Shown here piece after piece: positions 1-64,000 of a DNA stretch of 64,000 bases; positions within the stretch are counted from its first letter, which is position 1, and every line of letters begins with the position of its first letter. The notes beneath the pieces are model-generated. The model was not told where the DNA came from. It made no database searches and saw nothing but the letters and a program-made list of their open reading frames with translations. The position numbers and the translations under genes are program-made. Source of the stretch: Candidatus Latescibacterota bacterium (GTDB lineage Bacteria > Latescibacterota > UBA2968); NCBI GenBank assembly GCA_965116885.1, contig OZ220741.1:2688001-2752000 (forward strand). Direction: 5' to 3'.

Positions 1-33
1 ATTAAAATACCTCAATATCAGTTTTGTGCAATA

Positions 34-1497
34 CTATCTCGGGTCTTCGGGTAGTTGTGAGAAGTCGAATTCATTTACTTCGTCAATGTTGGGGGTGAAT
101 GGGGAGATGGCGTGGGGGATATGGCTGTGTCCACAGCTTGCGATGAGTGCTCGGGCGCGTGTTTGCCGTTCGGCTTGCTGCAAGATGTCATCGGCAGACC
201 AGCGTGCAAAGATTTTTTCGAGACCCGATTGGATTACGTCACGATACCGGGGATCATTGGATAGATCGCGGCGTTCTTCGGGGTCTTCGTCGATGTTGAA
301 CAATTGGCAGGAGTCGAATTCGGAGTAGTAGTTCAATTTCCACGGTCCCGTGCGGATCATGCACGCGGGCTGGTCTCCGAGTAAGCCGATGTATTCTGCA
401 AAGACTTCATTGGGCCAGTCCGATGGTGGATCGCCTGTGAGGAATGAGGCGAAACTTTTTCCGGAGACATCGGGCATGGGGTCTGCGCCCGCAATGTCCA
501 GAGCTGTGGGGCCGACGTCGATGAGGCTGACGATGGCATCTTCGGTGTGGTTTTCGCGAAGATGACCCGGCCATGAGCAGAGTAAGGGAATGCCGACAGA
601 GCCTTCGTAAAAGCTGCTCTTCCACCACATGCCGTGTTCATGGGCCATGTCGCCGTGGTCCGAGGTGTAGATGATGGCGGTATTTTCTGCATCGGAGGAG
701 GATTGTACGGTTTGGATAATCTGACCGATGTATCGGTCGAGTTCGGTTGTCAGACCGTAATAGGCGGCTAACCCGCGGCGGTTTTGTTCTGGGGTGATGT
801 CTTCTACGCCGCGTCGTTCGCGCCATTTTTTCATGGCTGGATGCAGGGCGTTTAAGTATTCGGGCGATTCGGGTTCGAGCGGGGGGATTTGCGCCATGTA
901 ATACTCGAAGTCTTCTCTGCCGCAGATGAGGGGATTGTGCGGGTTGATGTAGCCGACGACGAGGGCATAAGGTCTGTCGCCCTCTTGATGATCGGCGATG
1001 AATTTGCAGGCTGTTTCGGTGACGGATTTGTCAAAGTGGCGATAGCCCGTTTCGCCATAGCCGGATACTTGAACGCCGTATTTGGTCTGTCCCGTTGTGC
1101 GGTTGTATCCAGAGCCGAGAATTTCTGCGGATAGCCCGCCGCAGTCAGCGTGGATGCGTTTTTCAAAGCCGTGAAATTGGTCGGGGTTTCTAAAGTGCAT
1201 GCGACCGCATAGCACGGCTTCGTATCCCGCCGCGCCAAATGCATGGGCAAATGTGGGGGTGTCAAAAGACAGGCTGCCGCTGTTGTCATAGACGCCCACA
1301 TCGCTGGGGTACTGCGCGGACATGAAGCCCGACCGCGAAGGCGCGCAGAGGGGATAGGGACAATACGCATTGCGAAACCGGGTTCCATTGCGGGCGAGTG
1401 CGTCCAGGTTCGGCGTTTGCACAATGGGATTTCCCGCACATCCCATTACATGGGGGTTGTGCTGGTCGGAGATGATGATGATAATGTTGGGAGTCAT
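34..1497 (-). CDS. Cys-type sulfatase (choline-sulfatase-like), cytoplasmic
   Basis: N-terminal PNIIIIISDQH, CAPSR formylglycine motif, GRMH, TSDHG and WWKSSFYE motifs. Start moved from 1551 to the ATG at 1497 (MTPNII), matching sulfatase N-termini. Confidence 0.9.
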   Translation of the reverse strand: MTPNIIIIISDQHNPHVMGCAGNPIVQTPNLDALARNGTRFRNAYCPYPLCAPSRSGFMSAQYPSDVGVYDNSGSLSFDTPTFAHAFGAAGYEAVLCGRMHFRNPDQFHGFEKRIHADCGGLSAEILGSGYNRTTGQTKYGVQVSGYGETGYRHFDKSVTETACKFIADHQEGDRPYALVVGYINPHNPLICGREDFEYYMAQIPPLEPESPEYLNALHPAMKKWRERRGVEDITPEQNRRGLAAYYGLTTELDRYIGQIIQTVQSSSDAENTAIIYTSDHGDMAHEHGMWWKSSFYEGSVGIPLLCSWPGHLRENHTEDAIVSLIDVGPTALDIAGADPMPDVSGKSFASFLTGDPPSDWPNEVFAEYIGLLGDQPACMIRTGPWKLNYYSEFDSCQLFNIDEDPEERRDLSNDPRYRDVIQSGLEKIFARWSADDILQQAERQTRARALIASCGHSHIPHAISPFTPNIDEVNEFDFSQLPEDPR

Positions 1498-1635
1498 AAA
1501 ATTAAGAAGCGGTGTACAATTGCGATAGCAGTTCATTGAGCATTGATACATCTACATCCATGTAGAAGCGATCCCGGTCTCATATTATTAGATCAGAAAA
1601 TGGCCTCGCGCGTTCCAGATTGATCAATTCCGACC

Positions 1636-2343
1636 CTATTTTGTATCATTCCCGTTATACAATCCCTCGCCGCGCACGAGCAGGCGCTTGGGGTTGGGGA
1701 TGTCCATGAGTTCATCGACGCTGTGATAGCCAACCGTCATGCTCATGCGCGTGTCGTCGGTGTGGTTTTCGCCTGCGCCGTGGACGACCATGCTGTCGAT
1801 TGCGAGCATTCCACCTGCTGGCATGGGGACGGGGAGTGATTGACCGAGGACATCGCTTGCCCAGTCTGCATCGTGAATAGATGTGGAGACGCCGGGGAAG
1901 TGATGCGATCCGGGTACAATGCGGGTGCATCCATTTTCGAGGGTGGTTTCTTCGAGGTAAAAGATGATGGTGTAGATGTTGCGCGTCCACTGTCTGACAT
2001 CGCGGTGAAGATACGCGCCTTTGTTGTCCTCTGCCGTGCGCAAGGTGGCGTGGTTGTGGCGGTTGGTGAGGATTTCGATATTGGGTCCCAAAAGCGATTC
2101 GAGTGGGTCGAGCGCGTATGGATGCGTGACTGCTTCTCGAAAGATCGGCGCGCGGTCCATAAGGGCAGAGATGCGAACGGCGCGGCCATCCTTATTGCGT
2201 ACGATGGGTTCGATTGCGCGGTCAATATCGTCCATAATAGCGGTCTTCAGGTTTTCGACCATTTCTTCTGGCAAAGGGTCTGGGAGGCAGAGAAAGCCGT
2301 TGTTTCGGAAGAGCTGGATTTGTCGCATGGTGAGTGAGGACAT
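1636..2343 (-). CDS. PhyH-family Fe(II)/2-oxoglutarate dioxygenase with canonical H-x-D
   Basis: F-x-x-NGF N-terminus, LHRD, ENGCTRIVPGSH, distal VVHGAGEN and R-x-S. Confidence 0.88.
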   Translation of the reverse strand: MSSLTMRQIQLFRNNGFLCLPDPLPEEMVENLKTAIMDDIDRAIEPIVRNKDGRAVRISALMDRAPIFREAVTHPYALDPLESLLGPNIEILTNRHNHATLRTAEDNKGAYLHRDVRQWTRNIYTIIFYLEETTLENGCTRIVPGSHHFPGVSTSIHDADWASDVLGQSLPVPMPAGGMLAIDSMVVHGAGENHTDDTRMSMTVGYHSVDELMDIPNPKRLLVRGEGLYNGNDTK

Positions 2344-2346
2344 GTC

Positions 2347-3096
2347 TTACTCCTGAACGGGAAGCGTATAGGGATGGGGATGTCCCGTATAGACTTTTTC
2401 GCCGCGTACGAGAACTTTTTCCGGGTCGTCTTTGATCACGTCGTGGGCGTCGTGGGCGCGATAGGCAACCGTCATGCTGCGGCGAGAATGATCGGAATGA
2501 TTTGTGTCAGAGCCGTGATAACAGCAGTCGTTAAAGAGCAGTACGCCGCCGCGCGGCATGGGGATTGGCACTGCGCGGTAATAGTTGTCGCTGTCGTAAA
2601 AATTGTCTCTTTGTTTTTGCGGTCGGCGCGGGTTGAGAAATGGTCGGTTGTGGCTGCCGGGTACGATGCGCACACAGCCGTTTTCAACGGTTGATTCTTC
2701 GAGGTAGATCAAGCCGGTGATGAGGGTGTGGTCATAGGGTTCTTCGCCGGCGTGCCAGGGGACGGGATAAGACCCGGATGGGCGCACCATGACGTGGTTG
2801 TGTTTGTTGGTGAGTACTTCGATGTTTGGACCGATGATGCCTTCGAGGGCGTTGAGGATGATGGGGTGAGACGCGGCTTCAAAATAGACGGGGTCTCGCA
2901 AGAAAATTTTTGAGAGACGGCGAATATTTTTCGGTTCTCGCTCCACCTTTTCTTCCCAAACAATGGGTTCGCGCATGTCTGTAATTTGCCGGGAGGTGAC
3001 TTCATTTAGATGATCGACCAGATCGCCGGGCAGGGTCTCGCGGACTTTGTAAAATCCAGTGGTTTTGAAATACCAGAGGTCTTCTTCTGTGATCAT
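2347..3096 (-). CDS. PhyH-family Fe(II)/2OG enzyme with H-x-G motif (candidate halogenase)
   Basis: WHAGEE aligns without gaps to LHRDVR of the adjacent paralog. ENGCVRIVPGSH, YHGSDTN and RRS are retained. Confidence 0.85.
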   Translation of the reverse strand: MITEEDLWYFKTTGFYKVRETLPGDLVDHLNEVTSRQITDMREPIVWEEKVEREPKNIRRLSKIFLRDPVYFEAASHPIILNALEGIIGPNIEVLTNKHNHVMVRPSGSYPVPWHAGEEPYDHTLITGLIYLEESTVENGCVRIVPGSHNRPFLNPRRPQKQRDNFYDSDNYYRAVPIPMPRGGVLLFNDCCYHGSDTNHSDHSRRSMTVAYRAHDAHDVIKDDPEKVLVRGEKVYTGHPHPYTLPVQE

Positions 3097-3112
3097 GTTG
3101 AGATATCCTTTA

Positions 3113-4447
3113 TTATCGCGGGTCCATTACCCGCCCGACAAATAGGGTGGTATTGGTCGCTATGTCTCGGATGAGGAAGATGAATGGCCGATCGACTGTG
3201 ACTCTGGGGGGAAGGGATGTCACCCCTATGACCACGCCGGTAGCGGCGGCGGCTTCTGTGCCATTCTCATTGACCAGGACAAATGCTTTGTGAAACGCAT
3301 CTGAAATGGAGAGGCTTTTTGTTCCATCCATGCCGGAGAAGTCCGCTAATTGCGGGTTAAAGGCGTCTGATATTCCCATCTTCTGGAGCATTGCGCCCAG
3401 CTTGAATTGCGCTTCAAACTCGAATGAGGGCATGGTGAGTTCTATGCGCTCGCGTCTCATGTCTTTCGAAGCCTGACTGATGAGTTCGGCGTTTAGCGAC
3501 TTTTCGAACGAGTCAAAAGTGCCTTTGTCGGGGAGCAGGATGACCATGGATATTTCACTGCCATCGTAGAGCAACTCCACGGCTTGATATCCAGTGCCCC
3601 TCGCATAGCCGAATGATTCGGTCTGTCGCATCATCGGTACTTTTATGCTGCTGCCATTTAGCAAATGGAAGTCGCCTTCAGCAGTGGCTCTTTCGTCGAA
3701 GGGGTGGAGCCAGGCCGCGTTGAAGTAGATGGCGTTGGTGAGGACTAAGCGGGTCAAGTTGTCGATGGCGCCAGAGGGAATCAGGTCTTTGATTTTCTCC
3801 TCGGTCTGATGGGCGACCCAGTCGTTGATTGTGACGCGCGAGTTTTCGGGTGCTTCGGTGAAGTTTGCGATTCTCATTCCAGCGCCGTAATTTTCCGCCA
3901 GTTTGTCCAGAAAGTCCTGCAGAAAGTTATAGCCCTGTTGTCCCCAGATCGCATTGGCGATGTTCAATCGAAATCCCTTGCCATCCTGGCCGCTACTGCC
4001 TTCGCCGCGAGAAGCGAGTTGGAGATCGAGGGCGTTGAACGCAGGGTGCAACTTGTCCTGGGACAAGATGAAGTGTAGTGCGTTTGACATCTGGCGTTCG
4101 GTTTCGCCTCTGGCACCGGCATAGGTCATCGCAAGTGCCAGCGAGATGCTGTAGGGCGAGTAGAAAAGGTTTCCACTTTCTTCCTCATGCAGTTTCTGAT
4201 ACAGGTTAAAGGCGAAGTCGTTGTTCCCGCGTACCAGGTCTGATAATTCTGAATCTGTCGCCAGAGGTACGGTTATCCGCGTTTTTTCTGATCGCACTTC
4301 ATTTGATTGTGTTTCTTCTGTCGCAGGTGTCTCGTTTGGAGGGGGTGCCGTGGGTGAGGTCTCCGGTATTTTACCGCATCCGAGTAGTGAGATTGATAGT
4401 ATTATAGCAGGAAGGAAACGGTTGGTTGACTTTTGTATCATTTTCAT
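3113..4447 (-). CDS. Serpin (serine protease inhibitor), predicted lipoprotein
   Basis: Lipobox LLGC, NLFYSPYSI, LTNAIYF, hinge ENGTEAAAAT, DRPFIFLIRD, LFVGRVMDP. Confidence 0.95.
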   Translation of the reverse strand: MKMIQKSTNRFLPAIILSISLLGCGKIPETSPTAPPPNETPATEETQSNEVRSEKTRITVPLATDSELSDLVRGNNDFAFNLYQKLHEEESGNLFYSPYSISLALAMTYAGARGETERQMSNALHFILSQDKLHPAFNALDLQLASRGEGSSGQDGKGFRLNIANAIWGQQGYNFLQDFLDKLAENYGAGMRIANFTEAPENSRVTINDWVAHQTEEKIKDLIPSGAIDNLTRLVLTNAIYFNAAWLHPFDERATAEGDFHLLNGSSIKVPMMRQTESFGYARGTGYQAVELLYDGSEISMVILLPDKGTFDSFEKSLNAELISQASKDMRRERIELTMPSFEFEAQFKLGAMLQKMGISDAFNPQLADFSGMDGTKSLSISDAFHKAFVLVNENGTEAAAATGVVIGVTSLPPRVTVDRPFIFLIRDIATNTTLFVGRVMDPR

Positions 4448-4662
4448 TTCAGCCTCCTGGCCCCGGCTATTGCCTCAATGGATAGGTACAGAAAAATTAT
4501 CTCAAATTACGGTGTAAATCAAGGTTTATTGTTTGCGATGATCCGAGATGTCACATTTTTCCCAATCTGGATGCTTTCGTTTTTTCTATGAGCAACGAAG
4601 AAAATGTAGTATATTGAATTACCAGAAGTTCTTTGTTTTTCATTTTGTGAAAGGATAGTTGT

Positions 4663-6498
4663 ATGCCCAACGCGTTGCTTGTATATCCAAAGAATCCGGT
4701 GACGTTCTGGAGTTTTGATGAGGCTTTGAGGTTGGTCGGAAAGAAGTCTGCTTTTCCGCCTTTGGGGTTGTTGACGATTGCCGGTATGATGCCCGATGAC
4801 TACAGTTTGCGCGTGGTGGATGTGAATGTACATCCACTAACAGATGAAGATCTGGGTTGGGCAGATGTTGTGATTACATCGTCGATGATTATTCACTGGC
4901 ATTCCCTCGAAGAGATTATTGCCCAGTGCAATGCCGCTGGCGTGCCCGTGCTCAATGGCGGTCCGCTTCCCACGCAGTATTGCGAAGATATTGAGGGAGA
5001 TGCGGTCTTTTATCTGGGCGAGGCAGAGAATGGCTTTATGGATGTGGTCGATCAATTGGTATCTGAGCCTTACAAGGGTGGGCGAGAGTACATTGATCGG
5101 CGAGGTGAGTTTCAAAGCCTTACAACAACACCGCTTCCGCGCTGGGATCTGATCAACTTTGACGATTATACTGTGATGGTGATTCAGATTACGCGGGGGT
5201 GTCCCGAAAGTTGCACATTTTGCAATATTCCGGCGCTTTACGGCAAGATAACGCGTTTGAAAAATAGCAGCCGCGTGGTTCAGGAACTGGACGCGCTTTA
5301 CGATAGAGGCTGGCGCGGCTCGGTTATGGCGGTTGATGACAATTTTGTGGGCAATCGCGACGAGATTCGAGAAACACTGGAAGAAGAGGTGGTTCCCTGG
5401 CAAAGAGAGCGGGGGTATCCTTTCCAGCTCTTTACACAGGCCAGCATTCGCGTGAGTGATGATCCCGCGTTGTTAGAGGCGATGCACCTCGCCGGATTTG
5501 ATAAAATTTTTGCGGGCATTGAATCGCCAGTGGAAGAGAGCCTGAAGTTTATGGGCGCGCAAAAGAATTTGCAGGGCGATACGCCTTTGTTGGACAAGGT
5601 TAAGATTCTGCAAGAATACGGCATGGAAGTTCAGGCTGGTTTTATTATGGGATTGGATACAGATCCCGATGATATTGCCGATCGCATGATTGCGTTTATC
5701 AGGGAAGCGGGTATTCCAGTGGCTATGGTGGGGGTTTTGGGTGTGCTGCGCGATACACCCGATTACAAGCGCTACAAGCGGTTGGGGCGCCTGCGTGAAG
5801 ACGTAAAATATACGGGCGATTCGGGTATTTTTAGTCGGCAGTTGAGTTATGAGCCCCTCATTGATCCCGACGAATTGCTGGCGCGCCATCGCAAGGTTCT
5901 CGAAACGCTGAATAGTCCAGAGATTTTCTTTGAACGCTGCCGCACGCACTATGCACATCGCGCGCGCAGGGCAATTCCGTCAATGCCAATTGGTTGGACG
6001 GAACTCAGGGCGGGATTACGCTCTTTTTGGCACCAGGGTGTGGTCGGGTATTATCGGTGGACATTCTGGAAGTTTATGGCCCATATGCTCCTGCATCATC
6101 CCCGCGATTTTGGGGATGCCATACGCATGTCCATTCATGGTCGCCATTTGATTCTCACCACGCGCGACGCCCTGCAGGTCGATGAGGTACAGACCTTTTT
6201 GGATGAGGCTCTGGATCACCTGAAGCGATTTAGCGAGGGATATAAAGAGGTGAGTGTCGGTGATTATGCGAGCAAGTTGATGCACGCTTTGCACGGGCGG
6301 ATTGATCATTTTCAGGATGATTATCGCACCTTGCAACACAACGCCGAGGTGATGTTGAAGGCGGCTCAGGAATACTGCGAGTTGATCCGCGAAGAATTTC
6401 GCCACCAGGTTGCCGAACCTCTCGAGCGTTTTCAACAAGAGATCGAAGCAATCCTCGAATCATATCCCGGACAAAATAGTTTACAACCTGCGCGGTAG
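4663..6498 (+). CDS. B12-binding radical SAM protein (DUF4070-type, HpnP-related family)
   Basis: PPLGLLTIA and GGP cobalamin-domain motifs, RGCPESCTFC (CxxxCxxC), VDDNFVGN, GLDTD. Confidence 0.88.
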   Translation: MPNALLVYPKNPVTFWSFDEALRLVGKKSAFPPLGLLTIAGMMPDDYSLRVVDVNVHPLTDEDLGWADVVITSSMIIHWHSLEEIIAQCNAAGVPVLNGGPLPTQYCEDIEGDAVFYLGEAENGFMDVVDQLVSEPYKGGREYIDRRGEFQSLTTTPLPRWDLINFDDYTVMVIQITRGCPESCTFCNIPALYGKITRLKNSSRVVQELDALYDRGWRGSVMAVDDNFVGNRDEIRETLEEEVVPWQRERGYPFQLFTQASIRVSDDPALLEAMHLAGFDKIFAGIESPVEESLKFMGAQKNLQGDTPLLDKVKILQEYGMEVQAGFIMGLDTDPDDIADRMIAFIREAGIPVAMVGVLGVLRDTPDYKRYKRLGRLREDVKYTGDSGIFSRQLSYEPLIDPDELLARHRKVLETLNSPEIFFERCRTHYAHRARRAIPSMPIGWTELRAGLRSFWHQGVVGYYRWTFWKFMAHMLLHHPRDFGDAIRMSIHGRHLILTTRDALQVDEVQTFLDEALDHLKRFSEGYKEVSVGDYASKLMHALHGRIDHFQDDYRTLQHNAEVMLKAAQEYCELIREEFRHQVAEPLERFQQEIEAILESYPGQNSLQPAR

Positions 6499-6519
6499 GG
6501 ACGCGCTGCGATATAAAAC

Positions 6520-6560
6520 AAAAGCCCGGTATCACAAAAAGATATCGGGCTTTTATTTTT
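6520..6560 (+). terminator. Hairpin with T-tract after the radical SAM gene
   Basis: AAAAGCCCGGTATC...GATATCGGGCTTTT followed by a T-rich run. Confidence 0.6.
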
Positions 6561-6561
6561 T

Positions 6562-6600
6562 AACCACAAAGCCGGAGACACTGTCTTCGGCTTTGTGGTT
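6562..6600. terminator. Long hairpin directly after the trxA stop, between convergent genes
   Basis: AACCACAAAGCCGGAGAC-ACT-GTCTTCGGCTTTGTGGTT. Confidence 0.6.
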
Positions 6601-6927
6601 TTAAGCGAGCACAGCTTTGAGTTTGTCTTCTATCGCGCTTTTGGGGACAGCGCCGATAAGCTGATCTGCCTGTTTGCCGTCTTTAAATATGAGCAATGTG
6701 GGGATGCTGCGAATGCCAAATCCCTGTGCTGTCTGCTGGGCGTGATCCACATCGACTTTGCAGATTTTAACGCGGCCGTCGTATTCACGAGCGAGTTCTT
6801 CAATGCTGGGGGCAATCATCCGGCACGGACCGCACCACGTTGCCCAGAAATCCACAAGTACCGGAAGATCGGAATCGACAACTTCTGTCTGGAAATTTTC
6901 ATCTGTAACATTTAATGGGCTTCCCAC
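6601..6927 (-). CDS. trxA: Thioredoxin
   Basis: VLVDFWATWCGPCRMIAP, SIPTL, 108 aa. AGGAG SD before the GTG start. Confidence 0.95.
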   Translation of the reverse strand: MGSPLNVTDENFQTEVVDSDLPVLVDFWATWCGPCRMIAPSIEELAREYDGRVKICKVDVDHAQQTAQGFGIRSIPTLLIFKDGKQADQLIGAVPKSAIEDKLKAVLA

Positions 6928-6973
6928 TTTGAGGCTCCTTTCAGGTTGGGTTTTGTTCTGATTAGAATGTGCT

Positions 6974-7002
6974 AAACTACCAGATTTTTATGGGGTTGTC
7001 AA
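6974..7002 (-). promoter_or_regulatory. Putative sigma-70 promoter for trxA
   Basis: Minus strand TTGACA-17 nt-TAGTTT with TG upstream of the -10. Overlaps the holA stop. Confidence 0.55.
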
Positions 7003-8024
7003 GGGGCTGCACGACAGATTCGGTAGGCCAGGTGCGCGAGAATTTCGTGTGGTGTACCGCCGCTGGACTTGAGGCGATTGTCTGCATCGAGAAGGGCATC
7101 ATGGGCATTCCAGAGTGCTCGTTCGTCAAATAAACGGGCCTGATTGAGGTAGTTGTTTAGAAAAAAAGGGGGTACTTTGAGGCGTGAAGCCATTGCATTT
7201 CTGGGCAGGCGTTGGCCCGATATCCATCGCGCGCGCCGCAGAATCCCAAAGTGACGGACGAGCAGTGCGATCGTGCCGGCGGGGTGTTCTCCCTGCTCGC
7301 GGAGCCGTCCAATAAGGATCTGCGCCTTGTCCAACTGCCGGTGTCCGAGTGCGTCGGCGAGTTCAAAAACCGTAACTCCCCGCGTGTTGTCGATTACCTG
7401 AGCGACGTCCTCGCGCGAGATTGAATTGGATTTGGTCGTGATAAAGAGTTTTTCGATTTCGCCGTCCAGTTCACGCAGATTTGACCCAATGCTCATGTGG
7501 AGCAGGTGAGCCGCGTCGGGCGCGATTTGCCTACCCCGAGTTTTGACATGTGTTTGGATCCAGGCTGGAATTTCGTTGTCGTAGGGTGGGCGAAATTCGA
7601 TTGTAATTGCGCGTTTTCTAAGTTCGGCAAATAGTTTTTTGCGCCCATCGGGTTTGGTGGCTGTGATGATTATGGTCGTTGTTTCGGGTGGGGTTTCGAT
7701 GAGGGACAAGAGTTCGGGGGAGGCTGAATCGGGTAAGCGGTCGGCGTTTTTGAGGACAATCAGGCGGCGTTGCGCCATCATTGGAAAGGTGAGTGCTTGT
7801 GAAACAACCTGTGAAATATCGATGTCTTCGGCGCGATAGATGTCGAGGTTGAAGGCGCGCGCTGCGGGTTCAATGAGGGTTTCAACGAGGGCGTTGAGAA
7901 GCTGATCGCGCTGAAAGTCTTCTTCCCCGTAGAAGTAGTAGAGGGATGAGATTTCGCCTTTTTTTACGGCATCGAGAACCTGATCTGGCGACGGGCCAGT
8001 TTTGCGAGGGCGTCGAGTAGCCAT
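6999..8024 (-). CDS. holA: DNA polymerase III delta subunit
   Basis: YYFYGEEDF, FNLD, FPMMAQRRLIVL, EIEKL, VFELADAL, DNRLKSS. Confidence 0.92.
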   Translation of the reverse strand: MATRRPRKTGPSPDQVLDAVKKGEISSLYYFYGEEDFQRDQLLNALVETLIEPAARAFNLDIYRAEDIDISQVVSQALTFPMMAQRRLIVLKNADRLPDSASPELLSLIETPPETTTIIITATKPDGRKKLFAELRKRAITIEFRPPYDNEIPAWIQTHVKTRGRQIAPDAAHLLHMSIGSNLRELDGEIEKLFITTKSNSISREDVAQVIDNTRGVTVFELADALGHRQLDKAQILIGRLREQGEHPAGTIALLVRHFGILRRARWISGQRLPRNAMASRLKVPPFFLNNYLNQARLFDERALWNAHDALLDADNRLKSSGGTPHEILAHLAYRICRAAP

Positions 8025-8042
8025 CTGTGTTATCCGAGGAGT

Positions 8043-8216
8043 CTAAAGGTCTTTGAAGTCCGCGTCTTGAATTTGTGTATCGTCAATATCGCGCAGGGGT
8101 TTTTCCTTTGATGATGTACGCGTGGTCGAGCGCATTAGTATGGCGAGAAACAAGCGGCCGACAAAACGAAAAAACAGGACGAGGACAAGGACGATGAGAA
8201 ATATACGAAGCAACAT
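8043..8216 (-). CDS. Small single-TM protein (57 aa), absent from the ORF track
   Basis: MLLRIFLIVLVLVLFFRFVGRLFLAILMRSTTRTSSKEKPLRDIDDTQIQDADFKDL. GGAG SD upstream. Fills the gap between the RND gene and holA. Confidence 0.7.
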   Translation of the reverse strand: MLLRIFLIVLVLVLFFRFVGRLFLAILMRSTTRTSSKEKPLRDIDDTQIQDADFKDL

Positions 8217-8244
8217 GAGTGTCTCCGTGCCTTATAACGATGGC

Positions 8245-11200
8245 TCAATCTGCGGCGGTGTGGCGATATGGGGATGCGGATTCAATTTGGGGCGCGCCAA
8301 ACCACCGCCAGATCAGGCTGATTAGAACAGGTACAACGACCAGTGTGAGGGCAGTGGCAAATGCGAGACCAAAGATCACAGCCACGCCCATGGGTCCCCA
8401 CCACTGACTGCTGCGTCCCCCAATTTCCCATGAAAATGAAAAAAAGTCAAAACTTATACCCGTGGCAAGGGGCAACAGACCCAGGATAGTGGTTATGGCT
8501 GTGAGAATGACGGGGCGAAATCTTACGACGCCTGCGCGTATGATTGCTTCGCGCGCTGAAAGGCCACGCTGGCGCAATTGCAGGGTATAGCCGATTAGAA
8601 CAATGGCGTTGTTGACAACCACGCCTGCAAGGCTGATCACGCCAATGCCTGTCATGAGAATGCCAAAAGGAGTTCCGGTGACAATCAGGCCGATCAGCAC
8701 GCCGATCATAGACAAAATGACGGATGTGAGAATGGTAAAGGGCAGTGCCAGGGAATTGAATTGCGTAATCAGAATGAGCGCGATGCCCGCCAGTGCTATG
8801 AGTAAGGCTTTGGAAAGAAAGGCAGTGGCTTTTTGCTGTTCTTCATTTTCCCCGGAATAGGCGATCTGATAGCCCGGTGGAAGGGAAAAATTGGATAGAG
8901 CCGCCTGCACATCGCGCATGGCTGCATCAGATGTGCGGTCTTGCACTTTGCCTTCAATGGAGATAACGCGCTTGAGATCTTTGCGCCGAATGCTGCCAAA
9001 TCCCCCGCCCGTTTCTATGCGTGCAACCGCGCTTATGGGTGTGATTTTGCCATCTTTTTCAATAGTTATGCGTTCGAGGTCGGCGAGGGTGTTGCGCTTG
9101 TCGGATTTGAATCTCACGCGAATATCGTATTCGTCTTCGCCCAGCCGATATTCGGATGCTTCTGAACCGTAAACAGCCGAGCGCACTGTAGCGGCAATCA
9201 GGCGCGTATTGAGGCCCGCTATTGCAGCGGCTTCTCGATCTACAACGATGCGGACTTCGGGGCGCCCGCGGTCATAGTCGTCTTTGAGATCGACAACGCC
9301 GGGCACTTCGGCTACGATGCGTTTGATGCGTGCGGATAGTTGTCCCAAAATTTCGAAATTTTCGCCAGATACCTCAACGCTGATGGGAGGGCCTACGGGT
9401 GGTCCGCCGCGCTCCTGGGACAATTCGATTTCAGCGCCGGTCAGATTTTTGAGTTTGTTGCGGATTTCCTCAATGGTTTTAAAAGAGGATTGCTGCCGAA
9501 GGCTTTCATCGACAAAATCAACGGAGATGCGACTGGCATTTGAAACGCCTTCGCCAGACGCGAATTCATCGCCGCCAGAGACACCCACGTTGGCGACATA
9601 GGTTTCAACATCGGGAATATCGGAGAGAATGGATTCGATCTGGCGTGCCAGTTGATCCGATGTTTCGAGGTTTGTGCCAGATGGCGCACGCACATCAATG
9701 TAGGCTGTGTTGGGTTCAATTTCGGGAAAAAATTCGATGCCTCGGCCCAAAAAATAGTACGCCACAATGACGAGGATGAGTGTGCTCGCTGCAAGCGAGA
9801 GGGTTATTCCCGGGTAATTGAGCGCCAGTTCAAGGCGACGCTGATAGGCGTTGAGGCTGCGCTGAAGGCGGGGGGATGTTTCTTTGACCGTTCCTCGCAC
9901 CGTCATGAAAGATGCACAAAATGTGGGATTGAGGACGAGGCCCACGAAGAGGGACGAAGACAGGGTTATGATCAGGGTTATGGGCAAGTATTTCATAAAT
10001 TCGCCCATAATGCCGGGCCAGACAATCATGGGTGCAAAAGCACATAATGTCGTCAGTGTCGAGGTTATCACAGGCCAGGCGACTTCTCCTGTGCCTTCCA
10101 GCGCCCCCTGGACGGGAGATTGGCCTTCTTGCCGGTGGCGATATATATTTTCGACAATGACGATGGCATTATCCACGAGCATGCCGAGTGCGAGGATCAG
10201 GCTAAACAAAACGATCATATTGAGTGTGATGCCCATAATAGAGATGATGATAAAGGCAATGAGCATAGAGAGAGGAATGGCGATACCGACAAAAAAGGCA
10301 TTGCGTAAGCCCAGGAAAAATAGAAGCACCAGAATGACGAGGATCAGGCCGGATACGATATTGTTTTCGAGATCTTTGACCATCATGCGAATGTCTTCAG
10401 ACTGGTCGCCCAAAATGGTGATTTGCGTGCCTGCGGGAAGGGTGGGTTTCAAATCGTCGAGCGCGATTTTAATCTGATCTGCGATGGCAATCAGATTTTC
10501 ACCGCTGCGCTTGACAATTTCAAGGCTCACACTGGGCTTGTGGTTGAGGCGAGCGTAATTTGCGCGATCCTTAAATCCATATACAACATCGGCAACATCG
10601 CGGATATAGACCGGGCGGCCTTGCGACGCTTTGATGAGAAGGTCGCCAATCTGGGGAACGGTTTCAAGTTCGCCGGGCACGCGTACGGCGTATTTGTACG
10701 CGCCTATATCCACGCTGCCGCCGGGAAGGGTCAAGTTTTCGCGCTGGATGGCTTCTATTACGTCCTGGATGGCGAGTTTGTAGGCGATGAGGCGGTCGGG
10801 ATCGACATCGACTTTGACTTCGTGTTCGAGACCGCCGACCACGCGTACTTCGAGGATGCCGGGGATGGTTTCGATATGATCGGAAAAGTCTTCGGCAATT
10901 TCTTTGAGCCGAATCAGCCCATAGTCGGCCGACAATGCGACGATCATCATGGGAATATTGGAAAAGTTGACTTCGAGAACCACGGGATCTTCTGCATCAT
11001 CGGGTAGTTCTGTTTTTGCGAGATCGACCTTGTCTTTGACGCGCTGGAGTGCATTGTCAATATCGGCATTGGGATTAAATTCGACTGTAATTGACGAAGC
11101 GCCTTCGACCGAACTCGAGCGGATCACTTTGACGTTTTCAATGGATTGAAGTTCTTTTTCCAAAGGTCGGGTAATGAGGTTTTCAACATCCTGAGGCGAG

Positions 11201-11361
11201 GCTCCGATATACGGCGTGCTGACGATGATGAGGGGTATGGTAATATCCGGCGCGGCTTCGCGAGGAAGCGACAGATAGGCCGAGATGCCCGAGATGATGA
11301 GGATGCCGACAAAGACGTAAACGGTGATGCGATGTTTGAGTGCGTATGCGGTAATGGTCAT
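8245..11361 (-). CDS. RND efflux permease (AcrB/AcrD/AcrF family)
   Basis: 1038 aa with a 12-TM pattern, GMLVDNAIVIVENIYR, RFRPVILTAITTILGLLPLA. Start overlaps the MFP stop. Confidence 0.95.
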   Translation of the reverse strand: MTITAYALKHRITVYVFVGILIISGISAYLSLPREAAPDITIPLIIVSTPYIGASPQDVENLITRPLEKELQSIENVKVIRSSSVEGASSITVEFNPNADIDNALQRVKDKVDLAKTELPDDAEDPVVLEVNFSNIPMMIVALSADYGLIRLKEIAEDFSDHIETIPGILEVRVVGGLEHEVKVDVDPDRLIAYKLAIQDVIEAIQRENLTLPGGSVDIGAYKYAVRVPGELETVPQIGDLLIKASQGRPVYIRDVADVVYGFKDRANYARLNHKPSVSLEIVKRSGENLIAIADQIKIALDDLKPTLPAGTQITILGDQSEDIRMMVKDLENNIVSGLILVILVLLFFLGLRNAFFVGIAIPLSMLIAFIIISIMGITLNMIVLFSLILALGMLVDNAIVIVENIYRHRQEGQSPVQGALEGTGEVAWPVITSTLTTLCAFAPMIVWPGIMGEFMKYLPITLIITLSSSLFVGLVLNPTFCASFMTVRGTVKETSPRLQRSLNAYQRRLELALNYPGITLSLAASTLILVIVAYYFLGRGIEFFPEIEPNTAYIDVRAPSGTNLETSDQLARQIESILSDIPDVETYVANVGVSGGDEFASGEGVSNASRISVDFVDESLRQQSSFKTIEEIRNKLKNLTGAEIELSQERGGPPVGPPISVEVSGENFEILGQLSARIKRIVAEVPGVVDLKDDYDRGRPEVRIVVDREAAAIAGLNTRLIAATVRSAVYGSEASEYRLGEDEYDIRVRFKSDKRNTLADLERITIEKDGKITPISAVARIETGGGFGSIRRKDLKRVISIEGKVQDRTSDAAMRDVQAALSNFSLPPGYQIAYSGENEEQQKATAFLSKALLIALAGIALILITQFNSLALPFTILTSVILSMIGVLIGLIVTGTPFGILMTGIGVISLAGVVVNNAIVLIGYTLQLRQRGLSAREAIIRAGVVRFRPVILTAITTILGLLPLATGISFDFFSFSWEIGGRSSQWWGPMGVAVIFGLAFATALTLVVVPVLISLIWRWFGAPQIESASPYRHTAAD

Positions 11362-12407
11362 GGGATGGATTCCGCATATTTTATTGCCACGCGATCGCCA
11401 TCAATGAGGTCTCGTCCGCCTTTGACGACGATCTGATCGCCAAAGGAAAGACCCTTTTGGACGACGACGCGCTCGGCTTCCGATGGGCCCAGGATGAGCG
11501 GGCGCATAAGGGCCATGTCGTTTTTTACGGCAAAGGCTACAGGCCCAGTTTCGCGTTCGATAATGGCTTCGCGGGGAATGACGACGGCATGCTGGTGAAT
11601 GCGCCGCACAGCTTTCAGCGTGCCGATCATGCCGGGGCGAATATGCCCTGTTGGATTGGGCAAGTAGATTTCAATGGGAAAAACTCTCTGGTTTGTATCT
11701 GCTGCTGGACCAACATGGGCGATTGTGCCCTCATAAGTCTGGTGCGGCATAGCATCGAGGATGAGGGTGACGAAACTGCCTTCGGCGAAGTCAATGATTT
11801 CGCTTTCAGCTACCCAGGCCTCAATGCGCAGGCTGTCGGTTTGTACGAGGCGAAATGTTGCGTCACCTCGCGTGATATGTTGCCCTTGTGAGAGGTGCCG
11901 CTTTGCAATAGTGCCTGAAAACGGCGCTTGTATCTGCCCATAAGAGAGCCGGTGTTTTAAGGTCTGCGCTGTTGATTTGGCTTTTTGAAAGTCGTATTCT
12001 GTGGCAAAATACGCCTGTTCGGAAATTGATCCTTCCGAGAAAAGTTGTTTGCTGCGCTCGTAATTGTAGGTTTGAAACTTGAGATTGGCCTCGGCTTCGA
12101 TCAATGCAGCTTGTAGAAGCTCCAGGTTGAGTTGTGCGAGATGCTCTTCTCGTTTGACGTAATCACCCACATCTTTGTACGTGTTGATAACCTCGCCAGA
12201 TTCGAGCGCGCTAATCGTCACATCGCGCCAGGCTTTTACTGTGGCAGACAGCCTGCTGTATTGGATGAGCGAATCGGGTTTGATTACAAATGTAGATACA
12301 TTGGTGGTGCGCTCTGTGGGCATTTCTTTTTGCGCCGAAGATTCGTCGCCACAGCCCAGATGAACCGCGATCAAAAGACAGGGTATTAAAAGCCTGTACA
12401 AATTCAT
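11358..12407 (-). CDS. RND periplasmic adaptor (membrane fusion protein), lipoprotein
   Basis: Lipobox HLGC, IQAPFSGTI, IRPGM, GDQIVVKG. Confidence 0.92.
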   Translation of the reverse strand: MNLYRLLIPCLLIAVHLGCGDESSAQKEMPTERTTNVSTFVIKPDSLIQYSRLSATVKAWRDVTISALESGEVINTYKDVGDYVKREEHLAQLNLELLQAALIEAEANLKFQTYNYERSKQLFSEGSISEQAYFATEYDFQKAKSTAQTLKHRLSYGQIQAPFSGTIAKRHLSQGQHITRGDATFRLVQTDSLRIEAWVAESEIIDFAEGSFVTLILDAMPHQTYEGTIAHVGPAADTNQRVFPIEIYLPNPTGHIRPGMIGTLKAVRRIHQHAVVIPREAIIERETGPVAFAVKNDMALMRPLILGPSEAERVVVQKGLSFGDQIVVKGGRDLIDGDRVAIKYAESIP

Positions 12408-13753
12408 GGTTGCTCCTCTTCACCCAAAATGCCCGTACTGAGTTCTAAATGTACGAGGGCGACCGCAAGATCTCGCTTTGCGCGCGCGAGTTCGGCTTCG
12501 GCGCGTTGTAAGGTGAGTTGTCCATCGATGACTTCGATCTGGGTGCCAACGCCGTTTTCATAACGCGATTCCGCGATTTCCAGGCCCCGACGGGCGAGAT
12601 CAACGGCCTGTATCTGCGCGCTTTTTTTTGCGCGAACTTCGAGGAAAGTGCGCCACGCCTGCAGGACGTTGAAACGCACATCGCGCTCGGTCAGTTTTTG
12701 CATCAGTTCGGATTGCCGCGTGTCTGAGCGGGCTTGCGCAACCTGTGCACTTGTGCGAAAGCCATCGAATATGGGAATGTTGATGGCGATACCCGAAAAC
12801 CAGCTCTGGTGAAAATCGTCTTTTACAAAATCAAATTCGTTTTTTTGCGCCTGCCATTGTCCATTGACAATCAAATCTACAGTAGGGCGGGATTCTGCAC
12901 GGGCAATGGTCTCCGCGTGCTGGCGCATTTCGACCTCGATACGGTACTGGCTTATAATGGGATTCATTTGCATTGAGAGGTCAATCAGGACTGTCTCAGT
13001 ACTGGTCGATAAAAGGTGGGATTTTTCGCGAAAAGTCCCGTGAGGTGTAATGGGTTCATTGGGGTCAATGCCGATCTGGTTTTTGAACGCGAGATCTGCC
13101 AATACACGCACATTTTCCGTACTTATGGAATCGGTCAGCAGTTCGGCGACCTGTACCTGTGCACGCAATAAATCGTAGTCCGATACGCGCCCTGCCTCGC
13201 GCAATTTTTCGACGCGTCTGAAATTTGCACGCGCACGCGCTACAGAAGATTTGCTGACGCGCGTGAGTTCCCGAGCCAGTAGCAGGTCGTAAAAAGCCGT
13301 TTCGACCTGGGTGTGTAATCGCTGCTTTGCAGCACGCATCTTTTCTATCGAAAATTGTTGGAACAGACGCGCAACGCGCATGGCAGAAAAAGATTTGCCT
13401 CCGCCCCAAATAGATTGTCGAATGCCAACCGTGCCGATGAGATTATTGTGTGCTCCTATGGTAAATTGTTGCTGGCCTGCTGGCGTATCAAAAAAAAAGG
13501 TGGGCAGCAACCAGTTGCGCGTGTACTGCATGGTGATATCAAGCTGGGGCAGAACATCGGCTACTGCATGGCGAACCTGTTGGCGTGATTTGTCCAGGTC
13601 TTCGCGCGCAATTAGCAGGTCTTCATTGTGCAATAGCGCGTATTGCAAACTCTCTTCGAGTGTAATAGACCGGGAATAGGCTCTGGGGAGCACGAGAAAA
13701 AGGAACAGAAGGCCGATGGTACATAGCCATCGACAAAGAGATATATAGTCCAT
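12404..13753 (-). CDS. TolC-family outer membrane efflux protein
   Basis: ITLEESLQYAL, IPIFDGF, RYENGVGTQIEVID. First gene of an overlapping three-gene operon. Confidence 0.92.
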   Translation of the reverse strand: MDYISLCRWLCTIGLLFLFLVLPRAYSRSITLEESLQYALLHNEDLLIAREDLDKSRQQVRHAVADVLPQLDITMQYTRNWLLPTFFFDTPAGQQQFTIGAHNNLIGTVGIRQSIWGGGKSFSAMRVARLFQQFSIEKMRAAKQRLHTQVETAFYDLLLARELTRVSKSSVARARANFRRVEKLREAGRVSDYDLLRAQVQVAELLTDSISTENVRVLADLAFKNQIGIDPNEPITPHGTFREKSHLLSTSTETVLIDLSMQMNPIISQYRIEVEMRQHAETIARAESRPTVDLIVNGQWQAQKNEFDFVKDDFHQSWFSGIAINIPIFDGFRTSAQVAQARSDTRQSELMQKLTERDVRFNVLQAWRTFLEVRAKKSAQIQAVDLARRGLEIAESRYENGVGTQIEVIDGQLTLQRAEAELARAKRDLAVALVHLELSTGILGEEEQP

Positions 13754-13801
13754 CGATATTTGGAGGGCGTTAAATTCAGGTCGAGATGTTATTTATTTGA
13801 A

Positions 13802-13831
13802 AATCTACAGGGTTTTGCCATGTGATGTCAA
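13802..13831 (-). promoter_or_regulatory. Putative sigma-70 promoter for the efflux operon
   Basis: Minus strand TTGACA-18 nt-TAGATT, about 50 nt before the TolC start. Confidence 0.5.
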
Positions 13832-13837
13832 GGCGTT

Positions 13838-14710
13838 TCACAAACTGATACGGCAGACGCTGTCCGATAGCGCCAATGCCTGGACAGTTTCTGCGACATC
13901 GTGAACTCTTACAATGTGTATTCCTGCTGTTGCACTCAATGTAATGGCAGCGATGCTGCCCGGTAGGCGCTCGTGAGGCAGACTTTGTGGCGCGGTAAAT
14001 TGCTTGCGCGATGCACCTATGAGAAGGGGATATCCCAGCGTGTGAAAATCGGATAGTCGGGCGAGTATTTCGATATTGTGCGCGTATTTTTTGCCAAATC
14101 CCAGTCCGGGATCAATTGCAATCTGAGATCGGGAAATGCCCATCGCCCTTGCGCTGTCGATTTGTGCGCTTAAAAAGTCGAGAATATCGGACACGACATC
14201 GTCGTACACAGGGTTCTGCTGCATGGTTGAGGGCGTTCCCCGCATGTGCATCAGGACGACAGCAACTCCCGTTTCTGCGATCAGATGCATCATGCCGGTG
14301 TCAAACCGCAGGGCACTGATGTCGTTGACAATGGTGGCGCCGTTGTCAATGGCCTGTCGGGCGACTTCGGATTTGGTTGTGTCTATGGAGATGGGTACGT
14401 CGAGTTGTGGGGCAATAGCCTCAATAATGGGAATGGTGCGGTCCAGTTCTTCTTTTAGAGAGATAACGGCCGCCCCTTTGCCATAAGGCCCGGCTGGACG
14501 AGATGATTCACCCCCAATATCGATTATATCGGCACCTGCTTCAACCAGTGCCCATGCTCGTTCAATCGCTTTGCGCGGTTCAAAATAAAGGCCGCCGTCT
14601 GAGAACGAGTCTGGCGTGACATTGAGAACGCCCATCACGAGTGTTCGATGACCCAATTGAAGGGGTGTGCCACAGCATGAAAGCCGGTAAATAGGGCGTA
14701 TGTGTTTCAT
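13838..14710 (-). CDS. folP: Dihydropteroate synthase
   Basis: MGVLNVTPDSFSDGG, IDIGGESSRP, IDPGLGFGK, GASRK, RVHDV. Start placed at ATG 14710 because the longer ORF runs through the ftsH 3' end. Confidence 0.95.
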   Translation of the reverse strand: MKHIRPIYRLSCCGTPLQLGHRTLVMGVLNVTPDSFSDGGLYFEPRKAIERAWALVEAGADIIDIGGESSRPAGPYGKGAAVISLKEELDRTIPIIEAIAPQLDVPISIDTTKSEVARQAIDNGATIVNDISALRFDTGMMHLIAETGVAVVLMHMRGTPSTMQQNPVYDDVVSDILDFLSAQIDSARAMGISRSQIAIDPGLGFGKKYAHNIEILARLSDFHTLGYPLLIGASRKQFTAPQSLPHERLPGSIAAITLSATAGIHIVRVHDVAETVQALALSDSVCRISL

Positions 14711-14724
14711 TGGGACGGTGTAAG

Positions 14725-14758
14725 AAAAAAAGAGATGGCAAACGCCATCTCTTTTTTT
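14725..14758 (-). terminator. Intrinsic terminator after ftsH
   Basis: AAAAAAAGAGATGGC-AAAC-GCCATCTCTTTTTTT, a perfect hairpin with A/T tracts on both sides. Confidence 0.75.
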
Positions 14759-16882
14759 AGTTATCTGATGGTTGTTTTTCTTGTTCAGGGGTGTGCTTTT
14801 CCGAGGTTTGGTCTTCCTGTTCTTCTTCCAATTTTTCTGGCTGTTTTGCAGGTTCAACTGGTTTTTCGAGTGTTTTGCCTTCTAATAACTGGTTGAGTTG
14901 TACATCGTCGAGGGTTTCAAATTCCAGCAGCGCTTTGGCGAGGATGTGGACTTTGTCGATGTTATCACTGAGCAATTGTTCGGCTCGAGACTCGGCTTTG
15001 ATTACGAAGTTTTTGATTTCCTCATCGATCATTTCGGCCACTCGGTCGCTGTGATCTCGACGTTGTGCCATTTCGCGCCCGAGGAATATTTCGTCGTTTT
15101 GCTGCCCATAAGCAATGGGACCCAGTTTGGGACTCATGCCCCAATCGCAAACCATTTGCCGGGCGAGATTGGTGGCCATGCGGTAGTCTTGTTGCCCGCC
15201 TGTTGTGATTTCGCCAAAGACGAGTTTTTCGGCAATTCTGCCACCCAGGGCGTAAGCGAGAACCGCTTCACAATAACTCTGGGGATAAGTGTGGCGCTCA
15301 TCGATGGGGAGGGTGTGTGTGACACCGAGGGCACGCCCGCGAGGAATGATGGTCACTTTGTGCAGAGGATCGCTTTCTGGTATGAGTTTTGCTACCAGTG
15401 CGTGACCAATTTCGTGATAGGACGTGAGGCGTTTTTCTTTGTCGGAAATGACCAGGCTGCGTCGCTCTGCACCCATCATGACTTTGTCTTTGGCATCTTC
15501 AAAGTCGCTCATGGTTACGCGGTCTCGATTATTTCTGGAAGCGAGAAGAGCGGCTTCGTTGACCAGGTTGGCGAGGTCTGCTCCTGCCAGTCCGGGGGTT
15601 CCTCGCGCCAGCACCTGTAAGTTGACGTCGTCGGAGAGAGGTGTGTTGCGGGTATGGACTTTTAGAATACCTTCGCGTCCTCTAACATCGGGACGATCCA
15701 CCACGACCTGACGGTCGAAGCGCCCGGGTCGCAACAGCGCGGGGTCGAGCACGTCGGGGCGGTTGGTAGCTGCGATGAGGATGAGGCCCTCTTTGGATTC
15801 AAAACCATCCATCTCAACCAGGAGTTGATTGAGGGTTTGCTCGCGCTCGTCGTGACCGCCTCCAATACCTGCGCCGCGGTGCCGTCCCACGGCATCTATT
15901 TCGTCGATAAAAATGATACACGGGGCGTGATTTTTCCCCTGTTCAAAGAGATCGCGCACACGCGAAGCACCTACGCCGACAAACATTTCGACAAAATCTG
16001 AGCCGCTCATTAAAAAGAATGGGACACCCGCTTCGCCTGAAACGGCGCGTGCCATGTGCGTTTTGCCCGTACCGGGGGGACCAACGAGGAGTACGCCTTT
16101 TGGAATGCGCCCACCCAGACGTTGAAATTTGCGCGGATCTTTCAGAAATTCGATGATTTCCTGTAGTTCTTGCTTGGCTTCTTCGGCACCTGCAACGTCT
16201 TTGAATGTGATTGTTGTTTTATCTTCAGAGATGAGCTTTGCTTTGCTTTTGCCAAAGCTAAACGCACCTTTGGGACCTCCTTGCATCTGACGCAAAATGA
16301 AAAGCCAAAGCCCTATGAACAGGAGCCACGGCAAAAAATTAAAAAATATGTTGAGCCAGTTGGAGGGTTTTTGAAAGCGAAAGTCAACGCCGTATTTGAG
16401 CCATTCTTCGCGGGTCTGGGCATCTACAACGCCCAGGTCAACGACAAAATCGCGAAAAGTGTGCTGTTGTCTTCGCCCCGGCGGGGTAAGCTCTTCTGCG
16501 ACGAGGTGGCCGTGAAATTCGTTATCAATAATGATCGCGCTCTGGATTTTTCCCTCTTCGAGGAGCATTTTGTACTCTTTATAGCTGAGTACGACATCGC
16601 TGGAAGGGGAATTGCCAAAAAATTTGGAAGCAAAAATGATAACCAGCAAAAAAAAGACCCAGAAAGCCAGTGGTTTTGAGATGCGCCGCCAGGGCCACTT
16701 GCCATTCTCCGAAGCCCCATTGCTATCAGCATTATCCCGATTGAGTACAGACAAGTTGGGTCGCCGCTCTTTTTTTCTTCAGGCGCTTCATCTTCGGGCT
16801 GTGTGGGAGTGCGATCAGGCGTCTCGTCGGATGACTGTGTTTCTTCATCCGGTTTCGAGTCCCTGTCTTTGGGGTCGGTCAT
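14757..16882 (-). CDS. ftsH: ATP-dependent zinc metalloprotease FtsH; apparent 1-nt frameshift at 16770-16776
   Basis: Two TMs, [28 protein letters not shown]. The main ORF is 14757..16754. The SD-preceded ATG at 16882, overlapping the tilS stop, is in another frame and joins the main ORF at an A7 run. Confidence 0.95.
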
Positions 16883-18312
16883 AAATGCCTCTTTTCGCAT
16901 TGTGTGATCATGCTACTATAGGTTGCTTTGAGCACGCGCCGGGTATCTGGCGTGATCGGTGCGATCTGTGAACGCCGAAGTCCAACGACCCACAAAATGG
17001 TTGCACCGCTCACCAGAAGTGGTATTTCGCCGCGCAGTGGGCGGGGTATTTTGCTATCGCCGAGCAGTCTGCTGACTTTTTTTTTCCCCTGCATGCCAAA
17101 AGGGTGAAACCAATCGCCCTGCCTGGGTGAACGGAGATACAACGACCGGTTGGGAAGTTGATCCAGGTCAAAAAAGACGGTGTGTTTCGCTGTCTTTGAA
17201 CTGCTGATACAGTTGTACACCGCTTGCAGATGCTCACGGTTGACCCGGTTTAATATATTCATTGAGAATTTGCCGTTGATATCGAGCGGCACATCGGGTT
17301 CAACCAAAAAGCAGTAAGCTCGGGCGGGTTGGGTTATAATGAGTGTGTCATGCGTGCGATAAGCTGAGATTTCTGGCGTTATTTGAACGCTGCGTCCAGG
17401 AGTGGAAGAAATTTCGAGAATGCGTTCAACAACCTGGAAACGCGCGGCTTCGACACTGGCCTGGAGGGCAAAGAGCACCTTCCGAATCAGACGACGCCGA
17501 AGTGATATATGATAACCGAAAAATCGCCTAACATCAAGGATAAATTTTCGATTGTCGCGGTACAGGAGGGTTTCCGAAAGTGCCTGTTCCGCAATGTTTT
17601 CGAGGTGTGCATCGTCATTTTGCAGCAAGGTTGCCGAACGTGAAAGCAGGTCTTCGATTTGAGGATTGTATGCCTTTTGCAAGTGGGGTATCAGATCTGT
17701 GCGAATGCGATTGCGCAGAAATTTCGGATCGCTATTTGTCTCATCGTGCAGCACCTGCAAATTGTGGGTGCGTACATAAGATTCAATTTCCGATCTGGAA
17801 AATGAGAGCAGAGGACGAATCCAACATGATTCTGAAATTGGACGCATACCACCCAATCCGGTGAGTCCTGCACCTCGAACAAGGCGCAGCAGAACGGTTT
17901 CTGCCTGATCGCTTTTTGTATGGCCAAGTGCGATCCGGTTTGCGCCGGTTTTTTGTTTTACGGTGTCGAGAAATGCCCGTCGTGCATCGCGCGCTGCTTC
18001 TTCGAGAGATTGCTTTTTATCTTTTGCCCGCTGCACAACATCTTCCTTTTCGATATAGATGGGATAGTTTCGGGCGATCTGTTTGACAAACGCGACATCG
18101 CTGTCGGCATTGGGGCGAAGTTGATGATTGAGATGTGCGATATAAAGAGTGAGGTGCCATTTTGATTTGAGGCGGTGGAGAAGGTCGAATAAAGTAACGG
18201 AGTCGGGACCGCCAGATAGGGCTACGACCACCCCATCTCCTATTGTGAGGAGGCGTTCTTGTTGGATATAGGCTTCAACGCGATGTAGAATATCCATTTC
18301 TCGAACGGACAT
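16879..18312 (-). CDS. tilS: tRNA(Ile)-lysidine synthetase
   Basis: VALSGGPDS, HLNHQLR, GHTKSDQAET, RNRIR, C-terminal TilS_C-like region. Start may be 18297. Confidence 0.95.
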   Translation of the reverse strand: MSVREMDILHRVEAYIQQERLLTIGDGVVVALSGGPDSVTLFDLLHRLKSKWHLTLYIAHLNHQLRPNADSDVAFVKQIARNYPIYIEKEDVVQRAKDKKQSLEEAARDARRAFLDTVKQKTGANRIALGHTKSDQAETVLLRLVRGAGLTGLGGMRPISESCWIRPLLSFSRSEIESYVRTHNLQVLHDETNSDPKFLRNRIRTDLIPHLQKAYNPQIEDLLSRSATLLQNDDAHLENIAEQALSETLLYRDNRKFILDVRRFFGYHISLRRRLIRKVLFALQASVEAARFQVVERILEISSTPGRSVQITPEISAYRTHDTLIITQPARAYCFLVEPDVPLDINGKFSMNILNRVNREHLQAVYNCISSSKTAKHTVFFDLDQLPNRSLYLRSPRQGDWFHPFGMQGKKKVSRLLGDSKIPRPLRGEIPLLVSGATILWVVGLRRSQIAPITPDTRRVLKATYSSMITQCEKRHL

Positions 18313-18386
18313 GCCGAGTTCCAGTTTGCAAGTGTTTGGACGCGCGAATAGGGTCTGAAGTTTCTCGGATTACTTATGGTAAATAT

Positions 18387-18419
18387 AAAAAAAATCGGCT
18401 GTGGATTTACAGCCGATTT
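18387..18419 (-). terminator. Intrinsic terminator
   Basis: Minus strand AAATCGGCTGT-AAATCC-ACAGCCGATTTTTTTT after the 18432 gene. Confidence 0.7.
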
Positions 18420-18431
18420 ATACGCGTGTGA

Positions 18432-19967
18432 CTAAAAGTAGGTATTGAGGCGCATTTCCACACCTTTGAAGGGGAGTACCAGATAGCAGGTCCCCGATGT
18501 ACAGGCGGTGCCTCCGCGCCGCTCGCCCACAAAGAGGACGGCGTCGTAATGCGTACCAAATCGCGCATTGAGGTTGAGAGACACAAAGGTGCGGCTGCCG
18601 GTTTCGATGTCGAAAGTTTCTGGACGGTCAACTTCAAAAGGGTCGGTTGTGTGATCGACGACAAGGGCTGCGCCAAAACCGCGCGCGTGTTGTGCAGAGA
18701 GCGCGCCATAAGTATTGGAGTAGTACGGGTCGTTTTCAAAATGGACGGCGCGTTGGTATTGGAGGTCGAGGCCGAGGGTATGGCCTCGGGCTGTTGTGGT
18801 TTCAAAAATCGCGCCGCCCGTGCGGTGGCTGTCGATGCTTTCGATGTCGTCTTTGCCCCAGTTAAAAAAGAAGGTGGCGGTCAGGTTGTCAAATTTGTAC
18901 AGATCAAAAGAGAAATGTCTTTCTTTGAAAAAGGTCTGTACCGTCGGAGCCAAATCATTGCGTGCGTGGCTGATATTGACCGTGAAATTGCCCAAATCCA
19001 GTTGCGTATAAGTGCCTTCGATCTGATAGCCTTTTTCGCTGGCGAGTAGCAGTACATGTGTGTTGCGGTTGAGCAAAGATGCGGTGTGTTCGCGGACGAG
19101 AGATGGGGGATCATTGAAGTGGAGGTGCATGTTGTCGTAATCTTTGTATTCGACACTCAACCCCAGATTGTTCCAGCCCATATTGCCCGATAAGTAAAGG
19201 GCAGCTCCTTTTTCGTCGTCTTCTCGCCGTGCATATTCGCCTTCGCGTTGCGCGTATTCGCCGTAAAAGCTGCCGTAGAGACCGGCCTTTTGCAGAATGT
19301 TAGAAAGGTCGAGATCGACAAAACCAGACCAGGCCCAATTTTTATCGATGAGGGAATCTTTGGGCGTGATGTGAACGCCCGTGCCGCCAATTCTGAGGTT
19401 GGAAGAGAGTCTGAGGGCGAGTTCGCCGCCTGTGACCCAATCCCCGCGACGGGAAACACTGCGCGGCGGGATGCCGGTTTTGGCACCAGGGGGAATATCG
19501 CTGAGTGCTGATCGACCGATGAGTGCTTTGGTCTCTACGCGATTGCCAGCCCATGAGGCTGTCGCACCTTCGAGGTCTTGGGCCGGGGCATAGCGCAGGC
19601 GATAAATAGGGCTTTCGAGCACGACGCCGGGCAGTTCAAATGCGCGAAGTGTGAGGCCCCGCCCGAGAATTGCGTAGTAATTGCCGATTTCCACATTCGC
19701 AGCACCATGGTTCCACCGTGCGTATTTTTGCGTGATTTGATATGTTTCGCGGTCTGCGCCCCAGGTGTTGTAAATTTCTGCTCTTAAACCGGCCTGCAAG
19801 CCCTTTTGCGTAAAGTCGAGATTCAACTGGTTATAGGCTGTGGAGATGGCGGTGGAGTCAGATCCCGGTATTTCACCACGTTGCATTTCCGTCAATCCAG
19901 TGACGGTAATTTGTGCAGAAATGGGGGCTGAGAAGAGCAGGACGAGGAGCAGGCTACTTGCTTTCAT
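18432..19967 (-). CDS. Outer-membrane beta-barrel protein, DUF6029-like
   Basis: Signal peptide, amphipathic beta-strand pattern, GNYYAILGRGLTLR, C-terminal GGTACTSGTC...FKGVEMRLNTYF ending in Phe. Confidence 0.65.
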   Translation of the reverse strand: MKASSLLLVLLFSAPISAQITVTGLTEMQRGEIPGSDSTAISTAYNQLNLDFTQKGLQAGLRAEIYNTWGADRETYQITQKYARWNHGAANVEIGNYYAILGRGLTLRAFELPGVVLESPIYRLRYAPAQDLEGATASWAGNRVETKALIGRSALSDIPPGAKTGIPPRSVSRRGDWVTGGELALRLSSNLRIGGTGVHITPKDSLIDKNWAWSGFVDLDLSNILQKAGLYGSFYGEYAQREGEYARREDDEKGAALYLSGNMGWNNLGLSVEYKDYDNMHLHFNDPPSLVREHTASLLNRNTHVLLLASEKGYQIEGTYTQLDLGNFTVNISHARNDLAPTVQTFFKERHFSFDLYKFDNLTATFFFNWGKDDIESIDSHRTGGAIFETTTARGHTLGLDLQYQRAVHFENDPYYSNTYGALSAQHARGFGAALVVDHTTDPFEVDRPETFDIETGSRTFVSLNLNARFGTHYDAVLFVGERRGGTACTSGTCYLVLPFKGVEMRLNTYF

Positions 19968-20508
19968 CTGGCGTTTCCTTTTTTTCTGGCATTTCCTTTT
20001 TTTCCGATGCTTCTTTTTCCTCCGATGTTTTCTTTTCGGGTAATAGGATCTCTAATGCGTCAATGATGGCCTTCCCATCGGATAAACCGGCCTCTCGCAA
20101 TACAATTTCCCTGTCTGGCGCAATGAGAATTGTGGTGGGCATGGCGCGAACTTGCATGCGTTGCATAACCGATCCATCGGCGTCAATGGCGATTGGGAAT
20201 GTGATGTTGCGCCCCCGCAAAAATGGGCGAATGCGGTTTTGACCTCGGGGCCCATCTTCGTTTACGCCGAGAACGGTGAGTCCCCTGTCGGCGTATTTGG
20301 CGTGGATTTCTTCGAGCTTGGGCATTGCTTTGATGCAGGGTTTGCACCATGTGGCCCAGAAGTCGAGTAACACAGGACCCTTTTCGAGGAGGGCGGTTAG
20401 TTGTACCCGTTCGCCACTGAGGCCCGGCAGGTTGAAATCAGGGGCTTCGGTTGCGCGGGCAGATGATGCGACGAGAAGGCAGAGCCATAATGCGAGCAGT
20501 TTTTTCAT
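19954..20508 (-). CDS. TlpA-family secreted thiol-disulfide oxidoreductase
   Basis: Signal peptide, APDFNL, LDFWATWCKPC, MPTTILI, and a short EKKE-repeat tail. Confidence 0.9.
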   Translation of the reverse strand: MKKLLALWLCLLVASSARATEAPDFNLPGLSGERVQLTALLEKGPVLLDFWATWCKPCIKAMPKLEEIHAKYADRGLTVLGVNEDGPRGQNRIRPFLRGRNITFPIAIDADGSVMQRMQVRAMPTTILIAPDREIVLREAGLSDGKAIIDALEILLPEKKTSEEKEASEKKEMPEKKETPDESK

Positions 20509-20716
20509 GAGAGTACCTCGTGGAGATTGAGATTTAGCCGACTTTTCTAAAGTTATACGTAGGGACGATGCCTATGTTCCCACTTGTTGTTATAGGGACG
20601 GTCAATAAATATAAAATATGACAAAGAGGGTGAAAAAACAATGGTGTAAAGGTGGGGTGTAGGGTTATTTTATTTTACATATTAGACCAGAGGATACTGC
20701 AAAACCCCGGGAGAGA

Positions 20717-21955
20717 ATGAACATGCGCTCGCTCCATGTGCAAATCTTCATCGCGTTGCTCCTCGGCGCAATAAGTGGAATGCTGTTGGGTGAATCCGTT
20801 CTTCACTTTGCCTTTTTGGGAACCCTTTTCCTCAAGGGCCTTAAGATGATCATCGTTCCCTTGATCGTCACCTCCATTGTTTCCGGGGTGGTCGGCATAG
20901 GCCAGGTCGGTCATTTTGGCCGCTTGAGTGCTCAGACTTTTACCTATTACCTGAGCTCCAGCTTGTTGTCCATTATCACTGGCCTGGTATTGGTCAATGC
21001 CATAAGTCCAGGCAAGGGGGCACAGTTGTCTCTGCAAGCTCCTCCTGAACAATTGGCCCATTCCATAGCTCAGTTCGGCGATGGTCCCAAAGCGGCTCTT
21101 GAGCGGTTGTTGTTGGATATGGTACCGGATAATGTATTCAGGGCCATGGCTGAGGGACAGATCTTGCCCGTGATCGTCTTTTGTTTTCTTCTCGGATTTG
21201 CGATCATCCGTTTGTCCGATCCGCACCAGGAACGTCTGCGTGGGTTTTTCCAATCGGCTTTTGAGGCCATGATGCAATTGACCCATTTTATTATTCGCCT
21301 GGCACCCATCGGTATTTTTGCTCTTGTCGCCAAAGTCGTTGGTACCACCGGTCTGTCGGTTTTTATTGATTTGGGGTTGTACGCTCTCACTGTCTTTGCC
21401 GGTCTGGTCGTCCACGCGGCGATTATCTTGCCGCTCGTGCTCTATTTTGTGGGGGGCATATCGCCTCTGGCTCTCCTTCGCGCCCTGACGCCGGCCCTCT
21501 TCACCGCTTTTTCTACCAGTTCCTCTTCGGCGACATTGCCCGTTACCATTGAATCGCTGGAACAACGCGCTGGTGTTTCTAACCGCACCACCAGTTTTGT
21601 CGCGCCGCTGGGTGCTACCATCAATATGGATGGTACAGCCCTGTTCGAATGTGTCGCAGCCCTGTTTATCGCTCAAGCCTATGGGGTTGATCTGGGCTTT
21701 ACCCAGCAATTCCTGGTTGTCCTTACTGCTTTGTTGGCCTCTATCGGCGCGGCTGGCATTCCTATGACGGGCCTGGTGATGCTTTCTATTGTTCTGACCT
21801 CTGTAGGGTTGCCTCTGGAGGGGATTGGCCTGATTATAGCTGTGGATCGCATCCTGGACATGTTTCGCACCACTGTCAATGTTTGGAGCGATTCGTGTGG
21901 CACTGCCCTGATAGCCCGTTACCAGGGCGAGAAATTAGATATTACTAAACACTGA
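20717..21955 (+). CDS. Dicarboxylate/amino acid:cation symporter (GltP/DctA family)
   Basis: AFSTSSSSATLP, PLGATINMDGTAL, SIGAAGIP, VDRILDMFRTTVNVWSD. Confidence 0.93.
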   Translation: MNMRSLHVQIFIALLLGAISGMLLGESVLHFAFLGTLFLKGLKMIIVPLIVTSIVSGVVGIGQVGHFGRLSAQTFTYYLSSSLLSIITGLVLVNAISPGKGAQLSLQAPPEQLAHSIAQFGDGPKAALERLLLDMVPDNVFRAMAEGQILPVIVFCFLLGFAIIRLSDPHQERLRGFFQSAFEAMMQLTHFIIRLAPIGIFALVAKVVGTTGLSVFIDLGLYALTVFAGLVVHAAIILPLVLYFVGGISPLALLRALTPALFTAFSTSSSSATLPVTIESLEQRAGVSNRTTSFVAPLGATINMDGTALFECVAALFIAQAYGVDLGFTQQFLVVLTALLASIGAAGIPMTGLVMLSIVLTSVGLPLEGIGLIIAVDRILDMFRTTVNVWSDSCGTALIARYQGEKLDITKH

Positions 21956-21978
21956 CATTTACTTATTGGGGGTTTATT

Positions 21979-23028
21979 ATGGTTTCGATAGGTATTATCG
22001 GATTGGGGTTTATGGGTATGACGCATTACCGGGGGATTCAGAATGTGCGCGGGGGCAAAGTAGCAGCGATATGTACGCGTAGTCCCAAAAAGCGGGCGGG
22101 AGATTGGCGGGGTTTGGGAGGCAATTTTGGAGAGCCGGGGGGTATGGAAGATCTTTCGGGGATTCGGACGTATGAGAAGATTGATGATTTGCTATCAGAT
22201 GCTTCAATTGATCTGGTCGATATTTGTTTGCCGACGTCGCAACACTGCGAGGTCGCGATTGCTGCGATGCGCGCGGGCAAGCATGTGCTGGTCGAAAAGC
22301 CTATTGCGCTGAGTCTTGAGGACGCCGACCGCATGGTGCGGGTTTCCGAGCAGACGGGAAGGTTGATGATGGTGGCACAGGTTTTGCCCTTTTTTCCCGA
22401 GTTTGCCTATCTCAAGCAGGTGGTCGATGGCAGAGAATATGGCAATGTGCTCGGTGCGCATTTTAAGCGCGTTATTTCGCAGCCGAATTGGACGTCGGCT
22501 TTTGCCAATATGGAAAAGAGCGGGGGACCGGGCGTCGATTTGCATATTCACGATACGCACTATATTCTGGTGCTGCTCGGTCGGCCAGATCGGGTGGTGT
22601 CTTCGGGCAGGCTGGTGCAAGACCGGTATGTGGAATATATTTCGACGAGTTATCAATACGATAGCCAGCCGGATTTGTGCGTGACGTGCGCTTCAGGTGC
22701 GATTTCTCAGCAGGGCAGGGCGTTTACGCACGGGTTTGAGGTTTATATGGATCGCGCTACGGTGCTTTTCGAGTTTTCGACTCTGGGCGGCAAGCCGGTT
22801 GTGACGATGCCCGTGACCTTGCTGACGGATGATGGGGAGGTGCGAGAACCGGATTTGGGCGATGCCGATCCCGTGGTTGCATTTACCAACGAGATTCAAG
22901 CCGCGGTAGATGCTGTGGAAAGCGGCGAGGTCGCCAGAGCAATTTCTGGAGAGAGTGCTGCTGATGCGCTGCGTCTGTGTTTTGTGGAGGTTGAGTCGGT
23001 AAGACGCAGGCAGGCAGTGGCGGTGTAA
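21979..23028 (+). CDS. Gfo/Idh/MocA family oxidoreductase
   Basis: GIIGLGFMG, GKHVLVEKP, DLHIHD. Confidence 0.9.
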   Translation: MVSIGIIGLGFMGMTHYRGIQNVRGGKVAAICTRSPKKRAGDWRGLGGNFGEPGGMEDLSGIRTYEKIDDLLSDASIDLVDICLPTSQHCEVAIAAMRAGKHVLVEKPIALSLEDADRMVRVSEQTGRLMMVAQVLPFFPEFAYLKQVVDGREYGNVLGAHFKRVISQPNWTSAFANMEKSGGPGVDLHIHDTHYILVLLGRPDRVVSSGRLVQDRYVEYISTSYQYDSQPDLCVTCASGAISQQGRAFTHGFEVYMDRATVLFEFSTLGGKPVVTMPVTLLTDDGEVREPDLGDADPVVAFTNEIQAAVDAVESGEVARAISGESAADALRLCFVEVESVRRRQAVAV

Positions 23029-23111
23029 AGAAAGGCGAGTGCCACATCGATTATAAAAAAATAGGGCGAACGCACGGGTCCGCCCTTACGATTTGACTAT
23101 CGCTTATACTT

Positions 23112-24551
23112 TCAACGCATTCTCACCTCTGCAACAGGTGTTCCCGCTGCGCCATCGACTATGAGACCGCCCGCTTTGATCAGGGTGGCGGATATGTTTT
23201 CGAGACTTTGTCCGTCGAAGGATTGACCACCAATGATTTTGGGACTGACAATGAGTGCTTGGCCGGCAGATTGATCGAATAGCGCGAATGTCACGTTGCT
23301 GCCATAGCGCGCCATAGCGCTCATTGTGTCGTGAAATTGTGAGATAGTCTGGGTAGAGACATCGCCGGCTTTCATTTCGATAAAGATAATATCGGGAAGT
23401 GCGGCATCCATGGCTTTTTGCGCGACCTCGGTGATGAATGCGCTGCCGAGTTTGCGGCTTTCTTCGCTGTCCATCAGTACGCTGGATACCAGCCGACCAA
23501 ACGCCTCATCTTTGATGATTTTTTTTAGTTTGAGCGCTTCCGGAGTCAGCTTGGGTTTGACCATGCGGTCGATATATCGCTGCGATTTGCCCTGTTTTAT
23601 AGCTGTGCCGAGTTGTTCTTCTATGGTGCCTGCGATTTTTTCGAGGCTGGGGGCGTTGACAGCATAAGGGCTGTATCTGACACCATAGTCCTTGGTTTTG
23701 CTAACTATGGGGGGGATTTCTTTTTCTCCGGATTGATAGAAAGCCAGTGTGCGCGTATGGGTTTTGTCCTCAATGGCTTTGTTGTGGTGTTCAAATAGCG
23801 AGGGGACTTTGAGATTTTTGCCTTTGATTGCATTGGGTGAAGCCGTTTGAACCGTGGTCATCCATTCGCGCGGATTTTTGCCGTAGTCAATATTGTTAAA
23901 TAATGCCCCTCTGTACGTCAGATAGGCGGGGATATTCGTTCCCTGGTCCGATCCGGTGATCGCAACGATGACCACGCCTTTGGGCAAGCCCTGGTCTGAT
24001 AGGACAAAGGATTGGAATGAACGCTCGAGCATGGCGTATTGAGCAGGTGTAAAGTCGGTGATATTTAGACTGGGACCTCTGCGTCCACCACCACGTCCAC
24101 CTCTGCCGCCGCGTGCCCCTTGCCCCCGGCGTCCCTGTCCGCCGCCCTGAAGTGCCTGAAATTCGCGCAAAATATTGCCGAATACAGCGTTAAATTCCTG
24201 GCGATCGGTGTTGGGGATTTTGCGAAAAAAGAGTTCGAGTTGCTGGTGGCGAACGGGAAACAGATCGTCCCATTTTTTTGCCTGATCGAGTATGTACATC
24301 TGTATGGGTGCCGGCATTTGGCTGAGGATTTGCGCGTTGGCATCGAGGAGTTTTTGGGCATCCCAGGGGAAATCGTTGAATTGTCCACGTTGCTGAGGAC
24401 GCAAGTCTCCGCGACCACTGCCACCACCACCGCCACCGCCGCGTCCGCCACCACCGCGACCACCACCGCGTTGTGCGTAAATATCTGACAGGTCTAAGGC
24501 ACACAATGCTGTGCCCATCAGTAAGATAGATATCCATCTTGAAAATCGCAT
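23112..24551 (-). CDS. Secreted hypothetical protein with two Gly/Arg-rich (RGG) tracts
   Basis: GGAGG SD before ATG 24551, signal peptide ending IYA-Q, then QRGGGRGGGGRGG and later RRGQGARGGRGGRGGGRRG. Confidence 0.7.
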   Translation of the reverse strand: MRFSRWISILLMGTALCALDLSDIYAQRGGGRGGGGRGGGGGGGSGRGDLRPQQRGQFNDFPWDAQKLLDANAQILSQMPAPIQMYILDQAKKWDDLFPVRHQQLELFFRKIPNTDRQEFNAVFGNILREFQALQGGGQGRRGQGARGGRGGRGGGRRGPSLNITDFTPAQYAMLERSFQSFVLSDQGLPKGVVIVAITGSDQGTNIPAYLTYRGALFNNIDYGKNPREWMTTVQTASPNAIKGKNLKVPSLFEHHNKAIEDKTHTRTLAFYQSGEKEIPPIVSKTKDYGVRYSPYAVNAPSLEKIAGTIEEQLGTAIKQGKSQRYIDRMVKPKLTPEALKLKKIIKDEAFGRLVSSVLMDSEESRKLGSAFITEVAQKAMDAALPDIIFIEMKAGDVSTQTISQFHDTMSAMARYGSNVTFALFDQSAGQALIVSPKIIGGQSFDGQSLENISATLIKAGGLIVDGAAGTPVAEVRMR

Positions 24552-24595
24552 GGTTGCCTCCCGTGTGAAGAGATGACGCGCTTTCATAAACCGCT

Positions 24596-25372
24596 TTACA
24601 GGTTTTGGTCGAGCCAGTCCAGGACGGTGGTCCACGCATTGCCCTGGGCGAGCAAATCGAGTCCATGTCCCGTTCCCTGATAGCCGATTACGGCAGTAAT
24701 CCCCCGGGTCAATTCAGACATGGTTTGGGATGAGGTGTAGGCATATCCATCGCCAAAAGCTGCGAGATAGAGAATGTTTCGCGGTGCAAAACCGGGGATA
24801 TTGGTGCCTATGAGAATTTCCTGGGTCTGGTTTTCGCGAAAGTTGGGTGAAACGGATACGGTTGCTTTTATATCGGGGAACAGACCCGCGCTCACAAAGG
24901 CGATATTGGCACCGATGTCTGTACCGATGACGCCGATGCGATTGGGGTCGGCGTCTGCGCGGGTTTTGAGAAATGCAATTGCAGCGCCGACATCGAGCGG
25001 CATCTGGTTGAAGTCATCAATGGAAAAGTTCTGGATTGTGACGGGTTGCCCATTGCGAAAGATGCTGTTGCCATGTCCGCGAAGGTCAAAGGCGAGTGCT
25101 ATATAGCCCCGCTGGGCAACGAGTTCGGGAACAAAATCTGCCCACTGGAAGTGGTTTTGGTTAAATGGATGGAGCAGGATGACTGCAGGGCGAGGTGCGG
25201 GGTGGTTGGGAGAGGAAAAGAGGGTGCCAAATAACAGAAAGCCGTCTGGCGTTTGAAATTGCACGGGTTCCAGGCGCGCGTGTTGGGCGGTGAATTCGGG
25301 TTCGGTCGGCGTCGGCGCAGTGGTGCTGCCGCATCCGATTAAAAATATTGCGATCCACAAGTATTGGCGCAT
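24596..25372 (-). CDS. Alpha/beta hydrolase-fold lipoprotein with G-x-D-x-G elbow
   Basis: Lipobox LIGC, AVILLH, FDLRGHG, RIGVIGTDIGAN, C-terminal GTGHG. Confidence 0.85.
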   Translation of the reverse strand: MRQYLWIAIFLIGCGSTTAPTPTEPEFTAQHARLEPVQFQTPDGFLLFGTLFSSPNHPAPRPAVILLHPFNQNHFQWADFVPELVAQRGYIALAFDLRGHGNSIFRNGQPVTIQNFSIDDFNQMPLDVGAAIAFLKTRADADPNRIGVIGTDIGANIAFVSAGLFPDIKATVSVSPNFRENQTQEILIGTNIPGFAPRNILYLAAFGDGYAYTSSQTMSELTRGITAVIGYQGTGHGLDLLAQGNAWTTVLDWLDQNL

Positions 25373-25507
25373 GATACTATCCTTTGATCAGTTTTATTTT
25401 TGACTATTATAGACAAATGTTTGTTCCTCATAATAGTGGGAACATAAGGCAATTAGATTAGAATAGCAAGGCGAGCAAGCAAGCGTACCCTATTTCAAGG
25501 AGGATAG

Positions 25508-25678
25508 ATGCCAGAATTTACGCGCTACGATTTGATTCTGATGGCGATTACCGGAGGGCTTTTTATCGTGGGATTGTGGTGTACGATTTTTGCCTTTCTC
25601 TATGGATTTATGAAGCGGTTAGATCAGATTATTTTGCTGTTGCAGCAGGCAAATCGAGATGCCGATACGGATTCTTGA
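25508..25678 (+). CDS. Small single-TM protein (56 aa), absent from the ORF track
   Basis: Strong SD AAGGAGG. MPEFTRYDLILMAITGGLFIVGLWCTIFAFLYGFMKRLDQIILLLQQANRDADTDS. Confidence 0.65.
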   Translation: MPEFTRYDLILMAITGGLFIVGLWCTIFAFLYGFMKRLDQIILLLQQANRDADTDS

Positions 25679-25755
25679 GAATGGTTGCCTATTTCATAGT
25701 GGGCGTTTATATTGGACAAAATAGTTTCCAAAAACAAATTCTGAAAGGACTGTGA

Positions 25756-27153
25756 ATGAACAAACCGAATATTTTGATGATTGTAACTGATCAGCAGCGG
25801 TGGGATGCGCTGAGTTGTGTGAGCGACTGGCTGGAGACGCCCAATATGGACCGCATTGCGGCAGAGGGTGTGCGATTTTCAAATTGCGTGACCAATTCGC
25901 CGGTGTGTATTCCAACGCGGTTGAGTTTGGCTACCGGGCATTATCCGCACAATACGGGGGTGTGGGACAATCAGAACCACACGTTATCGCCAGATTGTCC
26001 AACGTGGATGCAGGCGGTGCGCGATGCGGGGTATCGCACGAGTCTGTTTGGCAAGACGCATTTACACCCGCACGGAGGCGATTTGAGAGATCGCGAGCAT
26101 CTGATGCACAGTTATGGGCTTGATGATGTGGATGAAATTGGCGGGCCGAGGGCGAGCGCGCGATGTCTGTCGTACATGACGGCGATGTGGGAGGAGAAGG
26201 GGTTGTGGGCAGCGTATCAGGCAGATTTCGAGGAGCGTTTTAGCAATAAGCCCTGGGTGACGCGGCCATCGACATTGCCTTTTGAAGATTATGCAGATGT
26301 GTATGTGGGGCAGCAGGCGAAGAAGTACCTGGCGGGATATGACCGCAATCAGCCCTGGTTCTGCTGGGTGAGTTTTGGCGGGCCTCACGAACCGTGGGAT
26401 ACGCCAGAACCCCATTATAGCCGGTATAATCCGGAGGATATGCCCGATCCAGTTGCTCCGATAGAGGATGATCGCGAGCGTCCACAGGGTTTGTTAGATG
26501 CCAAGCAAAAGATACCGTTTGAACCGGGAGAAGAGAAATTGTTGCGCGCAAATTACGCGGGCAATGTCGCGTTGATCGACGATCAGATTGGCGAGATTTT
26601 CGATGTGATTGAAAAACGCGGCGAGATGGATAATACGGTCGTTGTGCTGACGTCGGATCACGGCGAGATGAATGGGGATTACGGTTTTATTTATAAGAGC
26701 AATCTCTTAAATGGCGCGGTGCGGGTTCCCCTGCTGATTCGCACGCCCGAGACGGCGAGTGGTGATGTCGCTGGTTCTGTATGTGACAGTCCGATTGAGT
26801 GGTTTGATGTGGGGCCAACGCTGGTCGAGCTTGCAGGTGGTGAACTGAATTTCAGGCAGTTTGGCAAATCGGCCTGTCCCGTTCTGGAAGATCCGACGCG
26901 AGAACACCGCACAGAAGCGATATCGGAATACGGCGGGGAGATTATGTTGTTGAATCGCGAATGGAAGATTGTGCTGAATCGCGAAGGGCAGCCCTATTTG
27001 CTTTTCGATGTGCAAGAAGATCCCGGTGAGGTGAATAATCTCGCGGGTTTGCCCGAGATGGCCGAGGTTGAGAATCAACTGCGCTTGCGGATTCTCGATC
27101 GCGTGGCTTCGTCACAGGCTTTGTCAGGGGCGCATTTTGCGTTGGGAACATGA
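25756..27153 (+). CDS. Cys-type sulfatase
   Basis: KPNILMIVTDQQR, CIPTR, GKTH, GPHEPWD, TSDHGEM. Confidence 0.92.
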   Translation: MNKPNILMIVTDQQRWDALSCVSDWLETPNMDRIAAEGVRFSNCVTNSPVCIPTRLSLATGHYPHNTGVWDNQNHTLSPDCPTWMQAVRDAGYRTSLFGKTHLHPHGGDLRDREHLMHSYGLDDVDEIGGPRASARCLSYMTAMWEEKGLWAAYQADFEERFSNKPWVTRPSTLPFEDYADVYVGQQAKKYLAGYDRNQPWFCWVSFGGPHEPWDTPEPHYSRYNPEDMPDPVAPIEDDRERPQGLLDAKQKIPFEPGEEKLLRANYAGNVALIDDQIGEIFDVIEKRGEMDNTVVVLTSDHGEMNGDYGFIYKSNLLNGAVRVPLLIRTPETASGDVAGSVCDSPIEWFDVGPTLVELAGGELNFRQFGKSACPVLEDPTREHRTEAISEYGGEIMLLNREWKIVLNREGQPYLLFDVQEDPGEVNNLAGLPEMAEVENQLRLRILDRVASSQALSGAHFALGT

Positions 27154-27203
27154 GGAGGCGCGATGCTTGAGGGTGAGTATTACGATGATCAAGTGAGGGT
27201 TCT

Positions 27204-27446
27204 ATGCTAACTACATATATCCAATCCGCTATGAAACACGCGAAATACGAGATCCTTGATGATCAAACGTTCTATGGAGAAATTGAAGGCTTTCAAGGTG
27301 TGTATGCGAATGCAAATACCTTAGAAATGTGTCGCGAGGAATTGCAATCCGTGCTCGAAGGTTGGATCATTCTCGGCTTGAGGATGGGGCATCCGCTTCC
27401 AGAAGTAAATGGCGTGCGTTTGGATGCTGTATTGGAGTCCGTGTAA
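27204..27446 (+). CDS. hicB: HicB-family antitoxin (short, no DNA-binding tail)
   Basis: MLTTYIQSAMKHAKYEIL...FYGEIEGFQGVYA...EGWIILGL, paired with a HicA-like gene. Confidence 0.8.
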   Translation: MLTTYIQSAMKHAKYEILDDQTFYGEIEGFQGVYANANTLEMCREELQSVLEGWIILGLRMGHPLPEVNGVRLDAVLESV

Positions 27447-27664
27447 TGCCCAAATTTGGGCCAATTAGTCGTCGCGATCTAATTCGCTATTTGAGGCAAT
27501 TGGGATTTGAAGGTCCGTATCCTGGAGGCAAGCATCATTATATGGTTCGAGATACAATACGTCTTGCCATTCCCAACCCGCATCGTGGTGATATTGGACG
27601 TGGGCTTTTGCACAGGCTTTTACAGCAAGCGAATGTCAGCCGAGAAATTTGGGAGGATTTGTAG
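27446..27664 (+). CDS. hicA: HicA-family toxin
   Basis: TAATG overlap with hicB. MPKFGPISRRDLIRYLRQLGF...GGKHHYM...IPNPHRGDI. Confidence 0.85.
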   Translation: MPKFGPISRRDLIRYLRQLGFEGPYPGGKHHYMVRDTIRLAIPNPHRGDIGRGLLHRLLQQANVSREIWEDL

Positions 27665-27697
27665 CATATTGATCAAGTTATCGCTTGAGGAGAGATT

Positions 27698-29191
27698 ATG
27701 TTTCAGAGCAGACCCCATATCATTTTTATCATTACCGATCAGCAGCGTTTTGATACCATTCAGGCTTGGGGATATGATTATATGGTTACGCCCACGCTGG
27801 ATCGGCTCGCGCGTGAGAGTGTGTCTTTTCGGCAGGCGTATTGTCCCGGTGCGACGTGTGTGGCCTCGCGGGCGGCGATTTTTACGGGTATGTATCCGCA
27901 TACGACGGGCGTTTATAGTTTTGATCACTGGGCAAATCACCGGAACTGGGTGCAGGATTTATCGGATGCGGGCTACTATTGCGTGAATATTGGCAAGATG
28001 CACTTGACTCCGCGCGATGTTCCGGGCGGATTTCACGAGCGCGTTATTGTGGAAAATCCCACCAATAAGGCACTGGACGGTGGCGGGGCAGATGACGATT
28101 GGGGCAGGTACATGACGTTTCACGATGTGAAGCGTCCCAATGATCGCAATAAGGCAGATCCCGAGTGGCTCAGTAAGTGTCAGGGGGTTGTGTGGCACGA
28201 GGAGGAGCGCTTTCACAGCGATGTGTTTATCGGAAATTCTGCGTTGAACTGGATTCACAATCATCAGGGCGATAAACCGCTGTTTCTGCAGATCGGTTTT
28301 ACGGGACCTCATGAGCCATGGGATCCTTTGCCGCGTCATCTGGATTTGTATCGCGATCGGGATATGCCGCCGTGTGTGAAGCGGGATGGGGAGTTGGAGG
28401 ATAAGCCACCGCAACATGCGGCGCATCTGGATATGCACGCGACGACTGATCACGAGTCGCAAATCGATTTGCGCGGGCGTACAGATGATGAACTCGCACA
28501 GATGAAGCGGCATTATTACGGGAATATTTCGACGGTTGATGAAAAGCTGGGCGAGATTATGGATGCCCTGCAAGAGCGGGGGTGGTTGGAGAATAGTTTG
28601 TTGGTTTTTTGTTCGGATCACGGCGAGATGCTGGGCGATCACGGGTTGGCGTATAAGTGGTTGATGTACGATCCGATTGTGCATATTCCGCTGATGATTC
28701 GCACGCCGCAGTCTGTTGATCGTCCAGGCGAAACGCGCGATCTGGTTTCGCTTATGGATCTGGGTCCTACGATTCTGAAGGCTGCGGGGGTAGCTGTTCC
28801 GACCTATTTGGAGGGGCGTTCTTTGATGCCGTATTTGAATGGGGAGACGCCCGTGCCTCGAAAATACGTTTTTTGCGAGGATAATTATCAGATTATGATG
28901 CGGTCACAGACCCATAAGATGGTGTATTATATCGGGCAATCAGAAGGCGAGTTGTACGATTTAAACCGCGATCCCGGAGAGTTGTGGAATGTTTGGGATA
29001 GGTCTGAATACGCCGGTGTGAAAGGCGAGATGTTTGCGGATTTGCTCAGTTGGATGGCGACGAGCAATTATTACAATGCCGGATACAAGCGCCAGCGCAG
29101 CAAGCAATACGGCATGCGATGGCCCTCGGAAAACGACGCGTATTTGCACGGGCGCAAAGGACAACCAAAACCCCGAGTTGTCGATTTGTAG
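27698..29191 (+). CDS. Cys-type sulfatase with C-x-A-x-R variant motif
   Basis: RPHIIFIITDQQR, CVASRAAIFTG, GKMH, SDHGEMLGDHG. Confidence 0.9.
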   Translation: MFQSRPHIIFIITDQQRFDTIQAWGYDYMVTPTLDRLARESVSFRQAYCPGATCVASRAAIFTGMYPHTTGVYSFDHWANHRNWVQDLSDAGYYCVNIGKMHLTPRDVPGGFHERVIVENPTNKALDGGGADDDWGRYMTFHDVKRPNDRNKADPEWLSKCQGVVWHEEERFHSDVFIGNSALNWIHNHQGDKPLFLQIGFTGPHEPWDPLPRHLDLYRDRDMPPCVKRDGELEDKPPQHAAHLDMHATTDHESQIDLRGRTDDELAQMKRHYYGNISTVDEKLGEIMDALQERGWLENSLLVFCSDHGEMLGDHGLAYKWLMYDPIVHIPLMIRTPQSVDRPGETRDLVSLMDLGPTILKAAGVAVPTYLEGRSLMPYLNGETPVPRKYVFCEDNYQIMMRSQTHKMVYYIGQSEGELYDLNRDPGELWNVWDRSEYAGVKGEMFADLLSWMATSNYYNAGYKRQRSKQYGMRWPSENDAYLHGRKGQPKPRVVDL

Positions 29192-29227
29192 AGGGTGATA
29201 TATATCTGGATATATGGGTCATGTCTG

Positions 29228-30850
29228 TCAAAACTCGTCCAACCGCTTCCGGAGTCTTGCTGTTTCAAGTGTGTTCTCTGATGCGACGGATGACGGCATC
29301 ATATCTAAAATTTGACGTGCTTTTTTCGGTTGGTTTCTGTCGAGTAAGGCCGCCGCATACACCAGGTATGGCTGGGCGGTTTCGGCTTTCACGGGCTGAG
29401 AATCAAACTGCGTAAGAACGTGTTCCGCTGTTGCGAGGTCATCCAGCGTTATCAGATAGTCTATGAGTTGGCTTGCCAATGCGCCCGATCCCGGCTGGGC
29501 ATCAAAGGCTCTTTTCAAGTGTGAAAGTGCCGCGTCACGCTCGCCTGTTGACCACAGCAACGCACTTTCTCTCAAAGCATGAATTACCTTGTAACGCGGA
29601 TGAGCAGGCAGGATAACGCGAAAATACGTCCGCCCTTCATCGTAGTCGAATAGCGGTTCTGGAGACCCATTTTCTGCCATTCGACGGCGAATTTTGGGCA
29701 GTCCTGTTCCCCGGCCCTCGGCCAGTCTCAATTCTTTCAAAAACTCACCTATTCGGCGATTTCGCGCAGGTACAGGAGGTACAACACCATCCCGAACGAG
29801 ATGATGTGCCTCAATGCCTTGAAGCGGTCCTGGATAACTGATTATCTCTATGCGATCCGGGTATAGATATATCTTCGTGGGTTCGCGCAGGTTGTCATAA
29901 GAACGATGATATACGGCGTTGACGACCGCTTCCTCCATCGCTTCGTAGGGATATGTGACTGCGCGATCTACTTCGGCCTCTCGCGGTCGTTTTTTTAACA
30001 TAACGTCTGTGAGTGAATTGAGGTGGTCTAAAGTGAGTTTGATCTGTTCGTTGAGCGGTCCAGTAATTATTCTCTCTTCAATTAAATCGCCTCCCGTATC
30101 GTCACCAAACTGCACAATCTCGATTCTCGCACCGTCAAAGAAACTGTCCGGGGTCTCATTGAAGAACAGGATGGCTGCGTTGCGCGGCGCGTAGTGGTCA
30201 TTGAGGCGGACGACGATTCGCATCCGCTGATAGAGGTCGATATCTGCGACATTTGTTCCGGTCTGTATCAAGTCGCTTCGTACATCCGAAAGAAATCGGC
30301 GGACCAACATAGGAGATATGTCCTCGACTTTGGCGACCAGACTACGCCGGTCATCGAATGGTATCCGTGCTGTTTGCTCTATGAGTTGGGTTCGTATTTC
30401 ACCCCTCGCTTCGACAGTGCTGGAGCCTTGCCGCACGTAGTATTCCCGTTCGCCACTGCGTCCGCGTTTTGGAGCTTGATAGGGCCGATTATCGCCGCCG
30501 GGTGCCCAAATAATCAGTATCGTCTCACCGCGGTATGTTTCGGGGAATACGAGTGGCTGGTACATGGGATCAATGCGATTACACTGTCCGTATATCTCTC
30601 TTTGGATATGATCGAGATCGAGATGACCGAGACCACGCGGGGGCAATATAGGGAGGCCCTGTTCATCTGTGTCGATACCCAGGATAACATACCCGCCGTT
30701 TAGATTTAGCAAGTCATTCGCAAATGCACACACGCTCCGAACAACCGATTCCTTTACGGCGTCATTCCAGGTCGCTTTGAACTCTCTGCGGTTGTCTTCA
30801 ACCGATCTGGCGTGGATCAGATTATCAATATTGATTGGCACACCTTGCAT
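29228..30850 (-). CDS. AlbA_2 (Schlafen-like) domain + HATPase_c_4 (RecG-C-like) domain + helical TPR-like tail
   Basis: REFKATW, VCAFAN...GGYVILGI, YPYEAMEEAVVNAVYHRSY, RNRRIGEFLKEL, EGRGTG. Start placed at MQGVP (30850). Confidence 0.8.
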   Translation of the reverse strand: MQGVPINIDNLIHARSVEDNRREFKATWNDAVKESVVRSVCAFANDLLNLNGGYVILGIDTDEQGLPILPPRGLGHLDLDHIQREIYGQCNRIDPMYQPLVFPETYRGETILIIWAPGGDNRPYQAPKRGRSGEREYYVRQGSSTVEARGEIRTQLIEQTARIPFDDRRSLVAKVEDISPMLVRRFLSDVRSDLIQTGTNVADIDLYQRMRIVVRLNDHYAPRNAAILFFNETPDSFFDGARIEIVQFGDDTGGDLIEERIITGPLNEQIKLTLDHLNSLTDVMLKKRPREAEVDRAVTYPYEAMEEAVVNAVYHRSYDNLREPTKIYLYPDRIEIISYPGPLQGIEAHHLVRDGVVPPVPARNRRIGEFLKELRLAEGRGTGLPKIRRRMAENGSPEPLFDYDEGRTYFRVILPAHPRYKVIHALRESALLWSTGERDAALSHLKRAFDAQPGSGALASQLIDYLITLDDLATAEHVLTQFDSQPVKAETAQPYLVYAAALLDRNQPKKARQILDMMPSSVASENTLETARLRKRLDEF

Positions 30851-30968
30851 GGGGGCCTTACCGATCTGTGATACTGCGAGTAGTTTTGCGAAGGCGAACG
30901 CTTGTCGTGAACAAAAATATGCGATCACAGCAAAAAGTCAAAGACAGAACCAGAACCCTAAATGATGT

Positions 30969-32165
30969 TTACACAGAAACGACTTGTCTCGCATCTTCGA
31001 TTTCGGCGTCGAGATTGCCCGACAGGTCGTTGTTGTTGAGGTGGATGCGGTCGGCTTTTTCTCCGATGTGAACACCTATGCGTTGTGTTGCTGTTTTGTC
31101 ATTGCCAATGCGATTATTTGTGAAGGTGAGGTCGTGGGTTTCGCCCAGGATGCGTATGCCGTAGCCTTTGTTTTTGTCGCCGTTGTCGAGGATCTGATTG
31201 TTCTCAAAGGTGTTTCGGTGCCCGCCCATGGGTTCGGATTCATTGCGGAAGAGGATGCCTTCACAGCCGTTGCGCAGTGATCGGTTGTTGGAAAACACGT
31301 TGTCGGTGTCTTTGTGACCAATGGAGATGCCCGTGTCGCCATTGCCGATGAGGTCGTTATTTTCAAAGACGCCGTGTTTTACGCGCCAGCACAGGAAGAG
31401 GCCAATGCGGCCGTTGTTTTCCGAGCGGCAGTTGCGGATGATGGGATGCTGACTGCCACTGCCCGGGTGCAGACCCAGGTGGGTATTGCCCGTGCAGGTG
31501 CAGTTTTCGACTGTGACATGCTGGCTTTGCTGGAAGCTGATGCCATCGCCGTGATAATTTTTGATCGCGCAGTTTTGTATCGCTGTATGATGCCCGCGGT
31601 AGAGGAATATGCCGGCGCCGCGGCAACCGTTGAGGTGCGGATTGTTTTCGCGGTTGCCATCTACAGTCAGATTTTCGACCCGGGCATTTTCGATGTGGTA
31701 GCCGCTGATGACCGGGAAGGTGGTTGCAGCGCGCGCATTGCGAGAGACGAGGTAATCGCCTCCCATGGGCACATTGACGCCAAAGGTGTTGTCCTTTTGC
31801 CAGAGGATGGTGCCGACGGCGGTGTGAAATCCACCGCCATGATCGTCTGTGATACTGACGCCATAGCCCACTTTGAATCCATCGGGATTTTCAAGGGTGA
31901 TCTGTTCTTCGCCAAAATCTCCGTCGAGGAGAAGTGGGGTCTCAACGCCGTCTGCCTTCCGCAATGTGGTATTTTCTCCCTGTCCTCTGACTGTGATATT
32001 GCTGCGAAGATGCAATGCGTCGCGCATGATGTACGTGCCGGATAGAATTTCAACCGTGCCTCCGCCGAGTGCGGCGATGTAATCGACTGCTGCTTGCAAA
32101 GCGCGGTTGTCATTGCCGATGATGTCGGCGTTTTTTTGTCCGACGGTGATGTGTAAGCCAGTCAT
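30969..32165 (-). CDS. Right-handed parallel beta-helix protein (pectin lyase-like fold)
   Basis: ALQAAVD...GGTVEILSGTY and repeated Asn-rich NC/NN/GI rungs. Confidence 0.8.
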   Translation of the reverse strand: MTGLHITVGQKNADIIGNDNRALQAAVDYIAALGGGTVEILSGTYIMRDALHLRSNITVRGQGENTTLRKADGVETPLLLDGDFGEEQITLENPDGFKVGYGVSITDDHGGGFHTAVGTILWQKDNTFGVNVPMGGDYLVSRNARAATTFPVISGYHIENARVENLTVDGNRENNPHLNGCRGAGIFLYRGHHTAIQNCAIKNYHGDGISFQQSQHVTVENCTCTGNTHLGLHPGSGSQHPIIRNCRSENNGRIGLFLCWRVKHGVFENNDLIGNGDTGISIGHKDTDNVFSNNRSLRNGCEGILFRNESEPMGGHRNTFENNQILDNGDKNKGYGIRILGETHDLTFTNNRIGNDKTATQRIGVHIGEKADRIHLNNNDLSGNLDAEIEDARQVVSV

Positions 32166-32180
32166 GAGAATCTCCGTGGA

Positions 32181-33223
32181 TTAATCGATGCGAATTTCCC
32201 GTCCGGTTTCGCCGCTTTCGAGCACGGCTTCCATCATTTGTTGTACTTGATATCCGTGGCGCAGGGGGCTTCGCAGGTTTTGCCGTCGAGGATGCAGTCG
32301 ATAAAGTGCCCCGCAATGCGGTCCCATGCCTGGGTTGCAAGCGGGATATCGACGGCGATGTCGTGTGGGACGCCGTCCTGTGTTTTGTAGATTTTGAGTG
32401 GGCGGAATTGCGCGCCTGCTTCGTCGCCAAAGAGTTCGATCTGGAGTTCGTTGGGCTGGTGCGATGCCCAGAAGCTTTCGACCTGGAGACCCGCGCCGTT
32501 TTCAAAGCGGATGAATCCGCCGGCATAGTCGTCTGCGGCGTATTGTTCGTAGGTGCTGCGCGGGACTTGTCTAAAGCCCCAATAGCCGCGTCCGCGCGGT
32601 CCAAATTTTGCGCCACACACGCCTGTGACGGTGGTGGGTTTGGGCATGCCGAGCAAGTACCACACGGCGTCGAGGACGTGGACGCCCATGTCGCGGAATG
32701 CGCCGCCGCCTTTTTGGATGAATCCGAGGTTCCACGCGGGGATGCCGCTGCGGCGCACGCTGCGGGCGCGGGCGTAGTAGAGGTCGCCAAAATAGCCTTC
32801 GCGCGCGAGTTTTCCGAGGTATTGGCACTGGTCGGAAAATCGGGTGGAGAGCGACATCATGTTGACGACGCCAGATGCTTCGGCGGCTTCGACGAGTTTT
32901 TGCGCTGCCTCCTCAGAGTCCGAGAGCGGTTTGGTGACCATGACGTGTTTGTCGTTTTTGACGGCTTCGAGTGCGATGGGTACATGCCACTGGTTTGGGG
33001 TGCCTACGAATACCGCGTCGATGTCGGGGGCTTTGCACATTTCTTTGTAATCGGTGTAGAATTTTTGTTCGCCGGGCAGTTCGCTGGCAAATTCTTCCAT
33101 TCTTTCGGGGATCAGGTCGCATAGTGCGACGACTTCGCCGCGATCATTTTTCGCAAGGGCGCGGCCATTGGGTTTTCCAATGCCCATACCGACGACGCAT
33201 ACGCGGACTTTTTTTTCTGGCAT
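32181..33223 (-). CDS. Gfo/Idh/MocA oxidoreductase; apparent frameshift at G5 run 32264-32268
   Basis: VCVVGMGIG, KHVMVTKP, DMGVH. Adding one C restores the family-typical end APLRHGYQVQQMMEAVLESGETGREIRID with a stop at 32181. Confidence 0.88.
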
Positions 33224-33328
33224 GATGCACTCCTGTTGTTAAATTGGGTTGGTTGTGAAAATGCGCCCTGTATTATGCGAAAAAAATAGGGATTTACCAA
33301 CAGGATTTCACGGAAAGGATATGGTGTT

Positions 33329-34453
33329 ATGCTCACTCTGGAAGGTTGTCGCAATCGGCAGCAGCGATTTCGAGCGCGTCTCTCTGAGGAGGGGATCGAT
33401 GCGGTTATTATTTCAGACTATCGGGATATTTATTATTTGACAGGCGCTCTTCTGTCGGCGTATCCATCGTTTTCTTTTCCCGCGCTTTTGTATTTGGAGA
33501 CCGATGGGGGATCGTGGCTGGCGTCAACGACCGATGAAGGGGATGCGGCTGTGGATGAGCGCGTGGTGTACGATTCGCATGTGCTCTATACGATGAATCC
33601 CGATCCGATGCGCTTGCTGAATGCGGCTGTGGCGCAGAAGCTTCGCGATTGTAGGGGTATTTCTCGTTTGGGCTGGCAGCAGGAAGCCACGCCCAAATTA
33701 CTCGCCGATACGGTGGCAGATGCTCTGGGTGGCGAATGGGTGGGGATAGACGATTTGCTGATTGCACAGCAGATGAGAAAGGATGCCGATGAAGTCGCGA
33801 TGTTGCAAAAGGCGATTGATATTAATCTACGGGCTTATGACCGCGTGCAAGAGGTGATTGCGCCGGGTGTAAATGAGCTGGATGTGCTCGCGGCGGGTCA
33901 GCAGGTCGCGCTGAATGCAGCGGGTGAAGTGCTGCACCACGGGGGCGATTATCAATGTGGGCAATTGGGCGGGCTGGCCAGAAATAGGATTATTGAAGAT
34001 GGGGAGTTGTATGTTATTGACGCGCAGACAGAATATCACGGGTACTGGTCCGATTTGTGCCGCACTTTTGCCGTGGGCGATCCCACGGATTTACAGGCGT
34101 CGGTGTACGATCTTTTGAAAGCTATTTTAGAGGATGTTCCCAATCTAGTAGGGCCTGGTGGACGGGGTACCGCACTGTGGCACGCGATTGATGAGGGGAT
34201 CCGCGAGCATCCCCATTTGTCTGACATTGGGCTGATTCATCACGCGGGACACGGCGTGGGGATTCGCGCACACGAACCGCCCGATTTGAACCGGGACCGA
34301 GAGGGTATTTTTGAGGTGGGCACGGTCTTTTCTTGTGAACCGGGTGCGTATAGCGAGGCATTGAACGGGGGCATTCGGTTGGAGAATACGTTTTTGGTGA
34401 CAGAAGATGGGGTGCAGAATTTGACGGATTATCCGCTGGTGTTGAAGAAGTGA
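33329..34453 (+). CDS. M24 family (Xaa-Pro) metallopeptidase
   Basis: IDAQ, GYWSDLCRT, GHGVG-x-x-AHE, EPGAY, GIRLEN. Confidence 0.9.
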   Translation: MLTLEGCRNRQQRFRARLSEEGIDAVIISDYRDIYYLTGALLSAYPSFSFPALLYLETDGGSWLASTTDEGDAAVDERVVYDSHVLYTMNPDPMRLLNAAVAQKLRDCRGISRLGWQQEATPKLLADTVADALGGEWVGIDDLLIAQQMRKDADEVAMLQKAIDINLRAYDRVQEVIAPGVNELDVLAAGQQVALNAAGEVLHHGGDYQCGQLGGLARNRIIEDGELYVIDAQTEYHGYWSDLCRTFAVGDPTDLQASVYDLLKAILEDVPNLVGPGGRGTALWHAIDEGIREHPHLSDIGLIHHAGHGVGIRAHEPPDLNRDREGIFEVGTVFSCEPGAYSEALNGGIRLENTFLVTEDGVQNLTDYPLVLKK

Positions 34454-34540
34454 GATGTGTGAAGTGAGAAGTGTAAAAATTAAGTCGTAGGAGCGGCATC
34501 CCTGTCGCGATTGTGTAAAGTGGGAAGTCCACTCAAGCCC

Positions 34541-35530
34541 TCAGAGTGCGATTGCGTTACCCGTATCGGCTGCTTCGCGTGCACGCAAGCATAGGCGTGT
34601 GACTTTTATGGCTTCGTCTGGCCCGATGATGTGGGGTGCTTTGCCCGTGCGTTCACCGTGGAGGTTGACGAGGAAATTCTCTTCGGGTGGCAGGGACAGG
34701 TCGCGTGGTGCTTCGTCCGAGCGAATCAGATGCGTGCGGTCGTCGATGACTTCTATGACGCCTTCTGATCCGGCGATTCGGAGGCGGTCGTCGCCGTGGG
34801 TGGGTGCTGTTGAGGGGCGCAAATAATCGAGGTTGATCATTGCCGTGCCGCCATTGTTCAGGCGGAAGAGCATGCCGCCGTGGTCTTCGCAGCCAGGGTA
34901 GTCGGGATGGGCGAGGTTGCCGTGAAGTGCGGCGACTTGTGTGTATTCACGTCCGGTTGTCCAGCGCGTGTAATCGACAGCGTGGATTGCGACCCAGGGG
35001 ATTGTGCCGCCGTAAGTTTCTCGTTGTTTGAAAAAGTCCGGGCGCGTGCCAAAGCGATAGGATTTTTGCGCGGTTGCCAGAATGGGTTCGCCGATGAGGC
35101 CGTCTTGAACTGCCTGGTGTGCTGCGCGAAATGCGGGGGATAGTCTCAGGCCAAACATGGCGGTGAGGCGAATTCCGCTGTTTTTGACCGCTGTTTCAAG
35201 GGTGTCGAGATCTTTCAGGGTGGTTGCAACGGGTTTTTCACTGACGATGTCGATTCCGCGATTTGCTGCGGCTATTGAGGCTTCGGCGTTAAGGGAATAC
35301 GGACGACAGATGCTGACGAGATCGATTTCTTCGGTGTCGAGCATGTGGCGATAGTCGTCATACAGGCGGGTGTGCGCGGTGAATGCGGTGTGTGCTTTGA
35401 CTTTGGCGAGGGGGTCGGCGGGATGCCCTTTGGCACAGGCGATGAGTTGTGCGTCGGGGATGTGCGCGATGCCGTCGAGTACCATGTTCTGATGTCCATC
35501 GCTGCCGATTTGTGCGATTTTGAGTGGCAT
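34541..35530 (-). CDS. Gfo/Idh/MocA family oxidoreductase
   Basis: IVSEKP, GLIGEP, YGGTIPWVAIHAVD, GSEGVIE. Confidence 0.85.
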   Translation of the reverse strand: MPLKIAQIGSDGHQNMVLDGIAHIPDAQLIACAKGHPADPLAKVKAHTAFTAHTRLYDDYRHMLDTEEIDLVSICRPYSLNAEASIAAANRGIDIVSEKPVATTLKDLDTLETAVKNSGIRLTAMFGLRLSPAFRAAHQAVQDGLIGEPILATAQKSYRFGTRPDFFKQRETYGGTIPWVAIHAVDYTRWTTGREYTQVAALHGNLAHPDYPGCEDHGGMLFRLNNGGTAMINLDYLRPSTAPTHGDDRLRIAGSEGVIEVIDDRTHLIRSDEAPRDLSLPPEENFLVNLHGERTGKAPHIIGPDEAIKVTRLCLRAREAADTGNAIAL

Positions 35531-35589
35531 GGTGTTCTTGCTCCTGTTGTTGAGATTTGGAATGATGGCTTTAATTAACGGAGGAATAA

Positions 35590-37509
35590 ATGCTTTCGCA
35601 AAAGTATTCGGAAGACGTGTTAAAAGATATTTTGATTTCGCGGGATGATTGGCGGCCTTTTCCCACGGCGCTGATGCGCTATGCGTGGGATGCGTTGCCA
35701 GACGCGGTGCGGCAGGCGCAAATTGCGCGGGGGGAAGAACGCTTGAATTTTGAATGGCCCGGTGTGCCTGCGGTGCGGTTTTTGGATTATGCGCGCAATG
35801 GGAATCGCTCGCGGTACGAGAGCTTGAGTTTTGGGCGGCGCACGGCGCTGTCCAATCTGGTTCTGGCAGAGTGCGTGGAGGGTAAAGGCCGATTTTTGGA
35901 TGATATTACCAATGGTATCTGGTGTATTTGCGAGGAGTCTTTTTGGGGCGTGCCCGCGCATATTGGCGTGCAAAAGGCGGGTAGTGGGCTGCCGGATACG
36001 GCTGAGCCGATTGTCGATTTGTTTGCCGCAGAGACGTCGGAATTGCTGGCGTGGACGGTGTATTTGCTGGGCGCGCAACTCGACGCGGTTTCGCCTTTGA
36101 TTGTGCCGCGCATTGCGCGTGAGATGCAATATCGGATTTTGACGCCTTTGTTGGAGCGCGAAGATTTTGGGTGGATGGGGTATTCGGGTGCGCGCGTGAA
36201 CAATTGGAATCCGTGGATTGTGTCGAATTGGTTGACTTCTACTTTGTTGATGGAGACCGATGACGCGCGGCGGGTTGCGTCGGTGTTTAAGGCGATGCAG
36301 ACGGTGGATCATTTTATCGATCCGTATCCAGAGGATGGAGGATGTGACGAGGGGCCGGGCTATTGGGGGCGTGCGGGGGCATCGCTTTACGATTGTTTGG
36401 AGTGGCTTTACAGTGCAACGGGTGGGGCGATTGATGTGTACGATGAGCCGCTCGTTCAGAATATTGGCAAGTTTATCTATCGGGTACAAATTGCGGATCG
36501 ATATTTTATCAATTTTGCCGATGCGTCGCCTGTGGTGATGCCGGCTTTTGCGGTTGTTTATGGCTATGGCAAGCGCATTGGGGATGACGCGATGGTGGCT
36601 CTCGGCGCGTGGTCTGCAAGACAACAGGGCGTTGCCGAGAAGGGTATTTCGGAGTCTTTTGGGAGCATGGGTCGGGCTTTGCCCGCGCTGTTTTCACTGA
36701 ATGAGATTCTCGATGCAGATGCTGCGCCGCCGTTGCCGCGCGATGTATTTTTGGATGAGATTGAGGTGTTTGTCGCACGCGATCAAGGGGGATCGACAGA
36801 TGGATTTTTTGTGGGGGCAAAGGGCGGGCACAATGCCGAGAGTCACAATCACAATGATATCGGGCATGTGGTGGTCTATTTGGATGGCAAACCCGTGCTC
36901 GTGGATGCGGGGGTCGAGACTTATACGGCTAAGACATTTAGCAGTACGCGGTATGATATTTGGACGATGCAATCCCAATATCACACGTTGCCGACGGTGA
37001 ACGGACAGATGCAGATTCCCGGGCGGGTTTATTCCGAGGCGGGGATTGATTATCACTACGATATTGCGGCTCGGGATGTGTCGTATGTGGCGAGTGAGGC
37101 AGATGCGACGTTTACTCTGGATCTGGCGCAGGCCTATCCGCCAGAGGCTCAGATTGATTCCTGGATGAGGACGGTTGTTTTGCGTCGCGGCGAGGGTGTG
37201 ACGATTGCAGATCGATATGCGTTGAAAGCCGTGACGGGTGATGTTGTGATGAATGTGTTGACGGCGTGTGGCGTTGAGGATTGTGGCGATGGCACAATCG
37301 CATTGAACGAGGCAGAGTTGGCGGATGGTCGCGTGTCTGGCGCGGCGCATTTGCACTACGAGGCGGATGTGTTTGACGTGGCGATTGAGGATATTGCGAT
37401 TGAAGACGCGCGATTGAAGACTGTTTGGGGCGATTTGTTGCGAAGAATCACGCTGACGGTTAAGGATCCCGAGCCACAGGGCGGGTGGACGATTCGGGTG
37501 ACGCGGTAG
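35590..37509 (+). CDS. Heparinase II/III-family protein (polysaccharide lyase-like)
   Basis: NNWNPWI, DGGCDEGPGYW, NFADA, KGGHNAESHNHNDIG, LVDAGVETY. Confidence 0.85.
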   Translation: MLSQKYSEDVLKDILISRDDWRPFPTALMRYAWDALPDAVRQAQIARGEERLNFEWPGVPAVRFLDYARNGNRSRYESLSFGRRTALSNLVLAECVEGKGRFLDDITNGIWCICEESFWGVPAHIGVQKAGSGLPDTAEPIVDLFAAETSELLAWTVYLLGAQLDAVSPLIVPRIAREMQYRILTPLLEREDFGWMGYSGARVNNWNPWIVSNWLTSTLLMETDDARRVASVFKAMQTVDHFIDPYPEDGGCDEGPGYWGRAGASLYDCLEWLYSATGGAIDVYDEPLVQNIGKFIYRVQIADRYFINFADASPVVMPAFAVVYGYGKRIGDDAMVALGAWSARQQGVAEKGISESFGSMGRALPALFSLNEILDADAAPPLPRDVFLDEIEVFVARDQGGSTDGFFVGAKGGHNAESHNHNDIGHVVVYLDGKPVLVDAGVETYTAKTFSSTRYDIWTMQSQYHTLPTVNGQMQIPGRVYSEAGIDYHYDIAARDVSYVASEADATFTLDLAQAYPPEAQIDSWMRTVVLRRGEGVTIADRYALKAVTGDVVMNVLTACGVEDCGDGTIALNEAELADGRVSGAAHLHYEADVFDVAIEDIAIEDARLKTVWGDLLRRITLTVKDPEPQGGWTIRVTR

Positions 37510-37557
37510 GGCGAATAGACGGAGCGGGGTACAACTGGCCGTCTCTCAGGCCAAAAT

Positions 37558-37597
37558 AAAAAAGGAGCAATGTCATAGGGGCTTGCTCCTTTTTTTA
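37558..37597. terminator. Bidirectional terminator between convergent genes
   Basis: AAAAAAGGAGCAA...TTGCTCCTTTTTT. Confidence 0.65.
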
Positions 37598-38683
37598 TTC
37601 GATTAAGGCTTCGGAGATGGCGTCGTGAAATTCGGGGCGGAGATGGGCAATTTGGTTGTTCTCGCGGGTGGGGTGTACACGGTTGGTGAGGAGGATGACG
37701 CCGAGGTCTCGTATGGGGTCTCCCCATACGGATGTGCCGGTGAATCCGAGGATGCCGAAGGCTTGTTCGCTAAAGTAACGGCCGCTCGAACTTGCGCCGG
37801 GAGAGACGGTGTCCCAGCCGAGTGCCCAGGTGCTGTTGGGCGCGAGGTTGGCGCGTGTGGTGAATTGTGGAATGCTCCGTTTTGGAAAGATGCCTGTGCC
37901 GAGCCATGCGAGCAGGCATTTCGACAGGTCAGATGCTGTGGAAAACAGGCCAGCGTGGGAGGCGATACCACCCATTGCGGCGGTGTTTTCATCGTGGACT
38001 TCACCGTGTACGAGGTGATCGCGCAAGTCGGAGCCATCTTCCGTGGGCGCAATGCGGTGTTTGAGATGGGGCGGTGGACAGTACAATGTGTCGTTCATTT
38101 TGAGCGGTTCGAATATGTGCTGTTTGGCGAGGTGATCCAGACGATGACCGCCGATGGTTTCGAGGATTTTACCCAGGGTGAGAAAGCCCAGGTCGCTGTA
38201 CACGGTGTCTGTGCCGGGTTCATAAGTTAAGGGGTGTTGGCAGGCTGCGTTGAGCATGGTCTCGCGGGGATCAATCATATTGCGTTGGTTTTCGTACAGG
38301 TGAACATGTGCGGGCAGGCCGCTGCAATGGGCGAGCAGATGCCGAACGGTGACGCGGTCTTTGTTTTTTCCGGTGAATGCGGGGACATAAAATTGCACGG
38401 GTGCGTCGAGGTTGAGGCGATCTTTATCGGTAAATAACATGCAGAGTGTTGTGGTGGCGATGACTTTGGTGACGGAAGCGAGGTCGTAGATGGTATTGAT
38501 TTGTACGGGTGTCGCGTTGGGTTGATAGGTGTGGTGGCCCACAGCCCAGGAGGTGACGATGCCCGTGCGGCGCAGGACGAGGCCGACAGCACCGGGGGTG
38601 GTGCGGGTATGCACATGGCGTTGTAATACTTGACGGGCGCGATCGAGTTTTTGCGAATTAAAACCGATTTGTTCGGGTGTCAT
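37595..38683 (-). CDS. Serine hydrolase, beta-lactamase class C/AmpC-like family
   Basis: YDLASVTK (SxxK), LLAHCSGL, YSDLGF, GEVHDEN, HAGLFS, LTNRVHP. Confidence 0.9.
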   Translation of the reverse strand: MTPEQIGFNSQKLDRARQVLQRHVHTRTTPGAVGLVLRRTGIVTSWAVGHHTYQPNATPVQINTIYDLASVTKVIATTTLCMLFTDKDRLNLDAPVQFYVPAFTGKNKDRVTVRHLLAHCSGLPAHVHLYENQRNMIDPRETMLNAACQHPLTYEPGTDTVYSDLGFLTLGKILETIGGHRLDHLAKQHIFEPLKMNDTLYCPPPHLKHRIAPTEDGSDLRDHLVHGEVHDENTAAMGGIASHAGLFSTASDLSKCLLAWLGTGIFPKRSIPQFTTRANLAPNSTWALGWDTVSPGASSSGRYFSEQAFGILGFTGTSVWGDPIRDLGVILLTNRVHPTRENNQIAHLRPEFHDAISEALIE

Positions 38684-38708
38684 TTTTGTCTCTCCAGTTC
38701 CCAGCCTC

Positions 38709-38737
38709 TTGCACGTGGCATTTCTGTGTCCTATATT
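38709..38737 (+). promoter_or_regulatory. Putative sigma-70 promoter
   Basis: TTGCAC-17 nt-TATATT, about 50 nt before ATG 38789. Confidence 0.45.
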
Positions 38738-38788
38738 GCTAAACTAAGAGACAAAAACAAGGGAAATTTGACAGGGAAAGGTCGTTTT

Positions 38789-39436
38789 ATGAGATATCGA
38801 CATATCTTTGGAGTAGGCGCATTTATCGCTCTGTTTTTTGCGATGTGTATGCCCGCTGAGGGACAGGTGAATGTGGAACGGCTCGAGAGCATTGCGCGAC
38901 ATGTGGCTCGGGCGGTTTTAGCTGAGGGGGATTCTCTAACGGCAGAGCAGGTTGTATGGGTCGAGCGCATGACCGCGCAATTGGCAGAGGATGCGGTGTT
39001 TCTCGACGAGCAAAAACAGCGGTTGGAAGAGGTGCGTCGCGAAAGAGATGCGTCGATTCGGAATATCGCGAGTCAGGTTGCCAAGGGGATTGCTGTTCTG
39101 ATTGCGCTGCTGGTTTTGTGGGGGATTTTCCGTGTTATTAGAAGAGGTGTGAGTGCTGAGTCGGGAAATGATCCTCTGGGGGTGTTGATTGCGATGCGCA
39201 CAGAAGCGCGGGCGCAGAAACTCGGGGAGGCGCTTGTTGAAGAAAATTTGGCGTCGGGCGGAACTGTTGCACCGAGTATCCGTTCAATCTATCGCAGGGA
39301 GGATGGGGTGCGAGAAGCTGCGGAGGCGATGGTTTTTTTGAAGACGACGCGGGCACAATTAAGCGATTTGATTGGTCGCGCAGAGGAATTGGGCGAGGGC
39401 AAGACGCCAGAACTCGTTGTGATACGCGAGGGGTGA
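38789..39436 (+). CDS. Signal peptide + helical ectodomain + TM + C-terminal CutA-like domain (215 aa)
   Basis: C-terminus AQKLGEALVEENLA...PSIRSIYRREDGVREAAEAMVFLKTTRAQLSDLIGRAEEL...PEL follows the CutA1 pattern. Confidence 0.75.
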   Translation: MRYRHIFGVGAFIALFFAMCMPAEGQVNVERLESIARHVARAVLAEGDSLTAEQVVWVERMTAQLAEDAVFLDEQKQRLEEVRRERDASIRNIASQVAKGIAVLIALLVLWGIFRVIRRGVSAESGNDPLGVLIAMRTEARAQKLGEALVEENLASGGTVAPSIRSIYRREDGVREAAEAMVFLKTTRAQLSDLIGRAEELGEGKTPELVVIREG

Positions 39437-39567
39437 GAGGGTTTCACACGAAGACACGAAGACACAAAGATACAAGATGTGAGACGAAAGAGTGTAGGGG
39501 CGGTGTCCCCGTATAAAAGCACTACGGGGCAGGCTCCTGTGCCCACCGGTGAGAGGATACTGATAGT

Positions 39568-40236
39568 ATGTTAAGAGTCTGGATCGTTATTCTGTTGGGG
39601 TTTGTTGCGTCCGCAGCGGCAGAGGAAGATAATGCTTCGCGTATTGCGCGCGAGATGGTTCGCTCGCTGTATGGCTCTGAGCGCGTGAAGCCGTTGCCAC
39701 CTGTGGCGAATGCACAGGTGCGCGCTATTGCGAGAAGGTTGGCTGTGGAGTCGGATGGGCGTTTTCAGCACGCGTTTTTTCAGGAGGATCGCGAGCAGGG
39801 CGCGTTTTTCAGCGGGCTGATGAAGCATGTTATTATCGGGGTGATGATTTGTCTGGTGTTTTTTGTGGTGCATACGGTTGTGCGAAAACTCGATGCGGCG
39901 CGGCGTCTGGGGAAAACGGATCGCGATGTCGCAGTTCAAGGTGGGGTGCGAACTGCGCCTTGTATTCTGGCTCTTCCCATGCCATCTGAAGCGGAGGCAA
40001 GTCGCGTTGGGCACGCGCTTGTTGCCGAGCGGTTGGCTGCGCGGGCAGATGTTTTTTCGCAGTATTTTTTATCGCCGGATCGGGATGAAGGTACTGTGCT
40101 GTTTGTGGTGACTGTAAAAGGCCGCTTGAGGTCACTGAAAAAACGGTTGGGAGATTTGTCTATTTCATTTTCCGTGTCGCATGGACACAGATCTTATTTG
40201 ACGTGGATTGCCGATGCGGCTGATGGGAGAGGGTGA
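39568..40236 (+). CDS. Signal peptide + ectodomain + TM + degenerate CutA-like domain
   Basis: MPSEAEASRVGHALVAERLAA and terminal GHRSYLTWI match the CutA N- and C-terminal motifs. Confidence 0.65.
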   Translation: MLRVWIVILLGFVASAAAEEDNASRIAREMVRSLYGSERVKPLPPVANAQVRAIARRLAVESDGRFQHAFFQEDREQGAFFSGLMKHVIIGVMICLVFFVVHTVVRKLDAARRLGKTDRDVAVQGGVRTAPCILALPMPSEAEASRVGHALVAERLAARADVFSQYFLSPDRDEGTVLFVVTVKGRLRSLKKRLGDLSISFSVSHGHRSYLTWIADAADGRG

Positions 40237-40319
40237 AAGGCGAAAGGTATCCGCAGATGGACGCAGATGGACACAGATGAGAGGATGAAGGGCGGGAGGT
40301 ATTCAGGACATTTTGGGGG

Positions 40320-41054
40320 TTGATCATGCGTGTATTCAGATATGTTCTCTTATTTTTTTTGGCAATAGTTATAATTATTCAATTTGAAACCTGGTTAGAT
40401 ACTTTTTTGCCGGCCGAAATTAGCGACCTGTTCTCAATATTTCTTATGGTTGCTGCTATTTCTATTTTTTGGGGTCGAAAAAATAAATTTCAACGTTGGT
40501 TTGACGACCTGTCGCATCGCATCAATAAAACGTGCGGTCCCCTTTTCCGAAAATTGCGGGTTGCGACCACTGTCATAGGACATATTGTTATTCTGGGATA
40601 TTTGGCTCCCTGGTATTTGCCAGTCTTATTTGGAAGTACGACACCGGGAAATTATATGGGTAAGGCGCGGATCGGACAAGGGGAGGATGAAAAAAGATGG
40701 ACGTGTGTTTATGAATACAAAACACCAAAAGGCGTTTTTGAAGGTCATATTGCCTGGAGCCCACCAGATCCTCCAGAAGATTTAGAGGCTTATTGCAGCA
40801 AACAAATACCCGAATCCATTATCTATTTTCCGCCCAATCCCCAATATCACTATCCCAAGAACAGAAGTCAGCCCATTATGTATAATTATCCAGTAACCCT
40901 GTTCTCTGTTGCGATGCTCGGGGTGAATATCTTTTGGGTTTTTATTCCGCTGTTCAAACAAGGTGCGATTTCAAATGGTGAAGATGTGCGCGAGACGTTT
41001 TGGTGGGCAGTTATCAGTTTAGGATATGTAGGGCTTTATGGCTGGGGTTTCTGA
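40320..41054 (+). CDS. Hypothetical multi-pass membrane protein, AT-richer than its neighbours
   Basis: 244-aa ORF with several hydrophobic segments. No family recognised with confidence. Confidence 0.6.
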   Translation: MIMRVFRYVLLFFLAIVIIIQFETWLDTFLPAEISDLFSIFLMVAAISIFWGRKNKFQRWFDDLSHRINKTCGPLFRKLRVATTVIGHIVILGYLAPWYLPVLFGSTTPGNYMGKARIGQGEDEKRWTCVYEYKTPKGVFEGHIAWSPPDPPEDLEAYCSKQIPESIIYFPPNPQYHYPKNRSQPIMYNYPVTLFSVAMLGVNIFWVFIPLFKQGAISNGEDVRETFWWAVISLGYVGLYGWGF

Positions 41055-41129
41055 CAATCTCAGGTATTTGGGCTTGTATAAGTTTGAAATTTTGATATTT
41101 TAAAAAAGAAAACGGTCTGGCACTCTTCT

Positions 41130-41236
41130 ATGCGAATTATCTTGGATACCAACATTTTTCTGACCGTGGTATCGAGGAACAATTCGGTATTACGCCTGTC
41201 AGCCCTCAGACCTTTCTACATCTTATTGAGGATTAA
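41130..41236 (+). pseudogene. Internally deleted PIN-domain toxin remnant
   Basis: MRIILDTNIFL (PIN N-terminus) joined out of frame to RGIEEQFGITPVSPQTFLHLIED* (PIN C-terminus), immediately before an antitoxin gene. Confidence 0.7.
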
Positions 41237-41241
41237 GAACG

Positions 41242-41478
41242 ATGGGTGCGTTCACTATTCACTTGCCAAATTCACTGCATGACAAAATCGAAGAACTGGC
41301 TAAAGCAGAAGGTTTATCATTTAATCAGTTTATGGTGACTGCTGCTGCTGAAAAAATAGCTGCATTACTTCCAGAGGACTATCTGACTCAAGAGGCGAAA
41401 CAAGGTAAACGGGCGGATTTTGAAAAAGTCTTAAAGGCCGTTCCCCACATTGAACCAGAAGAACAGGACCGGCTCTGA
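41242..41478 (+). CDS. Ribbon-helix-helix antitoxin-like protein
   Basis: FTIHLPNSLHDKIEELAKAEGLSFNQFMVTAAAEK...KVLKAVPHIEPEEQD. Confidence 0.75.
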   Translation: MGAFTIHLPNSLHDKIEELAKAEGLSFNQFMVTAAAEKIAALLPEDYLTQEAKQGKRADFEKVLKAVPHIEPEEQDRL

Positions 41479-41670
41479 ATATATGCCATATTCCTGGCTT
41501 GTACCATCTGTCTCTTGTCTAAATCAGTATAAGAGCGGTGTATAACTTTAACAGAATCCACCCACACGCAACTTGAGCCTGCGCCATCCTATCTATCCTC
41601 TCATCTTCACCCATCCTGTAATATCTCTGCTTGTCCTAAAACTTTTCAATGTTCATAAAGTAGGAAATCT

Positions 41671-42580
41671 ATGTACATTCCAGAAACTCTATCATCCAAT
41701 CCAAAATGGGCTGAATGGATCGAACGGTTGCCAGATATCGTCGCTGCGTGTGCAAAGCGGTGGAATCTTCGCATTGAAGATCCCATGACAGAAGAGTATG
41801 CCGAGATGTCCTATAGTTATATTGCACCAGCGACGGATGCGAAGGGCACAGAGGTTATTTTGAAAATTGGCTCGCCTGTGCAACTGGCGGAAAACTCGCA
41901 GCAAGAGTGCCACGCGCTACAACTTTGCAATGGTAATGGTACGGTCAAGTTGCTCGATTTTGACGAGGCGTTGGGCGTGCTGATGCTCGAGCGCATCCGT
42001 CCAGGTGTGCCTCTGGGTGTTTGTCCGGATGACGAGGAGAATACGCGCATTGCCGCTCGGCTGATGAAAAAGTTCTGGCAACCCGTTCCGAAAGTTCACA
42101 GTTTTCGACCGACGGCGTATGAGATAGATGGTTTTGACAAGTTGCGCAAAAAATACAATGGCGGCACCGGACCGCTGCCCGAAAAATGGGTTGTGCGCGC
42201 CGAAACGCTTTACGATGAGTTGATGAATACGAGTACAGAAACGGTTGTTCTGCACGGGGATTTGCACCACTGGAATATTTTGAGTGCTGAGCGCGAACCC
42301 TATCTCGTCATTGATCCCAAAGGTTATTTTGGCGATCCGGGTTACGAGGTCGGTGCTTTTTTGGCGAATTATCCCGACGCATCCTGTGATGGATGTGACC
42401 GGGGCGAAATCGATGTTCGCCGCGTGGAGATTATGGCCGAAGAATTGGATATTCCGCACGAGCGTATTATCAAATGGGGTTTGGTTCTGGCTTTAATCTG
42501 GGCGAGATGGAGTGCGGATACGCCCGAGGAGTTCTGGCGTACAAGTATTAATCGCCCAGGCGTTGGATCAGTTGCTTTAG
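41671..42580 (+). CDS. Aminoglycoside/hydroxyurea phosphotransferase family kinase (APH(6)-like); probable frameshift near 42553
   Basis: WIERLP...WNL, VILKI, LMLER, LHGDLHHWNIL, IDPKG. A one-base shift gives the ending NRAQALDQLL* at 42580; the ORF track reads on to 42621. Confidence 0.8.
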
Positions 42581-42613
42581 ATGATGTGTCATTCCTAACC
42601 ACAAGGAGATTTT

Positions 42614-44002
42614 ATGTCTAACCGTCCAAATATTCTGATGATTATGTCCGATGAGCACGACCCGGCAGTGATGGGGTGTTATGGCGATTCTATTGTGCAA
42701 ACGCCGCATCTGGACCGACTGGCCGAAGAGGGTATTGTGTTTGATGCGGCTTATACGACGTCACCGCTTTGCGCGCCTGCGCGTGCGAGTTTTACGGCGG
42801 TGCAATACGTGAGTCGCTGTGGGGTGTGGACCAATGATTGTCAGTTGCCTTCTGACGATTATCCTTCGCTGCCCCACGCGCTGAATGCGGTGGGTTATGA
42901 ATGCTGGCTGGGGGGCAAGATGCATTTTGCGGGTGCGCATCGCTATGGTTTTCGCGATGTTTATCCCGGTGCGAATCAAGGGGACAGGAGTGGGAAGGGC
43001 GGGAGGCGCGCGTTTGATGATCTGAGTGAGTCGGGTTTCGGTTGGGAAGGGCGGGTGGCGGCTTTTAAGACGAGTGATACATCGCCCGTTTTGGAAAAGG
43101 ACCGCAAGGTGACGGCGGAGTGCAGTGCGTTTTTGCAAAATCGGTCGGCGGATGATAAGCCATTCTTTTTGCTGGCAGGTTATGTGGCACCGCATTTTCC
43201 GTTGACTATTCCAGAAGAATATTACGCGCCTTACAAAGACAGGGTGCCCATGCCCGAGATTCCCGAGGGCTTTTTGGAGACGCTGCCGACCAATTACAAG
43301 CATTTGAGAGCCGGATTTGGCGTGACAAAGGCGACGCCCGAGCAGACGAAGTTGGGACGGGAGCTTTACTGGGGTTTTGTGAATTGGCTGGACGATGAGA
43401 TTGGCAAGTTGCTCGCCGCACTCAATGATTCCGAAGTGGCGGATAATACGATTGTGATTTACTGTACGGATCACGGCGAGAACAAGGGCGATCACGGATT
43501 GTGGTGGAAAAATAATATGTATGAACACGCTTCGCGGACGCCGCTGATCGTGTCCTTTCCTAAACGCTGGGCAGGTGGGCAACGGCGGACGGGTGTGTGT
43601 TCGCTGGTGGATCTGGCGCAGACGATAGCGGAGATCGGTGGGGCGGAACGGTCAGATGACTGGGATGGCGAGTCGCTGCTCAATTATCTGGACGATGGAA
43701 ATAGCGAGTGGCGGGATATTGCGGTGAGCGAATACTACGCCCACAATATTGCGTCGGGTATGATGATGGTTCGGCAGGGTCCGTGGAAGTACGTGTATCA
43801 CGCGCGGTTTGACGAGGTACATGGACCCGAACGCGAGTTGTACAATTTGGAAGAGGATGCCGGGGAATTTAACAATCTGGCAAATGATCCCGCGCAGGCA
43901 GATCGCATCGCACAATTGCACGATTTGTTGGCGAGGGAATTGAGACGTGATCCCGAAGATGCCGAGGCGCAAAGCCGAGCGGATTTGGCGAAGGGGTATT
44001 AG
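42614..44002 (+). CDS. Cys-type sulfatase (choline-sulfatase-like)
   Basis: RPNILMIMSDEH, CAPAR, GKMHF, TDHGE, WWKNNMYE. Confidence 0.92.
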   Translation: MSNRPNILMIMSDEHDPAVMGCYGDSIVQTPHLDRLAEEGIVFDAAYTTSPLCAPARASFTAVQYVSRCGVWTNDCQLPSDDYPSLPHALNAVGYECWLGGKMHFAGAHRYGFRDVYPGANQGDRSGKGGRRAFDDLSESGFGWEGRVAAFKTSDTSPVLEKDRKVTAECSAFLQNRSADDKPFFLLAGYVAPHFPLTIPEEYYAPYKDRVPMPEIPEGFLETLPTNYKHLRAGFGVTKATPEQTKLGRELYWGFVNWLDDEIGKLLAALNDSEVADNTIVIYCTDHGENKGDHGLWWKNNMYEHASRTPLIVSFPKRWAGGQRRTGVCSLVDLAQTIAEIGGAERSDDWDGESLLNYLDDGNSEWRDIAVSEYYAHNIASGMMMVRQGPWKYVYHARFDEVHGPERELYNLEEDAGEFNNLANDPAQADRIAQLHDLLARELRRDPEDAEAQSRADLAKGY

Positions 44003-44069
44003 GAATTAGGAATTAAAAATTAAAAATTGGCGTTGGGGTGGCCTTCACACTTCATAACATTACACTTCT

Positions 44070-46172
44070 ATGGATCTATCTTTGTACGAGACGATCTGGC
44101 TGGTCGGCGCGGCGATTGCCGCCGGGTTGCTCTGGGGCATTTTTGTCTCGGCGATAAAGCGAAAAGGTACGCCACTGCCGCTGTTGTTGTTGATTTCGGC
44201 GGGGGCGCTCTGGTACACTGGGGACGCGCTGCGCATTTTGATCGCGCAGGCTGCGCCGGATGCGGGTGCGGTGAATTATGCAGCGCATGTGGCGCGTTTT
44301 GGGCTGGATTTTTTGCCGTCTGCGCTGCTGGGAACAGTGCTGGCTTTTGCGGATGAACACAAGGTGGCGCGTGGGTTGCGGCGGTATCTTATACCTATCA
44401 CTTTTGTGCCGGGGGTGATCATTTTTTTGATTGGCATGTCTCAAGCGCCGATCAAGCGCGTGAGTTTTAGCCTGTATGCTATTGCTATGCTTCTGTTTTC
44501 GGCGTATCTCTGCCGGGGTTTTGCGATGCGGTCGGAGACAGAGGTGCATAGGGTGTTTTGTCGGTTGATGGCGTTTGCGCTGACGGGTATCGCGGTTTTG
44601 ACGGTTTTTGCGTATCCGATTGGGTTGCTTCAAAGTAATGTTGTGGGACCGGTGCTCGCGTTGGTGCTTTTTCTTTCGCCTATCGCGCCGGCGTATATTC
44701 TGGGGTATTTTATTTATCGGTACAGCTTTTTTCAGATTGTGGTGAATCCCGCGTTGTTTTATTCCGCGCTGACGGGTATTGTGTTGACGGTTTATTTGCT
44801 CGTGATTCGGCGCGTTGCAGAGGCGCTTGGGCGTCTGGACAGTGGGTTCAGGGTAGAGGTGGTTGAGGCTATTTTGATTTCGCTGCTGATTTTTCTGTTT
44901 CAGCCGATTAAGAACAGGTTGCAGGGGATAATCAATCGCCTGTTTTTCAGGGCGCGATATGAGTACCAGCATTTGCTGGGTACGTTGAGTCAAACGCTGA
45001 ATGTGCCGCACGCGCTGGAGAGGCGGTTGGAGTCGGTGGTGGATGCCGTTGGAACTGTGTTGAAGGTGCATGCAGTTTCGCTGGTGGTGTTTGAGTACGA
45101 GGATGGGGCGGTGAGTCAGGTGCAGGTGATCGCAAGCAGTGGTTTACCGGGGTTTGAGCCGCCTGTCACACCGTTTGGGGATGGGGACGGGACGCAGATT
45201 GAAGCGGTGGTCGGCTGGTTGTTGACCCATCGCCGTCCGCTGGATGTGGGCGATTTGCACCATCCGGCACTTACTGCAATACTCGCAAAGCAAGGGGTTG
45301 AGCTGTGTATTCCGGTGTTGCAAGAGGAAAAGCCGGTTGGTTTGCTCTGTCTGGGCGAGAAGAAGCGCGGGGGATCTTTTTCGTCTGAAGAATGGGATTT
45401 GCTGGGTACGCTTTGCAATCAGATTGCACTGGCGATTGAAAATACACGTCTGGTGGAGCAACGGTTGCAATTGGAGCGGCAGATGTACGAGGCGGAACGG
45501 CTTTCGGCGTTGGGGTTGCTTTCGGCGAGTATCGCGCACGAGGTGAAGAATCCCCTGAGTTCGATCAAGGCGATTGCGACTGTGTTGCGGGAGGATTTGC
45601 AGGGTGATCAGACAAAGGCGGGCGATTTGTCTGTGGTGTTGCGCGAGATTGATCGGCTAAACCGCGTGGTGGATCGCTTGCTCAGATTTGCTCAGCCCAA
45701 GCAGGACGATGGGGCTCAGGTGTTGGACCTGAAGGCTGTGCTGGAAGATGTGGTGTTGATTTTGTTCCACGAGGCGGAGCGACAGAATGTGGAGATCTGT
45801 TTTGAGGTGGATGACGGTCTCGCGGTGAAGGGCGATCCAGAGGATCTGAAGGAAGTATTTTTCAATTTGATTTTGAACGGTATTCAGGCTGTGGATGGCG
45901 ATCAGATAGAGCGGCGGTTGACGGTGCAGGCGCGGCAATTGCACGGCGGTGTGGAGGTGCGGGTGTCGGATACGGGGCCGGGGATTTCAGCGGAGAATCA
46001 GGATCGCATTTTTGAGCCGTTTTTTACGACAAAGGCTTCGGGCACGGGGTTGGGGCTTGCGATTGTGAAGCGCGATGTGGAGCGGATGGGAGGTGCGATT
46101 GAGGTGGCAAATGCGGATGGGGCAGGGGCGGTGTTTGCGGTTCAACTTCCCGGGGGGGATGATGCAATATAA
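44070..46172 (+). CDS. Multi-TM + GAF sensor histidine kinase
   Basis: Long hydrophobic N-terminus, GAF-like LCIPV...GLLCLG...QIALAIEN, H-box IAHEVKNPL, NLILNG, DTGPGI, FTTK, GTGLGL. Confidence 0.93.
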   Translation: MDLSLYETIWLVGAAIAAGLLWGIFVSAIKRKGTPLPLLLLISAGALWYTGDALRILIAQAAPDAGAVNYAAHVARFGLDFLPSALLGTVLAFADEHKVARGLRRYLIPITFVPGVIIFLIGMSQAPIKRVSFSLYAIAMLLFSAYLCRGFAMRSETEVHRVFCRLMAFALTGIAVLTVFAYPIGLLQSNVVGPVLALVLFLSPIAPAYILGYFIYRYSFFQIVVNPALFYSALTGIVLTVYLLVIRRVAEALGRLDSGFRVEVVEAILISLLIFLFQPIKNRLQGIINRLFFRARYEYQHLLGTLSQTLNVPHALERRLESVVDAVGTVLKVHAVSLVVFEYEDGAVSQVQVIASSGLPGFEPPVTPFGDGDGTQIEAVVGWLLTHRRPLDVGDLHHPALTAILAKQGVELCIPVLQEEKPVGLLCLGEKKRGGSFSSEEWDLLGTLCNQIALAIENTRLVEQRLQLERQMYEAERLSALGLLSASIAHEVKNPLSSIKAIATVLREDLQGDQTKAGDLSVVLREIDRLNRVVDRLLRFAQPKQDDGAQVLDLKAVLEDVVLILFHEAERQNVEICFEVDDGLAVKGDPEDLKEVFFNLILNGIQAVDGDQIERRLTVQARQLHGGVEVRVSDTGPGISAENQDRIFEPFFTTKASGTGLGLAIVKRDVERMGGAIEVANADGAGAVFAVQLPGGDDAI

Positions 46173-47553
46173 AATTCTAATTGTGGATGATGATCCTGCG
46201 GCGCGGTACGGGTTGAAGCGGGCACTCGCGGCGCTGGGGTGTGAGATTGTCGAGGCAGAGGATGGTGCGGCGGCGTTGGCGGCTGTGGCGCAGGACAATC
46301 CCGATTTGTTGATTTGCGATATCCAGATGCCAAAGATGGATGGGTTGGCGCTGGTGAAGCGATTGGCAGATCAGGGGGATGTGCGGCCTGTTATTGTGAT
46401 TACGGCGTATGGGTCGGAGCGGGTTGCTGTGGAGGCGATGAAGGCGGGGGCGTACGATTATTTGAGCAAGCCCTACGATGTGGATGAGTTGCGCTGTTTG
46501 GTGGAGAATGTTCTGGAGACGGTGCGGTTGCGGCGGGAGAATGAGACGCTTCGCAACGAGATTCGGCAGCAGTCGGGATTCGGGTTGCTGATTGGTCGCA
46601 GCCGCGCGATGGAGGGGGTCTATGATTTGATCGGGAAGGTGGCGATGACCGATGCAGGGGTGCTGATTGGCGGGGAGAGCGGTACGGGAAAGGAGTTGGT
46701 CGCGCGGGCGATTCACGAGCAGAGCGGGCGACAGGCGCGGCCTTTTGTCGCGGTGAATGCGGCGGCACTTCCGACGGAGTTGATCGAGAGCGAGTTGTTT
46801 GGGCATGAGAGGGGCGCGTTTACCGGGGCGACTGCGCGGCGGCAGGGGAAGTTTGAGCTTGCGGATGGGGGGACGCTGTTTTTGGACGAGATCGGCGATA
46901 TGCATATCGAGACGCAGGCGAAGTTGTTGCGCGTGCTGGAAGAGAAACAGTTTGAGCGGCTGGGCGGTTCGGAGACGGTGACGGTGGATGTTCGGATTAT
47001 CAGCGCGACGAATAAGGATTTGCCGGTGGAGATAGTGGAAGGGCGGTTTCGGGAGGATCTCTTTTATCGCTTGAAGGTGGTGGATATTTTTTTGCCGCCG
47101 CTGCGGGATCGGCGCGAGGATATTCCGCTGCTTGTTCAACATTTTTTGGCGCGTTTTAATGATCAGCACGGCAAGGCGATGACAGATGTGCCGCCGGATG
47201 TGATGAAGATGCTGATGGTGTATGCCTGGCCGGGCAATATACGGGAGTTGATGCACGCGGTCGAGCGGGCGGTTATTTTTTCGGATGGATCCGAGTTGAA
47301 TCGCGATTTGCTTCCCTATGAGGTTCGGGGCGTTGCGTCTGTGGAGAGCACTGAATCTGCCTGGCGGGATGGGGTGTTTTTTCAGGATGCAAAGCAGGAG
47401 GTTGTGCAGTCTTTTGAGGTTGCGTTTATTCGATCTGCATTGGAATACTACAAGGGCAATATTAGCCGTACAGCACCGGCCATTGGCATGAAACGGCAGG
47501 CGTTGCAACAAAAGTTGAAGGAGCACGGGATCGATCCTGGGATTTATCGTTAG
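46159..47553 (+). CDS. Sigma-54-dependent response regulator (NtrC family)
   Basis: REC domain (ILIVDDD, DIQMP), GESGTGKE, GAFTGA, FLDEIG, WPGNIREL, Fis-type HTH. Start overlaps the kinase gene. Confidence 0.95.
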   Translation: MMQYKILIVDDDPAARYGLKRALAALGCEIVEAEDGAAALAAVAQDNPDLLICDIQMPKMDGLALVKRLADQGDVRPVIVITAYGSERVAVEAMKAGAYDYLSKPYDVDELRCLVENVLETVRLRRENETLRNEIRQQSGFGLLIGRSRAMEGVYDLIGKVAMTDAGVLIGGESGTGKELVARAIHEQSGRQARPFVAVNAAALPTELIESELFGHERGAFTGATARRQGKFELADGGTLFLDEIGDMHIETQAKLLRVLEEKQFERLGGSETVTVDVRIISATNKDLPVEIVEGRFREDLFYRLKVVDIFLPPLRDRREDIPLLVQHFLARFNDQHGKAMTDVPPDVMKMLMVYAWPGNIRELMHAVERAVIFSDGSELNRDLLPYEVRGVASVESTESAWRDGVFFQDAKQEVVQSFEVAFIRSALEYYKGNISRTAPAIGMKRQALQQKLKEHGIDPGIYR

Positions 47554-47561
47554 GACGAATA

Positions 47562-47627
47562 CGGGCGGGCACAGGGGCACCGCCCCTACAACTGAACTAT
47601 GTAGGGACAACCCCCTGTGGTTGTCCT
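47562..47627. repeat. Back-to-back pair of GTAG-type REP-like palindromes
   Basis: Minus strand GTAGGGGCGGTGCCCCTGTGCCCGCCCG, then plus strand GTAGGGACAACCCCCTGTGGTTGTCC. Confidence 0.75.
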
Positions 47628-47670
47628 TGCGTCGATAAACTGCTGATAAAATTTACAATCTATTTAATAG

Positions 47671-47705
47671 ATCCGGAGATACACATTGTGTCTCCGGATT
47701 TTTTT
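47671..47705 (+). terminator. Intrinsic terminator after the two-component operon
   Basis: ATCCGGAGATACA-CAT-TGTGTCTCCGGAT followed by a T-tract. Confidence 0.75.
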
Positions 47706-47715
47706 GTGCCTGCTG

Positions 47716-47753
47716 TGCAATACGGGGTTTGCAGGTGCAATATTTAGTTTGCA
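47716..47753. promoter_or_regulatory. Twin palindromic enhancer (UAS) sites
   Basis: TGCAA-TACGGGGT-TTGCA (47716-47733) and TGCAA-TATTTAGT-TTGCA (47736-47753), 20-bp period. Confidence 0.7.
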
Positions 47754-47817
47754 CTGATTGGGCGATTTTTAGGGGGGATAACAAAGAAAATAGCCTTTTT
47801 CAGGGGTAAAATGGTTT

Positions 47818-47833
47818 TGGCACGGGATTTGCA
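47818..47833 (+). promoter_or_regulatory. Sigma-54 (-24/-12) promoter
   Basis: TGGCAC-GGGAT-TTGCA, an exact match to TGGCAC-N5-TTGCW, next to a GAFTGA activator gene. Confidence 0.85.
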
Positions 47834-47889
47834 TATGACGTGTTGTGACCGAGAAGTTTGAGATGTGAATCTTTTAGAAGGAGGCTGAG

Positions 47890-48537
47890 ATGTCAACGCT
47901 TACATCGACGTTTGCGACCGCGTTTCCGGGTCAGGTGGCCAATTTGATTACTGCGGGCAGAGTGGTTCTGCTGTTTCTGGCGACGGCTTTTGCCGTGTCT
48001 GGAGATGTGATGTTGGCCTGGGTTGCGGTGCCGCTCGCTTTTGTCGCGCTGGTGATGGATTGGCTGGATGGGTATCTCGCGCGGCGATTGGGGTGCGAGA
48101 GCAAGGTCGGGGGCTTGCTGGATATTGTGGGGGATCGGATTGCGGAGAATGTGTGGTGGGTGGTGTTTGCGTGGTTGCATGTCATTCCGCTTTGGGTGCC
48201 GATTGTGGTGCTTAGCAGGGGGTTTGTGACAGATGCGATTCGCAGTTGTGCCCTGACCAAAGGGTTCACGGCGTTTGGCGAGTCAACGATGATGAAGTCG
48301 CGGATTGGGTTCGCGCTGGTTGCCTCGCGCGTGAGCCGAGCGACGTATGGAACGTCCAAGGTGGTCGCGTTTGTGCTGTTGTTCAGCCTGAATGCGGCAC
48401 AGGAGATGTCGGGTTTGGCGCCCGCATTTTTATCCTATCTCGAACTGGTTGCTGTGGCGGCGACGTATCTGACGGTCGCGCTTTGTGTTATTCGGGCGAT
48501 TCCAGTGGTTACGGCTGCCAAACGGGTTGTTGTGTAA
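47890..48537 (+). CDS. CDP-alcohol phosphatidyltransferase family protein
   Basis: ANLITAGR, DWLDGYLARR...GGLLDIVGDR signature. AGGAGG SD. Confidence 0.9.
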   Translation: MSTLTSTFATAFPGQVANLITAGRVVLLFLATAFAVSGDVMLAWVAVPLAFVALVMDWLDGYLARRLGCESKVGGLLDIVGDRIAENVWWVVFAWLHVIPLWVPIVVLSRGFVTDAIRSCALTKGFTAFGESTMMKSRIGFALVASRVSRATYGTSKVVAFVLLFSLNAAQEMSGLAPAFLSYLELVAVAATYLTVALCVIRAIPVVTAAKRVVV

Positions 48538-48676
48538 GGTAGTGGTTGAGTTACTACCCCTGACTCCCTCTGTGTTCATTCGTGTTCATCTGTGGTTGCA
48601 TTTTGGGGGATGACGGAGCGGGGTTCGTCTATTCGTAGATTCGTCTATTCGTTGATTCGATTTTCAGGAGAATGAC

Positions 48677-49681
48677 ATGAAACAGGGAACGCATATTGTA
48701 CTTTGTCTGATAGGGTTTGCCAGTTTGGGTGTGCTTTTGTACCAGCTCAGTACCCCAGAGGTGTGGCAGCATGTTTTGATGATGGGCTGGGGCTATGTGC
48801 CTGTGATCGGTCTGTCGCTAATGGTATTTGTTCATCATGCGTGGATATGGCGGGCGTGCTTTGATCGCGGGGCGAAGAGGCCGCGTTTGAGGCAGTTGCT
48901 GTGGGTGCAGTTGGCTGGCGAGGCGGTGGGCAATGTGGCGCCGGCATCGCAGGTTGGCAAGGAGGTCGGCAAGGCGATTGTGCTGAAAGATAAGATGTGC
49001 GTTTCCCGCGGGGTGTCATCGCTGGTGGTCAATAAGACGGGCGAGATGATTGGTGGGGTGATTTTTGTGATCGGTGGTGTTGTGATAGGTTTGCAGCGGT
49101 TTTCGTGGCCGGCTGAGGTGCGGGGCGCTCTGATCGCTGTTCTGGCGCTGTCTGTCCTGGGGGTAGTTTGGACGGTTTTCAGGCAGCGCCGAAGTCCTTT
49201 TGCGCGGTTTTTGAATTTGATGCTGTGGTTGCGGCTCAGGTTTTTGGAGCGGTTCCGCGATCGCGCAGTGGAGATTGACGAGAATTTGGCGCAGTTTTAT
49301 CGGCTGAATAGGTGGCGTTTGGTGGGGTTGTTGGGCTTACATCTGTTGGGCTGGTTTCTGGGGACGCTGGAGATCTATGTGATTCTTTATGTGCTGGGTG
49401 AACCGATGCCGTTTGTTTGGGTGTATCTGTTCCACGCGCTGATGGTCGTGATTAACGCGGCGTTCTTTTTTGTTCCGCTCGGGATGGGCGTTTTTGAAGG
49501 CGGGCATGTGTTTTTGTTTCATTTGATGGGTTTGGATCCAAAGATGGGTTTGGCTGTGGGCATTGTTCGGCGGATTCGGAGGCTTTTCTGGATGCAGGTG
49601 GGTTTAACGCTGCTGCTGATCGGACCGCGGGGCAAGGGGGCTGATGCGGCGCCGAAAAATGATAGCCTTCAGCAGGTGTAG
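48677..49681 (+). CDS. Lysylphosphatidylglycerol synthase TM / flippase-like membrane protein (UPF0104 type)
   Basis: Multi-TM, LAGEAVGNVAPASQVG, FFVPLGMGVFEGG, IVRRIRRLFW. Confidence 0.8.
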   Translation: MKQGTHIVLCLIGFASLGVLLYQLSTPEVWQHVLMMGWGYVPVIGLSLMVFVHHAWIWRACFDRGAKRPRLRQLLWVQLAGEAVGNVAPASQVGKEVGKAIVLKDKMCVSRGVSSLVVNKTGEMIGGVIFVIGGVVIGLQRFSWPAEVRGALIAVLALSVLGVVWTVFRQRRSPFARFLNLMLWLRLRFLERFRDRAVEIDENLAQFYRLNRWRLVGLLGLHLLGWFLGTLEIYVILYVLGEPMPFVWVYLFHALMVVINAAFFFVPLGMGVFEGGHVFLFHLMGLDPKMGLAVGIVRRIRRLFWMQVGLTLLLIGPRGKGADAAPKNDSLQQV

Positions 49682-49720
49682 ATGTTCATGCACGACAGAC
49701 ATTAAAAAAAGGAGAAAATA

Positions 49721-50248
49721 ATGACACGCTCGATTTCTTATCTGATCTGTGTCCTTTCGATTGTGACCTTCAGTTTTTCAGCTCAGGCGAAAAAGACTGA
49801 TCTCACCAAGAGTTATGGTATTGGTCTTCAGGGCGCGACACCCACATTTGGTGGGATTAGTTTTCGCTATAACGGACTGGCACCCGTATATCTTCAAGCC
49901 GTTGGGCGTTTTATTCTCAATGGTCAGTATAGCGACCATATGTTGGGCGCTGGCGTTTCGTATGCCATATTCGAGCATCAAAGCCGGTGGAACATATCCC
50001 GACTTCATTTCACGCTCGAAGGTGGCTGGCAAGAGAAAAAAGAGGAGGATCTCCGCCAGGAGACTGTCAAAACCACGACGCTGGGAACTGGACTCGCTTT
50101 TGGAGGCGAGATTGTGTTTTCACTTGGGGGGATTCCTCTCGGTTTGAATGTGGAAATCGGTCAGGGGTTTGGTCGGGAAAAAATCGGCTCTCAATCTAAG
50201 GGTCTCGCTGGTGTTTATGCAGGCGGGGGAATACATGCCTATTTTTAG
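49721..50248 (+). CDS. Small secreted protein, probable outer-membrane beta-barrel
   Basis: Signal peptide (AQA), Gly/aromatic alternating strands, C-terminal GGGIHAYF. Confidence 0.7.
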   Translation: MTRSISYLICVLSIVTFSFSAQAKKTDLTKSYGIGLQGATPTFGGISFRYNGLAPVYLQAVGRFILNGQYSDHMLGAGVSYAIFEHQSRWNISRLHFTLEGGWQEKKEEDLRQETVKTTTLGTGLAFGGEIVFSLGGIPLGLNVEIGQGFGREKIGSQSKGLAGVYAGGGIHAYF

Positions 50249-51086
50249 GTCTCTTTCTATTGTTATGGTCATGGCAATCCTGATCAATGCGATGGCTCCC
50301 ACGCTCGCGTATGCAGCCACATACCTGCAAGGCGCAGAGGTCAATGCCAATACGCTGATCCGAGATGCCTACGTTGCGGTTACTTATTACGATAGCAAGG
50401 GCAAACAGGAATTGGAGAAGGGGTGGATTTATGCTATTGACGAGACCGCGTTTAAGATTCGGAGCAGAGCAATTTTCGGAAAGAAGACCATTGCTTATGA
50501 CAAAGTCAGGTCAGTGATCATGAGCGACGAATCTACCACACCGACAAAACAAATCAATGAAGTGGATCGGTTTATGAGAAAACGAGAGATAGAGCAAGCA
50601 AAACAAGATAGGGAACAGGCCGCATACATCGGGTTAACTAAATACGATACCAGGGTGCGTGTGCAGGCTCCGTCAATTCAGAAGAGACGGATAATTGGCA
50701 AACTTGTCAAAATGACGCAGGACACACTCGTTATCCAAAGGGGACGCACATTTTTTCAAGTATCCCGTTCTGATATCTCCAATTTCGAAGTGAATATTGG
50801 ACAGCATAGAAACACAGATAAAGGGATGAAATTCGGTATTGCCCTCGGTCTTGCAGTCCTCATTCCAGTCGCGATTGCCGATGCGAGAGAGGGAGGCGAA
50901 TTGCAAGGACTTCCCACATACTTCACCGCAACATACGTCTCTATACCGATATGTATTCTATCCACCCTTATTGGTGCTGCAACAAAATCTGATACCTGGG
51001 TCAAAATGCCGCCTCAACACCTTAACCTGAGTCTTGCCCCCACATCTACAAAAGGGCTACACGCCGCGCTTACGTTTAATTTTTAG
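50235..51086 (+). CDS. Secreted modular protein, paralog of 53551..54642
   Basis: Signal peptide, two small beta-rich modules, two hydrophobic helices, end LNLSLAPTSTKGLHAALTFNF. Confidence 0.75.
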   Translation: MPIFRSLSIVMVMAILINAMAPTLAYAATYLQGAEVNANTLIRDAYVAVTYYDSKGKQELEKGWIYAIDETAFKIRSRAIFGKKTIAYDKVRSVIMSDESTTPTKQINEVDRFMRKREIEQAKQDREQAAYIGLTKYDTRVRVQAPSIQKRRIIGKLVKMTQDTLVIQRGRTFFQVSRSDISNFEVNIGQHRNTDKGMKFGIALGLAVLIPVAIADAREGGELQGLPTYFTATYVSIPICILSTLIGAATKSDTWVKMPPQHLNLSLAPTSTKGLHAALTFNF

Positions 51087-51156
51087 TGAGATTCACTTTA
51101 GCCGCAAATTACTCTTAGTGTTGGGGATCACGTCCTTTATTCGACAGGAGAAGTTC

Positions 51157-52068
51157 ATGGCACGAATGGTTGTTATGGTTTTGTTTCTGGGCGCATGTAT
51201 GCCAATGATCTTGCAGGCAGAAGTAGTTCTGGAAGTCAGTGAGATTGACAGTAGCAAGGTCGGCGCGTATGTGGTAATCATTTATGGGGAAGGAGAGAGG
51301 CATCCGGTCTCTGGGAGGTGGGAAAGAATGGCTACTGTGAGAGGATATATCAAGATGATTGATTCAGAACGGTTGATCATCGGCATTCATTCTTGGAAGA
51401 CGGAGATTGAGCGTGACCAAATTCACAAGCTGACCATTGTGGTTTCTGCACAGGAAAGAACGGGAAAGCAGCGTTCCTTGAGAGTACGGTACAGACCAAA
51501 TCTAACGCTTGAAGCCGATTATTTTGGGGGCGTCGATAAAGCGAACACCGGATACTTCATTTTCGGTGAGAGACATCAAAAGGCACTGCCCTGGTCCGCA
51601 TCGGTCTATTTCGGCGATTTCTTTTCAAGTGAAAGAAGTTCACGCATTGGGCTAAGATATGCCTATCGAAAAGTGCATATCTTCCCGGAATCTCCTGACT
51701 TAGAGCATGTAAATCCATATCCTCCAAGTGCCGCTGAGCTTAGACGACGTGTGGAGGGTATCACGGGACAGTTGATTTCGTTATTGCTGGTCACTCAATA
51801 TGCCCTCTATAAGAGTAAATACGCTGCCGTAATGGCCGATCTTGCGTTTGGTTTATCTTTTGAGAAATACTACTACATTCGCGGAGGGGATCCGTTCGGA
51901 CCTGAAGCTACCCGTCCACAGGGTTCGGTAGGTGTCACTCTCTTAATACCTATTCATCCGCATATCGGTGTGCAAGCCACTGCGCGAGCAGACTTATTTT
52001 GGGAGTATTTGGGAAATTATTTTGTGAAGGGGAAGTCCGTGGCGGTTGGACCGTTTTTGAGATTTTAA
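51157..52068 (+). CDS. Secreted protein: shared N-terminal module + probable beta-barrel C-terminus
   Basis: AGGAG SD. N-terminus is paralogous to 52106. Ends SVAVGPFLRF. Confidence 0.7.
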   Translation: MARMVVMVLFLGACMPMILQAEVVLEVSEIDSSKVGAYVVIIYGEGERHPVSGRWERMATVRGYIKMIDSERLIIGIHSWKTEIERDQIHKLTIVVSAQERTGKQRSLRVRYRPNLTLEADYFGGVDKANTGYFIFGERHQKALPWSASVYFGDFFSSERSSRIGLRYAYRKVHIFPESPDLEHVNPYPPSAAELRRRVEGITGQLISLLLVTQYALYKSKYAAVMADLAFGLSFEKYYYIRGGDPFGPEATRPQGSVGVTLLIPIHPHIGVQATARADLFWEYLGNYFVKGKSVAVGPFLRF

Positions 52069-52105
52069 GAAGTTCTGTGTTCAAGTATTTTGACAGGCGA
52101 AATTT

Positions 52106-52909
52106 ATGGTACGAATAGCAACAATCATTTTGTTTCTGGGCATGTGTATGCCAGAGGTCTTGCCAGCAGAGATGGTCCTTGAAGCCGGTGAGATTGATAG
52201 CAGTAAGGTTGAAGTCGGTGCCTATGTCGAGGTCATCTATGGAACTGGTAAACGGGATCAAGTCTCAGGGAAGTGGGAGAGGCTGGACACTGTACGGGGA
52301 TATATCAAAGCTGTTGATGCTGAGAGTTTGACTATTGGACGTGGTTTTTGGAAGGAGCAGATAGTCTTTGAGCGCATTCAAAAGCTGACCATTGCAGAGT
52401 CTGACCGTGAAATAGACAGGCTTAAAGAGACGACTGATTCGCCCTCTGTGAGAAAAGAGAATGGGTATTCGCGAATGACCAAAAAGTTGGGCTGCGGTGC
52501 TCTTGCTGGGTTCTTATCCGGCATTGTAGGGACCGGAATCGTTGCAGCGATGGATGACTGCCATTCTCAATCTAAAGATATAGGATGTTTGATTCTACCA
52601 TTTGCAATCGGTGGAGGGATTGGCTGGGTAGTCGGTGTGCCCGTCGGCGTGAGCTTATGTGATCCACATGATCGGTTTACCTATTCATTGGCAGGTAGCC
52701 TGATAGGAAGTACAGTAAGTCTTGCGGTGCTCAAGATGGACGAAAAAATCGCAGAAGACCTCTGGCCGGCCCTTGTTATCAGTCCCCTTATTGGCGCGGC
52801 GATCATGTCCGAGTTGTTCCGCAAACCGTTAGAGGATCGTCGTGTCTCTATCGGTCTGCTGCCCGGTCCCAAAGGTAGGGTATTCGCTGTTGCTACGCTT
52901 CGATTTTGA
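52106..52909 (+). CDS. Secreted protein: shared N-terminal module + Gly-rich hydrophobic helices
   Basis: EIDSSKVEVGAYVEVIYG...TVRGYIKAVD module. Ends RVSIGLLPGPKGRVFAVATLRF. Confidence 0.7.
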   Translation: MVRIATIILFLGMCMPEVLPAEMVLEAGEIDSSKVEVGAYVEVIYGTGKRDQVSGKWERLDTVRGYIKAVDAESLTIGRGFWKEQIVFERIQKLTIAESDREIDRLKETTDSPSVRKENGYSRMTKKLGCGALAGFLSGIVGTGIVAAMDDCHSQSKDIGCLILPFAIGGGIGWVVGVPVGVSLCDPHDRFTYSLAGSLIGSTVSLAVLKMDEKIAEDLWPALVISPLIGAAIMSELFRKPLEDRRVSIGLLPGPKGRVFAVATLRF

Positions 52910-52994
52910 GTTTGCTGCTGTCTCAAAAGGAAAAATCTATAAAAAAAAGGCGACTCTGATGGACACCTGAAATAATGCCTTAGTATCTCACACT

Positions 52995-53261
52995 TTACAT
53001 ACGCTGTTTGGCGGGGCGTGCAGGTACGCCCATCAACATGCCTTTTGCACTGATGTCTTCGTCAATATCCGGCCAGTGAACGCCCTGACCATCGCCGATA
53101 AATTCATAGTTTTCACGCTGAGTAGGCGTTGCGTCTGCAAGTCGCCAGGACCAGACGAGCGGTACACTGATTGTTCGACCATCCACCAAATCCGCGATGA
53201 TCAATTCCTCAGTGATCTCAATGGCTTTGATGCGCGGTTCCGTATTATTCACAGTGTTCAC
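52995..53261 (-). CDS. DUF2442-family protein (putative TA component)
   Basis: LVDGRTISVPLVWSWRLADATPTQRENYE...GVHWPDIDEDIS. Confidence 0.85.
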   Translation of the reverse strand: MNTVNNTEPRIKAIEITEELIIADLVDGRTISVPLVWSWRLADATPTQRENYEFIGDGQGVHWPDIDEDISAKGMLMGVPARPAKQRM

Positions 53262-53481
53262 GCCATGCCTCCAAAATTATCACGTAGTTAGATTGGATTA
53301 ACCGCCGGATTTCATTCAGTTCATGAGGGGGGAAACCGTAATTTTTGCACAACGCAATGGGTTCGAGCCAATATTTGCATGTTCTTCTGTCTCGTCTCAC
53401 ATGCACATGTCGAGGTTCATGACAGTCAAAACTATAAAAGAAAAATCGATATGGCCCCTGTATGTTGCTGACCCTTGGCAT
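53245..53481 (-). CDS. DUF4160-family protein (putative TA component)
   Basis: GPYRFFFYSFDCHEPRHVHV...KYWLEP...AWREH. Overlaps the DUF2442 gene. Confidence 0.85.
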   Translation of the reverse strand: MPRVSNIQGPYRFFFYSFDCHEPRHVHVRRDRRTCKYWLEPIALCKNYGFPPHELNEIRRLIQSNYVIILEAWREHCE

Positions 53482-53550
53482 TATGACCTCCAGCCTGAAT
53501 TAGATTACTCAATATTCAAGGTTATATCAACAAAAAAATAGGAGAATCTC

Positions 53551-54642
53551 ATGTGCACAGAGCACAATGTTCGTCAAGCCATCGCCATCCTGGTCACTAC
53601 AGCCCTCTTGCTCAACGCGATAGCTCCCACGCTCGCGCATGCAGCCACATACTTGCAAGGCGTGGAGGCCAATGCCAATACTTTGGTCCGAGATGCCTAT
53701 GTGCAAGTCACCTATCGCAACCACAACGGTGAGGAAAAAACGGAGAGAGGATGGATTGATGCAGTTGGTGAAACTTCGTTTACAATTCGCAGTGGACATT
53801 GGACCAAGAAAACCATTACATACGCCAAAGTGCTGTCCGTGATTATGAGTGAAGAATCAACCACGCTAAAGCAGATGAATGAGGTGAATCGGTTTATTGG
53901 AGAGAGAAAAAAAGAGGAAGAGTTGAAGGCCATCACGGTCATGTCACGCGGGCAGATTGATCCTGCAAAGATTACGAAGAGATGGTATGCCCATGCCATC
54001 TACATGAGAAAAAAAATAAAAAAAACAGCAACTGGAAAGATTATCCATAAGGACTCAGACCGTATTGTAATCCAAAATAGGGAGGAGTTCTGGAAAAGCT
54101 GGAAAATAGCATACAGCGAGATTGATAGACTCGCTATTGCGAAACATCAACGAGATATTGAAGGATGGATGGTTATGCAATTGCTCCATGAGGGAAATGC
54201 CAAAGTGCGCGCCCGTGTTCCTTCAATTCAAAAGCAATGGATGATTGGTAAGGTTGAAAAAATGACGCAAGACACACTCGTTGTCCGTGGAGAACTTGCA
54301 CTTTATGGACGTAAGGTGCCTCTTTCTTCAATTTCCGATTTTGAAGTGAACATTGGACAGCATAGAAACACGGGGAAAGGCTCTATATTCGGTTTGGCTC
54401 TCGGTCTTGCCGTCCTTGCTCCAGTTGCGATAGCAGACGCGAGAGATGAGGACGAATGGCAAAGATTTGCCACAATCAGGACCGCGACGTTTATATCTCT
54501 ACCTATTTGGGTTCTCTCCACTATCATTGGTGCTACAATAAAAACCGATAAATGGGTCGAGGTGCCGCCTCAACGTCTCAATCTGAGCGTTGCACCCACA
54601 TCTGCAAAAGGACTTCGCGCCGCACTCACGTTTAATTTTTGA
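53551..54642 (+). CDS. Secreted modular protein, paralog of 50235..51086 with one extra module
   Basis: APTLAHAATYLQGVEANANTLVRDAYV, extra GQIDPAKI...AYSEIDRLAIA module, end LNLSVAPTSAKGLRAALTFNF. Confidence 0.75.
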   Translation: MCTEHNVRQAIAILVTTALLLNAIAPTLAHAATYLQGVEANANTLVRDAYVQVTYRNHNGEEKTERGWIDAVGETSFTIRSGHWTKKTITYAKVLSVIMSEESTTLKQMNEVNRFIGERKKEEELKAITVMSRGQIDPAKITKRWYAHAIYMRKKIKKTATGKIIHKDSDRIVIQNREEFWKSWKIAYSEIDRLAIAKHQRDIEGWMVMQLLHEGNAKVRARVPSIQKQWMIGKVEKMTQDTLVVRGELALYGRKVPLSSISDFEVNIGQHRNTGKGSIFGLALGLAVLAPVAIADARDEDEWQRFATIRTATFISLPIWVLSTIIGATIKTDKWVEVPPQRLNLSVAPTSAKGLRAALTFNF

Positions 54643-54651
54643 TTCAAGGAT

Positions 54652-55422
54652 TTATTTTTTTTTTGAATCCAACACGCGGAATCCATATCGCTGAAAGATC
54701 GCAGCCGCTGTGTCTGATTGAAGAAAGTGCATGGCGGCTTTGACTGTTTGTGTGCGCCGTCCTTTTACGATGGCGATTGGATATACAATGGGTGTGCTCA
54801 ATAGGGAATCGGGCAGTGTGGCGATTACCGCGACGCCAGCGCTGATTGTCGCGTCTGTGGCATAGACAATGCCGGCTGCACATTCACCGCGGGCGACCAG
54901 TGTGAGTGCGCCGCGCACGTCCATTGCCGGGGCGATGCGGTTTTTGAGCAGGGTCCACCAACCCAATTTTTTCAGGGCTTCTACAGCGTAGATACCCGCA
55001 GGTACATGAGAGGGGTCGCCCAGGGATAGTTGTCCGTCGAATGCGCCGGGGAAGTCAAAGTCCGCGTGGGGTTCGATATCGAATTTTTCATTTTTGGGGG
55101 AGATGATTACGAGGGCGTTGCCCAGGAGGTTGATTCGGGTATTGGGTTCGAGCAATTTTTCCGTTGCCAAAAAATCCATCCATTTTACATTAGCTGAGAA
55201 ATATATATCCGCAGGCGCACCCAGGGCTATCTGTTTGGCGAGGATCGAAGAACCGGCAAAAGACATTCGCAACGATATGCCCTGTTTTTCTGCGGTTTTG
55301 GAGAGGTCCTGCAGAGCACTTGTCAAGCTGGCTGCAGCATATACGGTCACGGGTTCGGCAAGGGCGATTCCACGCGTTGAGAGGCAAGTTGCGATGAAGA
55401 TGTAGATGAATAGTTTTTTCAT
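54652..55422 (-). CDS. modA: Molybdate ABC transporter substrate-binding protein
   Basis: VYAAASLT, FAGSSILAKQI..GAPADIYFSAN, GDPSHVPAGIYA, DVRGAL, GIVYATDA. Confidence 0.92.
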   Translation of the reverse strand: MKKLFIYIFIATCLSTRGIALAEPVTVYAAASLTSALQDLSKTAEKQGISLRMSFAGSSILAKQIALGAPADIYFSANVKWMDFLATEKLLEPNTRINLLGNALVIISPKNEKFDIEPHADFDFPGAFDGQLSLGDPSHVPAGIYAVEALKKLGWWTLLKNRIAPAMDVRGALTLVARGECAAGIVYATDATISAGVAVIATLPDSLLSTPIVYPIAIVKGRRTQTVKAAMHFLQSDTAAAIFQRYGFRVLDSKKK

Positions 55423-55439
55423 GAGATAAGGAGAATAGT

Positions 55440-56087
55440 ATGTCCGATTTTTGGATTCAAGATGGCGAGACGATGTTGTTTATTGGCGATAGTATTACGG
55501 ATTGTGGGCGGCGTGCGGCTGAGGCGCCGATGGGCAATGGGTATGTGCGGGCGTTTACAGAGATTGTGACGGCGCAGTTTCCCGAGCGAAAGATCAATTA
55601 TATCAATAGGGGAATTGGTGGTAATCGCGTGACGCATTTGCACGAGCGCTGGCGAGAAGACGTGATTGATCACGCGCCGGATAAGTTGTCGATTAAGATC
55701 GGGATTAATGATTTGCACAGCGTTTTGCGAGAGGCGGAGGATGCGGTTCCGCCCGCGCGATTTGAAGAATTGTACGATGCGATTTTGGATGCGACACAAC
55801 GGGAGATTGGGTGTCCTGTTGTGCTGATTACGCCGTTTTATATTTCCACGGATACATCCGGGGAGACGTTCCAGAGCGAGGTTATGGCGTTGATTCCGGA
55901 GTATATCGGCATTGTGGAGAAGATGAGCGAGAAGTACGGGACAAAGCTGTTGCGTTTGCACGATCTTTTCCAGGCGCATTTGAAATATAGAGGTTCAGAA
56001 ACTTTTTGTCCAGAGCCTGTGCATCCCAATCGGACAGGGCACTTTATTATTGCGGATGCGTTGTTTAAGATGCTGTGTAAAGGGTGA
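55440..56087 (+). CDS. SGNH/GDSL hydrolase
   Basis: FIGDSITD, NRGIGGN, IGIND, EPVHPN. Confidence 0.9.
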   Translation: MSDFWIQDGETMLFIGDSITDCGRRAAEAPMGNGYVRAFTEIVTAQFPERKINYINRGIGGNRVTHLHERWREDVIDHAPDKLSIKIGINDLHSVLREAEDAVPPARFEELYDAILDATQREIGCPVVLITPFYISTDTSGETFQSEVMALIPEYIGIVEKMSEKYGTKLLRLHDLFQAHLKYRGSETFCPEPVHPNRTGHFIIADALFKMLCKG

Positions 56088-56134
56088 GACTGAGGGGCAT
56101 ACCATATCGGCTTTCTTCAATTGGAGGCATATCA

Positions 56135-57217
56135 ATGGACAAGCTCAAAATTGCACATATCGGCACGGGGAATCGTGGAACAAACGTGTACCTTCCGCTC
56201 ATCGCTAAGTTGGACGGCCTTGAACTGGTCGCTGTTTGCGATGTAAGCGAAGATTCCGTCGAAGCGCAGGGGGCAAAGTATAGCGTTGCTGCATATACAG
56301 ATACCGCTGAGATGCTGGAAAAAGAGAAGCCGGATATTTGTTCCATCGTTATTACCCCCAGCAATAATCATGTCCCGGGGCTGTTGTGCTCTGAACACGG
56401 CGTGAGTTACTGCACCGAGACGCCGATCGACACAGACCTCGGCTGGGCAGACGAGATGATCGCGTCCGCAAAGCAGCACGGGACGAAGATTGAGGTCAAT
56501 GAAAACTATTATCGCGTGCCATCGGAACGGATTAAACGCGAGATGATTCTGGCGGGTGTATTCGGCAAGATCAACGTTGCATACAACGAATTTCGCGGAC
56601 ACGGGTATCACGGGGTCGGCTTGATTCGCAGTTACGTCGGTTTTGATAACGAACCTCTGCGCGTGTTCGGTGTTCGAAAGAGCTTTGCAGTGCAGGAGCA
56701 CGTCTGGCGGCGAGGTCAGCCGACACGCGACTCAGAGGATTGGCAACAAGGCGTCATCGAATTTGCCGATGGTGCGGTCGGGATATTCCATTTCAGCAGT
56801 TTGTCTTATGGTTCGCCGCTTCGCGGTTTCAACGGTACGAAGTTCTACGCCGAGCGTGGGATGTGCTTCCGCGATGAAGCGGTCATTCTGAATGACACTG
56901 CCGATGAGCAGCGCAAAATCACGATCGCCCGCAAAACCAACGATGTCGATGGGTTTGAGACCCTCGCTGCACTCGTGGCGGATACAACGCCGGAGGTGGT
57001 GTGGGAAAATCCGTTGCAAAATTATCCGCTCAGTGATGGCGAAATTACCGTTGCGTCAGAATTGATGAGTATCGCAAATGCCGTTCGCAACGATACCGAG
57101 CCTGAATATGGGGCTTATAACGGTCGCAAGGACCGGGAGATTGACGTGGCGATGGCGAGATCGTGGGCAAATGATGGTGAGCCTGTGGCGTTCCCATTTG
57201 AATACGAGCGGCGGTAA
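56135..57217 (+). CDS. Gfo/Idh/MocA family oxidoreductase
   Basis: GGAGG SD, KIAHIGTGNRG, LVAVCD, CTETP. Confidence 0.85.
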   Translation: MDKLKIAHIGTGNRGTNVYLPLIAKLDGLELVAVCDVSEDSVEAQGAKYSVAAYTDTAEMLEKEKPDICSIVITPSNNHVPGLLCSEHGVSYCTETPIDTDLGWADEMIASAKQHGTKIEVNENYYRVPSERIKREMILAGVFGKINVAYNEFRGHGYHGVGLIRSYVGFDNEPLRVFGVRKSFAVQEHVWRRGQPTRDSEDWQQGVIEFADGAVGIFHFSSLSYGSPLRGFNGTKFYAERGMCFRDEAVILNDTADEQRKITIARKTNDVDGFETLAALVADTTPEVVWENPLQNYPLSDGEITVASELMSIANAVRNDTEPEYGAYNGRKDREIDVAMARSWANDGEPVAFPFEYERR

Positions 57218-57270
57218 GCTCTCCAGAGGAACATCACCCTAATCATCTGTACATCTGCGTACATCTGCGT

Positions 57271-58560
57271 TCATCTGCGGATGCTTTTCGCCTTTAGCTT
57301 TTTCAACCGTTTTGCTGCTTCGCGCAGGCTGTGGAGAGTGCGGCAGAAGGCAAATCGCAAGTATCGGTTGCCTTCATTGCCCGTTGCGTAGAAGTTGTCG
57401 CCTGGTACAGGGGTGACACCGATTTCCTGGGTCATGTACAGGGCGGAATCGGTTGGATTCATGTCGCATAAGGTGGGGACAGAGCGGTAATCGGCAAAGA
57501 GGTAGTAGGAGCCGTCGGGTGGGGTGATTTTGAATCCGGTGGATTGGAGGGCTTTGAGGAGCAGGTTGCGTTTTTGTAAGAATGGTTTGTGAATATTTTT
57601 GAAGATGGCGTCGGGCAACCGCAACAGGTGCTCGGCGCCTTTTTGCAATGGGGTGGGGGCCTGTACGACGAGGGTGTCGTGAACCGCGCGAATCCGCGGG
57701 GTGTGTTGTTCGGGCGATATGACCCAGCCGACGCGCCAGCCGCTGGCGTTGGCGGTTTTGGTGATGGCGTTGACGACGATGGTGCGCTCGGCCATACCGG
57801 CGAGTGTTGCGGGGCAGATGTGGACGCAATCGCCGTAGAGGATGTGTTCGTAGATTTCGTCGGTGATTAAAAATAGGTCGTGTTTGCAGCAGAGGTCTGC
57901 GATGAAGGCGAGCTCTGCTTCGGAGAAGACTTTGCCCGTGGGGTTGTGTGGCGTGTTGAGGATGAGTGCGCGCGCGCGTTTTGCCGCGGTGGCCCATTCG
58001 TCTTTGTCGATTGCCCAGCCATCGCTTTTTTCACGCAGGGTGACATATTCGCAATGCAGCCCGAACAGGCTGGCCTGGTTGGGATACATTTCGTGAAAGG
58101 GTTGTAAGACGATGACGCCATCGCCGGGATTGCACAGGGCGCGAAGTGTTGAAGATAGCCCTTCGGTCGCGCCTGCGGTAACGGTGATTTGCGTTTCGGG
58201 GTTGGGACGAAAGGCGTAGAATCGCCGGGTGTAGTCTGCGATGGCTTCTCGCAGTTCGGGCAATCCGTAGGGAAAGGAATACTGGTTGTAGCGGTCGTGT
58301 TCGGGTTGGAGGATGGCGCAGAGGTCTTTGAGTGAACGGGTATCGTTGCCCGCGTTGCGCGAGAGGAGGTCGCGCAGGGTGAGTGCGTGCAAGTGCTCGG
58401 CGCCTTCATCTGAGCCACCCAGTATGGCGGCGATGCCCGCCCAGGCGAGGTCGTAGAGTACGGGTTCGTCTGTGATCCCCTGAGAGAGGTTCACCGCATT
58501 GTGCTCAAGGGATAGGCGGGTCATGCGCCGGATGACGGATTCTTGTGGGGAAGAGAACAT
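57271..58560 (-). CDS. PLP-dependent aminotransferase class I/II
   Basis: AVNLSQG, GLPELREAIA, NTPHNPTG, DEIYEH, TKT..ASGWRVG, YLRFAFC. Start is uncertain (58560 or 58590). Confidence 0.9.
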   Translation of the reverse strand: MFSSPQESVIRRMTRLSLEHNAVNLSQGITDEPVLYDLAWAGIAAILGGSDEGAEHLHALTLRDLLSRNAGNDTRSLKDLCAILQPEHDRYNQYSFPYGLPELREAIADYTRRFYAFRPNPETQITVTAGATEGLSSTLRALCNPGDGVIVLQPFHEMYPNQASLFGLHCEYVTLREKSDGWAIDKDEWATAAKRARALILNTPHNPTGKVFSEAELAFIADLCCKHDLFLITDEIYEHILYGDCVHICPATLAGMAERTIVVNAITKTANASGWRVGWVISPEQHTPRIRAVHDTLVVQAPTPLQKGAEHLLRLPDAIFKNIHKPFLQKRNLLLKALQSTGFKITPPDGSYYLFADYRSVPTLCDMNPTDSALYMTQEIGVTPVPGDNFYATGNEGNRYLRFAFCRTLHSLREAAKRLKKLKAKSIRR

Positions 58561-58566
58561 AAGTAA

Positions 58567-58682
58567 GCGAATAGATGGAGCGGTGTACAACTGGCCGCTT
58601 CTCAGGTCAGTTCATAGACGGAACGGGGTACAACTGCGCCAGCAGTTCATCAACGGAACGGAGTACAATTGCATCAATTCAT
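58567..58682 (+). repeat. Three tandem degenerate units: ACGGARCGGNGTAC leader + AAYTG-loop-CARTT hairpin
   Basis: Units start near 58571, 58614 and 58649. Further copies lie at 37511-37552 and 1508-1536. Confidence 0.7.
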
Positions 58683-58685
58683 AAT

Positions 58686-58713
58686 GTAGGGGCGGTGCCC
58701 CCGTGCCCGCCCG
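58686..58713 (+). repeat. GTAG-type REP-like palindrome
   Basis: GTAGGGGCGGTGCCCCCGTGCCCGCCCG, one mismatch to the copy at 47562-47589. Confidence 0.75.
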
Positions 58714-58724
58714 TTAGTTGGCCC

Positions 58725-60086
58725 TTATCCCAATAATTTCTGTTCCCATGTTTTTATGTATTCTTCGGGCGATAGGTGGCTGTCCGGCGCGCTTCGATGT
58801 TTGTCGTACATATCTTCTGCTTGTGCTGCTATGACCTCTGGATCTTCGGGGATTTCGCCCTGGTCGCCGTAGGTTTCGATCCAGTTGTCGAGGCGCGCGC
58901 GAAGGTCGTTGAGCGCGTTCTGATGGTCTGGCGATTCTGCGAGGTTTTCGACTTCGTGGGGGTCGGCTTGCAGGTCGTAGAGTTCTTCGTAAGGGCGATA
59001 GGGCGCGAGGAATTTTGCCTGTGCTTCGGTGAGTTTGCCTTCTTTGCCGAGCAGGGGCAGGAGTGTCCAGAGGGGGTATTGCTGGTATTTGTAGCGGTTG
59101 AATTGCATGTAGGGGCGGTCGGGGTGATAGTTGCGTATGTATTTGTAGTTTTTGGTGCGTACGCAGCGGATGCGATCTACTGTGCCGTCACATCGGTCGC
59201 GTGCTGAGAAGACTTCACTGCGGGATTTTGCATCGGGACCCAGGAAGATGTTGCCCTCCATTTCCGGGGGGATGTCTAAGCCCGCGAGCGAGAGCGCGGT
59301 GGGTGCGAGGTCTATGCCGCTGACGAGTTCGTCGCTTACGACGCCTGCGTCGATGTGCCCGGGCCAGCGCACAATGCAGGGTATGCGAATGCCGCCGTCG
59401 TAGAGGAATTGTTTGTCGCGGATATGCGCGCGTCCGTGATCGGCGATGAGGAAGACGATGGTGTTGTCGGCGACCCCTTCGTCTTCGAGGCGCTGGAGCA
59501 CCTGGCCGACTTTGCGGTCAAAGACCTGAGCACTTTCGAGATACATGGCCCAATCTTTTCTGATGAGGGGGTGATCGGGATAATAAGGCGGGATCTCTAC
59601 GGCGTCGGGATCGACGGGGTTTTGCGGGTCGGGCGTGAAGTTGCGATGTGTGTCTGTGATGTTGTTCTGGGCGTAAAAGGGCTGGCCCTCGGCGCGTTGG
59701 GTCCAGTCAATGCCGTCAAAGACGCCGTTGCGCTGGAAGTTGAAGTCGGTTTTGCCGGGTTTGTCAAAGGGCGGTCCCGGGCTGTTGCAGGTGTAATATC
59801 CCGCATCGCGGAAGTAGTCGGTGATGAGGCGAATGTGTTCGGGCAATGGGGTGTCGCGCTTGCTGCGGTGATTGTGCGCGCCAAAGCTGGTTTGATAGCG
59901 GCCGGTGATGATGGCCGATCTGCTCGGGGAACACACCGGGCAGGTGACAAATGCATTTGTAAATAGTGTGCCTTCCGATGCGAGTTTGTCGATGTTGGGT
60001 GTTTGCACGGCTGGCGTGCCATAGCAGGCGAGGTTGGGATAGAGGTCTTCGCCGTAGATCCAGAGGATATTGGGTTTATTGGGCAT
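58725..60086 (-). CDS. Cys-type sulfatase (sulfamidase-like)
   Basis: KPNILWIYGED, CSPSRSAIITG, GKTD, ADHG, ARDRCD, EELYDLQADP. Confidence 0.92.
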   Translation of the reverse strand: MPNKPNILWIYGEDLYPNLACYGTPAVQTPNIDKLASEGTLFTNAFVTCPVCSPSRSAIITGRYQTSFGAHNHRSKRDTPLPEHIRLITDYFRDAGYYTCNSPGPPFDKPGKTDFNFQRNGVFDGIDWTQRAEGQPFYAQNNITDTHRNFTPDPQNPVDPDAVEIPPYYPDHPLIRKDWAMYLESAQVFDRKVGQVLQRLEDEGVADNTIVFLIADHGRAHIRDKQFLYDGGIRIPCIVRWPGHIDAGVVSDELVSGIDLAPTALSLAGLDIPPEMEGNIFLGPDAKSRSEVFSARDRCDGTVDRIRCVRTKNYKYIRNYHPDRPYMQFNRYKYQQYPLWTLLPLLGKEGKLTEAQAKFLAPYRPYEELYDLQADPHEVENLAESPDHQNALNDLRARLDNWIETYGDQGEIPEDPEVIAAQAEDMYDKHRSAPDSHLSPEEYIKTWEQKLLG

Positions 60087-60131
60087 AGTGAGAGATCTTT
60101 CTGTGTGTGGTTTGAGCTGTCGTGCAATGTT

Positions 60132-60158
60132 GTAGGGGCAGGCCCCTGTGCCTGCCCG
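60132..60158 (+). repeat. GTAG-type REP-like palindrome
   Basis: GTAGGGGCAGGCCCCTGTGCCTGCCCG. Confidence 0.75.
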
Positions 60159-60173
60159 TTGGTCTATTCGTCT

Positions 60174-60977
60174 TTATCGCGCGCCGCATGCTTGCAAGGA
60201 TGCTTGCATGTGTCCGCGGGTTTCCGCGCCGATGATGCAACATTGTTCCAGGCTGTGTCCCTGTGCTCTTGTGCCGATGACTTCGAGGTTGACGGGTCCG
60301 TCGTAACCGTTTTCGTGCAGGACGCGGATATAACCGACGAGGTCGATGTCGCCGCGACCATTGGCCTGGTTTGCAGGGTCACCGGGACCGCGCTCGCGGC
60401 CTTTGCAGTCGCGGATGTGGACGTGTTTGACGCGCGAGACAACGGCTGCGATGGCTTCAACTGGATTTTCGTTCGCGCGGTGGATGTGCGAGGGGTCCAT
60501 GTCAATGCCAAAGGCGGGAGATGAGATGGCTTCCATCGCCCGCAGGGTGGTTGGGGTGTTGTAGATGGCTGCACCCACATGGGCTTTGACGCAGAGGGTT
60601 ACGCCGTATGTTTCGGCTCTGTTGGCGAGGTTGCCGAGGGAGTCGATGCTTTGCTGAAAGGTTTCTTCGTCATCCGATTTTCCACCCGGACCGCAATTGA
60701 CTACGGGGATACCGGCTTCGTTTGCAGCTTGAAATGCTTTTTCCATCATTTCAGGATCTTGTCTGGGTTGTTCCATGGCGAGGAGTTCGAGGCCGTATTC
60801 ACGTCCCAGACGTCTGGCTTCCCGGGCTGTTTCGCGCCAGTTGTCGAGGACGAGGTGCTGGCTCATGCCGCCAATTGCCGCAACTTCTATGCCGTCGTAT
60901 CCTGCCATGGCGGTGTACTTAAAAGCGGTTTCCATGTCCCACGCGCCAAAAAGAACAGAGTTGAGTCCGAGTTTCAT
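60174..60977 (-). CDS. Sugar phosphate isomerase/epimerase (xylose isomerase-like TIM barrel)
   Basis: AGYDGIEV, DMDPSH, HVHIRD, GRGDID, GYDGPVNLE. Confidence 0.85.
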   Translation of the reverse strand: MKLGLNSVLFGAWDMETAFKYTAMAGYDGIEVAAIGGMSQHLVLDNWRETAREARRLGREYGLELLAMEQPRQDPEMMEKAFQAANEAGIPVVNCGPGGKSDDEETFQQSIDSLGNLANRAETYGVTLCVKAHVGAAIYNTPTTLRAMEAISSPAFGIDMDPSHIHRANENPVEAIAAVVSRVKHVHIRDCKGRERGPGDPANQANGRGDIDLVGYIRVLHENGYDGPVNLEVIGTRAQGHSLEQCCIIGAETRGHMQASLQACGAR

Positions 60978-60996
60978 GTTTCCTCCTGTAAGGGGT

Positions 60997-62052
60997 TTAT
61001 TGATTCTGCATCGCTGGCAAGTCCGTGCGCGATCCGCGTACGTCTATCGCTTCTCTGGAGAGCCGAGCCTGGGGTGATTCACCATTTAAGATTCGTTCAA
61101 AATCATCGCCGATGACTTCGGCGACTTGCAAGTTCGCGTCTCGCGTGCGCCCGGCAATGTGGGGGGTGTGGACCACATTGTTCCGATTGCGCAATAGATC
61201 GTCTGTGGGCACTGGTTCGTTGTCATATACGTCAAATGCACCGGCGAGTTCGTTGGCGATAATGCGTTCCCGCAATGCGTCCATATCGACGGCATGTGCG
61301 CGGGTGGTGATTACGATTAGGCTGCCTTTGCGCAATCGATAGATGCGTTCCCGCGATAGGATTTTTCTGGCAGATGGCGTTGGCGGTATGGTGACGACGA
61401 CTATCTCGCATTCATCTACAAGGGTGTCCATTTCCACGCCTTCTACGCCGAGTTCATCCAATCGCGATTTTGGAATAAATGGATCGTAGCCCAGCACGCG
61501 CGAGCCGAGGGCGTTGCACCACGATGCCATCCGTCCGCCGATTTGTCCCAGTCCCATGACGCCGACGGTTTTTGTTCCCAATGTGCCGTTGACGAAATCT
61601 GGATTGTCGCAAAATTGCACGTATTCAAAATTCCACAGGCGTTCCCCCGATGCCATGCGCTTGTGCCATTGCGGTATCATGCGCAGGGCATTTAATGTCA
61701 GGGCGAGTGTGATTTCTGCGACAGATGCCGCCCACGCGCGCGTGCCATCAATGATGGGGATGTCGCGTTCAAACATGCCATCGACCGGAAGAGAGCGATG
61801 ACCCCAATTATCCAGGACTCCTCCCACTGCTTTCAATTCGGGCGCGCGTGCCAAACACGCGTCTGTCAACTGTCCGCCGAATAGCGCGATGGCGGATATA
61901 TGCGATAAATCCGTCAATTCCGAAAGAGGTGATCCGCGTTCTACCTGTACCACGCGCACTTCATCTATTTCATTCAGCCGCGCCATCAGTGCCTCTGGCA
62001 CAAACGGCCATGACCGTTCCAGATTTTCTGTCCGAGCAAACAGAATCGCCAT
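60997..62052 (-). CDS. D-2-hydroxyacid dehydrogenase family protein
   Basis: SVAE, TVGVMGLGQIG, YDPF, FDVYDNEP, TPHIAG. Confidence 0.88.
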   Translation of the reverse strand: MAILFARTENLERSWPFVPEALMARLNEIDEVRVVQVERGSPLSELTDLSHISAIALFGGQLTDACLARAPELKAVGGVLDNWGHRSLPVDGMFERDIPIIDGTRAWAASVAEITLALTLNALRMIPQWHKRMASGERLWNFEYVQFCDNPDFVNGTLGTKTVGVMGLGQIGGRMASWCNALGSRVLGYDPFIPKSRLDELGVEGVEMDTLVDECEIVVVTIPPTPSARKILSRERIYRLRKGSLIVITTRAHAVDMDALRERIIANELAGAFDVYDNEPVPTDDLLRNRNNVVHTPHIAGRTRDANLQVAEVIGDDFERILNGESPQARLSREAIDVRGSRTDLPAMQNQ

Positions 62053-62179
62053 TGTCCATCCTTTCTATTGACTATAAAAAATAACATAGAGCGACAAGAT
62101 AATGCGTCTTGCCTGGACAAACAAGAACCAAAAAATGCGGATGTATTGTGGGAGGGGAAGGAGGCGGGGTGAGACGGGA

Positions 62180-62207
62180 AACGAGTTCGCCCAGCACCGG
62201 GCGAACT
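62180..62207 (-). terminator. Hairpin after the YWTD gene
   Basis: CGAGTTCGCCC-AGCACC-GGGCGAACTCG, with only a short T-tract. Confidence 0.5.
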
Positions 62208-62222
62208 CGCAGTTTTCATAGC

Positions 62223-63431
62223 CTACGGCGCGAGCATCAGGGCGATGCCGTGTGGATTGACCAATCCAGTGGTGACGAGGGCTTCGGGACTGGAGCCGTC
62301 GAGGTTGGCACGCCAGATTTTACCGTTATCGACGTTACCGGTGCCAGCATCTACCCAGTACATCTTTGGGGGATCGCTTGTCAGGTCCAGAGCAATATCG
62401 CGCGGAGCGGTGGCCGGGCCAGCGAGTGACTGCCCGCCGAATGTTCTGGTGTTGAGGATATCTTCTGGTTCAGTACCATCTAAATTGGCACGCCGTATTC
62501 TATCCCTGACGATGTCTGTCCAGTACATTTTTCCCGCGGCCACATCCAGAGCAATGCCTCTTGGAACCCGCAAGAAGTTTTCGTAGGTGAGAAGGGTTTC
62601 GACGTTGGAGCCATCGAGGTTGGCGCGCTGGATTTTATCGTCTTGAAGTGGGTTGGGGGCACCCGTGCCGGAGTCTGTCCAGTACATTTTGCCTCCGGCC
62701 ACATCCAGGGCGATGCCCTGTGGATTAACCAATCCAGTAGTGACGAGGGCTTCGGGACTGGAGCCGTCGAGGTTGGCGCGCTGGATTTTACCATTATCGA
62801 CATTGGCCCTGCCAGCATCTACCCAGTACATCTTTGGAGGATCGCTTGTCAGGTCCAGGGCAATGTCGCGCGGGGTGGTGGCCGGACCGGGAAGTGACTG
62901 CCCGCCGATTGTTCTGGTATCTATGACCAGTTCTATGTCAGAACCATCGAAGTTGGCACGCCGGATACTATCTGTGACGGAGTCTGTCCAGTACATTTTT
63001 CCCGCGGCTATATCCAGAGCAATGCCCCTTGGAAGTCGCAATTGGTTTTGGAAGGTGAGGAGGGTTTCAACGTTGGAGCCATCGAGGTTGGCGCGCTGGA
63101 TTTTATCATCCTGTAGAGGGTTGTCGCCACCCGTGCCGGAGTCTGTCCAGTATATTTTGCCCATAGCCTTAGGTGCTTCTTTGCCAAAGCTTCCAGCGAA
63201 TATCAGGAAGTCGCCAAATCCGACCTCGCCGTCGCCATCCAGATCGAATCGGGCTTCATACCTTTCATCGCCCTGACGTGCTCCGAACTTACCGGCAAAG
63301 AGCAAGAAGTCAGTAAAATCGACCTCGCCACTCGCATCAAAGTCCGGATTACCTGATTGTGATCCAATCTTGGCCTGAAGCGGTTGCGTTAGCAGACCGA
63401 TGGATAGGATTGCGAGGATTAATAAACGCAT
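62223..63431 (-). CDS. Secreted dockerin/EF-hand-like + six YWTD (LDL-receptor class B) repeat protein
   Basis: Signal peptide, DFDASGEVDFTDF and DLDGDGEVGFGDF, six YW(T/V)D motifs with GIALD and RANLDGS. Confidence 0.9.
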   Translation of the reverse strand: MRLLILAILSIGLLTQPLQAKIGSQSGNPDFDASGEVDFTDFLLFAGKFGARQGDERYEARFDLDGDGEVGFGDFLIFAGSFGKEAPKAMGKIYWTDSGTGGDNPLQDDKIQRANLDGSNVETLLTFQNQLRLPRGIALDIAAGKMYWTDSVTDSIRRANFDGSDIELVIDTRTIGGQSLPGPATTPRDIALDLTSDPPKMYWVDAGRANVDNGKIQRANLDGSSPEALVTTGLVNPQGIALDVAGGKMYWTDSGTGAPNPLQDDKIQRANLDGSNVETLLTYENFLRVPRGIALDVAAGKMYWTDIVRDRIRRANLDGTEPEDILNTRTFGGQSLAGPATAPRDIALDLTSDPPKMYWVDAGTGNVDNGKIWRANLDGSSPEALVTTGLVNPHGIALMLAP

Positions 63432-63587
63432 GGTTTTCCTCCTGATTGTGGGGGTTTAAGCGCTTTTATTAGCCCTTATAAGGCATGATAACATGAGAGA
63501 CATGGATTTGCCAAATAAAAATAATCATGATGCCCGAACGCGAGAATCTGTCTTTGATTCCCGTGTATTCGGCTGTACATAAATTTT

Positions 63588-63615
63588 TTGACTTATGCGT
63601 TTTGTATGTTATCAT
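63588..63615 (+). promoter_or_regulatory. Putative sigma-70 promoter
   Basis: TTGACT-16 nt-TATCAT with extended -10 TG. Confidence 0.45.
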
Positions 63616-63653
63616 GCGTTTATATAAACCACAACTCATCAGGAGATTTGACT

Positions 63654-64000
63654 ATGAGTAGCAAAGTTGCAATTGTCACTGGCGCGGGCAGCGGGATTGG
63701 CAAACACACGACCCTTGCCTTTTTGGATGCGGGATATTCTGTGACCCTGGCAGGACGACGGGAAGAAACTTTGAATGCCACGGTAAGTGAAGCGGGTGTA
63801 GATGGTTCAAAAACGCTTGTTGTGCCGACAGATGTTGGCGATCCAGCGTCTGTGGCAAATCTTTTTGCACGGACAAAAGAGAAATTTGGACGTCTGGATG
63901 TGCTTTTCAATAATGCGGGTGTGGGCGCGCCTGGCGTCAATCTCGAGGATTTGACTTTTGAGCAATGGCAAACGGTGGTCAATACCAATTTAACGGGTGT
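63654..64000 (+). CDS. Short-chain dehydrogenase/reductase, truncated by the window end
   Basis: [23 protein letters not shown]...[11 protein letters not shown]. Confidence 0.9.

Follow-up and report, generated by a model that had tools for sequence, protein, structure and literature searches.

In bacteria, CutA1 is known as a soluble, single-domain protein of approximately 105–115 aa; CutA is conserved across every domain of life, and its role is debated. What kind of module, then, is encoded by two neighboring genes in a Candidatus Latescibacterota genome whose products each join a CutA-like domain to an apparent signal peptide and a transmembrane (TM) helix? The genes, designated A and B, share one strand and are separated by a 131-bp spacer within the window, i.e., the whole 64,000-nucleotide stretch of DNA that was analyzed (Table 1). 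The explanation toward which we lean, with modest confidence, is that A and B are tandem CutA1 paralogs on a membrane anchor derived from TM2 of FliF, and that the two would be joined in one tethered oligomer in which A binds a ligand and B is structural or regulatory. The module is probably a membrane-tethered, cytoplasm-facing, heteromeric CutA.

Protein architecture and the CutA domains

Both ORFs run exactly where the initial annotation had placed them, and their products, at 215 and 222 aa with two hydrophobic segments each, fall outside the small, soluble, single-domain format. The N-terminal hydrophobic stretch ends in an AxA-like motif in both proteins and was read by eye as a signal peptide, while the second stretch reaches a Kyte-Doolittle maximum (19-residue windows) of 2.2 in A (residues ~100–117) and 2.6 in B (~88–105). 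Basic residues follow the TM helix (RVIRRG in A; six K/R within the next 15 residues in B) and, because of these residues and the anchor’s homology to FliF TM2, a helix that passes from the periplasmic to the cytoplasmic side, the CutA domain is placed on the cytoplasmic side. Judged from hydropathy and analogy, both proteins would thus consist of a periplasmic stalk, one TM helix, and a cytoplasmic CutA domain. The initial annotation had described the same succession for both genes (signal peptide, short helical outer segment, one TM, CutA-like domain), and hydropathy, Pfam, and the structural models agree with it. The motifs that it listed were likewise found, including ALVEENLA, SIYRR, E..LKTT, and PEL in A; PSEAEA, LVAERLAA, and GHRSYLTWI in B; and recurring “IAR” motifs in the outer segments (SIARHVARAV in A; SRIAREMVRS and VRAIARRLAV in B). 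The cysteine of the “LAAC” position is absent from both, as it had reported (LASGG in A; LAARA in B).

Table 1. Features of the A-B locus; coordinates are positions in the window.
Feature	Coordinates	Strand	Basis
Gene A, membrane-anchored CutA1 paralog, A-type, 215 aa	38789..39436	+	Pfam CutA1 49.7 bits; relatives’ gene calls = 215 aa
Gene B, membrane-anchored degenerate CutA1 paralog, B-type, 222 aa	39568..40236	+	ORF, Pfam, model, Foldseek
A residues 1–25, signal-peptide-like N-terminus (MRYRHIFGVGAFIALFFAMCMPAEG)	38789..38863	+	Hydropathy; cleavage inferred by eye
A residues 26–75, putative periplasmic helical stalk with SIARHVARAV motif	38864..39013	+	Model helices 30–45 and 52 onward
A residues 76–124, FliF-TM2-like juxtamembrane and transmembrane anchor module, TM ~100–117	39014..39160	+	BLASTP, profile A3
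A residues 129–213, putatively cytoplasmic CutA1 domain without C-terminal helix	39173..39427	+	Pfam, PDB sequence match, model, Foldseek
A-B spacer, 131 bp, 8-bp purine-rich tandem repeat at 39446–39475	39437..39567	.	Sequence
B residues 1–18, signal-peptide-like N-terminus (…FVASAAA/EED, slash marking cleavage)	39568..39621	+	Hydropathy; cleavage inferred by eye
B residues 88–105, transmembrane helix, then RKLDAARRLGK	39829..39882	+	Hydropathy; diverged from FliF-TM2 type
B residues 131–219, putatively cytoplasmic CutA-like domain, two ~7-aa deletions, C-terminal helix (GHRSYLTWI) kept	39958..40224	+	Pfam, model, Foldseek
Beta-lactamase-family serine hydrolase, divergently transcribed	37595..38683	-	Pfam PF00144, 198.5 bits

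The C-terminus of A matches the Pfam CutA1 profile (PF03091) with an E value of 3.4e-13 and 49.7 bits (residues 132–212 against positions 3–83 of 99) and, since the match stops at position 83, A lacks the last CutA helix. The C-terminus of B scores 22.1 bits (E 1.3e-4; residues 134–216 against positions 3–98), 0.3 bits under the curated cut-off of 22.4 bits. Orthologs of B from other genera score 90.1, 63.1, and 55.7 bits, well above the cut-off, so B is a degenerate member of the CutA1 family by descent; A and B themselves share 22% identity (BLASTP, E 0.002). Sequence matches in the PDB point to the CutA1 family for both proteins. AlphaFold models of the two proteins (pLDDT 68.5 for A and 73.1 for B) show CutA-type beta-alpha-beta folds, with values of 66–86 and 74–94, respectively, inside the CutA domain. 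Every Foldseek match listed against the PDB (25 for A, 23 for B) is a CutA1 structure or a designed cage based on CutA1; these include 2zfh (E 5.6e-9) and 1naq (rmsd 1.2 Å over 88 columns, E 4.7e-8) for A, and 4e98 (E 1e-5) and 6gdv (TM-score 0.74, E 5.3e-5) for B. The CutA assignment made initially for both C-termini therefore holds at the level of fold, with A above the Pfam cut-off and B, just below it, rescued by the structural comparison. A complete CutA1 domain with its C-terminal Y-L-x-W helix is present in neither protein, as A stops early and B carries two deletions. A Pfam scan to E 10 returned CutA1 only, with no match of A or B to the PII profile PF00543. Finally, a profile search of this 98%-complete, single-contig genome found gene A as its sole PF03091 match, leaving the genome without a soluble CutA as back-up.

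PMC12685090 gives E59, E61, and E90 as the intersubunit pocket glutamates of E. coli CutA; the equivalents in A are A177, E179, and E208, so that two of the three are kept, and among 31 aligned sequences the E179 equivalent is conserved in 30 and the E208 equivalent in 28. The E61 and E90 equivalents of B fall within its two deletions of approximately 7 aa. Also missing from A are the Cys and His residues that form the copper site in E. coli.

A membrane anchor of FliF-TM2 type

The single TM helix of the initial annotation is present, but its kinship had gone unseen: residues 75–124 of A align with FliF residues 402–448 at 54% identity (BLASTP, E 3e-9). The likeness is stronger among relatives, where anchor and FliF TM2 are 73–79% identical over 42–48 aa; for example, A of genome G042 shows 73% identity over 48 aa (E 3e-18). 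The shared stretch comprises the juxtamembrane segment, the TM helix, and a GRGV exit, in the same orientation as in FliF, and by sequence the anchor of A is a near copy of FliF TM2. Within G042, 33 of 42 aa are identical between FliF TM2 and the anchor of A, yet just 9 of those 33 codons are identical; with synonymous sites saturated in this way, the likeness appears to be held by protein-level selection and not by recent gene conversion. An origin of A from FliF by internal deletion was rejected as unsupported, since the N-terminal hydrophobic stretch of G042 A matches FliF TM1 only at a non-significant E value of 0.6. Neither A nor B matches the ring-building domains of FliF (PF01514, PF08345) in Pfam.

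A 49-position profile of the anchor was defined here (profile A3, with A among its members) and searched against 1.84 billion representative proteins, where it recovered independent FliFs at E 8e-16 and 2.7e-14. The module was found in just 59 of these representatives, comprising FliFs, anchored CutAs, and a few mini-proteins, and a Pfam scan of 55 of the 59 identified 14 as FliF-type and 18 as CutA. One such mini-protein, a 177-aa “mini-FliF” of G042, consists of a signal peptide joined to the C-terminal 156 aa of FliF, cytoplasmic tail included (61% identical to FliF, E 1e-57). In the window’s own genome, at a cut-off of E 0.001, A was the only significant match of profile A3 (E 1.3e-20), with one weak further match at E 0.063 and none to B. 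A helix of FliF-TM2 type can still be seen in B-type copies from G042, G044, and G043, but B of the window has diverged from that type.

Among FliFs, those of families f1 and f2 match the anchor, those of f4 do so to a lesser extent, and those of other classes in the phylum do not. FliF itself was found in seven of eight genera with anchored CutA, in three of five with soluble CutA, and in none of the 21 genomes of the window’s genus (g1); FlhA and FliG, as well as FliF, were not found in the window’s genome. The conservation of the anchor relative to the CutA domain was compared as well: it is higher in 18 of 18 between-genus pairs of FliF-bearing genera, and lower in 10 of 10 pairs from g1 and in 3 of 3 pairs within g3.

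Tandem conservation, paralogy, and selection

The A-B arrangement is not a fusion confined to a single genome. A search for recurrence and adjacency found a B-type gene next to A in 28 of 30 related loci from three families of one Latescibacterota class, and the tandem was seen in six genera (g1, g2, g3, g8, g9, and g12), with both genes co-retained in every genome examined from them and a spacer in relatives that ranges from overlap up to ~30 bp. The two loci without an adjacent B are those of G066, on a truncated contig, and G084, in which B lies elsewhere, 3.4 Mb from A; with both exceptions accounted for, all 21 genomes of the window’s genus retain A and B. In genus g13, one anchored CutA domain is present in the stretches compared (complete on both sides in G038, stopping at a contig end in G039), and a partner is thus not required everywhere. 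In G037, an A with two CutA domains accompanies a B with one, giving three domains on two chains, a count that would match the CutA trimer and may hint at stoichiometry.

In a tree of CutA domains, in which both g13 sequences are of the anchored type, A-type domains form one group (support 94/90), the B domains of g1–g3 join that of G042 (93/72), and A and B of g1–g3 sit at the ends of long parallel branches (0.68 and 0.90). The CutA domains of G042, G044, G043, G037, and G066 are complete in both copies, including the P-I-x-x-G-x-x-P-Y-L-x-W helix. The complementary losses of A and B, which were initially thought to suggest a heterotrimer, are therefore no design of the family as a whole, since distant pairs are complete and the losses came late, on one long branch to g1–g3. 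A and B are old paralogs that have degenerated asymmetrically, a pattern that fits co-assembly. Both are under purifying selection, with dN/dS within g1 of 0.11–0.25 for A and 0.19–0.32 for B at dS up to ~1.9.

Apart from the pair itself, the neighborhood offers little constancy. Orthologs of the serine hydrolase adjoin an anchored or soluble cutA in 9 of 16 loci compared and, as one also stands beside a soluble cutA in g10, this is old synteny and not a link to anchoring; the remaining neighbors vary among genera, with none flagellar and none indicating a membrane partner. In a search for longer CutA-domain proteins with the CutA domain of G042 A, 61 candidates were scored, too few to gauge the rarity of anchored CutA outside the lineage, and 6 matched: three anchored kin, two fusions of Mut7-C/PIN (PF01927) with CutA, and one 229-aa protein.

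With respect to expression, contigs 90–99% alike to the locus cover parts of A and B in four RNA libraries (X1–X4) labelled as sponge or coral metagenomes, and one contig of 226 nt runs from the end of A directly into the start of B, with 54 different letters standing where the window has 109. These contigs, which carry no strand information and may include DNA, hint faintly at expression and co-transcription of A and B; gaps in their coverage carry no weight. A promoter and terminator scan gave nothing above shuffled sequences. Short spots of high depth at 39494–39544 and 40238–40284 resembled a dispersed repeat, but a 24-nt core taken from the first occurs once in the window’s genome, and the 29-nt core taken from the second occurs once in the window.

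A candidate tethered oligomer and its rivals

In the explanation that we favor, A and B descend from an old tandem duplication of CutA1, a small trimeric PII-like protein, and both would have become inner-membrane proteins by way of an anchor module that came from FliF TM2 of the flagellar MS ring, within the same bacterial order. In the flagellum-less genus, A has kept the E61 and E90 equivalents and lost its last helix, while B did the reverse (E61/E90 equivalents deleted, last helix kept), and the two would co-assemble into a single membrane-tethered CutA-type oligomer. A would offer the binding surface for a small ligand in the cytoplasm, either pteridine-like or a metal, as for soluble CutA, for which pteridine and copper binding in the intersubunit pocket was proposed in 2025 (PMC12685090). 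B would act as a structural or regulatory subunit, and the tether would hold the PII-like module at the inner membrane face, where it may act on a membrane partner. Several points sit uneasily with this explanation: A lacks the E59 equivalent and the copper-site Cys and His residues of E. coli CutA; only one anchored CutA domain is seen for g13 in the stretches compared; the two genes are 3.4 Mb apart in G084; and the neighborhood, which varies besides the hydrolase, suggests no membrane partner.

The single copy of g13 and the separate loci of G084 would also suit an arrangement in which A and B act apart, each as its own membrane-tethered homotrimer with its own role, or with B as a near-inert remnant. 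Soluble CutA is homotrimeric in solved structures, and the identity between A and B is merely 22%. We nonetheless regard this as rather unlikely, given the co-retention of both genes in every genome examined from six genera, the parallel long branches of both, the purifying selection on a B without pocket residues, and the 2+1 domain arrangement of G037. That we are dealing with decaying pseudogenes, or with chance ORFs of weak CutA likeness, is scarcely credible; B does fall 0.3 bits under the Pfam cut-off and A stops at profile position 83 of 99, but all 21 genomes of the genus have intact ORFs, dN/dS stands at 0.1–0.3 at dS up to ~1.9, B orthologs in other genera score 55.7–90.1 bits on CutA1, and, as weak evidence, RNA-library contigs 90–99% alike lie over parts of both genes.

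The origin of the anchor invites a flagellar interpretation, in which, in flagellated relatives, the FliF-TM2-type helix would lodge the CutA pair within or beside the MS ring’s membrane belt; the pair would there serve as a PII-like sensor for the rotor or export gate, and that of g1 would be a repurposed relic. This would account for the 73% identity of G042 A to FliF TM2 over 48 aa with only 9 of 33 codons identical, for the match to FliFs of f1, f2, and, less so, f4 but not of other classes, for the confinement of the module to 59 of 1.84 billion representatives (14 FliF-type and 18 CutA among the 55 scanned), for the presence of FliF in seven of eight anchored-CutA genera, for a mini-FliF that is sensible only at the ring, and for an anchor that is relaxed in aflagellate g1 (10/10 pairs) and tight among FliF-bearing genera (18/18). 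Set against it, the pair is under purifying selection in all 21 genomes of a genus in which none has FliF; three of five soluble-CutA genera also have FliF; no flagellar gene adjoins the pair or other module carriers; in g3 the CutA domain is better conserved than the anchor (3/3 pairs), and part of the between-genus pattern may thus reflect the small hydrophobic alphabet; and flagellar loss in g1 counts as one event. On balance, an accessory role at the ring seems improbable. Its broader form is less probable again, namely that in flagellated Latescibacterota the helix would be a targeting and assembly module, with the CutA pair, the mini-FliF (signal peptide, TM2, and a tail of FliG-binding type), and a protein that has a coiled coil and a beta-rich outer domain as accessories in or against the MS ring, the CutA pair coupling a PII-like sensor to the rotor or export gate and g1 retaining a repurposed, co-degenerated remnant.

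More doubtful still is the role implied by the initial annotation, that of a transmembrane receptor pair in which a signal sensed by the periplasmic segments would be relayed across the membrane to a PII-like heterotrimer in the cytoplasm. Within g1, purifying selection acts on the outer segments of both proteins (dN/dS 0.10–0.40 overall; 0.10–0.29 for the A stalk); these segments have “IAR”-type helical motifs in common, and in both models they belong to a single long helix that continues across the membrane (residues 52–122 in A and 66–117 in B). They are, however, merely ~50–70 aa long, and ~40 aa in G044 and G037; both are modeled at a low confidence (pLDDT 41–72 for the short helical stalk of A), and conservation is confined to g1–g3, beyond which the outer segments are unalignable; no sensor domain was found in A residues 26–95 or B residues 19–85 by Pfam or NCBIfam; and an ESM Atlas search with A gave no usable match. 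It is the anchor, and not the outer segment, that is conserved across the family, and the proposed sensing input is thus left unsupported.

How does the favored tethered oligomer compare with known systems? It shares the fold and family of its C-terminal ~90 aa with CutA1 of E. coli (1NAQ), Thermus thermophilus (1NZA), and human (2ZFH), and differs from them in the signal peptide, stalk, and TM helix of its 215- and 222-aa proteins, in its two diverged tandem copies, in the loss of the last helix from A and of two glutamate-bearing loops from B, and in a genome with no soluble copy. With FliF (PF01514 and PF08345), A shares the TM2 module and its orientation, whereas A and B lack the ring-building domains and the FliG-binding tail, in a genome without FliF. 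In GlnK-AmtB and SbtB-SbtA, soluble PII-type regulators dock reversibly on membrane transporters via the T-loop. As a working model, the A-B module would resemble these as a small trimeric ferredoxin-like signaling protein at the cytoplasmic membrane face, but A and B are covalently tethered, do not match PF00543, and have no partner transporter nearby (SbtB is mentioned in PMC9974498). The module also has something in common with mammalian CUTA in its N-terminal targeting extension and membrane-related role, forms of which enter the secretory pathway or associate with membranes. Mammalian CUTA, however, belongs to eukaryotes and has an unrelated extension, with neither a FliF-like helix nor a degenerate tandem partner.

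The anchored CutA pair is thus an unusual yet not entirely new form of a known family. The initial annotation knew of no described system with this architecture; close homologs are already in NCBI as “divalent-cation tolerance protein CutA”, while a literature search on membrane-anchored bacterial CutA, CutA1, or PII-like transmembrane forms found no paper on the anchoring, and one for a CutA-FliF link gave nothing relevant among the matches listed. Taken as a whole, the lineage amounts to three natural experiments (a membrane tether, pocket-bearing and pocket-less duplicates, and a 2+1 fusion) that would tell where CutA acts, at the inner membrane face, and how its trimer can use unlike subunits. 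Furthermore, a single FliF-derived TM helix that keeps as much as 79% identity while its synonymous sites are saturated implies a sequence-specific intramembrane contact, and the anchor marks a handful of proteins that may be unrecognized partners of the MS ring.

The paired CutA genes and their surroundings

The two genes, A and B, lie on the same strand with a gap of 131 bp, exactly where the initial annotation had placed two tandem, membrane-anchored CutA-domain proteins. Every motif quoted there is found in them, and the observation itself is confirmed by the open reading frames, hydropathy, Pfam CutA1 (PF03091) and AlphaFold/Foldseek. Each protein begins with a hydrophobic stretch whose end resembles an AxA motif; a second strong one spans about residues 100-117 of A and 88-105 of B, with basic residues behind it. 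This hydropathy pattern predicts an outer segment between a signal peptide and a single transmembrane helix, with the C-terminus in the cytoplasm.

Coordinates of features in the window and at loci of relatives (L)
Feature	Position	Strand	Remarks
Beta-lactamase-family serine hydrolase	37595-38683	-	divergent to the cutA locus
Gene A	38789-39436	+	ORF, 215 aa
Purine-rich tandem repeat	39446-39475		spacer 5' of gene B; 8-mer x 3.8
Gene B	39568-40236	+	ORF, 222 aa
Purine-rich tandem repeat	40252-40279		spacer 3' of gene B; 10-mer x 2.8
Orphan multi-TM protein	40320-41054		no Pfam match; low-GC stretch
HicB/RHH antitoxin-like gene	41242-41478		low-GC stretch
APH(6)-type kinase	41671-42621		low-GC stretch
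A-type protein of genome G037	L045:1426-2388	+	two tandem CutA1 domains after the membrane helix
B-type protein of genome G037	L045:2397-3053	+	one CutA1 domain
Mini-FliF of genome G042	L128:6939-7469	+	177 aa; G042:C1:5970938-5971468
Member of beta-rich outer-domain family	L129:7651-8229	-

Assignment to CutA1 is firmest for A, whose PF03091 score is 49.7 bits against a cut-off of 22.4 and whose alignment stops at position 83 of the 99 in the profile; B, at 22.1 bits, falls just under the cut-off while covering positions 3-98. NCBIfam agrees weakly. In alignments with PDB sequences, A covers CutA residues 5-85 with no gap, and B covers residues 5-100 with two deletions of about seven residues. 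The AlphaFold models have CutA-type folds (pLDDT 68.5 for A and 73.1 for B), and the Foldseek matches listed for the two proteins are either CutA1 structures or CutA1-based cages. In E. coli CutA, glutamates E59, E61 and E90 line the intersubunit pocket, which a 2025 paper (PMC12685090) links to pteridine binding and copper tolerance. Gene A retains the equivalents of E. coli E61 (E179, in 30 of 31 aligned sequences) and E90 (E208, in 28 of 31), with E59 not kept, and the two deletions of B remove both positions. A and B belong with CutA1 by profile, fold and descent but differ from it in length and membrane anchoring, A being truncated and B lacking the pocket; by Pfam, they are neither PII proper nor members of the FliF family.

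The divergent hydrolase arrangement is kept in two families, beside anchored or soluble CutA alike. GC skew on the plus strand is unusually strong across the window (1-64000; mean +0.17), peaking at about +0.3 in 4-kb bins and 0.37 in 500-bp bins, and continues across the minus-strand hydrolase gene. Many otherwise unrelated RNA-library contigs have about 35-50 nt in common at 39494-39544 and 40238-40284, and the tested cores of these stretches occur just once in the window or genome. Finally, GC content drops to 0.41-0.47 at 40000-42000, relative to about 0.54 on both flanks, and this stretch may be an acquired islet.

An old duplication with late degeneration

Close homologues of A occur at 14 loci (89-96% identity) in MAGs titled Candidatus Latescibacterota, some of the records bearing the NCBI name "divalent-cation tolerance protein CutA". 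The window's genome is a single 5.56-Mb contig, 98% complete, in which a profile search finds A as the sole PF03091 match, and an ordinary soluble CutA is therefore lacking there. Across the phylum, A is matched in 65 of 168 genomes. Matches that include the membrane part come from the window's own genus, g1 (20/20 genomes, plus the window's own), and from genera g2, g3, g4, g8, g9, g12 and g13, spanning three families of one class; short soluble CutA is found in g5, g6, g7, g10, g11 and other classes. The tandem recurs in other genomes, with a B-type gene adjoining the A-type in 28 of 30 loci. The exceptions are G066, on a truncated contig, and G084, where B lies 3.4 Mb from A, so that both genes are retained in all 21 genomes of g1.

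The initial annotation had read the "complementary losses" of the two domains as a sign of a heterotrimer, and these losses now prove to be late. The missing last helix of A and the two deletions of B are common to g1, g2 and g3 only; more distant pairs (G042, G044, G043, G037 and G066) have complete CutA domains in both copies (55.7-177 bits), including the P-I-x-x-G-x-x-P-Y-L-x-W helix, to which a basic PWWKR tail is often attached. A maximum-likelihood tree built from 41 CutA domains, with two g13 rows that are anchored proteins, unites the A-type domains (support 94/90) and places B of g1-g3 with B of G042 (93/72); long branches lead to A (0.68) and B (0.90) of g1-g3, each supported at 100/99; the backbone is without resolution. 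Together, the complete distant domains and the tree show the pair to be an ancient duplication, whose two copies decayed in parallel within this one sub-lineage. Both genes have stayed under constraint: against g1 relatives, Nei-Gojobori dN/dS is 0.11-0.25 in A and 0.19-0.32 in B, and constraint extends to the outer segments.

An anchor shared with the flagellar MS-ring protein

Residues 75-124 of A match residues 402-448 of a relative's 511-aa protein (54% identity, E 3e-9) that is a FliF (PF01514 at 1.9e-57, plus PF08345), and the A protein of G042 reaches 73% identity to this FliF stretch over 48 residues (E 3e-18). This stretch comprises the juxtamembrane segment, the second transmembrane helix (TM2) and the GRGV exit. 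When 29 FliFs of the phylum are aligned, the CutA anchors prove similar specifically to TM2 of families f1 and f2; f4 FliFs carry a more distant version, and those of other classes unrelated TM2 sequences. This restricted likeness suggests that the anchor probably moved from FliF to CutA within this one order. In G042, the A anchor is identical to FliF TM2 at 33 of 42 residues and the B anchor at 24 of 42. For A, only 9 of the 33 codons are identical, and 84 of 126 nucleotides are in common. By this codon count, the likeness is kept by selection at the protein level rather than by recent gene conversion.

Genus g1 has no flagellum; FliF, FlhA (FHIPEP) and FliG_C have no match in the window's genome, and none of the other 20 g1 genomes has FliF. 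Across the phylum, 64 of 168 genomes carry it, as do 7 of 8 genera with anchored CutA and 3 of 5 soluble-CutA genera of the same families. Within g1, the CutA domain is better conserved than the anchor in 10/10 pairs (e.g., 73% vs. 41%), and likewise within g3 (3/3); between FliF-bearing genera, the anchor is the more conserved part in 18/18 (e.g., 69% vs. 34%). Over 40 positions, g1 anchors have 17-24 residues identical to a FliF TM2, those of the other genera 25-33. Such a pattern, which derives from one event of flagellum loss, agrees with a relaxed constraint on the helix after that loss and may partly stem from the small hydrophobic alphabet.

A 49-position profile built from 14 CutA anchors only (E <= 0.001) matched just 59 proteins among 1.84 billion representatives. 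Pfam was run on 55, omitting three already-known homologues of A and one 38-aa fragment, and returned 18 CutA1 proteins, 14 FliF-type proteins and 23 without a family. The FliF-type carriers include mini-proteins (the last ring motif plus TM2) and P0091 (689 aa), in which FliF ring domains and TM2 are followed by a SpoIIE/PP2C phosphatase domain (PF07228, 1.8e-41) in place of the cytoplasmic tail. Eight of 15 no-family sequences read (P0070, P0073, P0074, P0075, P0078, P0079, P0099 and P0103) form one family of 160-190 aa without a Pfam match. In its members, a signal peptide is followed by a beta-rich outer domain of some 80 aa, then by the anchor and, on the cytoplasmic side, a short coiled coil; the family is also present in G071, a genome with soluble CutA. 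Flagellated genomes hold 2-4 module copies each. The fourth in G042 is a mini-FliF, consisting of a signal peptide and FliF's last 156 residues (periplasmic end, TM2 and cytoplasmic tail), 61% identical to the full FliF of that genome (E 1e-57).

What the pair may do

In flagellated relatives, it is tempting to suggest that the shared helix places the CutA pair at the MS ring. This seems unlikely; the pair and the other module carriers, mini-FliF included, lie outside any flagellar cluster. A literature search yielded no paper on anchored bacterial CutA, nor, among the part of the CutA-FliF matches covered, on a link between the two. The initial annotation's proposal of a receptor with a periplasmic input is weak, as the outer segment that it needs is short, modelled with low confidence, devoid of a Pfam domain and not conserved beyond g1-g3.

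The sequences show the anatomy, descent and selection of the pair; from them we infer its mechanism, a joint assembly of A and B, with slightly better than even confidence. Co-retention of the genes, the parallel long branches and the asymmetric degeneration all favor an A-B oligomer, as does G037, whose two chains together supply three CutA domains for a trimeric fold. Against it stand the distance between A and B in G084 and the single anchored domain of g13, as seen in the stretches fetched (complete on both sides in G038, ending at the contig end in G039). On this preferred reading of A and B as partners, the two would build a membrane-tethered, CutA-type oligomer facing the cytoplasm, in which A would carry the remaining ligand pocket and B would act as its structural or regulatory partner.
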